DNA of 61,075 bases, filler included, from Diploschistes diacapsis (taxonomy: Eukaryota): assembly GCA_023645945.1 (NCBI GenBank). It is 10 parts of 10 records of this genome, joined end to end, with 100 filler letters (N's around TTAATTAATTAA, not from the genome) between each part and the next. Parts side by side here need not be neighbours in the genome. Positions count along the whole stretch, not along the records: positions 30,256 to 34,036 come from JALAIB010001853.1; 9 more parts are not named here. One strand, given 5' to 3'. Shown here piece by piece: positions 1 through 61,075 of the stretch; the stretch's first letter is position 1, and the number at the start of each line of letters is the position of its first letter. The notes under the pieces were generated by a model. It did no database searches, was not told where the DNA came from, and was given only the letters and a program-made list of their open reading frames with translations. The position numbers and the translations under genes were made by a program.

Positions 1-832
1 CCTCCTCCCTCTCCCTCCTCCTCTCCTCCGCCTCCCTCCTCTCCTCCACCTCCCTCCCGACCTCGTCCCTCGTCACCAGCCGCGGCATGTCGCAGTCCTC
101 CACCCAGCGCGGATGCGCGCCCGTTTCGCACTGGCGGCCCTGCGGACAGAAGCCGGCGAGGTAGAGGGGGCACAGCGGGCGGCGCAGGTGGGAGCGGCCG
201 CAGCGCGGGCCCAGCGGGCAGAAGCCGCGGTCGTAGTGCGGGCACGGCGGCAGCTTGGACAGCGGCGAGACGTGCTGGTACAGGCAGTCGTCGCCGTTCG
301 GGCAGGCGAGGTGGCGCGCGAAGTGCGTGCACTCGGGCATGCGGCGGCTGTTGTTGGGGCCGGGTTGGTTCGGTTGGTCAGCCCAGTCCGTTTTTTTTTT
401 TTTTTTGTTGTTGGGAACTCGGGACACGGGCATGGTTTTGGGGGCTGGGTAAAGGGGGAAGGAGGGGAGGGTCGAAAGCGCATACATGTTGTACTCGTGC
501 AGGAACTCGCACGCGTCCCCGCGCTTGCAGAGGCCCTTGAGCCAGTGCTTGCACACGTCTTTCAGCCGGGTGGACTGGTGCTTGTCCGCGCAGGCGTTTC
601 CGAGCGGGCAGTGGCCTTCTTGGAAGGCTTTGCAGAGCGGCCGGTTGGGGGGCACGCCGAAGCGGTACTCTCGCTTTAGGAAGTCGGCGAAGGCGAAGTC
701 GTAGTCTGGTGGCGGGGCGGCGGGGTCGAGGATTTGACGGATCAGGAGGGAGGAGGGGTTTGAGTGTTTGTCGGCTTGGTGAGGGGCGGTGTTGCGTGCC
801 AGTGGGGAAGAAGAGGCGACGGATGCGGCCAT
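1..832 (-). CDS. YTH1: mRNA 3'-end processing CCCH zinc-finger protein (CPSF30/Yth1); runs off window start
   Basis: Manual translation from ATG 832: ...DYDFAFADFLKREYRFG..CKAFQEGHCPLG..VCKHWLKGLCKRGDACEFLHEYN, GT-AG intron 348-485, then RRMPEC..CPHYDRGFCPLGPRC..CPLYLAGFCPQG; tandem CCCH fingers. Confidence 0.93.
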   Translation of the reverse strand, partial: MAASVASSSPLARNTAPHQADKHSNPSSLLIRQILDPAAPPPDYDFAFADFLKREYRFGVPPNRPLCKAFQEGHCPLGNACADKHQSTRLKDVCKHWLKGLCKRGDACEFLHEYNMYALSTLPSFPLYPAPKTMPVSRVPNNKKKKKTDWADQPNQPGPNNSRRMPECTHFARHLACPNGDDCLYQHVSPLSKLPPCPHYDRGFCPLGPRCGRSHLRRPLCPLYLAGFCPQGRQCETGAHPRWVEDCDMPRLVTRDEVGREVEERREAEERRREREE

Positions 833-1300
833 GGTGGGAGGAACTTGGGAGGAGACTTGGATTGGACACCTTTTACCGTCTTCCTCTGGGAGTACGCCTG
901 TAGGGAAGTGATAGTGTTGCCGCGGTGCTAGCAGTCTTTTGCGGCTTGGGCGCTATAAAGTTATATAATCCGTAAAAGAAATTCTCAATAGGGCCCTCTT
1001 GTGGGGAGCATTCTAAAGACTCGATCTTCGTGCATCTTGTTGTTATGAGATGTTGCGCAACAGAATTCTATATCAACCGATTTTGGAGTAATCACGTGGT
1101 CACGCGAGAACGCGATTGCGATTCAACGATATCCGCGTCTCAATAGGAGTCTACACCAGAATTTTCTTCGGACTAAAGTCATAGAAACACGATAGTTTGT
1201 CTAAGCAGATCCTGCATTGCGCCAAATACACGCATCATACGCCCATTGCCTAAGTCTACCAAAGCCTTCAAACCTTGACATAGAGCTAGATCACTGAGCC

Positions 1301-2186
1301 TCAAACATCAGGCCAGAACTTCGTCTCAAGCTCCAGCACCCGCTCCCACAACTTCTCACAGTTCGACCTCTCCCCATTCTCTGGGCCGGCCTCCCACGCG
1401 TCTGCTGCTTCGGCCAGTGCGCTTACCGCTCCTCTGAAGTCGTCCGAGGTCCAATTGGGGATGAACTCCTTATGTAAGGCAGCGACGGCGCCTTTCTCGT
1501 CCCCAACCGGCTTCGAGTCGTCCTGCTGCTGCTTCGCGTGTGACCAAGCTTTGAAGTAGATCTTTCGTTGTTGTCAGCGGTGTGTTTGTCCACTTGTGGG
1601 TGTTACACGCAGCATTTCAAATGGAAAAAGGAAGCAACTCCTGCGAAGACTGGAGAGTGGCAGGGGGAAGATTGTGGACAAATACAAAGCCAGAGATATA
1701 GCCAAAGGCTTGCGAGAATGGTGGACTCACAAATTCCGTAGCCCACAGCACCGTCAGCCCCCAAACCACCGGCTTTCCCGCCGCCGAGCTCTCCTCGAAC
1801 AGCTCCCTGTACTTCTTCGTCGTCTCGTCTTCGCCCGCCTTTTCCAGCTCTAGCCCGTACTTCTCTACTGTCTCATTGTAGAAGTCGATCTCGCCTTTGA
1901 TAGCCTGCAGCGCGGTAATAAGCGTATTGAGAGTCTTCCATTCCAGGTTATCCCCTTGGTCTTTGTCAGGGAAGGCGTAGGTTGTGAGGTCGAGCTTGGA
2001 GATGAGCCGCCCGATGAAGTTCACGTAGGCAAACTGGTAGTATTTATCCTGCACGAGCCATTTGCAGAGTGAGCCGGGGGCGAGCGTGCCGGCGCCGGCC
2101 TGTGAGAGAAAAGGGTGGGCTGTTGCTTGGTAAAGTGTTTTCCCCTGGAGGGTGGTAAGGTAAGAGGTTAGATTTTTAGCGGCCAT
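1301..2186 (-). CDS. TENA/THI-4/PQQC family protein (TenA_E-like thiamine salvage enzyme), 2 exons
   Basis: QATAHPFL..GTL...WLVQD..Y motif; intron 1562-1730; exon 2 IYFKAW...EFIPNWTSDDF...WERVLELETKFWPDV*. Confidence 0.85.
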
Positions 2187-2581
2187 GAGAGACAATAGTG
2201 TCTGTACTGTGATCGATGTGCCGATGTCTCCGAGGTTCTGGTTCTGTATCCTGAAGGGCACTGCTTTGACTGACAGAACCCGTGGAGATGCTTGTATGAA
2301 AAGGTGAGGAGCGGAACTGGTGCCCTTTTATACATCTCTGCTGCAGGATGACGCAACTGGGTGCCACTTTGACTTGTGCATGCGAGTTATGAGCATAGAC
2401 GAGACGATCCCTAGCGGCATGGTTGACGCATGTCACAGTCAACTACTACGGCAGTGAGTGGTGCATAGAGATTGCAATGCCGCCTAGTGAGAATGGGAGC
2501 TTTACCCTACCTTCACATTTCGTGCAAAAAGGCATATTATAGCGTAGATTCATGAGATGCCGCATTGAGTAACCCTTTTTC

Positions 2582-4404
2582 CTAATTACTTTTATTACCT
2601 GACACCATCCGAAATGTATCAGGCTCCGATGCCTCGTCGGCCTCTATAATGGGCCCTGAGTACTCCTTCCTACCTTGTATCGCGTAATACCCCAAACTGA
2701 ATAAAACAACCGCTCCCCACAGCAAGCAATTGTAATTCATCGTTGATGGAGTGACTTGCATGCTGGTCGGCCAGAAGCTGAAGAACCATGATATTGCAAG
2801 GAAAGCGCAAACAAAACTGTTCAGAAGGATGCCTGGAATACCAGGAACATGCCATGGGCCCCATGTCAGCTGTGCGCCGACGGTGTTGCTGAGAACTGTC
2901 TCGGAATCGTTAAAAAGATGGATACGGCCGGTTACTCGGCGGTAGAGAAGTAGGCCGGTTGCGATAAGATAAGAAGAGTATAAGCCGGCAATCGCCAAGG
3001 AAACGAGGTCCTCGAAGACTGTTGAAGAGCCGAAATTAATGAGTGACAGCAGCACCGAGATGAGTGCCGTCAGTCCGACGGCATAGCTAGGTACAGAGGT
3101 CTTTTTCTCCACTTTCGAAAACAGCTTCCAGCCGGGCACTCCATGATCTCGAGAGAACGACCAGAACTGCCGAGAGGCTGATGCCAGTGAGGATGTGGTG
3201 GCACAAATCTCCATTATTACCGGTATGGCTACCATCACCACTGTTCCTCCTGGGGAGTTCGTAGCCGCCTGGAATATCTGAATGAATGGATATCCTGTTG
3301 GAGATGCAAGAGCGGCATTCACGTCCTGCGTGCAGAAAAGCACTGCAACAAGCATGGCAAAGCCAAGGACTCCGTTCAGCAGGTATGTTGTGAGGATTGA
3401 CCTTGGAACGACGAGAGGAGCATTCTCGATCTCTTCCGACATATGAATGGCTCCATCAGCTCCACTAAAAGTCCACAGCATGCCCAATATGCCGACCATA
3501 AAAGAAAGACCCTGCGTAGGAAAGCCTCCGATGTTCACGAAGTCCTCGAAGACGAAAGATACATCACGCTTGGGTGATAGGGTAACTAGAGGTAGAATAA
3601 CTGCAAAGAACCCGAAAATGTGAAGAAGCAGCATTGACGCCTCAAACCTTGGCAGGAGCATCCCTCCTCTTAAATTGATGAAGACTCCGAATGCAATGAC
3701 AGCCCAGCTAATCAAAACTAAGTGCCAGGGCTGAGGCGTGTAATCCGGATTTGCTACTGTCGCCATTCCCTCTATAAGGGCTGCTGCCAAGTAGGCACCG
3801 GAGGCTGTGTTGGCTTGCCAGCCACATACCGTCAACCAGCCTACCAGAAGTTAGCTCCTAGCTCGTAAAATTCCAAGGGCTTGAGAGCAGACCCGTTATG
3901 TAGCTCAGGAAGTCATGTACAGAAGCTGGGGCAAGAATCGAAACCCAATGGTACTGTCCACCCGAAGTTGGGGCCCTACTTGAAGTTACCACCTTAGGAG
4001 CTCTCAAATCCAGTAGCTTGCTTACATGGAGGCCATTTCAGTGATCGTAACAAAAGACAGCGACACCCCGATCCAAATGAAAATATACTGATATATCAGA
4101 CCACCCGGTCCACCGTTCTCAAGGCCAAAATTCAACGTTGTTAGAACGGTCTCCCAAGCTATCAGGATCGTGCACGAGAAGCCCAGAATGGATATGAAGC
4201 CGAAGTTTCTCTGTACTCAAGTGTCAACCGTAGTTTTCTCAATCCACCAGTGGTACTGCTCACCTTTAGCACAGGCTTTTTTCCTAGACGACGCAGCGTC
4301 TCACGATCCCTTTTTGATAGATCCGGCTGTAGCCAGGTGGCCCCCAATTCGCCGCTCCCAGACTTCCCATTGCTGTTGCCGATGCGCTCACGTCCCAGCG
4401 TCAT
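2582..4404 (-). CDS. APC-family amino acid/choline/GABA permease
   Basis: LGKKPVLK|RNFGFISILGF, GGPGG, EMASM|APTSGGQYHWV, GADGAIHMSEEI, SRQFWSFSRDHGVP; many hydrophobic helices; start codon uncertain. Confidence 0.9.
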
Positions 4405-5050
4405 TGCTCTCGTTCATACGAAGCATAAATAATGTAAAAGGAAGTAGAGTCGAGGAGGAAGAGGGCTCGTGCAAAGAGGACCCATGGCCTACCGCCATGA
4501 CCTCCATACTGCGCCGGGGAAACAGAACCGAAACGATAGACAGCTTAAGCCCACCCCTAAAGTGTCACCGTTTCTTGGATCGATAATATTGCCATGCATC
4601 GGAGCTCCGCCCATTCAGGTTACAAGACTAGCGAGAGCTACAGAGATCGGCGGTAATGTCTAACATACTAAAAGCTTTTGCGCCCAGCCCTAGACTTGGT
4701 TCGGTATTGATCGGATCCTTCGATTGCGGAGCGAGGGTGTTTATCTATTCGGCACTCAATGTTAAGCATCTTACATAACCTAAGATACCTCATATTGTGG
4801 CGCATACAAGCCTTCAGGATTCAAAGTCACCTTGACTGTAGAGCGAAATTGAAAAGTCCCACATTCCTTCAAGACGATCCATGCTTCGTAGCCTCGTGAG
4901 GATTCATTGGCCCCAGCTCGTGAGGGCTGCTACCCACTTCAGTATGGGCGACCTCGTTACAGTTATCTTTCGACCCCAATCTACTTTTCTTGATGGGCCT
5001 CTAGATACTTCTCTGCTACCTTTACAAGACATGAGGCAGCGGTGCTCAAC

Positions 5051-6565
5051 ATGGTCGATACCAATTTCGTCACGGATTCCAACAAAACGCCGCTCATACA
5101 GGTGATAACTTGGTTCCTGCTCGCCAGTGCGATAGTATGCACGTTGTGTCGAGCCTACACAAAATGGGCGGTGGTCAGATTCATAGGACTTGACGATTTC
5201 CTTGTCCCGGCATCCCTGGTATATCTCATCGTATCCCCCCAAAAAGGCAAAGCCAGCTATAACTTATCTTGATTCATATAGATTTTCTTGATCGCCGAGT
5301 CAGTGGCGGTAACTATCCAGACAACACATGGTTTCGGGACGCCGACGGTGGATCTGGACAGCAGTCAGGTCGATACGGCTCTCCGGGTTAGAAGCCTTGC
5401 AAACACCCTTGGAGCAAAGGCGCTGACTCAAGGAATAGGCGCAATATATTGCCTTTTTGTTCTATATCCCCAGCTTGGTTTTCTCCAAGCTCCCGACCTT
5501 GGTCATCCTGGATTTGATATCTCCTCTGCTCCGATTCAGGCAGGCGCTGATAATGACATCCATTTTCATTATTGGATGGGCATTCAGTTCGGAGCTTGTC
5601 GCTGCGTTTCAGTGTCATCCGTCTGACACTTGGAACTACCTTGATGGGCAATGCATTAACCGAGTACGCACTTCCCAAAGCATAAGCTCAATCAGCTTTA
5701 ACGGGGGGCGCAGACCGTGTTTTTCGCCTACTTTGAGATCATGAACGCCTTCACAGACGTCTTGCTGATCCTCCTCCCCTTTAGTCTCGTTTACCGCGTG
5801 CAGACCTCTTTGCACAAGAAGGTCTCTGTTCTTTCCGTCTTTTGCATGCGGCTACTGTAAGCCCCCGAACAAAATCTCTTTATATTGCAACACGCAGCTG
5901 ACATTATTCCATTTCCAAGTCCAATAGCCGCTATTCTCGCTAAAATCATCCTGTACATCCAATACTCCGACAACACCACCGACCCTCTCTTTTCCGCATG
6001 GCTCACTACTATTAACATGCAGATCGTTCAATTCCTAGAGCTTGTGGCAGCTTGCCTTCTGTACCTACGGCCTTTCCTCGAGGCTCTTACATCAGGCTTT
6101 ATCAATGGTGATGATCTCCGGCGCCGTGGCCAGATCAAACCTTACGTCATCGTAACGGACGACCTGGCCGTAAACTTGGTGAAAGATTCGGGTAGCGATG
6201 GCGCAGAAGCTGCTCAGAGCTCTACTCTTAGTGGGCCCAGAAGAGCTGCGAGAGATAGGATGTCGCTTACAACAGGAATGAATATAAACGCAAGTAGCGA
6301 CGAAGAGAAGACCTTGGCGAGAAGTAGTTCCTTTAATTTCTCAACTAATGAAAATGAAGGGCCAAGGACACAAAGCGGCGGAAGCAAAGAGATAAGCGAA
6401 AGAAGCCATGGTGACGGCGCCAGCCAGCGAATGGAGTCAAGACAATACCCAGCAATGCCGGATTCAAGTCCAATGCACAGTCAGCTTCCCCGGATGTCAA
6501 CCGTTTATTCAACCCCGTTGGGAGAGACGGAAGCGCTGCGCGGATACATTGTGGAGGACGACTGA
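5051..6565 (+). CDS. Pth11-like/rhodopsin-domain integral membrane protein (multi-exon)
   Basis: GLDDFLV, FQCHPSDTWNYLDGQC, TDVLLILLP, ACLLYLRPFL motifs across GT-AG-bounded exons; polar C-terminal tail. Confidence 0.8.
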
Positions 6566-7332
6566 AAGAGCCTTTCTGATAGTAGAATATTAGCAATGTA
6601 TAGCACCTTGCAAAGCTCTCATTGAAATGAGGGAACGAGCTTCCATCCTCTTATCTTCTATGATATACCGGGATTCTATCCTGGTGACGTTTCGCTATTG
6701 TGCGGTATTTGTGTGGTGAAAGTCTTTTGTAGCTAGATTCACACGAGGATCGGTGTTCGTACATGTGCATCATAGCTGGATTCATGAAGAATAACCAGCT
6801 GAACGTGTTGGCTATCTCCACCGAGCTAGCTATGGATACAAAAAGTGGCGAATGAAGTATAACGATGTATTAAAATCATGGGTCTTTTTGTTATGTTTTT
6901 GGGGCATTTACCGGAGTTAACCTGGCCTGGAAAACTTAACCCTACGGTCCCCCGTCACGCTCATGGATTGCGTTCCGTCACCCGAAGCCTCGGGAGGCTT
7001 TCTCCCTCGATTTTATCCATGGAGGGCCATTACCTTTCGGCTTGTTCATCGTCAAGGAATGTGAAAGCAGACTGGTGTCTGAAACATAAATTCTCCAGAT
7101 CTGCTATGCTATTTACACCGAACTGCACACTTTAAAAAGGCAACAATTTTCAGGATGTGAAGAGGATGGCTTCTTGCCTCTCTTCCAGATATGGATGATG
7201 GTAGGTTCAAAACTCCTTCTTGCATGTAAACGAGACGCTCATTCACATGGGTGGGTCGTAACTGAGCAACCTTCGGAGTAATGCGATTCGACGGTTCCTT
7301 ACACTGGATATGTTTTCCAGTCTCTGGCCAGC

Positions 7333-7999
7333 TCAAAGAACGAAAGCGAACCCTGCCAAGAAGCTCACGAGCACCACAAAGCCACATGCTTCTGCAGCAC
7401 CGGCAACGTATGGCACCAGCAAGAAGCCACCAGCGGAAGAACTTGGAGAGCTGGAAGCTCCAGCGAAGCCGGTGGAGCTGGCACCAAAGCTCGTGGCGGC
7501 AGCGCTACCCCCAGCAGTTCCTGTAGCCGAAGTTGCTATTATGGTGCTGGTGCTGGTGGTAGCGTTTATGTGTGGAGGGTTCTGAGCACCGCACGGGTGG
7601 GCAGAGTAGCAGGCCGAAATGCAACTGTTGTCCCCATTGCAATTTTGAGCACATTGTGTAGCCGATGCCTGACATTCGTAGAAGGGGATGGTTTGGCTGA
7701 AGGCAGAGGCGTTGGGTTGCATGCCGTTGGAGCAGACGCAGGACCAGGCTAGGGAGTTCTGTGGCCGCTGTCAGGATGAAGAATCAGAAGAGGGCATTGA
7801 TATAACCTACAGGATCACAAGTGTTGGAGGTGGGATTGTTGTTGGCACCGACTTGGGTGCAGAGAAGAGGGCAGCTTGCTTGTTGATTTGTGCACCAGGT
7901 GTTCCGGGTTCCAATGGGCACGGTGTTTGGATCGATCGACTGAGATGCGACTAGGGAAGATAAAATGGCGAGAAGAGCAGTTGGAATAAAGAAGTGCAT
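7333..7999 (-). CDS. Secreted, probably GPI-anchored Cys-rich protein
   Basis: Signal peptide MHFFIPTALLAILSSLVASQ, SIDPNTVP..WC..Q..SCPLLC, one intron, HPCGAQNP, Ser/Thr stalk, hydrophobic C-terminus. Confidence 0.85.
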
Positions 8000-9015
8000 T
8001 GCTGCGTTTGACTGTGACCTGGACGAGCTTCTGTCAGTACGATGCTTGCTTGGATCCTAGGTGCCTGTGGGTGGATGCAGTTGAACAGCTTGACTTACCT
8101 TTCAGAACGCTGCAGATAGAGCTTGCGGGGGAAAGAGTACAGAAGCAACGGGTGGTGATTAAGAATTACAATATTAGTAGAGTCAGAAAAAAATGCATGC
8201 AAAGGAAAAGGTAAAAACGGTTGCAGAATGTTCGGGCTAAGATGAAGAAGAGGTAACGAGAAACCTCCGTAGATTTTAAGGATCCCGCAAAGGGAGGATC
8301 AGGGCGAGTTTCAGCCAATCAAGGCCAATTCTACTAATGCGATAATGGCAATAGTCTTCGGCGCCGACCAAGTACTAGCGTACTGCAGGATGGGCTGTGG
8401 TGATCTCATGAGCAGTATCCCATTGCACTAAAGTTTGAATCTGACGAGACTCTGTAGTCCAGAGAACTCGAGATTTGGGCAGCAATAATGAGCCCGTATT
8501 CGGCCCCGCGGGCATTCATTGCACGACCACCCAAGCCAAACAAAGTCTATCGTTCAGCCACCTGGGCGCCGCCATGCAAAACCGCCGGCTTGTTTGTACA
8601 GTTTCCCTAGCGATGAGGTCGTCGTCTTTGTGTCTTGGAGCCCATTTTGTACTCCGTACATACTATTTTCGATGCACACGGCCATGAGCAATAGGGGGTT
8701 GTCGCACCTCTCTTGTGTGGAAGAGATTGAGCGGAATAAAATAAAAGACCCTGCTTTGCATACACGAGAAAATATAATGCATCGGAACAAAAATTACGCT
8801 ACTAGCAGTTTTGTCCCACTCCGTCGCACTAAACATAGCACCCCTTCACGACGTTGCAAACGTAAGTACGAGCATTCAAACCACTCCGCATCCGACCAGA
8901 TTTCTCCCGCTCAAGTCCCTTATCGGCGCTCAAATCTTCAATTAATACTGCACCGGCTCTGATTGGACATCAAAGGAGGCAGGCGGCGCCGAGTCGCGCG
9001 CACGAACCCTCATGG

Positions 9016-9786
9016 ATGGATGCTCCCAGACCATTTGATGCACAAGAGGTCTCCTCGAACGCTGCCGCCAGTGGTACCAACCGATCATTAGGCTCACCGG
9101 AGCATCTTCCCCCCATAGTCAGCCCGCCATACTGGCAGCACGTGCGCCACGCTTCTCGAAATTCTGTCCTCAGCATCGGCAAGCAGCCCATCAGGCTTGA
9201 AGACAATACCGAGGAGCCTGTCGGCACCCGAAGCCCACTTTGGGCAAAGCTCGTGTCTATTGACTCGCATACCGTCGTGACGGGAAACCTTAAAGGCGTC
9301 GGCGACTACGTTGTTTGGATTTGCAGAGTGCAAACCTTGGATGTTAGTATTAAATATTTTGGGTCCGCCCTCCCACTAATGCCGTACAGGGCGGCAGCGT
9401 GACAGTGCGGAAGAGGTCAGCTACAACTGGTCCGTGTCCATGAGAATGACACTCATCGAGAGCAGATATTCCGAGTTTGAAACCCTCCGGAATGAGCTGA
9501 TCTCTACTTTCCCGAAGGCTGCGCAATCCCTCCCTGCACTTCCCCCGAAAAGCATATTTTGTCAGTTGTGGATTCTCGCCCTCTTGAAGATCCCTTGGAC
9601 TGACACCTCCGCAGACAGGTTTCGGCCATCTTTTCTCGAGAAGCGACGAGCAGGATTAGAGTACTTCCTCAAGTTTGTCTATCCATTGGACGATATTCTC
9701 GGGATGCTGACCAAGTTCATAGCTGTATATTGTTGGATCCGCAGTTCTCGAGCTCGGCTATCCTTAAGGTGTTCGTTTTTAGCTAA
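9016..9786 (+). CDS. PX (phox) domain protein, Ypt35-like
   Basis: YVVWIC..TLD|GGSVTVRKR|YSEF..LR..L...FP....LPALPPKS|RFRPSFLEKRRAGLEYFL|CILLDP; 4 introns. Confidence 0.85.
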
Positions 9787-9958
9787 GAGAAGCAGTTCCA
9801 CGACAAGGTGCTGCCTACTGGAGCTTGGCCCTTGTGGTGAAATCTTTGAGACCCCATTCTTCGGTTCAAGTGATGACCCTGGTGAACTTCGCCTTGGATA
9901 ATCACCGGCAAATCATGCTGAAGTTGTTTGGATTTTCCTCCAATACTATCGCGACACA

Positions 9959-10237
9959 ATGTCGGCGACGACCACTGATAATTTACCTCTGAAGCAAGCT
10001 TCAAACGCCCCAACGTCGTCGTTCGTCTTCACTAATAGATACCGGCTCTTGAGTGCCTTGTACGTCATCACAACGGCCGGGCTCTTCTTCCGCATCTCCA
10101 GACAGCCATATAGCCGAAGCATCAAATTGGAGCAATACGAATCAGTCTTCAAAGCAACATCCTTGGCCGCCATCGTCCCTGGTATCGCCGTCAGTGGGGG
10201 CGTGAACAAACGTAGGAGCTCAATGCAGGATGACTGA
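9959..10237 (+). CDS. Small membrane protein (92 aa), divergent HIG1/Rcf2-like
   Basis: Good start context (CACAATG), two hydrophobic segments, NRY...PY..SIKLEQ...SLAAI resembles the C-terminal HIG1 domain of fungal Rcf2. Confidence 0.5.
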   Translation: MSATTTDNLPLKQASNAPTSSFVFTNRYRLLSALYVITTAGLFFRISRQPYSRSIKLEQYESVFKATSLAAIVPGIAVSGGVNKRRSSMQDD

Positions 10238-12796
10238 ATTTGATGCGAAACAAGAGATGTTTAAAAAAACGACAACGGCGGCATCAATCAAACAACATAC
10301 TTGGATGTAATAGTGAAGAGAGTTATACGGAGAGCTCCCAAGTTCTTGTGTGTTGCAATCACATGCCTTTGCAGATCAATAGTACGAGTCAAAACAATAT
10401 GAAATGGCGGAAAAGAGATGAATGAGGACTTGGCGATGCTGCAAACCTCGTAAAAATTAGAAGTTCAGGAAATTGGATCTTGAGGTTCACGCTACATCTC
10501 AATCCAGTGCAGTTAAATTTAAGAGCCGATGAATCGGGCAATGACCTAGTTCTGGGAGATCGTTGTGGCCCGCAAATCATCGAAGATGATTTGGATGTTG
10601 GCCGACTTGGAGACCGAGCCGCGATGTCAACACTCTTACACCCGTCACTTCCTTCAATAAGGCTTGTTGCGTCTATGGCGATAGGCTAAGGCTTTTGAAA
10701 GGTGGCAAATTGGTTATTTGAGGAATATCGCGTTACAAGCTAGTTGATCTTAGACCATCTTTCATGGCTTCTCCACATGCTGCTGCGTCCATGTGATGGT
10801 CACCTATAAAATCTACTGCTGAGGTGAGGCCCTTTGTCGAGATTTTAGGTCCAGATGCTGCTTGTACTAATGTGAAATCTTCTCCCTAGCGTTACAGTAA
10901 AGCTTATCGGTTCTACTCCTCATGTGGTCGCTAAGCAAAGATGACGCCTCGGTAGGTTTCACTGTGGAATGAAAATTGACCCTGCGATAAAAATTCCTCA
11001 TCAAGATGTTTCGATGTCATGCCTTTGGTTAGGAGCAACAAAGTTGCTGGAAGGGTGTGTCCAGATCTCCCAATCTCGTCTTCCCAGCTCACCTACGAGG
11101 CTCCATGTATGCCGAAGTCAAGAGAAAACTACTCGGCACACGATAGTGATGACGAAACAGGTTGCGTCCGTGCTCAGGGGTGCAGACTGCATGTATTGGA
11201 AGAGACAAGGTCGAACGAGCGTGTGCAGACCGCTATACTATGCCCTGAAATTGGTGAAGAAGTTGGCAATGCTGTCTTCGCTGCTGGATCTCGGCTAGAG
11301 ACCTCAGTCTAGAGCTCCTTAGTCAGGAAGGTGCCAAACCCAGGCTGTCATTACTTGAAAAGGCTGCAAGATACAGAGTCACTGGTGGACTCGAGAAGCG
11401 CTGGCTGCCTATATGCTGCAAAATGTTTGCTGTGATAGAAGCTCGATATCCTGAAATTTTTTGGCAATACACATTGGGGGGCTCGGAATGAACGGCGAAT
11501 AGCACAGTAGATAGATCTACATATTGCTCAGCATTGGAGGATCAAACCACAAAGAGACGCCTAAACGTTAAGGACCCTCGTGTGCGACTTCAGTCTACTG
11601 CCGACGGTTCACGATTCTGCAGTATGGGCGAGCTGACACTTGAGCCTTGAATAGCGACTATAATTTGCTGAACAGCTGTTTCCGAATATGGAACGTATAG
11701 CTTATAGTTTTCTTAGGGACCATGTATCCCCGTATGGAGGTACTTGGGGTTGACGATGGTTCTGTCAGGACCTGCCACGAGGCAGCAGCAGGGGTCACTT
11801 CGTTGAAGGTTAGGGGCAAGACTGTACGAAGAGCTATTGATTCAGCAATAAAGATCCAATGCCCGTGACAGATTGACAACCTAGTCACAGAGCATTTAGG
11901 AAGGTCTAAAAGTGAAGAAAGGGTGAGGTGGCCTTCAGTAGGGCGTGTCGTCAAAACCGGAGACAAGCACGCCATCTGCCAAGCAGCCCTCACTGACCAC
12001 TTGAAATTCGTTTTCGCTCCCATTCCTGGCCTTTTCCCAGCATCCAGACATCGCCAGAGCTCCCACCCAGTCGAGCACGACTTGTCCCCCGTGCGCCGTC
12101 GGGATTCAGGATTCCGTCAAAGAGAGAGAAAACAAGACCCCGGGCCCTTGCGGACTTGCCTTGCCCAATGCCCACCGACCTCAATATTTTTGCAGCTGCA
12201 GCTCTCGTTCAAACCTTCGCCCCAAGCTCCCTTTCACGCTCACACCCCCTTTGTTTCTGTGAACGAGGAGGGGAAGAGCGGGCTGTCAACAGATCTCATG
12301 GCTTTCAGGCCATCAGAAGTCCACTCTAGACGGGCCATGTCTTGCCCAAAAAAGCCAAACTACTTCGCTCTGACCTGCCATAAGTGCACCCATCCTCATC
12401 TACAGATGTATTTCCTTATTGGGATAAGTACCATACTATTGAGCCTCGCTCTGAGCTCGCGAGAGTATCCTGGTTCTCTGGACCGGTCGATAAGGCATGG
12501 CAAGTGATATATAATCGCAAGACCTACTGGGATCTTTCCCTTACTTGCCCTTACTCAGTCTTACTTCTCCATTCTTGTAAGAGTCACGACCACTTCGCTT
12601 GCGAGCCTCCAGAGGTACAGTGGAGCTCACTACGTCTGCTTTTCCGCGTTGTACTCCGTAGAGTCGCGCAAAACCTGAACGGGGGCCACGCCGTCCAGTT
12701 TGTGATCACGGGGCTGATATTATTTGTTACCTTATCATTACCAACCTCTTTTGCACCTAAATCCTTCATCACGTCGCATTTAGTGTCATCCCCACC

Positions 12797-15473
12797 ATGG
12801 CCGAGAGCACATCGACAAAAATCGGCCGTGGTTTGGTAAAAGTTCTTGGTATCAAGGTCCAGTACCGTAACGAGCTTGGGCAGGACGTGACGAGAGGCGA
12901 GTCTGTCTACTCAATATCGAGCGCCGACACCTTTGTCGAGGAAGAGCCACGCACGATTGAGTGGTTTCGAGACACAATACCAGATGGCAGCGACCTTCTT
13001 CGATATGGGCGCAGCCTATTCCCTTTTACGCACTGGATCACTCGATACAATTTGCAATGGCTTATTGGAGATCTTGTCGCCGGTATGGCTGCACGGCTCG
13101 AATGCATCGTATTCGGGAGCTCATTTGTTGACAGGTATCACCGTTGGTGCGGTTGTTGTGCCTCAAGGCATGGCATATGCCCTACTTGCAAACCTGCCCA
13201 CCCAGTTCGGTCTCTACACGTCATTCATGGGAGTTTTGATTTACTGGTTTTTCGCGACTTCCAAGGACATCACTATTGGCGTAAGCTCTGTGCTCGCAAG
13301 AAAACAAGGGAGAATGGCTAACGAGGCGCAGCCTGTGGCAGTCCTCTCGACCGTTACCGGCAATGTTGTCACCTCGTCCTTGGCTCAGCTTCCCCAATAC
13401 AAGGACAGTCCTCAGGACATAGCATCTGCACTCGCAATCATTTGCGGTGCCATCGTCTGTTTTCTCGGCCTGGTTCGACTAGGTTGGATCGTCGATGTCA
13501 TCTCCTTACCGGCAATCACCGCTTTCATGACTGGCTCAGCCTTGAATATTGCCGTCGGCCAGATTCCGTCGCTGCTCGGTATCCCAAGCAAAGTCGTTAA
13601 CAGCAGAGACTCGACATATCTCGTCATCATCCATGTCTTGCAGCATCTCAACGCCTGCAAGCTTGATGCAGCAATGGGGTTGACAGCTTTGGCCATGCTT
13701 TACATCCTCAGGAGCCTTTGCAGTTTGGGCATCAGGAGGCTGCCACAGCGTAAGAAGTTATTCTTCTTCCTGTCAACGTTACGTACCGTGTTCGTCATCC
13801 TCCTTTACACCATGATTAGCTGGCTTGTCAATATGAATTACCGCACAAGGCCGAAATTCACCATACTGGGCACTGTCCCGCGAGGTTTCCAATACGCCCA
13901 CGTCCCAACGGTCAACAAAACAATCGTCAGCTCTTTTACTAGCTGGATTCCCGTCACCGTAATCGTCATGCTCATCGAACACATCGCCATCTCGAAGTCC
14001 TTTGGCCGAGTAAACAATTACACAATAGACCCCTCTCAAGAGATGGTCGCCATAGGCGTCAGCAACCTCCTCGGTCCCTTCCTCGGCGCCTATCCGGCAA
14101 CTGGATCTTTCTCGAGGACAGCTATCAAGTCAAAGGCAGGCGTCAGGACACCGTTCGCCGGAGTGATCACAGCTCTTGTCGTTCTGCTTGCAATCTACGC
14201 TCTGCCGCCGGTCTTCTTCTACATCCCTAACGCCACTCTTTCGGGCGTGATCATTCACGCCGTTGGAGATCTCATAACACCACCAAATACCCTTTACCAA
14301 TTCTGGCGCGTGAACCCCCTCGAGGTGATCATCTGGTTCGCCGGCATGCTCGTCACCATTTTCACATCCATCGAGAACGGTATATACGTCACAATCTCTA
14401 TCTCCATGGCTGTTTTCCTCTTCCGAGCCTTCAAAGCTCAAGGACGCTTCCTTGGGAAGGCAAAGATTCACTCAGTCGTTGGCGACCACGTCCTTGACCA
14501 AGAAGGCCGCAACGGCGACAGATCGAAAACCAACAGGAGCAACGACCCGGACAACTCCGTCCGCAACGTCTTCCTTCCTCTCTCTCACGCGGACGGCTCC
14601 AACCCCTCCGTCGAACTGGAGAGGCCCTACCCCGGCGTCTTCATCTACCGCTTCTCCGAAGGCTACAACTACCCCAACGCAAACCATTACCTCGACTACA
14701 TGGTCAAGACCATCTTACAGGAGACCCGCCGCACGAACCCCTTCTCCTACCCGCGCCCGGGCGACCGTCCCTGGAACGACCCCGGCCCACGCCGCGGTCA
14801 CGCCGAAACCGACGCGTCCCACCTGCCGACCCTCAAAGCCGTCATCCTTGACTTCTCCTCCGTCAACAACATCGACATCACCTCGGTGCAGCATCTCATC
14901 GACGTGCGTAACCAGCTCGACCGCTACACCTCGCCGCAGCGCGTCGACTGGCACTTCGCGCACATCAATAACCGTTGGACCAAGCGCGCCCTCGTCTCCG
15001 CGGGCTTCGGATACCCGTCCCCGCAGGACAGCGGGGATCCGAGCCGGTGGAAGCCCATCTTCAGCGTCGCCGAGATCGGCGGGCAGGACTCGGCCGCCAA
15101 CGCGGCTGCGGCGGCGGAAGAGAAGAAGGCCGCCGACGCCGCAGCGAACCAGGATGTCGAGGCGGCCTCTGCCGGGTCGCGGTCGGGCTCGGCCTCGGGC
15201 GACCGGATCGAGTTCCACGACCATGGGGCCAACGCGACGGCGGGGAGTGTCGGGGACGGGCGGCCGAGCGGGGACAGCATCGAGTATGCGAAGAGGTTGG
15301 CGCAGAGCAAGGCGTATGCCAAGGGCGGAGCGGTGGGGAGGGTCGCGGTCGTTCATGGACTGAATAGGCCGCTTTTCCACATTGATTTGACGAGCGCGCT
15401 TCAGAGTGCGATTGCCAATGCCGAGTGGAAGGAGGGGGATGCGGTGCCGGAATTCGAGCTGAAGGAGCACTGA
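12797..15473 (+). CDS. Sulfate permease (SulP/SLC26 with STAS domain)
   Basis: WLIGDLVAG|ITVGAVVVPQGMAYA, TSKDITIG|PVAV, GAYPATGSFSRTAIKSKAGVRTP, VILDFSSVNNID; 2 short introns. Confidence 0.96.
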
Positions 15474-16499
15474 ACGGTAGAGGATGGTGCATGATGGATG
15501 ATCCATCTTAAATATTTATGGGATGGGGCTTTGGGTTACTTAATTGGTAGTACCAGCATGTTGCGCTTGGATAGATACCGACTATATACTACCCCGTCTT
15601 GGGTCGAGGTTATGGATATTGACCTTTGGTTATGGGTGCATACCAGTGTGTTTGATGGTTACTGTTGATCGATACATTGCCTTCCAGTCGTCTCCAGCGC
15701 TGAGTGCAAGCTTGAAATCGGAATAGACTTTACGCTTCGAGTGAGTGACGTGGCTTGTGCGACTTTGACAACAATCCATGGAGAGAAACTCCTTAGTGGC
15801 ATACCAATCCAATACTTGCGAAAAGCAGCTTCAGCAAACCACGTGCCATCGAGGCCCGTTTAGTACACAACGGAGTTCTACGTAGGAAAGTTTTAAGAGA
15901 GCAAAAGGATGGATCGAGAAAAATGCCGCTCGCCAAAGCCCAGAACTTGGAAAGTGAGTACCACGCCACAATCCATGCACCTTTGAGATGAATGGGCAAT
16001 AACTTATCGCCAGGCAGCTAATGTTTTGGGGGCGGGTGGATTCGGCGGGATATGACTCGTTACTGGTATCGAAGAGTACTTGGGGAGTATGATCTGGTAT
16101 TCATCTCGTTAGCTTCAATTCTATTGTCAATGAATGGCCAGAGAAAAAGAAAAGACGTAGATGAGAAAGGCATCATTAAAAAATTAGAGTATATTGTTGC
16201 ATTTTTTGATCTTCATTGGATGATCGGGGTTAAAAAGGTGTAATCATTGCCTAGGGCTTGTTCTATGCCTCGCTCTGGAGAGAGGCTGAGGATCGTATAG
16301 GGGGTATGAAATTCAAATTGAAGGGGAGAGGGAAACGTACCTTTTCTGGGTGATACGTGAGCGAGCCTTGTGCTAGATCTTGATAGAGTGGCAAACCGAT
16401 TAAAGAGCACCGAGGAAACAGAGTGAGATGCGGGGAAACAGAAAAACTATGTGTCCTCGTGAAAGATTCGTACATGACAACTCGTAGCTACGTATTGGT

Positions 16500-17741
16500 C
16501 TAATCGAAGAGTCCACCAAAACCTATGATTCAGGTCAGCAATCCAAATCCATAACGCTTCGAACTTGTCCCTACCTTCTTCCCCACTCTCCTCTGCTTCC
16601 GATTCTTCCTTCGCCTTCTCTTCTTCAGCCGGCGCAGCAGCCTCTGTCGCACCAGCACCAGCAGCCGGTGCAGTCGACGCATATGCATCTGGGTTCGCAA
16701 TACGGTCTTTGAGCTCCTCAATGCCCGGCCAGCTGTACTCAGTCTCAATCGCCACAGCTAATACTTTCTTGTACCCATTGACAAGCGTATGCATAACCGA
16801 AGGCAGCGTCGGGTAATTGAGCGCCAGGGAGACCGTGGTAACCGTCTTGATGGCGCTCGCTAGTGCATCCATGAGCTGCTTCTCCTCGATATCCAGCACA
16901 CTCGGTGGAAAGGTCTGGCCCTGATCATAGACCTGCGAGATGCCCATGCCGTAGGTAAATGGCCTGTCAACTTGTAAGCATTGTCGTGTGTATCAATGAC
17001 ACGCCTCACGAGATATTTAGCATATTCAGCAAAGTAGCCTCAGATGCACCGACTTTAGCACCAGCTTCGACAAGCTTCAGGTCGGCCGTAATCTCGATAG
17101 TGCCACGAGCGATCCTGGGCTCAGATCAGGACTGGAATTACTCTAAAAGGGTGAATAGAATACTTGGTGGGAACACCTAGAGCTTGAAAGAACGAGGTTT
17201 TACCGGGCTCCATGCCTGTCTGCAAAAATTATCAGCGGATGATTCTGGAGCCTTGGAAGAGCAAGGGACTCACGTTGCCAGCTGGGACGAAGACGTCGGC
17301 TGGAGCGACGGCGCCGGCACGAGCGGGTGCGGCTACCTTCTCGGAGAGGATTGTAGAGCGAGTTTCATTAAGATCGGCGTTGGTCTGGAGATGTCAGCAA
17401 CAGAATTAGTTCGCGGCAACAACGCACAAAAATGAACCCGACGTTGCCCTGAGAGTTGTAAGCATATGTTCTGTACTTTTATCCTTATTCTTGCTCGCCT
17501 TAACATGAGGTAAGAGTCTTTCATATTCTGGGTTGTCGGCGATGAAGCCCTTGAGAGCACGACGGACCATGGTGTTCTTGCCCATCAGAACTACGCCGTT
17601 GCCGCGCAAAGCCCTCCGGATCTTGTGCATCTGCTGTGAGCTGACATTGTCGACAGTGACGATAAAGATAGACTGATACTCGTCGAGCAAGCCCTTGAGC
17701 TTGTCGAAGTAGCCGGCCTTGTTAGCTGATTTACCCCCCAT
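16500..17741 (-). CDS. RPP0: 60S acidic ribosomal protein P0 (uL10), multi-intron
   Basis: [55 protein letters not shown]-terminal EESGEEGFGGLFD*. Confidence 0.97.
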
Positions 17742-18003
17742 TCTTCTTGATAGAGACCTGAAGATAGGATATTTAAGGGTGGTTGTTGGAATTGGTGAAG
17801 CTATGCGGCAAACCCGGGAATGAATTGGATTTACAGTGTGGGCTCGCTTCGTAAGGCTTAGTGTCTCTTTCTGAATGTCAACTTTCTTGGCATCAATATT
17901 CCACCAAGCTGGTAGACAGCCAGAAGGTAGAGTCACAATGAATCTCACCAGTGTAGAAGAAACTATACCCTAACATGGAAGGACAGAGCAGAAAGAGAGT
18001 GGC

Positions 18004-19801
18004 ATGAAAATGCTCGCTCCCTTCCAGCGCTTGTTGTATTGCTCACAGCAAGGATCGAACCCTCTCAATGTTCTCCTCGCCGCTTCAGGGCCTATAATCT
18101 ACTTGTTCAATGCCACTAATGGCACTTTCATCTCCAAATGGTCGTATATAGAGGCCACTGAGCGTACCAAGGAAGGTCGTGATCGATCGCCTGGATCTCA
18201 CTATGAAGTTGATCCTGATATGCCGCAGGTGAAGCGAAGAAAGCCTTCGAATGATGAGAACCCTTCCGACACTCCGTCCACAGAGGTTGTCATTGAAAGT
18301 GGAACTAAGAGGCGGCGGAAGCCGAAGGCAAAGAACTTGCAAGTCCCTTCAGTGATCATTCTGACTGCGACCTCGGATGGAAAGCATGTCATTGCCGTGA
18401 CAGGCGAAGACAAGTCCCTTCGAGTTCTGGAACTTCAGGAAAATGGCACGCTCCAGCAGCTCAGCCAGCGGTAGGACAAATGTCTCTACTGTCCCTTTGT
18501 ATCTTGCTCTAATGTTGATCAGAGTAATGCCAAAACGCCCCAGCGCCGTAACTGTCACTCAAGACCAACATACTATCCTCTGCGCCGACAAGTTCGGCGA
18601 TGTTTATGCTATGCCGCTGCTTTGGGAGCCATCTGACGAAACACCGGAATCTGAGACCACTGGTGCGCAGGCAACACTATCCTCAATATATCGGGCCCAG
18701 AAACCCTTCACCCCCTCCGCCACCACCTCAACAGTCCACACCAAGAAGAACCTCCTCGCCCTCCAAAACCAGCAACGCCTCGCCCTCAACCCTCCAACCA
18801 CGAAACCGTCGAAAACCCTCTCCAGGACTCAGCCCCTCAACTTCCCCCATCAGCTCCTCCTAGGCCACGTCTCTCTCCTCACTGACCTCGTCGCTGTCAC
18901 CCTCACATCCCCGCCAAATCCGGACTCACATCCTGACTTCGGTTCCTCCGTCACAAATCCCACTTCAGACACCTCTCCATTTCGCTTCACAGGCACGCGA
19001 TCCTACATCATAACCTCCGACCGCGACGAGCACATCCGTGTCTCTCGCGGCATGCCGCAAGCGCACATCATCGAAAACTACTGCCTCGCGCACTCGCAAT
19101 TCGTCAGCCGCCTGCACGTGCCCGCCTGGAACCCCACGATCCTCATCTCCGGCGGCGGCAACGACTACCTCCTCGTCTGGGACTGGCTGCGCAGCTCCAC
19201 CCATCAAGCCGTCGACCTGCGGCCCGAAGTTGAGAAAGTGCGCAAGGGCATCTTCGCGGGCATTGACGACGGCGGGGAGCTCGCGAAGCTGGAAGGCGCT
19301 CGGACGGGACCCATTGCTGTGTCGGGGATATGGTCCGTGGAGACGGACAAGAGCAGCAAGATTGGCGAGGTGATTGTCGCGGTCGAGGCGGTGCCGGCAC
19401 TGGTCATGTACCAACTTGACCACAAGGGGCGGCTGCATCATAGGGCCACGCTGGTTACGGCGGGGAACGTGCTGGACGTGAGTGTGTGCGCGGAGACGAA
19501 GAGGGTGTTCTATGCGATGGATAATGTGCATCAGGCTTGCACGACGAACGTCGCAGTGGCGGAGCGGGCGGGCAGTACTGAGGTCTCGCCTTGGATCGGA
19601 TGCTATAGGTGGATGCCCGAGAGTCCGCATTGGGTAGTGGATCCAGAGGTTGGGGCCGTTGTGGGGAAGATGAACGATTTTGCGAAGGAGGGAGAGGATA
19701 CGCTGGCATCGGGCATGGATGGAGCTGCGCTGAGCGATTTGTTGTATGGGATTGAACATATGAGGAAGAGGGGTGGGTGGGAGGATGCCGTTGCTCCGTG
19801 A
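18004..19801 (+). CDS. TRM82: tRNA m7G methyltransferase non-catalytic WD40 subunit
   Basis: AVTGEDKSLRV, MPKRPSA, CADKFGDVY, LLLGHVSLLTD, IITSDRDEHIRVSRG.PQAHIIENYC. Confidence 0.93.
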
Positions 19802-20444
19802 TGATCGGCTATCATGTACAGCTCCCCCCTCACCGGAGAATTTACAAGAGAGAACCTTAGTGGTCTCCTTCTTGACATATGCTTTAACCTTGCTTCTTTC
19901 CTCTGATATGTGCCTTTCCAAAGCTTCGCTTTCGCTTCCATTATTCCTCATGTGCATATCGATTGAATAGCCTTACCTTTGGATCCTGCCACGAAGGAGA
20001 CGACATTCCAGCAAACAAGTACTGAAAATCAACAAGATCATAAATCATTCATCTACCCACTAATACTAACTATCCGCAGGAGGCTCTATCTCTACGTTTG
20101 GGAGAAGGAAGCATACCGCAGCAAAGCAGATCTATGTCCCATTTCCCCCAAGTCATTTCACCTAGCTTATGCTCCGCACCCTCAACGCCTTGCAAATGGA
20201 AAAGTGTGCAAAAGCCGGGAAGCCTCCCCTCTCGCCGGCCAGTTCAATGCATGCAACCGCCCAGATTCAGCTTTTCCGGATCGGTCGTTCATCTCGTAAC
20301 AGAAGAGACGTGGTCTATGTTAGTGGGGTGGTACGTGGAGCTTGCGTTGTGCGGGGCGTCAACCTTATGTTCGTAGGCAATACATGCGATATCGCCTTTG
20401 AGAATTGATGGTGCAGGTTGGTAGGAAGCGCATGCCTAGAGCTT

Positions 20445-21864
20445 TTACTGAGAGGCACATTGCATTCTCTCAGCCCCCTGTGGTACACCGTCCTCATCAT
20501 CCTCGTCTATGGCCGTGGCCGCCCTCTGAGCATTGGCGTGGTCGACGTCCTCAAGATCCACTTCCTCTTCTGTCGAATTCTTGGGGATGGGGCTAGTGAG
20601 TGGGTCAATCTCCATCGGCTCTTCATCGACATCCATGCCGTCTGCGTTCGTCGTATGCTTAGGCGATGGAACGGTTGGAGGCAAGCCCAGAATGTTTTTC
20701 AGTAGGACCTTTTGGTTGCTATCCAACGGAGATATGTGGGTGGGGAACTCGACTTCGAAGTTGATGTACAAGTTTCCAGGATTGTGGTGCCTATATGATG
20801 GCATGCCCTGGCCGCGGATCATCTTGACTACGCCAGGCTGGATGACCTCGCCGGGGTAGATGTTAACCACAAGCCAACGAGGCCTAGAGTCCAGGTGTTG
20901 GATGTGGAGTACGCCTCCGGCTAAAGCAGTGTAGAGGTGGATTTTGGCAGTATGAACCAGATCGTCACCTCGCCTGCGAAATCTCGGATGCTCCTTCTCT
21001 TCGATTTCGAACTGAACGTCACCTGGCTGAACATTGGGAATCTGGTCGCCTTCGCCATCGAAATTGATCTTGTAACCGTTTGGCACACCTCTGTCGACTG
21101 GCACATGGAGTACTTTGCGCTCGATCACGGTTTTCTTTCCCTTACATTTCTTGCAGCGGTCTTTATCGCGGATCATCTCTCCTTCGCCTCCGCAGTCTGG
21201 GCACACGGTCTGGAAGCGCTGGATCATGGGACCCATCTGGCGCATCATGGTCTTCATGCCAGCGCCATTGCACCCAGTGCAGGTTTTGACAGCTCCGGCT
21301 TTCCCTCCACGACCTTCACAATCGGAGCAGAGCACTGATTTTTGTAGGGCGAGCTTTGATGTTTTGCCGTTGTAGATATCTTCCAACGAAACCTTGTGGA
21401 CGTGGTGGATTGTTCGAGCCTTCTTCGGACCCGTGTCTCGCATTCCACCACCAAACATGCCACCAAGGCCTCCTCCTCCAAAGAACTGGGAGAAGATATC
21501 CTCGGCATTCATACCACCTGCGACACCTTGTTCTGAGAGACCCTTCTCACCATATTGGTCGTAGATAGATCGCTTTTGAGGGTCAGAAAGAACCTCGTAT
21601 GCCTTTGAAATCTCTTTGAATTTTTCGGCTGCATCAGGATTGTTACTGTTCTTGTCTGCGTAATCGTAAGCTTCGCTACATTTCCGATGTGGCTAGCAGC
21701 ATACCCGGGTGGTATTTAAGAGCACCCTTTTTGTAAGCTGTCTTTAGCTGGGCATCTCCGGCCTCGGTGTCGACCTAGATAATCGACTTTAGCTGTCCGA
21801 GACATAAGCATAAGTTTCCGAGACTCACCCCCAAGAGATCATAGTACTTGGTTTCCTTGACCAT
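20445..21864 (-). CDS. YDJ1: Type I Hsp40/DnaJ co-chaperone, farnesylated
   Basis: MVKETKYYDLLG, HPD motif split by an intron, G/F region, CxxCxGxG repeats, CAAX end CASQ*. Confidence 0.96.
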
Positions 21865-22723
21865 TTTGAACCGCTAGAATTCTAGTGTTTATCGGGATGA
21901 AACTTTACGCCCTAATCTTAGCTTCCAATTTGATGATTGTGCTCTTAGTAGTTGCCCTTCGGGAAGAACTGTGGTTGGATGACGAGTATTTGATCTCAGA
22001 AGTGAGACCGAGAGAATGTTGTGAGAGGCTTTTGAAGACACAATTTTCAAGTCTTTAGCAACTGTGTGACAATGACAGTCAAGTGTTAGGATGTACCAGC
22101 GAGAATGGCTGATAAAAGAATCTCTCAGAGATAGGGCAGAAACAGACAAGGCTGAGGATTTCGATCTAGCTAGGCCTTACCCGATTGGGTGGCAGAGATT
22201 CGCTGCGGTTCGATAAACTTCCATGCTTAGAAACGGCTGCAACAAGGCGGGCATCTTGCCTCTCCGGTCGGCAAAGTCACATTGTACATTCAGGCTACGA
22301 GTATCTATGCCATCGTGGGATATATATTGTTGAAAGGTTGATGGCCGTGCAATTTCATGGATATCTATTTTTGGCTTGTCGACTCAAGTAGTGCCATCCC
22401 AACTGGATCAGCCCTACAGGAAGCGCAACTTCTCGCTTAAGTGAATGGGTTCTAGAACGCTGAGGGGCAGGCGCATCTACTTTTGTAGAAGGTGATTGTG
22501 TTGTAGAGGGCAAGGTAGTTGATTAGTCTTAGTCTAGACCTAGGTAGTGGTAGGTTTTATGGGCACTCTATACGGATGCTGTCATAATGATAAGGCTTAG
22601 GAGCGTGGCCCGAAGCTATACTAAGCTGCATTGATCAATTCAGTGCAGCAGTTCAACTCCGCCGAATAGTTGGATCGTAAACGCTGCAACGACCCTGACT
22701 AGTCACAGTCCAGGGCAGTCGTG

Positions 22724-23294
22724 ATGGCCAGTTCCCAAGATCCCGGATTCAAAGCAGCATTAGAGGAAGCAAAAGCCGGTGCTGGTGAAGGTGGTGTTCC
22801 TATCGGCGCGTGCCTTGTTTCCAGGGAAGGAAAGGTACTGGGCAGAGGCCACAATTTGCGCTTTCAAAGGGCCAGCGCCATCCTGCATGTGAGCTTATCG
22901 GATGACTAAGAACTCGAAAGAAAACCAGAGCAAAGACTGAGCCGTTTAACAGGCAGAAATGGCAACTTTTGAAGATGCAGGAAGGCTTCCCCCTACTGCG
23001 TACAAATCAGCCACGATGTACACCACTTTGTCTCCATGTGAAATGTGCACTGGAGCCTGTCTGTTGTATAAGGTAGCTCGAGTAGTGATTGGAGAGAACC
23101 AGACATTTCTTGGCGGTGAACAGCTTCTGAAGGATAAGGGTGTTGAGGTGATAGTCCTCCACGATCAGGAGTGCTATGAATTGATGCAGAAATTCATAAA
23201 GGAGAAGTCGAGCCTATGGTGAGTTGCGGTTGCGGAAATTCTGAAGCCGGGTTCGAATTGATAGTACCCTAGGGCCGAGGATATTGCTGATTGA
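22724..23294 (+). CDS. FCY1: Cytosine deaminase
   Basis: EGGVPIGACL, GRGHN, H|AE, YTTLSPCEMC; last exon W|AEDIAD*. Confidence 0.93.
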
Positions 23295-23368
23295 GTGATA
23301 TTCACTAAGAGGAAACGGACTTTGTCACTCACAAGCCCCATCTGGATCGAACGTGAAGCGCGTGGTTA

Positions 23369-24655
23369 CTAGAAATTGCCGCTGACGTGAGCGCCTGAGG
23401 CGCGATGGATCTCTTGGAGAAACCATTTGAAGTCATCTGGATCCACAAAAGGCGTGATGCCTTGTGTAAGAGTTAGACAAAGCTATTTCGCGATATTTCG
23501 AAGCCTTACCATGACCCAAGTTCGCGATCCATCCCTTCTTACCGCCTCCAAACCCTTTCACCATCTCCTCAACCAACTTCGTGATGGCCTCTCTTCCGCC
23601 ATAGAGCACTCCGGGGTCCGCATTTCCTTGCAAGACAACCCTCCCATCAGCAACCTTCATAGCCTCCTTAGGATCATGTAACCAATCTAGCCCCACAACA
23701 TCATATCCACTTGCACACAGCTTGTCCAGCGCAAACCATGCCCCCTTAGCAAACACCACCATCGGCACCCTCTCCAATTCCATCTCCTCCAACCTCTTCG
23801 GCAGCCTGTCAACAATCATATCCAGATAGACCAACGAGAACTCATCGAACGCCGCCGGCGTTAATTCCCCAGCCCATGAATCAAAGACCTGCAGAATCTG
23901 CGCCCCGGCCTTCACCTGCAGCGCCAAATACTCGACACAAACATCCGTAATCTTCTGCAAAAGCCGCTTGCTCTGGTTCGGATACCTATATATCCACGTC
24001 TTGACCTCCTTAAACAACTTGCTCCCTCCCCCCTCCACCATATAGCACAATAGCGTCCACGGCGCACCACAGAACCCAAACAGCGGCACCCGGCCTGCCA
24101 ATTTTTTCCTCGTCAGCGTAATCGCCTCGTAGACATAACCCAGTTCCCGTTCCACATTCACCTCCTTCTGCAGAACTTCTTGGTATTGGGAGTCAGCAGG
24201 AGACTTTAGCGGGTGGGGGAAATGTGGGCCTTTCTTGTCGACCATCTCGACCGTCATTCCCAGTGCCTGCGGCACGACGAGAATGTCGGAGAAGATGATG
24301 GCGGCGTCGAGAAGGCCGTCATAGCGATCGATCGGCTGAAGCGTCAGGGTCGAGGCGATTTCGGGGGAGCGGCAGCACTCGAAGAAGTCGTGCGCGCCTT
24401 TGGCGCGGTGGTACTCGGGGAGGTAGCGGCCCGCTGCGTGGGAATCGAGCGTCAGACTGCCGGAGGGCAATTCGGGGAGGGTGGCGGTGCTAGAAGAGCA
24501 TACCTTGCCGCATCACCCATATCGGAGGGCGCTCGACTGTCTCGCCTGGCGGAAAGGGTGCTTAGTTGTCTGTACCATGGGCATTTGCACGAGGATGTAC
24601 CTCTTGCTGTCCGTAATAACAGATCATTCTTCAGCGGTTCAAATTGGAGCGACAT
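23369..24655 (-). CDS. HEM12: Uroporphyrinogen decarboxylase
   Basis: [62 protein letters not shown]. Confidence 0.97.
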
Positions 24656-24732
24656 TGTGAGTTCAGACTTTCTCTTTTCTGCAAAGACTTTACAACTCCA
24701 GACGGTTACTGCCAGTGGACGCCGCTATGCCC

Positions 24733-25400
24733 CGGGAAAGCTTGCTTCCTGCTCCCCTTCTTCTCCATACAAACACTGTAGGGCTGACAATTAATATGCG
24801 TAAACGCTGAGTTAGGTCCTATATAAATTTTATACGTGCGTTTCCTAAAGGTTCTTTCAAGTCGTTTGGCAGCGCACGACTAGTGTCTTCTTGTTTTTTT
24901 GATCTCGGCTTTTTTCCGTCCAGTTGCGGAGCTCCATTCTTAGGGCTTGATTAGGCTAATTAGATTAATTATCTGAAAAGCCTTCTTGCGACATCCTAAG
25001 CTTCGTTTCCATATGTCCTTTTGCTAAAAAGTCTGCAGATCTTTTTCTTCTCTTTTGCCTCCCTCGCCGCCGCGCTCTGTTCCCTTGTCGCCTCCCCGCT
25101 GGCACTGGTTCTGTGGACGGCACAGCCTCACCGTTGTTCCCACAGGAGGAGGAGAATAAGCATACCCTGGCGGGTTGGATGAAAGGGGGCAGAAGGAAAA
25201 AATGGGGTGATCTACGGCGGCATGAATGCCCTTAGAAGCGACTGCAAGGGTAAAGGGGCCTTGAAAAAGGGGAGGAGGCGGCTTGGGGGGTAGAGGCTGG
25301 ATAATGGCGGATTTAGGGAGAATAGGGGGAGGTGCGACTGGTTTTTCAAGGGCAATTTGGGGCGCAGAGGGCTTCTAAAAACCCTTATCTAATCAGTTTT
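24733..25400. mobile_element. Repeat family copy A (old, divergent, less RIP-mutated); right boundary approximate
   Basis: TCCATACAAAC..GTAGGGCTGACAATTAAT..ACGCT..TTAGGTCC.ATATAAATTT matches 29372-29452 and the reverse complement of about 35190-35275; further blocks (cagggtatgcttat, gtcgcaagaagg) also align. Confidence 0.75.
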
Positions 25401-25920
25401 AATCTTTTACGACATTTATATATAGAGGTCTGGCTCTTTATATAGTTATTTAGATGGCTTCATTCCGCATTTGCTTTGAAAGAAATCCTTTTTTTAGATC
25501 ACATAGATGCGTCAGCGTCGTGTAGCTTGTATATAAAAGGCATATAAATTACTATGACAACTAGATATGAGCTAAACGACTTAGCAGACACATTATATAT
25601 GAAGGAGTGGAGCAGGTAGTGTTCCTGAGGCGAACGGAGCTGAAGACCGTTTAATGTCGTTCGAGGATAGATCTAGTGTGACCTACTTAGAGCAACAAAT
25701 AATGGATAGCAAAGCTTTCCATACTTAGTAGCATGCTGACCATAGCAACCAAGAGGTGCCATCATCCACGAAAGCAATATCAAAACAATCCATACCAGCA
25801 AGCAAGCTCTCATCCTCAAAACGCGAGAAACCCCACGCATCTCCAGATGTATACTAAGGCCTCTCTGTCAATACCACTTTTTCTCGTCACACGAGATCTA
25901 GCCCATGCTGAATCTATTTC

Positions 25921-26271
25921 TCACAAGAACTTGGAAGCCATGCTCATCAAACCTCCCATGTTACCCATCGATGGTCCCCCGCCCCCACCCATGTGGGACT
26001 GTGAGTACATCTTGAACGCGGTCTCCGCGGCAGACACGATGGCTTGTTGCTTGTTGGCGCCAGGTTGCTGTAAGATACGCACTCCCATTAGCACAAGTCC
26101 CTCAACTGTCCACTCTGAGGGTGAGACAGTACAGAAGCTGTAGGAATAGAAAAGGAAGTCATGAGAAGGAACATACCACGTTCCCTTGCGCACTCTGCTG
26201 ATCGAACAGCTTGCCCGCCTGCGCCATAGCCATTCCAATGAACTGATTCTGCCCTCCGCCCCCTCCTCCCC
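25921..26271 (-). CDS. 3' part of a Gly-rich 'beta-flanking'-type conserved fungal protein; truncated by contig end
   Basis: GGGQNQFIGMAMAQAGKLFDQQSAQGNV|QPGANKQQAIVSAAETAFKMY...GGLMSMASKFL*. Confidence 0.75.
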   Translation of the reverse strand, partial: GEEGAEGRISSLEWLWRRRASCSISRVRKGTWYVPSHDFLFYSYSFCTVSPSEWTVEGLVLMGVRILQQPGANKQQAIVSAAETAFKMYSQSHMGGGGGPSMGNMGGLMSMASKFL

Positions 26272-26371
26272 NNNNNNNNNNNNNNNNNNNNNNNNNNNNN
26301 NNNNNNNNNNNNNNNTTAATTAATTAANNNNNNNNNNNNNNNNNNNNNNNNNNNNNNNNNNNNNNNNNNNN
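26272..26371. other. Artificial contig spacer (44 N + TTAATTAATTAA + 44 N); identical spacers at 30156-30255, 34037-34136, 37916-38015, 41778-41877, 45640-45739, 49502-49601, 53363-53462, 57222-57321
   Basis: Identical 100-nt unit with stop codons in all six frames. Confidence 0.99.
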
Positions 26372-29338
26372 CCCCCCAAAGGTGCCAGGCCTCGGCAAAA
26401 GCGCAGGATCCATGATTCTCCATGGAAAAAAAAACTTCCATGCCCCAGCGCCCGCCTGCGTTGAAGGCCCGCGGCCCGGAAACGCCAGCCGGGACGTCGT
26501 GCACTGTACCGGTGTTGGCGCGCATGTTGCGGCGCCACACTGGGATAGCTTGTGGCTGCAGCCGGCCGGTGAGGCGGAGTGGGCCGGATCGTGGTGTCGG
26601 AGGGCATCGGCATGCTGGCTGGGCGGAGGAACATTAGAGGCCGGGAGGCTGCCGACGCGCTGCTTCTCGTTGGTCCAGCCCACTTGAGGGGTGGGAGTGT
26701 CCGCGGACACTGGGCATGTCTACTGCTGCCGGCGATGGCGTAGGCATCCGGGATTAGAAGGAGGGCGGTTGGGAGCCGAGGAGTCATGTTGGCGATATAG
26801 AGGGGGTTTGAGTTAGTATCGGGAGAAGATCTTGAGTTGATGGACATTGCAATTGGGAAGAGGTTGGGCAGGGACGAAGAAGAGGATTTGGAGTGCAGTT
26901 CTTACGTAGATTCGGCTCGGGCTGCATCGCACAGAACGCATCAAAAGTGAATAACGTGGACCCACGGATACCGGAAACTAAAGGGGTCGCTTCAAGCAGG
27001 CACTTGATTCTCTTTCCACGTCAATGCGGGATAGCATCGGTATCACCCATCATTATTATCAACATCGTACTACTATCCTTATTTCTGCTAACGGGGAATG
27101 CTGGCATTCCACATCGTGGTGACGACAGTAGCAACTGTTGTAGTTGCAGGATAGAGGCTATTGGGCAATGGTGGAGAGCGTGGGCGGGTGATGGTATGAA
27201 CATAACATATACCTACCGCCTAGAGGGATGGTTTAAGCTGGCTGATGCGTTCAGGAGTACTCCATGGTCATTGGAAGACGACGGATGGCATGTTGGGGAG
27301 AGCTTCGGGCATACATAAACGGTAGCGTGGGTGATATGGCTGCACTGTTTCGGTTGTAGTAGTGGTGAAAGCACTGAAAGTAATGATAAGAATAGTAGCA
27401 ATTGGCACACAAAAACAAACACGTGATGCTAAATTATAATGAAATCATGCCAGTGCGGCAACTCATACCACCGTGGGTACATCAAGAGATGCAGACTGCA
27501 TTACTTGATTTTCTGGGGCATGGTTCCAGCCTGCCCCTTTTGGCTATTGCCAACCGACATTCAATTGAAGTCCTGGTCTTTCGTTTGTGTACATGCGAGA
27601 GGCCACACAGCTCGCTCACAGCCCGAACCCAATTTCGTGAACCAAAATCATGCCGTGTCAGCTGCCGAATGCCTCGAATAGGGTTGAAGGTCGACTTATA
27701 CACAATCTCAGCTTGGGCACGACCTTCCGCGTCCAAGATGCAAAGTCAGGGCTCTAACAATATCGGGTCTGTCAGCTTCGGTGAAGGAAACACTGCCCAC
27801 CTAACTGGAAGCCAATCCATTCACTCCTGTAGAACCACCAGATGCCTGCAGATCTTTAAGAACCCTGGTTCGGGTGGAGCTGTGAACCGTGGCGCTGTCT
27901 TTCAACGCTCCTACCAGTTTGTTGCTTCGCGGATCTCTTCAGCAGGCGGTGCAGTATGCGAGCATCTCGGCCGGCTTCCGCTAGCTACTTATCCGGCTCA
28001 GTGCCCTAGCTATACAGATCGACCGTCTTTGCGTACCGTTGGTTCGGCGTAGGTGGGTTTAGAATACACACTCCTACCATGGGTGCGATACTGTTGTGTC
28101 ATCTAGGTCTCTCGATAAAACACGCGGGGTGTTGTAACAGGCGTTCCTAGCAAGGTTTTGTTATGGCATGTATGATGCTGTTGGTACAGCTCTTACCTCT
28201 CACTAGTTCTTAGATATAGAGCTCCTCTGAGTCCTATAATGATGAGTCCGGAACGTTGGTTTGGCTAGAGAGCTTGATGATCTGGCGGTAGTACCTCGTG
28301 TATGTCTGGTAAAAGTCTCTCCAGTATCGGTCGGGGATGATTGAAATACGTCCTGGGATCGCCATCGGGTGGTGTTTGTGCCAATGTCTATCGTTCCTTA
28401 AATAGCATTCTGTCCACTGCTGTCTCACCACATTATTACCAGGCGCAGACGCCGTATTCTCCTATTCTTTGCCCAGTTCGAAGTATTTGGATGCTGTCTC
28501 GTTGGTGTTCAACGAAGTTGAATCCACGTAATGACGCTGGCAGTTCTAAAAACTTGATACCCTGATGCCAATTTGAAGCCGAGACCTAGCATCCCATATT
28601 GATTTCAACCTGTGGACAGTATTGATACAGGGTTGATGCTTATGCAATGGGTATACTGGGATAACGGTCCCATCTATTGAGGGGGCGAAAGTTACACGCT
28701 GCTTGTAACTTTGCTGGTCTGATGATTTCCTTGCGAATAGCGTTTGAGCTCTCTTCTGGCCTTTTATCGCAAAGGAAGCTCGTCTACACTCTCCTCTCTT
28801 GCCTCAGCGTTTACTATCCATATGAGATCCAAGACAGCTCCTAAATCGAGGTTAGAAACCAAGCTCTATACCAATTTCCGCTTATTTTCACACTACATTG
28901 AAAGTTCCCGCCAATACCAAATGCTTAGTTTTCATTGCAGCTCTGAAAAAACTCCTCAGACCCTTACCTCGAGCTCCATCCTCCAGCTTCAAATGATCAT
29001 GTATTTCTCTTGCATCACCGTTCAGAGCGCAAACGGAAGGAGGTGGATGAGTCTAAAAAGATAAGAGAATCAGCCTGTTCTATGGCCGACGTATAATAAA
29101 CCATCCTATGCCGCAAAGTCGAAGAGGCTTGGTACTGAAGAGGTCGTCGTCTAGACCAGAAGCGATTCGGGGATCGCTGTATTCCAAGATCCTAAGATGA
29201 GCTCTTATCGTTTGTCTTGCTGGTCATCGTGCATGAAGCACACATAGCTAAGGGAAAGAGGACCCCAATAAGAATCTACCAGCTTTTCCAATTTTGTTAC
29301 TCTCGTCCCTCAAGTTTTTTAAGTCTTTTATTTACAGA

Positions 29339-30155
29339 GCGATTCGGGAGCACCACCTATTCCCCACCCCGTCCATACAAACCTCGTAAGGCTGATAATT
29401 AATATATATATACGCTAAGTTAAGTTTTATATAAATTTATATATATATTTCCTTAAATCGTTTAATACTTATATCACGTAATAATATTTTTTATTATTAA
29501 AATTCTTTTTTTTCTATATATTTTAGAGCTTTTTTTAAAGTTTAATATATAATTTATTAAATTATTTAAATAATTAATATTTAAATAACCTTTTTACGAT
29601 ATTATTAATTATTAATTAGTTTTACGCGTCTTATATTTTTTTTTTTTTTCTTTTTTCGTCTATTTTTTTTATTATTTTATTTATTTTTTTTTCTTTTATT
29701 TTTATATTAATATTTTTATAGATATTATAGCTGCCGTCTTTTTCGTCGCGTTCTTCGCCGCCGTTTTTTAATTTCTCGTCGTCGTTGCCGTTATTATCGT
29801 TATCGTTCTTTCCTTTACTTTAATTTTAATAGTCTTTCGTTTCCGTCGTTTATTTACCGTAATAAAACTCGTCTTTTACGATTGCGACGCGTTTTTTCGA
29901 TTCGGTTGTCGTACGCGTTTCGTTGTTGGCGCTGGTTTTATGAACCGAGGCGCTGCGTCGTCGTCGTTAAAAAAGAAGGATAAGGATGCCCTAAGTAGCT
30001 AACTACGAAAGAAGAAATAAAGTAATAAAGGGCTGGGGGAGGATAGAGGAGGAAAAGAAGGAGGAAAGGAAGGAAGGGGCTGAAGGAGGGGAGGAGATAG
30101 AAGCCTACGTTAGGGACTGCGGGGTGTTATCGGCGGCGACGACGACAGTAAGATT
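29339..30155. mobile_element. Repeat family copy B, heavily RIP-mutated, cut by contig end
   Basis: Very AT-rich, TpA-rich, CpA/TpG-poor, CpG retained; aligns with the reverse complement of about 34535-35306. Confidence 0.9.
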
Positions 30156-30751
30156 NNNNNNNNNNNNNNNNNNNNNNNNNNNNNNNNNNNNNNNNNNNNT
30201 TAATTAATTAANNNNNNNNNNNNNNNNNNNNNNNNNNNNNNNNNNNNNNNNNNNNGGGGAGGGGACAGTCGGATGCGAAATGACGCGAGAGTAGGAGTGC
30301 GTCCGGAGAAAACTATTGGTACAGTTTCAAGCGAAGGCTCGAAAAGCCGGTGTCCATCGAGTGCACCCTGTAGATTGCGCGATGTTCAGGAGGCCACATG
30401 GAGAAAGCGGCAGTTGGCAAAATCGACGATAGTGAGGTGTAGGAGGAGGCGGTAAAGAAGCGAGTTGAAACGGAAGCGCTGGGAAGTCGAAGAGGGAAAG
30501 CAAAGCGGTCGGCCTTTTTGGTGGGCAGCCTTTTGCGTTGATTAGTCACATACGCAAGATAATGCTGGGCAGATGGGTCTCACCGACCTCATGAGTCGCG
30601 GTATGGCGCCGCCATCCGCCGGAATTCGATGGCAGAGGCAATGACGCCGAGAGAAAATAATATGATTGCAAGCGGGCTGATAGTTGCTTGAAAGGTACTG
30701 GCAATCACGGCGACTGCCATCATGCTCTTGACAGATGGGTTACTCGAGGGA

Positions 30752-30847
30752 TTACCGTGGTTTCGGTGGAGGTTTTGGCTTCGGTACGCCTGTGGTGTCG
30801 TATGAGCCTCGAGCCATATTGGTATACATGTCTTCCCTGGTTATCAT
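30752..30847 (-). CDS. Candidate micropeptide/uORF MITREDMYTNMARGSYDTTGVPKPKPPPKPR* (21 aa from the best-context AUG at 30817)
   Basis: Three in-frame ATGs just after a canonical intron (30863-30997, GTGAGT..GCTGAT..CAG); another intron downstream (30530-30583). Confidence 0.55.
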   Translation of the reverse strand: MITREDMYTNMARGSYDTTGVPKPKPPPKPR

Positions 30848-32990
30848 GGAAGCGGCTTGAGCCTGAGGAGGTGCAAATCAGCGCGGTGTCTTGTGGGAAG
30901 AAGGAAAAAACAACAAGATGACACGGGACCGGCCCCGGTCTTATAACTTGGGGCAAAGCCCAGATCCAGGCGTATAAAATGATCAAGCTTGACTCACAGG
31001 TAAGACTAAAATAGGCTGTGCTCCGGGGTGCTGGCACCAAGGCCCCACGAGTTGAGGGCTGAAGTAGAGGTGGCACCCGATATGCAGGTCAGAGAGACGT
31101 GCGAGCTTTCAGCAGAACAAAGCTGTTAGAATTTGCGGCTCTGGATAAGATTTGATTGTTCTAAATCGGAACCAGCGATGCGGTCATACAAGGTAGCGTT
31201 GGTTGTTTCCGGGAATGTTGAAGCGCAGATAGACGTTTCCAAGCGTGCAGCGGTCAGTTCGTGACAGGCCACCTCTCTCCGGACGCCTGCCAGGTCTGAC
31301 CCTCCGCGTGGACCTTTTCTCTCGAGTCGTTCTAGGCAAATGACAGCGATTACTCTATCGAGGAGGCAGCGCGTGCCTTAGTGTGGGAAGGCAGCAGTTG
31401 GGCAAGTAAACCGAGGGAGACCGGTGAGTGGTATTATATGCGCTAGCAGCAGGAAAAGAGCGGTGATACGTCTTCTGAATGTGAAAAACAACCTCTTCTG
31501 AAGAACTGACGGGGGCGTATCAAAAAAAGAAAACAGTAATGAAAGAACGTAGCAGCAGGGTATGGTTTTTGAAGGAGGGAAGAGCTACATAGCTAAACGG
31601 GGGGGGGGGTTTTGTGAGGGCGAAGGATGGATTTAAAGGGCAACAAGATGCCAGCACGCCCCCCTTAGCACAACCGAGACAGAAACACGACTACTAGATG
31701 GTATATTTGCAGAGTTTTACTTCATTCTATCCCTTGGGATTCGATCCATTTTGTCGGAACGAATGACGGAGCATGCGGATCTAGGGTGTCGGGTGCCTGG
31801 AAACAAGCCATTAATTGGTCTTGGTATTTGGCAAATTATTTTTTTCTTTCTTTTGAATTTTTCCTTCTTCTTATTCTTCTTCTTCTTCTTCTTCTTTTGA
31901 ATTTTGGTACAGGGTTCCGGGTATGGAGAAGTTTCCCATGTCCCAGCATGCAGTAGTGTTAGTGGAGCACAGTACTAGCAGTTAGCGGCAAAAAGCATCA
32001 TCGCTGGCATTCGGCCCTTCGGGTTCCTGAGTTTAAAGCCAGGCTTAAGATTAGGTTACATTAGGTGCCAATGCTACTACTACTAGTACTACTACTACCA
32101 CCTCTGCCTTAGGCACGGTTGGGTTAAGGTACTGCAAGGTTTAATTACGAGCGTTTTCCGAGCGTTGGAGTGGGAAAAGACAAGAGAAAAAACTCTTCGA
32201 GTCCCAAAGAGGCAAAAGCAGCAGAGCATGAAGTGAGCGGCGGCACAAAAGGAGTCAGTCGATGGAATGGGGGGGTGCGCCCTGTGCTGACGGTCGGGCC
32301 AGTTTTGCACAGCCTAACGAGTTATGAGCTATTACATAATATGATATAAATTAAATGCCTCTTCAACTTTTCGATATGACATGACGATATGACGCAGACC
32401 GACAGACAGACAGACAGACGCAGACCACCGGAAGGGAACAGTTCTTTTTTGTTTCCGCCTTCTTTGCTCCCACGCGTGTGACAAGGATGAGGAGTGGTTG
32501 GGGTGGCAAGGAAAATCGATCACGGCCTCGCGTGGCGCGCTGGGTGACGATGGTGTGCTGGAGCTGGCCATGTTCTGCATGTGATTGATGTGGATGTGCT
32601 TCGCCTTTGGCCACGCTAGCACCTGTCATTGTTGCTTGCGCAGCTAGGAAGTGGGCGGCGCTCCTTGTGCCACGTTCTTCAAGCCGTGAGGAAAGCGAAA
32701 TGAGGGCGGAATGAGGACGATAACAGTTTGTCAGGATAGAAGTACTATACGACGACGTTGTTGCACGTGCACGTACGAAAACCCAAACGGGCCGAATGTG
32801 AGAGGGCCAGGCAGCAATTTTTGATTTTGAATTTTAGTCACTCTGGCGAATGGGAGTCGAGCATGGCCTAGTAAAAGTCAAAAGGCGGCCTTTTCGGAGC
32901 AATAATTCATGGACACGGTGATGTGCCAGCAGGCTGTGGTGCGGCTTAGGATTCACTGGGTAGCATTTAAATTGGGTGCAGGTTGTATTC

Positions 32991-33041
32991 GGGTGATGTT
33001 TGGGTGATGTTTTGGGTGGTGTTTGGGTGGTGTTTGGGTGG
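32991..33041 (+). repeat. 11-mer minisatellite (GGGTGRTGTTT), about 4.5 units
   Basis: gggtgatgttt gggtgatgtttt gggtggtgttt gggtggtgttt gggtgg. Confidence 0.9.
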
Positions 33042-34136
33042 CGTCTGCGTGGGGTTTTTTCTCGTGTGTAAATGCAAATGAAGTTGCCTTGTCAGCATGA
33101 TTCTTTGGCGTTGTTGTTTCATGCTTGCTTGCTTGCGTGCGTGCGTGCGGGCCTGGAATGCCTTGTCGCTTGTACCCTGCTCATCTGTCCGCTTACTATG
33201 ATACAGTTACAAGAATACTCCCGTAGTCCCCATGCACACTCAGATGCTCTCTCTTCGAGATGTGATTGCGCCTGGTTGCAAGAGTTGAGATAGGCTCGCA
33301 TAAGTGAGTCATGGTACAGAGTTCATGTAAAATTTCCTTAGGGGCGGAAAAAGTTACTGGGCAGGGGCAGGTACAACTGCTTATATATATGACTGATCTT
33401 TGGCTCAACGGTAATTACCAAGTACCAATTACAACCATAGTTACGCATACAGCCCTCTGCTCTGTACAACGGATGAAAAAGTTTTCATCCAGCTTCCCAG
33501 TTTCCACGATTAAGGAGTAAGCAAGTAAGCCTTCGTCAAAAACGTCTGTACTGTTCTGTAAGCTCTACTCTGCCTTGCTTTGGTATTGATGAGTGATCGA
33601 GAAGGCAAGAAGCAGCAGCAGCAGCAGCAGCAGCAGTACCTATGATTTCATCCAGGTACTTGTCCAACGTTGAGACGAATTGTTTACCGAGTCAGCGTTT
33701 TCCAGCAGAAGCCGTTCCTGCAGCAGTTTGTGCACTAGCTGTCCCTTTCGGTAACAAATGACGATCCCTTGTTGATTTGATTGAGTCTGGGTACGTGTAC
33801 TGTGTACTGTTAGTCTGTTACACATCGTTTACACGTCCTCACTTCCCCGACGAAACGTGACAGGAAGGCCGAGGAGCAGCCAACGTCCGGACTACAGAGT
33901 AAGTGCAATAATTACAAGGCTTGGGTCGACGATCTCAATTGCTCCTTTCCCACGAGGCGGCGGGGATTCTCCCACGTTGATCTGTTATTTCATAGTAGGA
34001 CCCTGTTTTTCGCTCTAGCGTCCCGGGGGGAGGGGGNNNNNNNNNNNNNNNNNNNNNNNNNNNNNNNNNNNNNNNNNNNNTTAATTAATTAANNNNNNNN
34101 NNNNNNNNNNNNNNNNNNNNNNNNNNNNNNNNNNNN

Positions 34137-35306
34137 AATTTATTTCTCGATATTAAATATCGATAACGCGTTAATTTACCCGCGTTATCGTAAACATCTA
34201 ACGCATTTAAAAGAACAAAATTAAGCGGGACGCCGAACAATAGATTTATTTACCCCTAAACAATCCTATTAAGAAAAAGTAGACTATCGTTAAAGCAACG
34301 AAAAGAATAATAACGGGAATTAAACGGATAAGAACGCCGACGGTAATAAAAATAATAAATATTTAAACCGAAACGATCCGCAGATAGTTTCGATAAATAA
34401 TATTTTAGATCGAGATTTCGATAACGAAAAAAAAGTAAAAAAAAATAATAAAAAAAGAAGAAAAACGTATTATAAATATTCGAACGAAATTAAATATAAT
34501 AATAAATTAAATAAAAAATTTATATATCGTTTATTAATCTTACTGTCGTTATCGCCGCCGATAATATCTCGTAGTTTCTAACGTAGGTTTTTATTTCTTC
34601 TCTTCTTCTAATTCCTTCCTTCCCTCCTTCCTTTCTTTCCTTCTCTATCCTTTTCTAGCTCTTTATTATTCTATTTCTTCTTCCGCAGCCAGTTACCTAG
34701 AGTATTCTTATCTTCCTCTTCTAATAGCGACGACGTAGCGCTTCCGTTTATAAAATTAACGTTAGCGATAAGGCGCGTACAATAACCGAATCGAAAGAAC
34801 GCGTCGTAACCGTAAAAGACGAATTTTATCACGATAGGTAAACGACGGAAGCGAAAGGCTGTTAAAACTAAAATAGAAAAAAAGACAGTAACAATAGTAA
34901 TAATAACGGCGGCGACAAGATCTACAAAAATGTTAATATAAAAATAGAAGAAAGAGGAGAGAAAGCAAGCAAAATAATAAAAAAAGCAGACGAGAGAAGA
35001 GAAAAGAAGGGTAAAATATAAGGTACGCAGGGCTAGTTAATAGCTAATAATATCGCAAAAAGATTATTTAGATATTAATTATTTAGATAATTTAATAAGA
35101 GATATATTAAGTTTTAAAAAAGAAATCTAAAATATATTAAAAAAAGGGAATTTCAATAATAAGAAATGTTATCACGTGATATAAATACTAAAGGAAATGT
35201 ATATATAAATTTATATGGGACCTAATTTAGCGTGTATATAGATTAATTGTCAGCCCTACGAGGTTTGTATGGACGGGGTGGGGAGTAGGTGGTGCTCCTG
35301 AATCGC
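34137..35306. mobile_element. Repeat family copy C, RIP-mutated, cut by contig start
   Basis: Shares terminus GTTTGTATGGACGGGGTGGGGA.TAGGTGGTGCTCC.GAATCGC with copy B; differences are mostly transitions. Confidence 0.9.
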
Positions 35307-35429
35307 CTCGCGGACCTTCCGCAGTCAAAAAAGAATAACATGATATCGTCCGAGAATGCGACCATGAAGAAGGACCCCGGATAGATCTTAAGGCCACTTG
35401 AGAGATGCTGTTACTTGCAACGTTGCTTT

Positions 35430-36244
35430 GTCGGAACTATGGATCGGCGGCATCATTTGGAGGGTTCTAACTCCAGAGGCTTAATTTGGGAGGACATGAA
35501 AAAAGGCTCTTGAAACGTTCGCAAGCTACATCTTGCGATAGCATTATGTGATCATAACGCCAATGACGAAGAGAGAGACTGTGAGATCGAAGCATGGCTA
35601 GACTTCCTGGATGAAGGCTCTAGCCGCATTGCCGATTTTCTCCAGGCCGCCCCGGAACTTGAGGTCTTCGAGGTTCAGTTCGATGATATGGGCTCAGTCG
35701 AGTTCAGCGGTTTTATAGATACATCCCTTCCAATTTACCTTGGCCAACTCCACGAGTCCTAGATTTGAGCTGGTTCACTACTACAGAAGACCGTCTATTT
35801 CGGTTACTGCAGCTTAATGCTGGAACATTGAAAGGTCTCTCCATCCGCGCCGCTGATCTTATTAGCGTGGCTGACTCCTGGCGCAGTTTCATAGCGAATA
35901 TTTTAAACACGTTGAGTCTGGCAGAATTGCAGCTGAAGGCCCCCTTCCTGAGATTCGACGATGGATGGTATGACCTGGGTTGGGAACTGTCCCACTTTCG
36001 GCGTGCACATGTAGGGGGTCGACGGTTAGAATGGGTGGTGTTTGCTTCAGATTCCTCATTAAAACCCTTGGCTTCAGATTTGGGCTCTCATTGTCCTATG
36101 GAACACTTCCGGCAGAGCTGCATCGATAGGCTTCTAGATCAACTTCTTGTTGAGGCTCTTGCGGAGTATGAAGAAGAACAAGATGACGAAGATAAAGAGA
36201 GTGGGTGGTTGGAGTTTGAAGCTCGATTCCTCGTAACAACCTGA
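35430..36244 (+). pseudogene. Degenerate C-terminal part of a fungal F-box/LRR-like protein
   Basis: VRKLHLAI..IADFLQAAPELEVFEVQFD, frameshift, then WPTPRVLDLSWFTTTEDRLFRLLQLNAGTLKGLSI; upstream stops; no N-terminus, with repeat copy C just upstream. Confidence 0.5.
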
Positions 36245-38849
36245 AGTTTTATTCATGTTGAAGGACAGAGGAAGAATAAAGTGACCCGGCCCTGAGCCTT
36301 ATTGCAGAGCCCAGAGGCAATATCGCTATGAGTGTTGCATTTCGGCCATTTGCTATTCCTGAAGATTCTGCTGTGGCCTCTTGCTGGCTCCGTAAAGTAA
36401 CGACGAGACTGGATAGATGGATACTCATCTCACCTCAGAAAATGTGTCAAGCTTTCCCAGCCAAGGTTCATCGACTTGACAGAGATGATACATGACAGCT
36501 GCCATTCTACGTTGTCCGGTCATGCCAATTGGGAATGCCAGAACGTCCGCTAAGCCTAGCAGATATTTACAGCATGCAACATCTTTGAAGCTATTAGGAA
36601 TGTCATAATGGGAACCTGGACGGGCTCTACAAAGCGCTTAAGCTCACTGCAGCTTGAAACACCTCAGCGTTCTTGCCGTCAAATATGGGCAGTTCGTCGA
36701 ATTGCTAATCCTTCTTCACTGATAGGCCATATCTGCGTCACTTCGCACAGTTTGTAGACCTTCTTTATGTCTTGACTCTTTTTTACATGTCTTCTCAGTA
36801 TGCACTCTTCCAATACAGCGTCGTGTTTTGAAGGCCTTTGCACTCCTTTAGGACTGCCATGCCGGTCAATTATAACTGGGTATCAATCTTTGTTGATCAC
36901 ATCATTTCATACATTGCACATATGATTAGCTCTTATCTTCTAACATGACCTAGTACGGTGCTTGAACTGGCGCTGCTGCCGGTGCACCCTGGGTGTTCGA
37001 TTCGCTAAGAGTGTAGCTGGACTTGGAACTGCCTAGATGAATGAGATGGCGTACACAACCGCACCGATCATGAGTCCAGGCTTTCACTGGGAAGACTCTA
37101 AACGTATGCATTTAGTAACGGAGGGGATATCACAGAGGCGAAATGCGTCTACTTGGGACAGCAGTATAGTTCTAATGAATAGCTTAGATCTTATATGTTA
37201 ACCGTTTTATGATTCTCTGGTCTGAGGCCACTGGCTGTTATACATCCAATATGAAAGAAATATGCAGCCATCTCGTAACGCCGCCGCCGCCCGTGTACAT
37301 ATATGTTGGCAAGTATCCAAGCCATCTTCCTCTCATCAGCACGGGGTGCTCCTAGACGCACCATCGGCTTCCGTTGTACGTTCTAGACCACACAAGCGAT
37401 TAAATAGGAGAGCTGTATAGTAGAACCGGAAAAACTTCTATACCTTACTTCGCTGATAGTGCGATTTCATGAACCTGTACTACCGTAAAGTTTAGTGCCG
37501 GTACTCGGTAGTATCGTTAAGCCCTAAAAGGTAGAATACCCATCTACCGTTGCCTTTGAAACGAAACATGCAGCGGTTCAAGAACTACAAATAGCGTCAA
37601 TTGGACTTGATTCTATGATTCTATATTTGAGAAAAGGAGCCGAAAGAGGTTCTCTGGTACAACATCGACTGACACAGGTTAGCAGCCAAGTCTCCTGGAG
37701 ATAACGAAGTCCCTATAACAGTATTCAACCTTTCCTAATAGCGAGCATGCGCTCATTTACTTGGCTATATACACTCCAGCCAGCTTCTAATTATCTGTTT
37801 ATCTGGTCACTCTTCGGCATCCCTCCACCCTCCCACCATCAGCTTTCTCCGTACCAACAACCATGCCCTTCATCTCCCCCTCCCATCTAAGCCCTCCGCC
37901 TCCCTCTCCTACATCNNNNNNNNNNNNNNNNNNNNNNNNNNNNNNNNNNNNNNNNNNNNTTAATTAATTAANNNNNNNNNNNNNNNNNNNNNNNNNNNNN
38001 NNNNNNNNNNNNNNNATATTCTATATTCTATATTCTAACCCCTCAGCCCTCAGCCCCTCTCCCCCCCGCCTTGGGCCGCTGGCAAACCTGGCTGGCCCGC
38101 CAGCTAGTCAGCCTGCCTACCGGTTCCGCCACTGTCTTGTTGCCGAGGGACAAGATGAGATAGATGTAAGTTAGTTATGAGTTGAGTTATGTTATGCGTG
38201 CCAGTAGTGCTATATTCGGATGCTCCTGCTGTTCGAAAAGAATAGTGTCTATCTTCTCCGCCTGTGCCGACGGAGCGCCACCACACCCTCTTCTGCCCTC
38301 GAATCCTGCTTCTTCCTACCCACTCTTACACTGCAGCAGCAAAAAGTAGCAGCCTTAGCCTTGCTTTTCTTTCTCGGACGATACAATAGTGTACCTGTGC
38401 ATGTTCCACGCAACCTAGGACAAAGCAAGAGAGGAGAAAGGCAGAGGAAGACGAGGAAAAAGAAGAAGAAGAAGGATTGCCATTATTATTGGCTTGGCGG
38501 CCGTATTCCCTTTTCTTTTCATCTGCTCTGCTCGTATCTCGGAGAATCACTCAACAGGCCAGCCGGTCTTCTATCGCATCGGTTGTTATTATTATTATTA
38601 TAATTACTATTACGTTGATTACCACACACAACTGGCCGCTCCCCTCTTCCTCTTCCTCTTCCCCTTCCACTACCCATTTCCCCTTCCTTTGTGCCTTAGT
38701 CGGCCGGACGCATCTTCATCTATCCTCTTGCGAGCGACCCCAGGAATTGCACAGCACTCCAACGCTGGTTGCGAATCACTATTTGAAGCTGCAGATCCAG
38801 GTCCAATCGAAGTCGATAAGACAACACACCGATAGCAACGGAACCTACC

Positions 38850-40716
38850 ATGTCGATTGTCCAACCGCAGCAGCCGCCAGGTACGTGCCCCCTCTGCCTT
38901 GGAAATGCAAGATCCCTTAACCTTGCTTTAATATCCACACAAATCGTCATATTTGAAACCCCCAGCCCAACAGGTTTTCCCCCTTTCTGCTTCCTGGAAT
39001 GCGTCACAATTTGGGTCCAATTTCTGGCCTCGCGCTCAATTTCTTGGGCCATTGATCTTGGGCTAATCATCATTCTTCCTACTTTATAGGGAGGCGAGTG
39101 TCTCCAGGTCTGAATGTCGATTTACCTACCAACAACCCGTTTCGCAAAGGCCTCAATTCGCCCAGCCTGAATACTCCTCCCGCAAGACCGACAGCCACCA
39201 ATCCCTTCATCGATCAGTCGTACGAAACATCTGCCGCAATGCAGGCTCCGGCTTCTCCAGCGCGGCAGGCACGTCCAGCTGACGCAAAGTCGAGTGACAC
39301 TGAATTGTTACTTGTGAGTATTTGCTACGAAAGGCTTAGGAAGACTTGAAGTGACATGCGAATGCAGAGAGAATTCAGCATTAATGACAAGCCTACGCGC
39401 AATGGTATGTATTTGGCCGCCCTTTGCTTGATACGTTTGGCTAAATTGGGCATAGAAAACATTGCCCCCAGAAAATCTCACCGACCGGCCAGATCGCAAG
39501 AAGGACGGGACAGGAAGCCCGGCATGCATCCCTCTCGCGGTGACACGCTCGATATCTTCGCCGATCCTCCCGCTCGACGGCCAGCTGGGGGCCGGCCGCG
39601 TCGCAACTCGGACTCATCTGTCGCAGATCGTAATAGTAAGGCGATGGACCCTGAAGAAGAGAGGAGACGGCGGGAGCGTCGACACCGCGAACATGAACAC
39701 AAACACAAGGATAGCAAAGGAAGGCCGATTCCTGTTGCCGGCCCCAAAAAGCCGAGCAAGCGCCTCGACACGATCGACAAGTTGGACGTCACCAGCATCT
39801 TCGGTACCGGAGGTAGGTCGAGTACAAATAAGCCTTTCTCGCCATCCAAAAGCTAATCTACCCAGTCTTTCACCATGACGGTCCTTTCGATGCTTGCAAT
39901 CCCCATCGTAATCGCAAAGGGTCCAGCAAAGCGCCAATGGCAGCTTTTCCAAAGGACTCTGCAAACAATACCATGGGCGGCGCAGGACCCGTCAACAAAA
40001 ATATCGATCTTGCTCAGTACCACGGCCATCAACCTGACAGCTTTGCCGACTTTAGCGTCGCTGCAGGCAACAATGAAACGCGACCGTACGTGGATCCCGG
40101 TATGGCTCCCGGCATGCCCACGGGCTACCGAGGCGACGCTCGACCGGGCGCGGACCGCATAAGCGCCTTCAACGCAACCGCAAAGATCGACCCGGTACAT
40201 GGCGACGAGAGTCTGGGACTCGGAACCTCAACTTTCTTGGAGGGCGCACCAGCCGCTCGCGCCGTAATCGAGCGTCGAGGGAGCGAAGAAGATGCGGCCG
40301 CAGGGGCTGGATTGTCGCGGAAGAGATCGCTCGCTCAGAGATTCCGAGGCGGGAGCACGTCCAGACAACGCCCGACCGGTGAGATGAACACGTCCCCCGT
40401 TCCCAAATGGGAGCGTACCACCAGCCCCGACGGCGTCCAGAGCGCAGGCGGGCTGCCGAAGATCAACGCGAAGAACCCGTTCTTCCAGAACTACGACAGG
40501 GAGTACGATAGGAAGGGGGAGGGTATAAAAGTTGCACAGAAAGAGCGGAGTGACTCCGACTACGACAGTGCGGCGAGGCCCATGCACCAGCTCAAACGGA
40601 CAGCGACCGAGGGCTCGGCCACCAACGACAACGAATGGGGGAAGAACGGAGGCGGGTTCTTGAGCAGGGTGAAGAGTTTGAGGAAGAACAAGCCCAGGCC
40701 AGATGTACGTCAGTAA
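38850..40716 (+). CDS. pal1: Pal1-family cell morphology protein
   Basis: NNPFR, RPRRNSDSS, LDTIDKLDVTSIFGTG|VFHHDGPFDACNPHRN, AFPKDSANN, VHGDESLGLGTSTFLEGAPA, FLSRVKSL. Confidence 0.9.
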
Positions 40717-41701
40717 GGGGGTTGTTTTTGATGGGGCTGGAGGGGCCAGTCGCGGCAGGAAATTGGGTAGATGCATCCTGGTCCAGACATCCGCAGCTCT
40801 GCATAGTGGCTTGCGGAGCACATCGTCTTCTATCGTCATTCGTTCAGCAACAGTCGTGATACGGACAGGGAAGGTTTTTGCAAGCCTCAACCCGGACCGG
40901 TTAGCATTTCTATGTGCAGTTTTTGATGCGTTTTCGACTTGGGTAGATTGACTGCAAGCGAACCGCGTATAGCGTATACGTTGTCTGGGTGTAGGTCTAG
41001 GCTGAGAATGAATAGGAGATTATCATTATTGACAAGCGTGTGGTTTCCCATCTCTGTTTAGTCGTGAATCAAGTTGTTAGGATATTCAGATCCATCCGGA
41101 CAGTCCACTAAAAACAACCTTTTGATGGCCCTTGCAATTGTAATGACCATGCAACTGCCCACCCCCCACATGCGTAGGTTAACGGGGAAGATTCCAACCG
41201 ACAAGTCAAATGCATGCTTTCGTGCTGGATAGGGCTTGTGCACTCATGCTCTCTCTTCGAGTTACAATCGAGCCTTCCCTTTTTTTTTATACAATTGCAA
41301 GGTCGCTCAGCTCCCGCTGGTTCTTCAAATCCTCCAACTAACATTCGCTTCCCCTTACAGCCCTTTCTAACAAGCAGCCATCAATCACGTCTCTACCAAC
41401 TACACATTCCCACAAACAGCCATCCACCACCTCGCCACTCCCAAACATTCCACCCCACGCCCCCCTCTCCTTTCCCTTTGCTTTTCGTACCTCACCATTC
41501 CACCCCATCCTTCTATCAAGGGATCCCACCATCTACCCCCAACCCCTCTCCTGGCACCTCCACACCCGCCACCTCCTGCCCTTCCAAAAAAATATCCGGC
41601 CCAAATCTCCCTATATCCCAAAACCAGCCAAACCACACCGCAACACCAAGTCCGACCCTCGAGCACGACCTCCATCCAATCCCACAATCGGATCTTCCAC
41701 C

Positions 41702-41777
41702 ATGGCCCGCGGAGTAAAGGACGCGCGGGATATTCCTCACTCCAAACCGTCCGCGGGCGGCGGCGGCGGCGGCGAGG
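41702..41777 (+). CDS. Possible start of a gene truncated by contig end (MARGVKDARDIPHSKPSAGGGG...)
   Basis: Strong CACCATGG context after a C-rich leader; open to the gap. Confidence 0.3.
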
Positions 41778-42447
41778 NNNNNNNNNNNNNNNNNNNNNNN
41801 NNNNNNNNNNNNNNNNNNNNNTTAATTAATTAANNNNNNNNNNNNNNNNNNNNNNNNNNNNNNNNNNNNNNNNNNNNATTTATATTTATATTTATATTTA
41901 ATACGGACCAGAAGGATTCAAAATTGTGGTATAATACGAAGGTTGTGAACACCCCAGTTGCTAGCGGTAGTGGAGAGTATGCATGTGCGGGGTAGTGCAA
42001 CATAGTGCAACACCACCCACCACCAGCAGGTTGCTTGGCAGATTGAAGATGAGCTGCTGTTACTACCCCCTGCGCCACACCTTCCCTTTTGAGCCAGCTT
42101 TTGCCTGCTTTTGGCACTAGGAAGATTTTGCACTCCACTAGCGGGTACTATGACAACATCGACAACAACTTGGCCCCGTGTTGCAGTGATGAAGTAGAGA
42201 AGTAGAGAAGCAGAGCTTAAATTTCTGGCTGTAATAAAATCCCCCTAAAAGAACTGCCTTTCTCTATCCCCAAACAACATCATTCAACGCCTTTCTTTCC
42301 TGGAGCTCGTGCATGCGTAGTACGTACTACGTACGTATTTGCAGTATTTGCGAAGCTTCTGCATTCCTCTGCTCTTTTCCGGACTCGTTAGCTCGTGTCC
42401 GCCTGTTGATTTACTGAGCTTCTCCACCTGCCACAATACACATCACC

Positions 42448-45233
42448 ATGTTGCTCCCATCCATAGCGCTATTGATGGGCGTTGGCGCAACGGTCAACGC
42501 CCAAAGTACTAGTGCAATAGGTCAGGGTGCGAACCCTTCTGGCGTGCCGGTAAGCCCTCCCGCTCACTTTCGCCCCCTCGTTTTTCGAGGGAACGTGAAA
42601 CGGCTCTGACTCTGCATCAGTATCCCGATACGGTATATCCAGGTGCTCAATCGCCAAATCCAATAGTCGCGGCTGGAGCTCAGGAGAATGAATCTTCGCC
42701 TGCATTCTATCCTTCACCATGGGGCGAGGGAAGTGGGAGCTGGGCCGATGCCTACTCCAAGGCAAAGGCCTTCGTCAGCCAGCTCACCCTTCTGGAGAAG
42801 GTCAACCTGACGACTGGTGTTGGGTAAGTCCAAAATCCGGTTCGTCATTTGTCGGTCGAATCGCTAACGAACATTAGGTGGGAAGGCGAACGCTGCGTGG
42901 GACAGAATGGCGCCATCCCTAGGCTTGGTTTCCGAAGCATGTGCATGCAAGACTCTCCCCTTGGTGTCCGCGATACCGACTTCAACACGGCCTTCCCCGC
43001 CGGCGTCAATGTCGCGGCGACGTGGTCCCGAGGTCTCGCACGGGCTCGTGGTGCGGCAATGGGAGCTGAACATGCCGGCAAGGGCAGCGATGTTCAGCTC
43101 GGTCCCGTCAGCGGCCCTCTTGGCCGAGCTCCAGAAGGAGGGAGGAACTGGGAAGGATTCAGCCCGGACCCGGTGCTATCGGGCGTCATGATGGCAGAAT
43201 CGGTCACCGGCATTCAAAGCGCGGGCGTCATTGCCTGCTCCAAGCACTATATTGGCTACGAACAGGAACACTTCCGAAACGCACCTCAGTCGCCCTTCGA
43301 CATCACCCAAAGTTACAGCTCGAACATCGACGATGTTACCATGCACGAGCTTTATTTGTGGCCCTTCGCCGATGCCGTCCGCGCCGGCACTGGCTCCATC
43401 ATGTGCTCGTACAACCAAGTCAACAACAGCTACGCCTGCGAAAACAGCGCATTGCTGAACCAACTCCTGAAGGCCGAGCTTGGCTTCCAGGGCTTTGTCA
43501 TGAGCGATTGGTCGGGCCAGCACTCCGGCGTGGGTTCCATCCTGGCCGGACTCGACATGACGATGCCGGGCGATGTCGGCTTCGACTCGGGAACCTCTTA
43601 CTGGGGCCCCAATCTGACAATTGCTGTCCTCAACGGTACCGTGCCCCAATGGCGCCTGGACGACGCTGCTGTCCGGATCATCGCCGCGTGGTATTATGTT
43701 GGGCGTGATAGCACCCAGGTCCCGATCAACTTCGACTCCTGGACGCTAGAGACTTTCGGCTACCAACACTTTGTTGCACAGGAAGGTTACGGCCTGATCA
43801 ACGAGCACGTCGATGTGCGGGCCGAGCACGCAAACGTCGTCCGCCAAATCGGCGCCGCAAGCACCGTTCTGCTCAAAAACGTCAACAATGCTTTGCCGCT
43901 GACCGGAAGGGAAAAACTCACGGCCGTCTTTGGCGAGGATGCGGGTCCCAACCCGGCAGGGCCCAACGGGTGCCCCGATAGAGGCTGCGACAACGGTACC
44001 CTTGCCATGGGCTGGGGAAGCGGAACTGCGAATTTCCCTTACCTCGTCACCCCCGACATGGCCATCCAAAACGAAGTCGTCGGTCTAGGCGGCGCCTACG
44101 AATCGATCTTCGACAACTACGCCACCACTCCGATCCAAGCTCTAGCATCGCGTGCCAGCGTAGCCATGGTGTTTGTCAACGCCGACGCCGGTGAAGGGTA
44201 TATTGCTGTCGACAACAACGTCGGCGACCGAAACAATCTTACTTTCTGGAAGGACGGGGACATGCTTGTCCAGACCGTTAGCGCACAGTGCAACAACACC
44301 GTCCTAGTCATTCACTCCGTCGGCGCCGTCAATCTAGAGGCATACAAGAACAACCCCAACATCACTGCTATCGTCTGGGCGGGCCTTCCCGGCGAGCAGT
44401 CCGGCAATTCCCTCGCGGATGTCATCTACGGCAGAGTCAACCCTGGTGCCAAGCTCCCGTTCTCGATCGCTGCCAACCGTTCGGATTACGGAACCGACCT
44501 GCTCTACGTACCGAACGCAGAGATCCCCCAGATCCAATTCACGGAAGGCAACTTCATTGACTACCGGCGCCTCGACCGCGCAGGAATCGCTCCCACGTAC
44601 GAGTTTGGTTTCGGCTTGAGTTACACCACCTTCAACTATTCCAACATCCAGATCACCAAACACAGCACGGGCAACTACAGCGCAACCACCGGCTCTACTC
44701 CTCCCGCGCCCAAGTACGGTACCATCAGCAACGTCACCTCAGACTACCTCTTCCCCACCGGCTTCGCCAAGGTCAAGTACTATATCTACCCCAACATCAA
44801 CAGCACCGACCTCAAGGCCTCTTCCGGAGACCCGGAGTACGGGGTAGACGCGCCCTTGCCGCCTGGCGCCCAGAGCGCCGCTCCTCAGCGCCGTCTGCCC
44901 GCGAGCGGACCCTCGGGCGGCAACCCGGAGCTCTACGATGTCCTGTGCACCGTGACCGCCACCATCACCAACACCGGCCCAATCACGGGCGAGGAAGTGC
45001 CTCAGCTATACGTTTCGCTCGGCGGCCCGTACGACCCGAAGGTCGTGCTCAGGGGGTTCGATCGTCTCTCGATCCCGTCCGGCGCTTCCGCCACCTTCAC
45101 CGCCGACCTAACCCGCCGCGATCTGTCCAACTGGGACACGGCGACGCAGAACTGGGTGATCAGCAACTACACCAAGACTGCGTACGTTGGTAGCTCGAGC
45201 AGGACGCTGCCGCTCAGTGCGACTATCATGTAG
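42448..45233 (+). CDS. Secreted GH3 beta-glucosidase (BglA/BglF-like)
   Basis: Signal peptide, [71 protein letters not shown], FnIII-like end; 2 introns. Confidence 0.97.
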
Positions 45234-46514
45234 ATTGGCGGGGGATATTCCGGGTCAGGAGTTGCAAAGAAAAGCGTGCATTCCCGCGTGATCAGCGACG
45301 ATGAATGAAGTTGAGGGGTTGAGACTGCAAAAACGGAACGATACCTTACACTCCCTATCTGCTGCTGTTGTTTGTTGTCGCAGTGTCGGTCCTTTGCAGC
45401 GGAGAGGATAGATACATTGGTACATTAGTGTCCTGTCGGCAGGGGGAGAGTTTCGTGTACATAGGATAATAAATAAATAGTAATCCCCAAAACAGGGAGG
45501 CGAACGTGCGTCAGCGTGATGGTGAAGCACTCGGGATGTATATATATGTACCAAGAAGTTGTCAGCCGGGGCGTTGGCCGGATCGGGTACGTCTTGATAG
45601 AAGAAGGATGTGGTAACGAAGCTTGCTTCGCTCTACAACNNNNNNNNNNNNNNNNNNNNNNNNNNNNNNNNNNNNNNNNNNNNTTAATTAATTAANNNNN
45701 NNNNNNNNNNNNNNNNNNNNNNNNNNNNNNNNNNNNNNNCTGGTATACTACAGTATATGAAAAAAAAAAAAAAAAAAAAAAATTTTTTAACTCATACCAC
45801 CAGGTTGTAATTCAAATGAGGCTTGGAACAGGATCACGGCAGTGGCTTACTGGGGCATTCTCACTCCAGCAAACACCCAAATGGCTCTCTTACAGAACAT
45901 TAAGTGAATTTGTCCGTGGTCGATGCTTGATAGCATTATAGCATGATGAAATGGCGCTTGAGAATGCTCGTAACTACTGTTCAGAAGTACATGGAGCGCT
46001 CCCGACTACACTGTGCCCATACTTTTTTTTGGGGGGGCCAGCTCACAGCGAGAACGCCAAATGCTTCTCTGGAGGGAAGATGGCAAGCAAGGCCTCAGCA
46101 GAAAGTACCACGACCTTACTGGCTGCTTCCATGCTCTGCCGGCGGCGGTGTGACGCCGAAGCAGAGATTTCAGTTCGGTGGGGACATGTGCAGCTTGAAA
46201 TGAGACATTCTCGGCCGAAACAAAGAAAGGTGCAGCAGTCAAGACAGCATCAAGGGAAAAAAAAAGGCACGGCCATAGTTGCAACGGGGGGGTTGCCCCA
46301 TCTCCTCTGCATTGGGGGAAGCAAAGCATTGTCCAAGTTTTCTTCCAACCAGGGCCTCTGAGCCCCTTCCACTTTCTTCCAGATGCGAGGGATCAACAGG
46401 GTTACGCGGGTAGCATGTCACGGTGACATACAATAATAAAAACCAACGGCTTTCTGGCCACGTGTTTGACGGGTTTTTTTTCCGTCACATGGTTGTGTCA
46501 CATCCGGAAGATCC

Positions 46515-46640
46515 GGGATGGGATGGGATGGGATGGGACTCGGAGCTGGTGCAGTGCTTTGTTTCTTCAAATCTTCTCCTTTTTCCTTTTCCTTTTCCTT
46601 GTCCTTGTCCTTGGCCTTGGCCTTGGCCTTGGCCTTGGGA
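46515..46640 (+). repeat. Compound microsatellite: (GGGAT)4 and graded hexamer array (TTTTCC)3(TTGTCC)2(TTGGCC)4
   Basis: Read directly from sequence. Confidence 0.95.
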
Positions 46641-47884
46641 ATGGGGGGGCGTTGGTGGTATCGAAGCTCAGTAGATACGAGGGCGCTTGGGCCTTTGTTT
46701 TCCAAACCTTGGAGAATCCCGTGGGATGAGTTGGAATGAAGCGTAGGACTCACGTGCCTTGAAGTTGTGAAATTTTCTAATAAGACCTGCATTGCAGCCT
46801 CCATCCATCTGCACTGAAACGCCAGCATGTCCTGTACCTTGAGGCCGTACCTTGAGGCCATACCACACACCACCTTCATTCACCTTCACCTTCACCTTCA
46901 TCTTCACACCTTTATTTCCGCGCCTTTGGCCTCCGCATCTCTATCTTCCCATCTTCGCCTTTGCATGTTTACTTTTCGCACTTTTATAACGTGTCATTTT
47001 CGTACCTCCGTGTCTCCTCGCACCTTTGCACTCGTATTTTCTTTTCTTTTCTTTCCTCCCGTAACAAGTCCAATGCATGTGCGCACGTGATTTTGAACAA
47101 CAATCTTGAAAGCTCACACACCATCTGCCTACAATGAGCCTTTAATCAACCCGCCCTAACAAAGGCAGAAGATGTGAGAATATGATAAAGAACCTATGAC
47201 GACGTATTATTATGGAAAGCTCCAATGCTCCAGAGAGCTCCCCGCCCAATGTGCATTATGAGTTTCTCGTAGAGGGCTGCAAAGAGCCTTTGTGCCTGCC
47301 CTTTGTTCAAGCCGTGCTGCTGCTGGTCAGACGTGATTGCTTGCCACAAGCCCCCAGCCAGCGCCTACCACCTACATACCACCGTGAAAGAAGGCTGATC
47401 GCTCACGCTCACGTAAGACTGTGCCTGTGCCGGTAAGATCGCCAGTGTTCCGGGACGCCCTCCTGAAAGGCCTTGAGGTCAATGCCAGTAGTTATGAGGC
47501 GACGCTCAGCAAAACAATCCCGCTTCATAACCTCTACGCATCTTTTTTTCCAGCCACCAGCGGCCTGTGGAAAAAAAAAAAAAGACCGATTTGGTTCACA
47601 ATGCTCCAATCGAATTCGGGGAAATAAGGCTCCGGCTGTTTCTGCCGGGATTGGCGCGAGGTGGAGGATACGATCAATCATCGCAGAACTCAAATGATTT
47701 GATTAATTAATAGAACCTCCAGAGTCACCGCTTGATATCAAGACTAGATTTCGGTAGAGCTGGCAACACGTTGGCTCAAGTCTTTAAGAACTCCATGCGC
47801 GGTGGTGGGCAGGCTTTGAAGATATGGATAATTAGACGGACGGAGAAGGAAAGACGGCCCGGAACACTGACTTCCTCCATCGCT

Positions 47885-48698
47885 TCACCGCGGACGGGTC
47901 GTTTCGTGATATGCTTCGCAGCCCAACGCTTCGAGCTCGGTCTCGGGCTCCTGTGCTCTGCCCGAATGTTTTCTCTTGATATGTCGCGAGACCGACTCTT
48001 TTCGAGTGAACCTTTTGTTGCACTCCGAAACGGTGCAGAAATGCTCGGCTTTGCGGTGGCATTCCTTCCTGTGTCGCGAGAGCGATTCCTTCCAGCCGAA
48101 AGTGGAGCTGCACTCGGAGCAGCAGCGCCTCTTCGGCAGAGCCACTGCTTCCTGCGCACTGCCGCCCGGAGAGGCCTCCTCGGGTCTGTCTTGTTGAACT
48201 GTGGCACGAATGTTCGGGGGTACTTCGGGCGAGTTTGGGTCGCCAACGATCTCGTCGGTATTGGGAGAGATGCCGCTTTGATGTGCCGTTGGCTGCCAAA
48301 ACTCCTCTCCAGAATTGATGGCACCAAGAATGCACTGGACGAATGGTCAGCCCCGACTCATCTGATCATAGCATGAAGCACTTGCCTCATATGACGCCCA
48401 GGGTTCTTGCCAATCGAAAGAGTAGGTCGAATCCATGGATGCATAAGCCATGCCGTCAGAGGCTCCATCTGCGGCCTGTCCCGCCACCGGCTCAAGCGGC
48501 CATTGTGTCTCAGCCGCAGCTTGTCGCCGGTGAAGGAAGGGGGGCATAGGACCATGCCTTGACCCAAGGGTTTCCTGTTGTTCGCTCACATTCTCGTAAT
48601 CGGCCGGTCGACTCCTGGACATCTGTCAGCATACTGGTCTCACATCGATAGGGTTCGGCAGAGAATGGGGCCCTGAAAGAAGAGCGGACTCACGACAT
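47885..48698 (-). CDS. C2H2 zinc-finger protein (two C-terminal fingers)
   Basis: CSECSSTFGWKESLSRHRKECH..FCTVSECNKRFTRKESVSRHIKRKH; joined in frame to upstream exons via a GC-AG intron (48335-48385) and a GT-AG intron after ATG TC. Confidence 0.7.
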
Positions 48699-49613
48699 AG
48701 CCCCAGCAGAAAGTCGCGCTTCAAGTCAACGGGCCGTCACAGAGAAGAATTGTATGGTTCGACTTCGGAAGACTTGGCACTACAAAAACACTTGGAAGAT
48801 TGGGAGCGAGAAAACAGCTCTGGGAATTTCGAGCATTTATAGATGTTTCATTCCATCTTCGCAGCAGCAGCAGCAGCGGTGACAGCTAATGTGGTGTGTT
48901 CGCATTCCACGCCGAGTTATCTGGCCCCAGGTTCATGATGTGGTCCCATGTTCCCTCGCTGAGTACTTGGCCCTTGGTTCCGGGAAATTGCGGTGCAGAC
49001 GCTGCAAAATCCGACGAGCTATCCTTCAGAGGCTCTCCATGCAAAGTAGACATGGCGCCAGTGGTTAATCAGGGGGAAGTGCATTCTGGAGCCCTTCAAA
49101 ACCGTTCCCCGTAGACACACTGCCGGAGAGCAGAAAGCTATTGTGCGGGCCTGTGGCGCTGCTAGCCGCGTTTGTTTTTTTTCGAGTCTGAATCGGGAGT
49201 TTGAAACTTGCCAGTTTGGAGTCCTTAGAGTAGCTTTCGTCATACTGCTTGCTACCCGTACCGAGCGGTGGCCATACCCAGTTAGACACAGGCTCATCTT
49301 GCTACTTGGCGCCAACGCCCGATTAACATGAACTTAACAGTTTGCCTGTGCTTTTGACTCGGGTACATAAAAAAAAAATATATTTCTATCTTAGCAACTT
49401 AAACCCTCGCTTCAGCAATACTGGCCTTTTTTTTTGCTTCGTGTTGCGGAGATGAAGGCCAATCCGAGCCTGCAGCCCGCCTGCTGCGGCTGGCTGATCA
49501 CNNNNNNNNNNNNNNNNNNNNNNNNNNNNNNNNNNNNNNNNNNNNTTAATTAATTAANNNNNNNNNNNNNNNNNNNNNNNNNNNNNNNNNNNNNNNNNNN
49601 NCCCCCCCCCACC

Positions 49614-52385
49614 TCATTCCACGCTGTCCTCCATCTCGTGCTTCTCTGCAGCAGCCTCTCCGTTTCCGGCCGCCCCTCGCCGCGCTCCTTCTTCCGCAGG
49701 CGGGTTTGCCAGCATCTCCTGAATCCACGCCTGCTCTACCGCCATCTTGCGGCGAAACACCCTGAGCCATCTTCTGCCCCATGCTCGCAGGAGCCCTTCG
49801 CCTTCCTCGTCCTGGTCTGCACTCTCCGCCATTGCATCGGCGCTTCCTTCGGCGATGCCTCTGAGAGCATCCTCCATCACCGTGAACAGCTCGACCATCT
49901 GTGCGCGCTCCTTCTCCAGCGTCCCGTCCAGCAGCGCCGCCTGGGTAGCGGGCAGACCCGCCTGGTTGCGGGTGTTGACGATTTGGCGTACACGATTCGT
50001 GACCTTGTATGTCGTGCTCGCGATCATCTCGTAAATGTGAGCGCGCGTCAGAACCTTGCCTCTGTCCAGCTGGTCGACCAGCGCCCACTCGATCACCGCC
50101 ATTGGTGTCAGGATGGTATAGTTCAGCAACTTGTCCACGATGTTGACACCCACGCCGGGCTTTTCGGCCCAGTACCCCATCACGCTTCCAACCATCTGCC
50201 GCCTCGCTGCTGGGCTTGCCGGACCGATTGCCAGCAGCCGCTCTTTGGAGCGCTCAATGTAGCTGAGCGTGTGAGATAACGATTTGGAACCGGCAAAGCA
50301 GACCGCGGTGACGAAAGCGTCTGTGGATGGCAGGAGGGGGTCGACTACCCCATGCTCGGTTGCGAGGTCGTGGATCTTGTCGATCTGCTCCTGGATATCG
50401 CTGTCCGGGGCTTTCGTCCTTATCAAACGTAGTATTTCACGACCTTGCTCGGCGTACGGTGTCCCTTGGAGAGAATGGTCGTTAGAACACGCGTGAGCCC
50501 AAATGGCAGCAGACATGACTTACTCTCGTCAGCGTACTTGAAAGCGGGCGCCTCGTCCTCTCCAGAAGCTGGAAGAAGTCGTTGGTAGGGCTCCGGTAAA
50601 GTACCACGGATCCGCTGAACCACGCTGAGGCGAACCTCCTTCTCCAGGGCTCCTACGATGAAGGCTTTGTGGGGGTTTGCGTTCGGCAACTCCACATCAT
50701 CAACCCTGTTCACAGTGAGTGCGGGGGGCCTAGCGGTAGCACTTCAGGAAGCTAACCATTCAACCCATTTCCAGGTGAAGCCAAAATTGCTGAGGTGATG
50801 AGAGAACCAGTCCAGGAAACGGTATTGAAGCTCTAGATCCATAGACTCTAGGTTCTTGTACAAGTAACGAATGGCGCGTCCGAGACTGGGCGCTATGGCA
50901 GCAGGAGCAATCTTGCAGGCTTCTGTCAGTACCGAATGGTAATAAACTAGCTTGTGCTCCGCTGCGGGCAACTGTAGTAGCTGCGAGAAGACCGCGTCGA
51001 CCACAACGTCCTCGGGCTTCCACGTTGACACGCCATCGGCCTGATCCTTGAGCTTGTCGAATGGCGTTGCGCGCTTGACGAAGGTTTCTGGTTCGAAGAA
51101 GCAGTCAACCTCGATCAAGAGTTTTGCAGCAGCATTGCGATTGAAGTCGAGGACATTGACCGTGTCCACAAGGACATCGCGAAGAATGCACGAGGCAATG
51201 TCGGATTCCGGCGGAACGGTCTCGATATCTTGATCGGCATAAACAGAGAAATAGACCTCGGGCAAGCGCGGTCTATGTTTCGACGTCACCGTGGAAGGCA
51301 CTTCGATGGCCGGCAAAGTATGCTTGGTTCCCGGTTCCTCGGACTCCTTTGCCGGCAGGGATCTCCAGGGACGGGGTATGCAGTTCAGCTTCCAGCCACT
51401 TTCACTTTCCTTCTGCAGCTGTCGCTGCAGGAGGCCGATCATGCTCAGAGGCTCGTGCGAGTTCAACTCATCGCCACCAGGGTAGGCGTCGACCAAATTG
51501 TCGAGAGTGTGGGGAGTTGAAGCAATGATGTCCGTTTTCTCTAGCAGATTCGTTGCTTGCGCCCCGAGCGTAGTGGCTGACGATCCCATGGCATAGGCTA
51601 TTGTTAGTTGAATGATTTTGACCAGCTCTAGACCGAGTCCCTGTGACCACGGTCAGATGATTCGAGGATAAAGGGGGGGCTCATATGACGGACATCTTCA
51701 CAGGATGCGGTTTGCAAGTCTGCTGCCCTCGCGAACAGTTCTTGCAGAATTGTGAACACGCCGTCCCCGTCCAGGAGCCCTTGCAGGACCGCGAGCAGCC
51801 GGAGATTTAGCTTTACTTCGCGCCATGCACCGTCTTGGAGGTGCTCTTGTGTCGCTACTGCCACGCGCTTGAGCAAGTCCTCTGTGAGGATCGGCTTGTC
51901 GCTGTTCGACGCTATAAATATCGATGCGATGAAAGGAATCTTGAACGGTTGCTCGTAGACACTCGTGGCTCGTTAGCCTCTGGCCATGTATGTCTGCCCC
52001 CGTTTACCTACAGTTGCAGCGCGAGGGAGAGGAAAGCTTCTCGAATATCCTCATCGTTATAGTTTTCGATCACGATTTTCGATATGCCCTGAACCTCGTC
52101 TTCCACCTTTCTCGAGGACTGCTCTCACGTCAAGTCAAGTTGCGATCTTACTTGAAAAAGTCTTACATTTTCAGCCAGGGTGAGTAGTTGCCTGCGAAGT
52201 TTGAAGATCAAGGGCTCCTCCTGCCGTCTTCGTTGCGGGCGTCGGTCAGATTCATCGTCGTCACCTAGGTGAGGCATCAACTACCATTGCTAAATACGAA
52301 GTCTCCTGCTGGTACCTCGATATCGGCGCTTGCGGTTCTGGAAGCCGCCTCTGTGGCTATTGTTCCTGCGATCAACATCGGCCAT
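49614..52385 (-). CDS. CBP80: Nuclear cap-binding complex large subunit (CBP80/NCBP1/Sto1)
   Basis: MADVDRR..NRKRRYR (NLS-like), EQPFKIPFIAS, HKLVYYHSVLTEACK, IAPSLGRAIR, RFLDWFSHHLSNFGFTWKW, GSKSLSH, IVDKLLNYTIL. Confidence 0.95.
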
Positions 52386-53462
52386 CGCGCAGACTCAAAT
52401 GGCGCGAGCAAGCTTCCTTTTGAAGGTGGGAAGCCTTTGTGGACAGCGCGCCAAAACCAAAGGAATGGTTGGAAGGTCCTGACGCTTACAAGGGATTTCG
52501 TAATTGCTTGAGTGTGTGCCCTACCTTATGTCCCGTCTTGATCGAGGAACAGAGAGTAAAAACTGATTTGTTGCTGTAGCTAGCTTGCTGTCTTTGAAGC
52601 ACGATGTGACCACGGGTTGGGAAAGGAAAAAAAAACAGGGAGTCTGCAAAGAAGGTTCCTAGCTCGGAACAACTGTTCTCCGGCAGCTTTCCCCCCCATA
52701 TGGGGGAGGCTTTGCAAGTCCCTAAAGCTTCTTTCTTAGCGTCTCAAGTTGGGGGCCTCTTAGTACATATTATAGTTCTAATTTGCGGGCTTGATTCATC
52801 AGTCCTGAATTTCGCAGTTGTTACATTCCGGATATGAAGTTGCATGTTACTAGGTTGAAGTATACATTCTCGCGCCAAAACAGTTATATGCCTCTATTAC
52901 AAGACACCTGGATCTGACCATGACGAGTGGCAGCGATGCTCAGCCAGAGGGAGCCAATCATAAGTATGTAAGCATGTTTAGATAAATTCTTCTCAAACTG
53001 TTCAAGCGGTTGTATAGAGGAAGGGTCTGGTCTCAATAGTGTCCAAACAAAGTTGCCACAAAAGCGAGTAGCCCCATGTCTATAAAGAAGCTCCCGTCGG
53101 CAATGAAGCCTCACTCACTTCCTCCGTTGCTCCTCGTCGGCGCTCTCCGACCCTCGGCGAATAATAGCTTCGCTGTATCAAATCGACGGGTCGGTGTTCA
53201 TCCTCACAAGGACCTAGTCATCCTTGTTGAGAATTGAGTAACAAGATATGCATCCTTGATGAGCACCGATTGCGTTTTGCTTTCTTGCCTGTAATTAAGC
53301 TGTAAGATTGTGGAAAAAGCGCGGGGTCCGAGTGCTCTGGGTGGGGGGAGAAAGTGTCACGGNNNNNNNNNNNNNNNNNNNNNNNNNNNNNNNNNNNNNN
53401 NNNNNNTTAATTAATTAANNNNNNNNNNNNNNNNNNNNNNNNNNNNNNNNNNNNNNNNNNNN

Positions 53463-54778
53463 GAGGGAGGGGGGGGAGAGGAGGAGCTTACCATGAGGGC
53501 CACGGCGCCGTCGGGGCCAAAGACATCAACGAGGATTTGGAGGACGGGCTGTCCGTAGGAGCTGTTGACTGTGTTGTCGAAGTCTTGGATGGAGAAGAGG
53601 AGGCCGATCAGTACGAAGAAGCCGAAGATGGCAGACACGCCGACGGACATGATGACGCCTAGGGGAGCACTCCAGGAGGCTTTTTGGGTTTCTTCGCTCA
53701 GGTGAGCTGAGGCGTCAAAGCCTGAAACAGTTCGTTAGGGGTAGCTTCATGATCCTCGAATATTCCCCACCTGTGATGGTATATTGAGTGATAAGCACTC
53801 CGCACACGGCAACGTACGCCGGCGAAGCACGCTGGCTCCATCCCACGCCGTCCGTGCCGGTGCCGTCGTTGAAAGTCGAAAATACGAACGCTCCGGACTG
53901 GTGCGTTGGCGCTTTGGCAAGAAGGGCTACGATAAGCGAGAAGACGCCCAAAGAATGAAGTACGATGGAGGTATTGTTAAGGTATCGAAGAATGCGCACA
54001 CCAAAGGTGTTGATAAGGCCATGCGAAATCAAAATGGCAGCGTAAATGCCGATCGTCTTTCCGGGCGTGGGACTGAATCCTGGGTTCTTCACCAAGACAG
54101 TCGTAGATATCAATCCGGCCAGACCAAACGAAATGCCGGTGGTGACGGCAACCTGGCCAAGAAGGTTGAACCTGTTGTGCTTGAGGAGTGCTTCATGGTG
54201 AGGAGGTCGGTGACGACTCACCATCCCGTTATCCAACTAGCAAAAGGCGCATGCCTCTTCGGAGCAAGTATGGCCGCCCAGAAATAGGGGCCTCCGGAGG
54301 TCGGGATGGCTGATACAATCTCTGCCATGCTCAGGGCGACAAAAAAGGCTGCATCAAACGTGTCAGCCGCCACAGTATCTAAGGTCATTGCAGCCATACT
54401 GAAGAACGAAACCACGATCCAGCCGACGGACATAACCCCCGGTCCTCCAGTAACGAGACCATATTCAAAGAGCCTTGACGACAGTTAGCACACCTCATAA
54501 GATTTCTGGCTGTATGTTACACTAACGTAGTGATGCCTGTGATGACGCTCTGTAAACATTAAGCCTTTGGACTCGTGTTCACCGTAGCGATACGCTTACA
54601 ATAATAGAAAATGATATACCTGACAAAGGCACGATTAGCCCTTGTCCTTGGACCTTGAAGAGAGCTACCACTATAGGACAAGCATACCGAAGTTGTGCAG
54701 CAATCCCCAATCGCGTTTTAATTCTTGGACGTAACCTAATTCTCCCAGCCTATCCTCGTCGCCCTCCTGCAAAGCCAT
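53463..54778 (-). CDS. GABA/amino-acid permease (APC family), 5' part; truncated by contig end
   Basis: LGELGYVQELKRDWGLLHNFG|ISFSII|SVITGITT|LFEYGLVTGGP, MAEIVSAIPTSGGPYFWA, GFDASAHLSEET. Confidence 0.92.
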
Positions 54779-55511
54779 TCACGATGCTCTAAGCACGCAA
54801 CAAGCATGGACAGTCTTCAAGTACTAAGGAATACATGCAGTGTTTACTTTGGGTAGACATCGAGCTCTGAACCATACAGTGGGCTTCGCTTCGAACGAAA
54901 CTTTTCGCCTTATCTCTATCGCCAACAGATCGTCGTCCCGGTTTGCTGGTTACATGCCAAGCAGCCACACGTTGCTCTGGGCTAAGACTGGGAGGATACG
55001 GCTTACTTACCTTTTTGGGATGATAGTCTTGGCAACATAAGACAACAAACATGAGGTGAGCAGGGGATGACGCGACACCCAACTGAAACCATGTCCAATC
55101 CTATCTGTCCCGTACACAGCCTGATCTGGCTGCTTCAAGAGATGGCTGATGAAGGTAGATTTAAAGAAAGCGGTGGCCCTTTCCCTTCCTCTCAATTTGT
55201 ACCCACAACCAGATCGGCGCAAGTCATGGCCGCTGTACCCGTCCTTTCGATCGCCTGCAAGCTGTATAGGAGAGCGCAGGCGAACGGCTACAAATATGTA
55301 GCTCATTCTAATGAACTTTTAAGATTTTCCAGCCCTACAGCCCTATCAGGCTGTCTGATTGGCTGTTAATGTCATCGACATCTTAAATTTTACAAACGTC
55401 CACTCCATGCGAGACCGTGGCCTTGACTTTGGGCTTGGGCTATAGAGACACAAGCGAGGCAACCGATTCAAGCCACCTTTGAGGTCGTCCACCCCGCCAT
55501 TCAGCCCTTCC

Positions 55512-56439
55512 CTAGGACCGTTTGACCTGACTCAAGCCTCGTGCCGAATTGATCAACCTATCCACCAACCACGTAATGTTCAACCAGCTCGCCCACTCTA
55601 CCAACGGAGCAAACGCCCCGTGCCAGATGACGCCCCTAGCCCCGCCGAGGATGTCCTTGACCAGCTTTCCAGCGAGCACATTGACGTTCATGGCCTGGCG
55701 CTGGTGGTCCATCCGCTCCTTCCACGCCGCGTCCTGGACGCCGTGGTAGTGCGACGTCTCGGGCAGGTCCATGGGACCACCGGGCTTACCGAACATGGGC
55801 GTGTCGGCGGACCCGCACATGGACGTCACGACGCGCTCGCCCAGCGGCTCGAGCTCGACCCGCAGGGTTTCCGACATGCGCGCCACGGCGGACTTGGAAC
55901 TAGCGAAAATGCCTGATCAAGAGCGCGCGCGTTGCTGGGTTAGCCTAACTGCCCACAAGAGAGAGAGAGAGCTGCAAGCGCTGGCCGACGGAGACTTACC
56001 CGCCCACACCATGTTCAGGGCCCCGTCAATGGAGCTCTGGTTGGAGACAACTCCCTTGGCCTTGATAAGCAGGGCGCAAACGCTTGGACCATAGCAAGAG
56101 GGCCCAGACGTTGACGTCGTACAGCCTCTTCGCCTCGGCGATGTCGGTGTCTAGCAGTGGGCTGTTAAATTCGACGCCAGCGTTGTTCACTAGGACATCG
56201 AGGCTCCCGCCCGTGCGTTTCGCGACTATCTACTTGCATCGCGCGATGGTCTTTGGGATGGTCACGTCCAGCTCGAGGATCCCGATGTCGCTTAGCTCGG
56301 CGAGGTCGGCCTTGGAGGGATTGCGCGCCGTCGCGAAGACGTAGAATCCTCGCTGGTGAAAGTTCTTGGCCATGGCCCAGCCGATGCCGCCGGTGCTGCA
56401 GCCGGTGATTAAGACCGTCTTCTTCACTACAGTTGCCAT
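55512..56439 (-). pseudogene. Short-chain dehydrogenase (Ayr1-like) with nonsense codon and two frameshifts
   Basis: TVLITGCSTGGIG, FATARN, LDVLVNNAG, SETLRVELEPLG; TAG at 56230-56232; single-base losses near 56104 and 56073. Confidence 0.85.
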
Positions 56440-56587
56440 ATTGAAGTGGTTATTGGCGTGGAAGACGGCGAAATAGATTATAAAACATTTTTGACAATAA
56501 TAATAAGCGAAAGCTTCAATCTTGCACAGCAGCTGATGGGATTGTGTTCGAGGGAGAGCTGGAACGTTATTTGTAAGCATGATGCTA

Positions 56588-56792
56588 ACGTGTGTCACCA
56601 GGAAACGGATCACCCCACGAAGCGGATCACTACATTATAATGTAATTGCGCTAGATTGAGCGCTTCCATATTTGTACGAAGCTAAATCTGTTCTCAACCA
56701 CACTACCCCGTTCTTCGGCCTTTAAGAAATACCCTTTACGAAGGGATTGTGTTCCGCTTGGTGGTGTTGTTCCGTTTCGTGGTGAAACACGT
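56588..56792. mobile_element. 205-bp MITE, Fot1/pogo (Tc1-mariner) type
   Basis: About 45-bp imperfect TIRs starting ACGTGT.TCACCA.GAAACGGA.CA, an internal CGGA.CA direct repeat, TA on both sides (56586-87, 56793-94). Confidence 0.88.
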
Positions 56793-57723
56793 TATGCGAA
56801 ATATAAATATCGGCCAATAGAATACATATTGAATAAATAAGGAATTAATATGCAAAGTAAACGACTTTAAAGAAATATATCTATATTAAAAATGATGGAT
56901 TCGCAATATAGGAATAAAATACCAAGTGGAAACCTAAACCTAAACTGCAAGGCCTAACTCTTCAAGGAAAATCACTTCCACGAACTTTACATGCGTTATG
57001 GATTGACCAAATCTTGTTCTTCTTTGACACCAATCTAAAAACTCGCTTTATCCAGCACACCCCAACCTCTTGATTACTTACATACTCCTTTGTACCTCGT
57101 CCTGGCCACCAACTCCTGAGCCTACCACTATCACACAACCTTCGTTACCAATGTCCCCCCCCTAGCCCGCGACTTCCCATCGATCCCCCAACCCACAACC
57201 GCCTCGCAGCAACTCCCACCCNNNNNNNNNNNNNNNNNNNNNNNNNNNNNNNNNNNNNNNNNNNNTTAATTAATTAANNNNNNNNNNNNNNNNNNNNNNN
57301 NNNNNNNNNNNNNNNNNNNNNGTGATAAGCGTAGGGATGGATGCGGCGGTGAAGGTTTGGGAGGTTGGGGGGCTGGAATAGAGCGTGGAGATTCTGGGAT
57401 TTAGTAGAGCCCACCGTTAGGTGGTCCCAAACAGCGCACGGGGTGGTGGCTTTTGTTATCCACATTAGCTATTGATCCTTGCGTGGGAAACGCATGCCTT
57501 TGGTCTAGATGTTCTTGATTGCTACCCACGGTGTTGCGTCCTTGATAGGCCAAACCGCAGTATCATTCTCCCTCCATGCATTTCATGGTATGACTGTGTT
57601 GATCTTGACGTGGAAGAGTTGTAGAACCAGAATAACAAGTAACGGCAGTTCGAAATTTATCCCATGTGATCCAAGAAGTTGAAGCCGCCCCACGGCGAAC
57701 GACATGGCAAATGCTGCCCTGAC

Positions 57724-57769
57724 CTTCTTGTTACAATACCGATAACACCTTGCCGGATGTCGTGCCCAT
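57724..57769 (-). pseudogene. RPL10: Degenerate first exon of 60S ribosomal protein L10 (uL16)
   Basis: Removing one G after ATG gives MARHPARCYRYCNKK|GT, versus conserved MARRPARCYRYCKNK; no exon 2 recognisable before the contig end. Confidence 0.6.
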
Positions 57770-58207
57770 TTTGGCTTGGTGAGGTCGAGGTTTTTGTTGA
57801 TAGTTGTAGATGATTAATCACTCAGAGAAACTTGACCAAACGCACTGCGCTTGGATTCGATATCGAAGCATTGCCCTTCTTGGGTAAGCTCAGTAAGGGG
57901 TCTTGAAGTTACATTTGCAGCAGCACATAACTGCTCCTATCGGAACGTTACAGGAGGAACGCGGAAAACGTGGACTAAACGCTATATGATTTAGAATCCT
58001 ATAGAACTCTATTTGAGAACAGACCGCACTGATCTAATGTTGACGAATGCCCCAATACGCATCTCTCCACTTAGACATAGCAGAAGGATGTTCTGGATGT
58101 GAAAGGAGCATAAGAGCGAGAGCATGCAAAAACACAGAGGTAACACCGTCTTGTGAACAGTTAGATTAGATTGCGTTATTTCTAGAGTCGTTACCATTTC
58201 GCTCGTT

Positions 58208-58878
58208 TCAAGATTGCCCGCTCAAAATGTCGGAGTCTCCAGCATCCAAGACAGCCATAGTGGAGCACCTAAAGAGTTTTCCGCATGCGGTACCTAAACG
58301 ATTGTTAATACACTTGTAGATGGTTTAACATTTATTGAAGCAAACCTAGTTCTATCTAGAATATAGTCAGCATACGAGAATCACCCTCAAAGCCCTCAAG
58401 AGGACTTCTTCGTTGGGTAAGGAGCTTGATCAGACGGCTTGGCTTACGTTGTTTCCAGCTAAAGGACATCAGCAAGTCTGGAAGACAGGGGTATTGCATA
58501 GCTTGACTCACAGAAGTGATGCACATTTGTTTTCCCGAGCATAGCGTAGTATCTAGCTGTGTCTCAGTAATCCCATCTTTGTATGGATATCCTCCTATCA
58601 TACTCAAGCTCGCTTTTTCGGAGAGGAGGGGTATTGGCAGAAATTATTATCAGCTTCGCTTTTCCAGAACGAAGAGAGCGCAGGGTCTTTCAGGCGTCAG
58701 TCAAAGGTCAAGCAGTTGGCTTGCTGATCCTGACAGTCTTGTAACCAAGAGCTACCTGCGAAGTATAAGTATCGTCTTGCCTCTTGCGCATAGAGCTGCT
58801 TACCTTCCCACTTTTCATCACGAGGTTGAGTCTAGAGTTGATGCTGTTGGCATCCTTCTTGGCCTTCTTGGGTGCCAT
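58208..58878 (-). CDS. RPL30: 60S ribosomal protein L30 (eL30), 7 exons
   Basis: Exons 58804-58878, 58735-58755, 58604-58686, 58512-58552, 58448-58458, 58346-58355, 58208-58293 give [108 protein letters not shown]. Confidence 0.96.
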
Positions 58879-59555
58879 TGCTGATCAACTTGACAGAGAA
58901 AAGCCGCTTCGACTGTTTGAGATCAATTCCGGAACTCCTTCGACGTAGGCGACTACCTAGTGAGGTTTAATAATTGATGTTTTGAAAATCGACGTTCAGA
59001 GGAGGAATTGAGCTTAAGGGTTTGTGAGTGCCGCTAGGCTATACTCAGACTAGCGTAATCCCCGTGGTCTCTGCAGCGGAACCTTAACAACTTGGACTGC
59101 CTCACACAAAACCAACTTCTTGTTGGAAGACTGGGCATCTAATTCACATAGTAGACCACAAGGACAATAACATATGTATTGAAAGTGTCTTGAATCAGTT
59201 TTCAGGGAGCACTGCGACACAATCTTCACACAGTACTTCTCCTACCGACACACGCAGCTGAACCATACCCTTCAATTGCAGGCAATTGGAGCATTCTAGT
59301 TTGCTGAAAGTGCAACAGCCAGGAGCCAATTTGAGATCGCTCCCTTCTCGGTTCTTATACCATTACTTTTACATCACCATAATTCAGATCATTATCCTTC
59401 CTCGGCACTCGCTCCACACTCAGCTCACCAGCGCGCGACTACTGAACTCAAGGATCTATTTGCAAGGACCTAGTTGTTTGGTACCCCGCGCTGAGGCTGT
59501 AGCGCCTCTCCCGTGTTCTACGGCCCCTCGCAACTCGCTCATAGAGCATGCGACA

Positions 59556-61075
59556 ATGAATACACCACAGAAGCCAGTCCCGGCCAGTGCTGCCACACCC
59601 ACGCTTGGGCGGCGACGATCCAATGCTCCTCCTAACTCTACTCTCGACAACCACCCTGGATCACCAGGCAGAGTGCTGAGCGCGCATGGTACAGCAAAGT
59701 CGTCTAAAGATCCATCCGTTGTTGCTCGACCGAACAGAGCTTCCGTGCGCCGGCCATCATCTATCATCGGTAGCATCGGCAATATAGGATACAATGGGGA
59801 TAACGAAGGGAGCGAAGAGAATGCGCGGATTGAGAATGCGGCTCTCGTTGACAACCTCAAAAAGAGTCTTCGAAATGTTGAGCAGGTCTCCGAGGACTAC
59901 CAGAATCAGCTGGCAGTTTTGCAGAAGAAAATGGATGATCTCATGAAAGAGCATGGAAAGCTCGAAGAGGGGTTCCACGGAAGCACTCAGAAGGTTGTGG
60001 AATTGGAAGCGAAGCGCAAGGAAGAATCTCGTCAAGTACGTGAAATGGCGAACTTGTACGAGAGCGAAAGAATGTCAATGCTTCGGGACCGAGAAGAGGC
60101 GACCGCACGGGAAGACGAACTGAAAAAGACGGTTCAGCGCTTGAAGGAGACTATGGCAGGACGTGAAATGCGCTTCAACCTCGGAGGTAGTTCGGAGCGA
60201 CGGGGATCACGCCAAGGTTTGACTGAAACAACACAACATACAATGGCATTTGTGCTTACAACCTTTAGGTCGAACTCACAGTCGGTCTTCTTCTGTTGAT
60301 GCGACTATCGATGAAACCTCGCAGTTTGCGCCACCACCCACGTTGCAAAGACGTGAATCATCGCTTCATCGGAGCGAGTCGAAGAGCACATCGCGACTAG
60401 TGATGCAGAAGGACATGGTCATTGAAGGTCTACGGCTCGAGCTTGCTGAGGCACAGATCAAACTAGTCGAGATGGAAAACATGGGCGGTGACCGCGTGCA
60501 AGAACTGGAGAAGATGCTACTCGAAACGCGCATGACTAATGCTAGACTCATGGAGGATAACGAGAGCTTTCAGTTGCTCCTTGGCGAGCGAACTTTGAGC
60601 GGGGATATTACAAAGGCGGAACTCATCCAAGGTTCTTCTATCAGCGGCACAACCGGACTGAGCTCCTTGGCGGAAGAGCTGGAGTCAGCAGAAGGCGGAA
60701 GCGAAAACTACCGCCGTCTAGAATCCGAAACCAAGTCTCTCCGCGAACAAAACAAAGCCCTGACCCTCTACATCGAGAAGATCATCAGCCGCGTCCTGCA
60801 ACACGACGATTTCGAAATCATCCTCGACCAAAAGCCCGAAGGCCTCTCAGCAATCACTACCAACCCTAAACCCAAACCCAAAGAACCACCCCTACCTCCC
60901 CCAAAGGACGACCCAGTATCCCCACCACAACCCTCCGTTGTCCAACGCGCCATCTCCGTCGTGAACCGCCGCCAACGACCCACGAGCCAGCTCATGACCG
61001 CCGCGGCCCCCTTTCACGACGAGCTCACGGCCTCCAAATCCCGGCCCCAGAGCCAAATCTACGCCGCCCCCGCAC
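59556..61075 (+). CDS. Conserved fungal coiled-coil protein ('M protein repeat'-type); runs off window end
   Basis: Long heptad-rich ORF, intron about 60217-60269, then LRLELAEAQIKLVE, RMTNARLMEDNESFQLLL, NKALTLYIEKIISR. Confidence 0.8.

Follow-up and report, generated by a model that had tools for sequence, protein, structure and literature searches.

A 31-codon reading frame is of a size that occurs frequently by chance, and the question raised by this locus is whether such a frame, lying on a contig with no convincing longer gene, is nevertheless a gene. The DNA analysed (the window) is a stretch of 61,075 nt from Diploschistes diacapsis, made up of ten separate contigs with N/TTAATTAATTAA linkers between them; the lichen-associated fungal contig of interest occupies 30256-34036. 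A sequence-only reading of the window had placed a Pro/Lys-rich small ORF (sORF) with three in-frame starts of rising strength at 30847..30752 on the minus strand, and it is present there as MITREDMYTNMARGSYDTTGVPKPKPPPKPR-TAA. Its three ATGs lie at 30847 (ATG1, gcttccATGa, weak), 30829 (ATG2, gaagacATGt) and 30817 (ATG3, accaatATGg, strong), and a PPP run is encoded at 30772..30764. The rising strength of the starts is true of the window sORF, but it is not a feature of the family described below, since ATG3 is missing in Neurospora, Podospora, Cytospora and Diaporthe; ATG1 (MITRE...) is the ancestral start. The window sORF also reads MARGS where the family consensus has MGRGA, a difference of two core-flanking residues. 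The string GRGAYDTTGVPKP... is peptide sequence belonging to the sORF product. The features of the contig are summarized in Table 1.

Table 1. Features on the contig at 30256-34036, with positions counted along the window
Feature	Position	Strand	Remarks
Conserved sORF, long form	30847..30752	minus	31 codons plus TAA, MITREDMYTNMARGSYDTTGVPKPKPPPKPR and stop
Best-kept part, ATG3 to stop	30752..30817	minus	21 codons, MARGSYDTTGVPKPKPPPKPR and stop
Pro/Lys tail PKPKPPPKPR	30755..30784	minus	length and residue order variable between family members
Candidate 5'-UTR intron, 135 nt	30863..30997	minus	GTGAGTC...GCTGATT...CAG, ends 15 nt before ATG1
Candidate upstream intron, 84 nt	31106..31189	minus	GTATGA...TCTAACA...AAAG, motif basis only
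Candidate short intron, 54 nt	30530..30583	minus	GTGAGA..CTAAT..AG, 168 nt past stop, motif basis only
AUG-depleted leader before ATG1	30848..31547	minus	1 ATG per 700 nt
Non-conserved post-stop sequence, probable 3' UTR or intergenic	30256..30751	minus	extends to contig end
Antisense Gly/Phe-rich ORF	30735..30860	plus	MGYSRDYRGFGGGFGFGTPVVSYEPRAILVYMSSLVIMEAA and stop; by-product of sORF, not gene

Two related metagenome loci, L001 and L002, were used for comparison at the DNA level. By blastn, the contig aligns with L002 only at 30750-30820 (79% over 71 nt), which spans ATG3 to the stop, and with L001 only at 30768-30802; tblastx against both loci agrees with these islands. In the 21 codons compared, window and L002 differ by 11 synonymous and 2 non-synonymous changes, with 12 of 14 nucleotide differences at position 3. 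The corresponding figures are 13, 2 and 15 of 17 for L002 against L001, and 9, 3 and 11 of 15 for the window against L001; all are raw counts resting on three DNA sequences. The synonymous bias that had been proposed as a check thus appears as a third-position excess in all three pairwise comparisons. All three loci have both a start and a stop, and the peptides are 31 aa long in the window and L002 and 33 aa in L001 (aligned with P0151 and P0152). The three loci differ in length by whole codons, with a tail two codons shorter and a longer linker in L001. In a close relative (X2), the sORF carries one synonymous change (30767) together with K24N (30773) and Y7H; both replacements fall at positions that vary across the family, and they show the tail and linker to be only loosely constrained. 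Taken with the strand and breadth evidence below, the comparisons with L001 and L002 show 30847..30752 to be a real protein-coding sORF under purifying selection.

It could be argued that the island is instead a conserved non-coding element, such as an intronic snoRNA or another RNA or DNA motif, or that the ORF arose by chance, as frames of this size often do. The locus does resemble a transcript that has several introns but lacks a long ORF, and snoRNA host genes are of this kind. However, such an explanation is hardly credible in view of the third-position differences, the conserved start and stop, the whole-codon length differences and the absence of any Rfam match at the sORF at E<=1. The ORF is not a mere chance ORF because it is the only stretch of the contig common to the related loci, varies at third positions and recurs in 91 predicted proteins (E<1e-3). 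A repeat or transposon origin was considered as well and dropped, as the motif has a single copy each in the window, L001 and L002. The metagenome scan gave four loci in all: of the other two, L003 looks unrelated, and L004 contains SYETTGVPKPKP but has no start and a stop immediately before SYETTGVPKPKP. Pattern scans of genome contigs and of viral contigs matched six stretches each, with none confirmed.

The same DNA can be read on the opposite strand, where it would encode a small Gly/Phe-rich protein, MGYSRDYRGFGGGFGFGTPVVSY... The window plus strand has an open 41-codon ATG ORF, 183 predicted-protein clusters match this antisense frame at E<=1e-3, and both changes in the Gly run of X2 are synonymous in it, while one of the two is K24N in the minus frame. 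Nevertheless, plus-strand coding is scarcely to be believed. In L001 the core is preceded in the plus frame by a stop, 8 codons away, and by no ATG, and in L002 no ATG was found within 47 codons upstream of the core. The proteins examined, representing 100 of the 183 clusters, are unrelated to one another outside the core, which lies at any position within products of 42-283 aa. Synonymous and non-synonymous changes in the plus frame number 11 and 5 (window and L002), 11 and 4 (L002 and L001) and 8 and 4 (window and L001), so that the non-synonymous changes exceed those of the minus frame in three of three comparisons.

The antisense proteins also bear on the choice of strand. The residue lying over the minus-strand ATG is M in 74 and I in 26 of these 100 proteins and never any other, and the plus-frame motif AP[R/L]P has R in 76 and L in 24; R/L/F variation occurs in this frame as well. 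The R/L split corresponds to a switch of the minus-frame Arg codon between CGN and AGR, which is a radical change in the plus frame and silent in the minus frame; the minus-frame R is kept in all 12 core variants listed (116/117 proteins). Conservation begins and ends at the minus-strand ATG and stop, which argues against plus-strand coding. The minus frame is therefore taken as the selected one, given its conserved start and stop, its fewer non-synonymous changes and the radical plus-frame swap that is only an Arg codon switch.

In protein databases the minus frame gives 131 matches, 91 of them longer proteins at E<1e-3, and the named species among them belong to the Sordario-, Dothideo-, Eurotio- and Leotiomycetes. 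These predicted proteins, together with the third-position bias, bear out the amino-acid-level conservation across Pezizomycotina that the sequence-only reading had asked for, and they show the family, as far as gene predictions can, to span Pezizomycotina throughout. The family pattern is MI[TL]R[ED]-x5-N-M-GRGAYDTTG[VT]PKP followed by a Pro/Lys tail of 6-10 residues ending in K/R and a stop, with GRGAYDTTG[VT]PKP as its core. The impression that the start was familiar from ascomycete predictions also proved well founded, as MGRGAYDTTG is found in many mis-built 'hypothetical proteins'. The family analysis took in 122 of the minus-frame matches, of which 117 bear the motif, and RGAYDTTG is exact in 100 of these 117. 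Outside the motif, the 122 proteins fall into 65 singletons and small clusters. Pfam returned no family for either frame, and a PDB profile search with the family alignment gave no match at E<=10. The ESM Atlas yielded just unnamed clusters of 31-43 aa at 0.89-0.90 for the peptide, a lead only, and nothing usable for P0235, a larger motif-carrying protein of family A (see below); across these three resources no binding partner, fold or known motif was identified.

The predictions also bear on whether the 31-codon ORF is an annotation illusion, being the first coding exon of a longer protein, with its stop skipped through a splice donor that lies within it or immediately ahead of it. As many as 27 of the 122 predicted proteins begin with the motif and then continue, three Onygenales models have a conserved downstream segment in common, and the stop in the window and L002 sits in CGGTAATC, which is donor-like. 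However, the tail is the end of 69 of the 122 models, which stop 6-15 aa past YDTTG (mode 11). In addition, the stop context in L001, AAATGATCT, has no GT, the window, L001 and L002 show no conserved sequence further downstream, and the continuing models are mutually unrelated except within close taxa. We consider a longer protein very improbable. Among the 69 tail-ending members, an upstream in-frame M is present in 65, in 57 of which it lies 10-12 codons before the ATG3 position; 65 finish with K or R; and the tail contains PPP or longer in 52, only PP in 13 and neither in 4.

The sequence-only reading had placed an intron just before the ORF, and this candidate intron is position-conserved: one with a GTGAGTC donor ends shortly before ATG1 in all three loci, measuring 135 nt in the window, 121 nt in L002 and 101 nt in L001, with a CTGAT branch in the window and CTAAC in L001 and L002. 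Its end is separated from ATG1 by 15 nt in the window, 32 nt in L002 and 5 nt in L001. The 700 nt before ATG1 in the window contain one ATG against 8.4 expected (Poisson P=0.002), and this sole ATG lies inside the donor of the 84-nt candidate intron. Of the upstream ATGs in L002, three of four are inside the ATG1-proximal intron and the fourth is split by the donor of that intron. The predicted spliced leaders are AUG-free over the lengths examined: 334 nt for the window, 379 nt for L002 and, for L001, the 290 nt leading up to ATG1. The description of the leader as pyrimidine-rich held up poorly, with C+T of 0.56 (31400->30848) vs 0.54 when the entire contig is taken on the minus strand. From the 5'-UTR intron by the start, the AUG-free leader and the non-conserved, AUG-rich post-stop sequence, we infer that the sORF is the first-AUG ORF of its own predicted spliced transcript. 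It is the only conserved ORF on the window contig in the comparison with L001 and L002.

The sequence-only reading had further suggested a uORF controlling a main ORF lost beyond the end of the contig, and had named a constant downstream gene as a check. A counterpart of such a gene exists: in each of the three visible contexts, namely L001, L002 and the merged gene model P0215, the sORF is followed on its own strand by Rab5/Ypt51. The window itself has no Rab5 anywhere, and its contig ends 496 nt past the sORF stop. The spacer between sORF and Rab5 is 1245 nt in L001 and 1390 nt in L002, and it contains 23-24 ATGs, about the chance number. The same-strand tandem arrangement with Rab5, seen in the three visible contexts, also fits a cis-regulatory role.

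The possibility was also weighed that the sORF serves the Rab5/Ypt51 mRNA as a conserved-peptide uORF, or as the opening ORF of an isoform extended at its 5' end. Its nascent peptide in the exit tunnel, with a polyproline or termination pause, would then set how many ribosomes or transcripts reach Rab5. Besides the shared position upstream of Rab5, the sORF island and the Rab5 exons are the only DNA that L001 and L002 have in common, PPP-containing tails and basic last residues prevail as described above, and the invariant residues precede the stop by 10-20 codons. This is the distance at which tunnel contacts occur in arrest peptides, among them the fungal arginine attenuator peptide (AAP). 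In some of the predicted family members, the motif is in frame with a transcription factor, and transcription factor genes often carry uORFs. On the other hand, the spacer is unlike leaders, which are usually AUG-depleted. Pyrimidine-rich stretches, typical of fungal core promoters, precede the Rab5 ATG in both L001 and L002, which would suggest that Rab5 has its own start site. The tail after YDTTG is variable in length (6-15 aa), a termination-coupled arrest sits poorly with larger proteins in which the motif is internal or repeated in tandem, and the Rab5 linkage comes from three genomes only, two of them probably of one order. Taken together, we regard control of Rab5 in cis as possible but rather doubtful.

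A stand-alone gene, the second option of the sequence-only reading, is favored over a classical uORF because the spacer is not AUG-depleted while the leader of the sORF is AUG-free, and the sORF is most likely, on present sequence comparisons, a stand-alone micropeptide gene in tandem upstream of Rab5/Ypt51. The best explanation overall, to which we would give an even chance, is a selected sORF that forms a stand-alone gene and whose peptide acts in trans. According to this model, the sORF would be transcribed and spliced as its own predicted RNA, with the 5'-UTR intron ending a few to ~30 nt ahead of its start codon. Less firmly, the product may act as a peptide, in trans, with the invariant GRGAYDTTG and the basic, proline-rich tail together serving as a short linear motif for binding.

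The suggestion of a short linear motif acting in trans comes from an 18-residue module that is found at the N-terminus of, inside, or in tandem in otherwise unrelated larger fungal proteins. Seven proteins of family A carry the motif (an eighth cluster member, P0259, is without it), as do three PigL_N/SesA-type proteins, two homeobox-C2H2 proteins and one bZIP protein; tandem copies occur in P0153 (three), P0165 (two) and P0179 (two). P0215 is a demonstrable merge of the upstream sORF with the next gene, Rab5, and the other motif-carrying larger proteins could partly be gene-model merges of the same type. A more far-reaching proposal, which we consider unlikely, is that GRGAYDTTGxPKP and the Pro/Lys tail make up an 18-residue regulatory module that is portable among genes of filamentous ascomycetes. 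It would be used as a free micropeptide, as a uORF and as an N-terminal or internal tag on transcription factors and cell-death-type proteins, and would couple the output of the endocytic Rab5 locus and of other genes to one shared sensor, for example translation-elongation/eIF5A status or one conserved binding partner.

Several known systems resemble the sORF in part. The AAP, encoded by the arg-2/CPA1 uORF and proposed to work from inside the ribosome, is likewise a short ORF (~24 codons) whose peptide is conserved across Ascomycota with critical residues in mid-peptide. Unlike the AAP, which is always near one main ORF (CPA1/arg-2) and in its leader, the sORF has its next gene 1.2-1.4 kb off across AUG-rich, non-conserved sequence; moreover, the two sequences are unrelated, and the sORF motif is found within other proteins too. 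Ribosomes pause at PPP in an eIF5A-dependent way, and the polyamine- and eIF5A-linked uORFs (the HOL1 uORF, AZIN1 uCC and AdoMetDC MAGDIS) share with the sORF a short frame and a proline-rich C-terminal end. However, no polyamine or eIF5A gene is near the sORF, 17 of the 69 tails of its family are without PPP, and the invariant part is GRGAYDTTG, not the tail.

Outside fungi, Drosophila tarsal-less/polished rice encodes 11-aa peptides with a shared heptapeptide, in several copies per transcript. The likeness lies in a very short ORF once deemed non-coding RNA, a near-invariant short motif and possible tandem copies (P0153, P0165), whereas the kingdom and sequence are different, the sORF is single-copy per locus in the window, L001 and L002, and the trans action of its peptide is a prediction. 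Plant conserved-peptide uORF groups are defined by the peptide conservation of a small upstream ORF, and in this class uORF and main ORF are fused in some lineages, which the fusions of the sORF motif to transcription factors resemble; membership, however, demands a leader position before a conserved main ORF, which for the sORF is only a possibility. The proline-rich SH3 ligands of endocytic proteins, such as the Ark1/Prk1 peptide, a ligand of the Abp1 SH3 domain, are alike by eye in their basic P-x-P-P-P-K-P type tail, and the neighbor of the sORF is an endocytic Rab, but the residue order of the sORF tail varies between species.

To our knowledge, characterised examples of conserved sORFs are few among filamentous fungi, and the 31-codon micropeptide gene appears to be undescribed so far. 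Literature searches on the peptide strings and, in full text, on such a micropeptide found no description, and no link of a uORF to Rab5/Vps21 in filamentous fungi was found. The AAP is mentioned in a passage of PMC5640933, AZIN1 and polyamine uORFs in passages of PMC5640933 and PMC5487733, and plant homology groups of conserved-peptide uORFs in PMC2075485; the sORF peptide is not mentioned in the main-text passages of PMC3326321, PMC5640933 and PMC5487733. PMC11912909, on NMD reporters, contains 'uORF' without mention of filamentous fungi, and 'B12F1' led to chemistry only among the matches listed.

The nine-residue core is near-invariant in named species of four Pezizomycotina classes, including Neurospora, Aspergillus, Penicillium and plant and human pathogens, and because of this near-invariance the sORF almost certainly has, as far as conservation tells, some function. 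The family also exposes a systematic annotation error, in which the 183 antisense 'protein' clusters and 91 mis-built sense 'hypothetical proteins' have this 31-codon unit as their only real content. A functional Rab5 link would make the sORF a new point of control over endosomal traffic, and a binding role of the motif would define a new peptide-partner pair; the sORF is directly testable in tractable species.

Across the contig, Pfam gave nothing above the cut-off for 12 contig ORFs, with the longest and both frames included, and Rfam gave a single sub-threshold match over the contig, at 33253-33336 (19.7 bits vs 70). The donor, branch and AG signals noted earlier for three intron-like stretches were all found, at 31189->31106, 30997->30863 and 30583->30530. 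The last of these has a 53-nt candidate counterpart in L002, 135 nt past its stop; at the matching place in L001 no candidate intron was found. The post-stop sequence showed no similarity to L001 or L002 by blastn or tblastx, and its 496 nt contain 7 ATGs, which we estimate to be about the chance number at ~1 ATG per 64 nt. A 44-codon ORF within it (MMAVAV..., 30723..30589) was rejected as a candidate: a 1-nt deletion at 30661 in X2 shifts its frame, its first ATG (30722) is lost there, and it is absent from L001 and L002.

As judged from sequence comparison, the 31-codon minus-strand open reading frame (hereafter sORF) is a conserved fungal sORF. The sequence-only reading had placed this ORF correctly, including its stop and its two further in-frame ATGs; the contexts of the three ATGs are, in order, gcttccATGa, gaagacATGt and accaatATGg. 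The window consists of ten unlinked contigs, one of 26,271 bp followed by nine that decrease in size from about 3.78 to 3.75 kb, joined by N runs around TTAATTAATTAA, and the adjacency of contigs is therefore uninformative about genome neighbours. The closest DNA match of the sORF-bearing contig is a lichen metagenome run, and its relatives in two other DNA runs match in pieces whose identity is mostly 90-99%. Searches of Pfam and PDB gave no match for the sORF peptide, and no description of the peptide strings or of the topic was found in the literature searched.

Positions and sizes of the features discussed in the text
Feature	Position	Strand	Details
sORF-bearing contig	30256-34036		3,781 bp
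sORF	ATG 30847; TAA 30754-30752	minus	opens MITREDMYTNMARGSYDTTGVPKPKPPPKPR
Further in-frame sORF ATGs	30829, 30817	minus	
Antisense ORF	30735-30860	plus	MGYSRDYRGFGGGFGFGTPVVSYEPRAILVYMSSLVIMEAA; open, 41 codons
Candidate intron before first ATG			sequence signals; 135 nt (window), 121 nt (L002), 101 nt (L001)
44-codon ORF (MMAVAV...)	30589-30723	minus	MMAVAVIASTFQATISPLAIILFSLGVIASAIEFRRMAAPYRDS, then stop; 3' of sORF
CTT run	31857-31906		
TAC run	32064-32109		
GACA run	32390-32427		
Tandem GGTGATGTTTGGGT-like unit	32985-33040		
CAG run	33611-33637		
Stretches skipped in X3	32371-32442, 33041-33154		70 nt, 112 nt
Lys/Glu-rich family carriers			P0179, P0235, P0242, P0245, P0254, P0260, P0264; about 160-255 residues

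Related DNA came from a metagenome scan, in which the loci L001 and L002 were usable. When the whole contig was compared by blastn, the sole L002 match was at 30750-30820 (79% over 71 nt) and the sole L001 match at 30768-30802; the conserved stretch is bounded by the third ATG and the stop of the sORF, and tblastx is concordant. The L002 product, MILRDIDNMNMGRGAYDTTGVPKPKPPPKPR followed by a stop, has 31 codons, the same length as the window copy, and the L001 product reads MTTTSSSSSSTPCDMGRGGYDTTGVPKPKPPAK followed by a stop. The 21-codon core (third ATG to stop) has 14 nucleotide differences between window and L002, 12 of them at third positions, and L002 and L001 show 15 third-position differences in 19 codons with just 2 amino-acid changes. 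The synonymous-biased conservation that had been proposed as a check is seen in both comparisons as a third-position excess, which rules out a non-coding element at the sORF; Rfam gave no match there.

Both antisense frames look conserved, because third positions are common to both. Read on the opposite strand, the DNA of the sORF's Pro/Lys tail encodes a Gly/Phe run, and the plus-strand ORF used as a query matched two predicted proteins, from which a profile reached 183 clusters at E<=1e-3 and 42 at E<=1e-10. The comparison set of 100 proteins, taken from the 150 listed of these 183 clusters, has in common only the core [YH][RLF]GFGGG..G[TV]PVVSYAP[RL]P[MI]..SLVI[MI] (100/100), which may sit at any position within proteins of 42-283 residues and has unrelated flanks, as expected of spurious ORF calls over a conserved element. 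On the same DNA, the synonymous/non-synonymous counts are 11/2 (window-L002), 13/2 (L002-L001) and 9/3 (window-L001) in the minus frame, versus 11/5, 11/4 and 8/4 in the plus frame. The minus-frame ATG and stop are kept in the window, L001 and L002, and the blastn conservation boundaries match them; the plus frame meets a stop, without an ATG, ahead of the core in L001 and has no ATG within 47 codons ahead of it in L002. Over the minus ATG, all 100 plus-frame proteins carry either M (74) or I (26), and neither L nor V occurs there. APRP, invariant in the others, reads APLP in 24 of them, a radical R-to-L change that corresponds to a CGN-to-AGR switch of a minus-frame Arg codon; each of the 12 core variants listed retains this Arg (116 of 117 proteins). 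Similarly, the plus-frame left edge YR, HR, YL or YF (45, 21, 13 and 11 proteins) corresponds to Arg, Arg, Arg or Lys directly before the minus-frame stop. One change counts against this strand: in the close relative X2, a substitution synonymous for Gly in the plus frame is K24N in the minus frame, where it falls in the tail, a part variable across the family. On the sequence evidence, we consider that the protein-coding strand of the sORF is the minus strand, and that at least 183 plus-frame 'protein' clusters (P0001-P0150 among them) are antisense read-throughs of it.

The 41-residue stop-to-stop minus-frame translation matched a 33-aa Logan protein and a 59-aa Coniochaeta ligniaria 'hypothetical protein' with the C-terminus ...KMITRESQACLNMGRGAYDTTGVPKPPPKPKRR. 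A profile of five minus-frame peptides, searched against longer proteins, gave 131 hits (91 at E<1e-3), including Sordariomycetes (Neurospora, Podospora, Colletotrichum, Cytospora, Diaporthe, Pyricularia), Dothideomycetes (Bipolaris, Cercospora, Cladosporium, Aureobasidium), Eurotiomycetes (Aspergillus, Penicillium, Coccidioides, Histoplasma, Microsporum, Thermomyces) and Leotiomycetes (Hymenoscyphus, Oculimacula). Among 122 proteins analysed, 69 terminate 6-15 residues past YDTTG, 27 have the motif at the start and then continue, in 21 it is internal, 3 are truncated there and 2 are without it; of the 117 proteins that have the motif, 100 show RGAYDTTG exactly. Once the motif was masked, clustering of the 122 gave 65 singletons and small clusters, the latter mostly comprising two to four apparently close relatives. 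On this basis, the conserved unit is the ~31-codon sORF itself, and in the 91 sense-strand 'hypothetical proteins' (E<1e-3) this unit is the sole conserved part. Many database 'proteins' on both strands are, in other words, a systematic annotation artefact of the sORF locus.

At the position of the third ATG, M is found in 58 of the 69 tail-ending proteins, the other 11 having a different residue (F in Neurospora and Podospora, Q in Cytospora and Diaporthe). An in-frame M lies further upstream in 65, in 57 of these at a distance of 10-12 codons, and the N-termini include MILRE, MITRE and MILRD; the predicted ancestral start is the first ATG. The C-terminal residue is K or R in 65/69, and PPP or longer is present in 52 tails and missing from 17, the invariant part of the peptide being outside the proline run. 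A putative eIF5A/polyamine role of the sORF, as proposed in the sequence-only reading, is conceivable. The 1.6-kb metagenome contig L004 carries SYETTGVPKPKP in the micropeptide frame (1249-1314), with a stop just before it and without a start; candidate explanations of this stretch are decay of a copy, similarity by chance, or a copy whose intron escaped recognition.

The signals described for three intron-like stretches are present in the sequence, and the 'pyrimidine-rich leader' of the same reading turns out to be weak (C+T 56% vs 54% over the contig's entire minus strand). In each of the three loci, the first ATG is preceded at a distance of 5-32 nt by the end of a candidate intron, which has a GTGAGTC donor, a YAG acceptor and either CTAAC or CTGAT as its branch; we infer that a 5' intron ending just ahead of the sORF start has been kept in the window, L001 and L002. 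The 700 nt upstream of the first ATG contain one ATG in the window versus 8.4 expected (P=0.002), and this one belongs to the donor sequence of candidate intron 1. In L001, 300 nt are free of ATGs and 700 nt contain 2 (P=0.014), and L002 has four, three within the candidate intron and the fourth split by its donor. The leaders spliced in silico are AUG-free before the sORF start over 334 nt (window), 379 nt (L002) and 290 nt (L001). Beyond the stop, the three loci show no conservation and their ATGs are not depleted, with counts of 7 over 496 nt (window), 23 over 1245 nt (L001) and 24 over 1390 nt (L002). An AUG-free leader, a conserved ORF and then AUG-rich non-conserved sequence would be expected of a gene with the sORF as its sole ORF.

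L001 and L002 have in common only the sORF and one same-strand gene downstream, with exons MAD..SSVKLVLLGEAAVGK / SLVLRFVNNDFQENKEPTIG / AAFLTQK...WDTAGQERF...CAC, the best solved relatives of its product being yeast Ypt51 (1e-47) and human Rab5A. In P0215, a gene model of 1,246 residues from a Chaetothyriales sp., MMTSTTLETASDMGRGAYDTTGVPKPPPPPPK is joined directly to Rab5 exon 2 and beyond. This model runs from the sORF through Rab5 (exon 1 missing) and an EI24-type membrane protein to ribosomal protein uL15, and so shows how these genes are ordered in that species. The sORF is 5' of Rab5 in all three visible contexts (L001, L002, P0215); L001 and P0215 are probably close kin, since their Rab5 sequences are 81% identical. 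The window contig stops 496 nt past the sORF stop, and no Rab5 was found elsewhere in the window. It is less likely that the sORF is a conserved-peptide uORF of Rab5 or belongs to a 5'-extended Rab5 isoform: with its 1.2-1.4 kb and two dozen AUGs, the spacer would make a very poor Rab5 leader, and pyrimidine-rich stretches, typical of fungal start sites, precede both Rab5 genes (L001, L002; sequence read directly). On these grounds and on the AUG pattern, a stand-alone gene in tandem with Rab5 is preferred, and we give it about an even chance.

The (G)RGAYDTTGxPKPKPPPK module is also present in other protein contexts. It forms the N-terminus of a Lys/Glu-rich, ~200-residue family without a Pfam match, in which the GRGAYDTTGVPKPKPPPK module is followed by a conserved PKQTQWEEMNRRQR...EEQRRLRWD segment; seven members carry it, and an eighth cluster member is without the motif. 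The module is internal in three proteins, two with a sub-threshold PigL_N N-terminal domain, one of those also with SesA, and two homeobox-C2H2 proteins and one bZIP protein begin with it. Tandem copies occur in single predicted proteins, three in P0153 (Annulohypoxylon nitens) and two each in P0165 and P0179. If these larger models are right, the module would function within proteins as a short linear motif, and the partner of the module-bearing proteins could also be engaged, or competed for, by the free micropeptide. Alternatively, gene prediction may have fused an upstream ORF to the following gene in some of the larger proteins, as it did in P0215.

Also on the minus strand of the contig is a 44-codon ORF with a hydrophobic stretch, which is probably a chance ORF; it has no counterpart in L001 or L002, and in X2 its first ATG (30722) is lost and a 1-nt deletion shifts the frame at 30661. 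The contig has five simple repeats, and X3, a rock-metagenome relative, skips two stretches at or beside two of them. G-rich runs are found at both termini of the contig.
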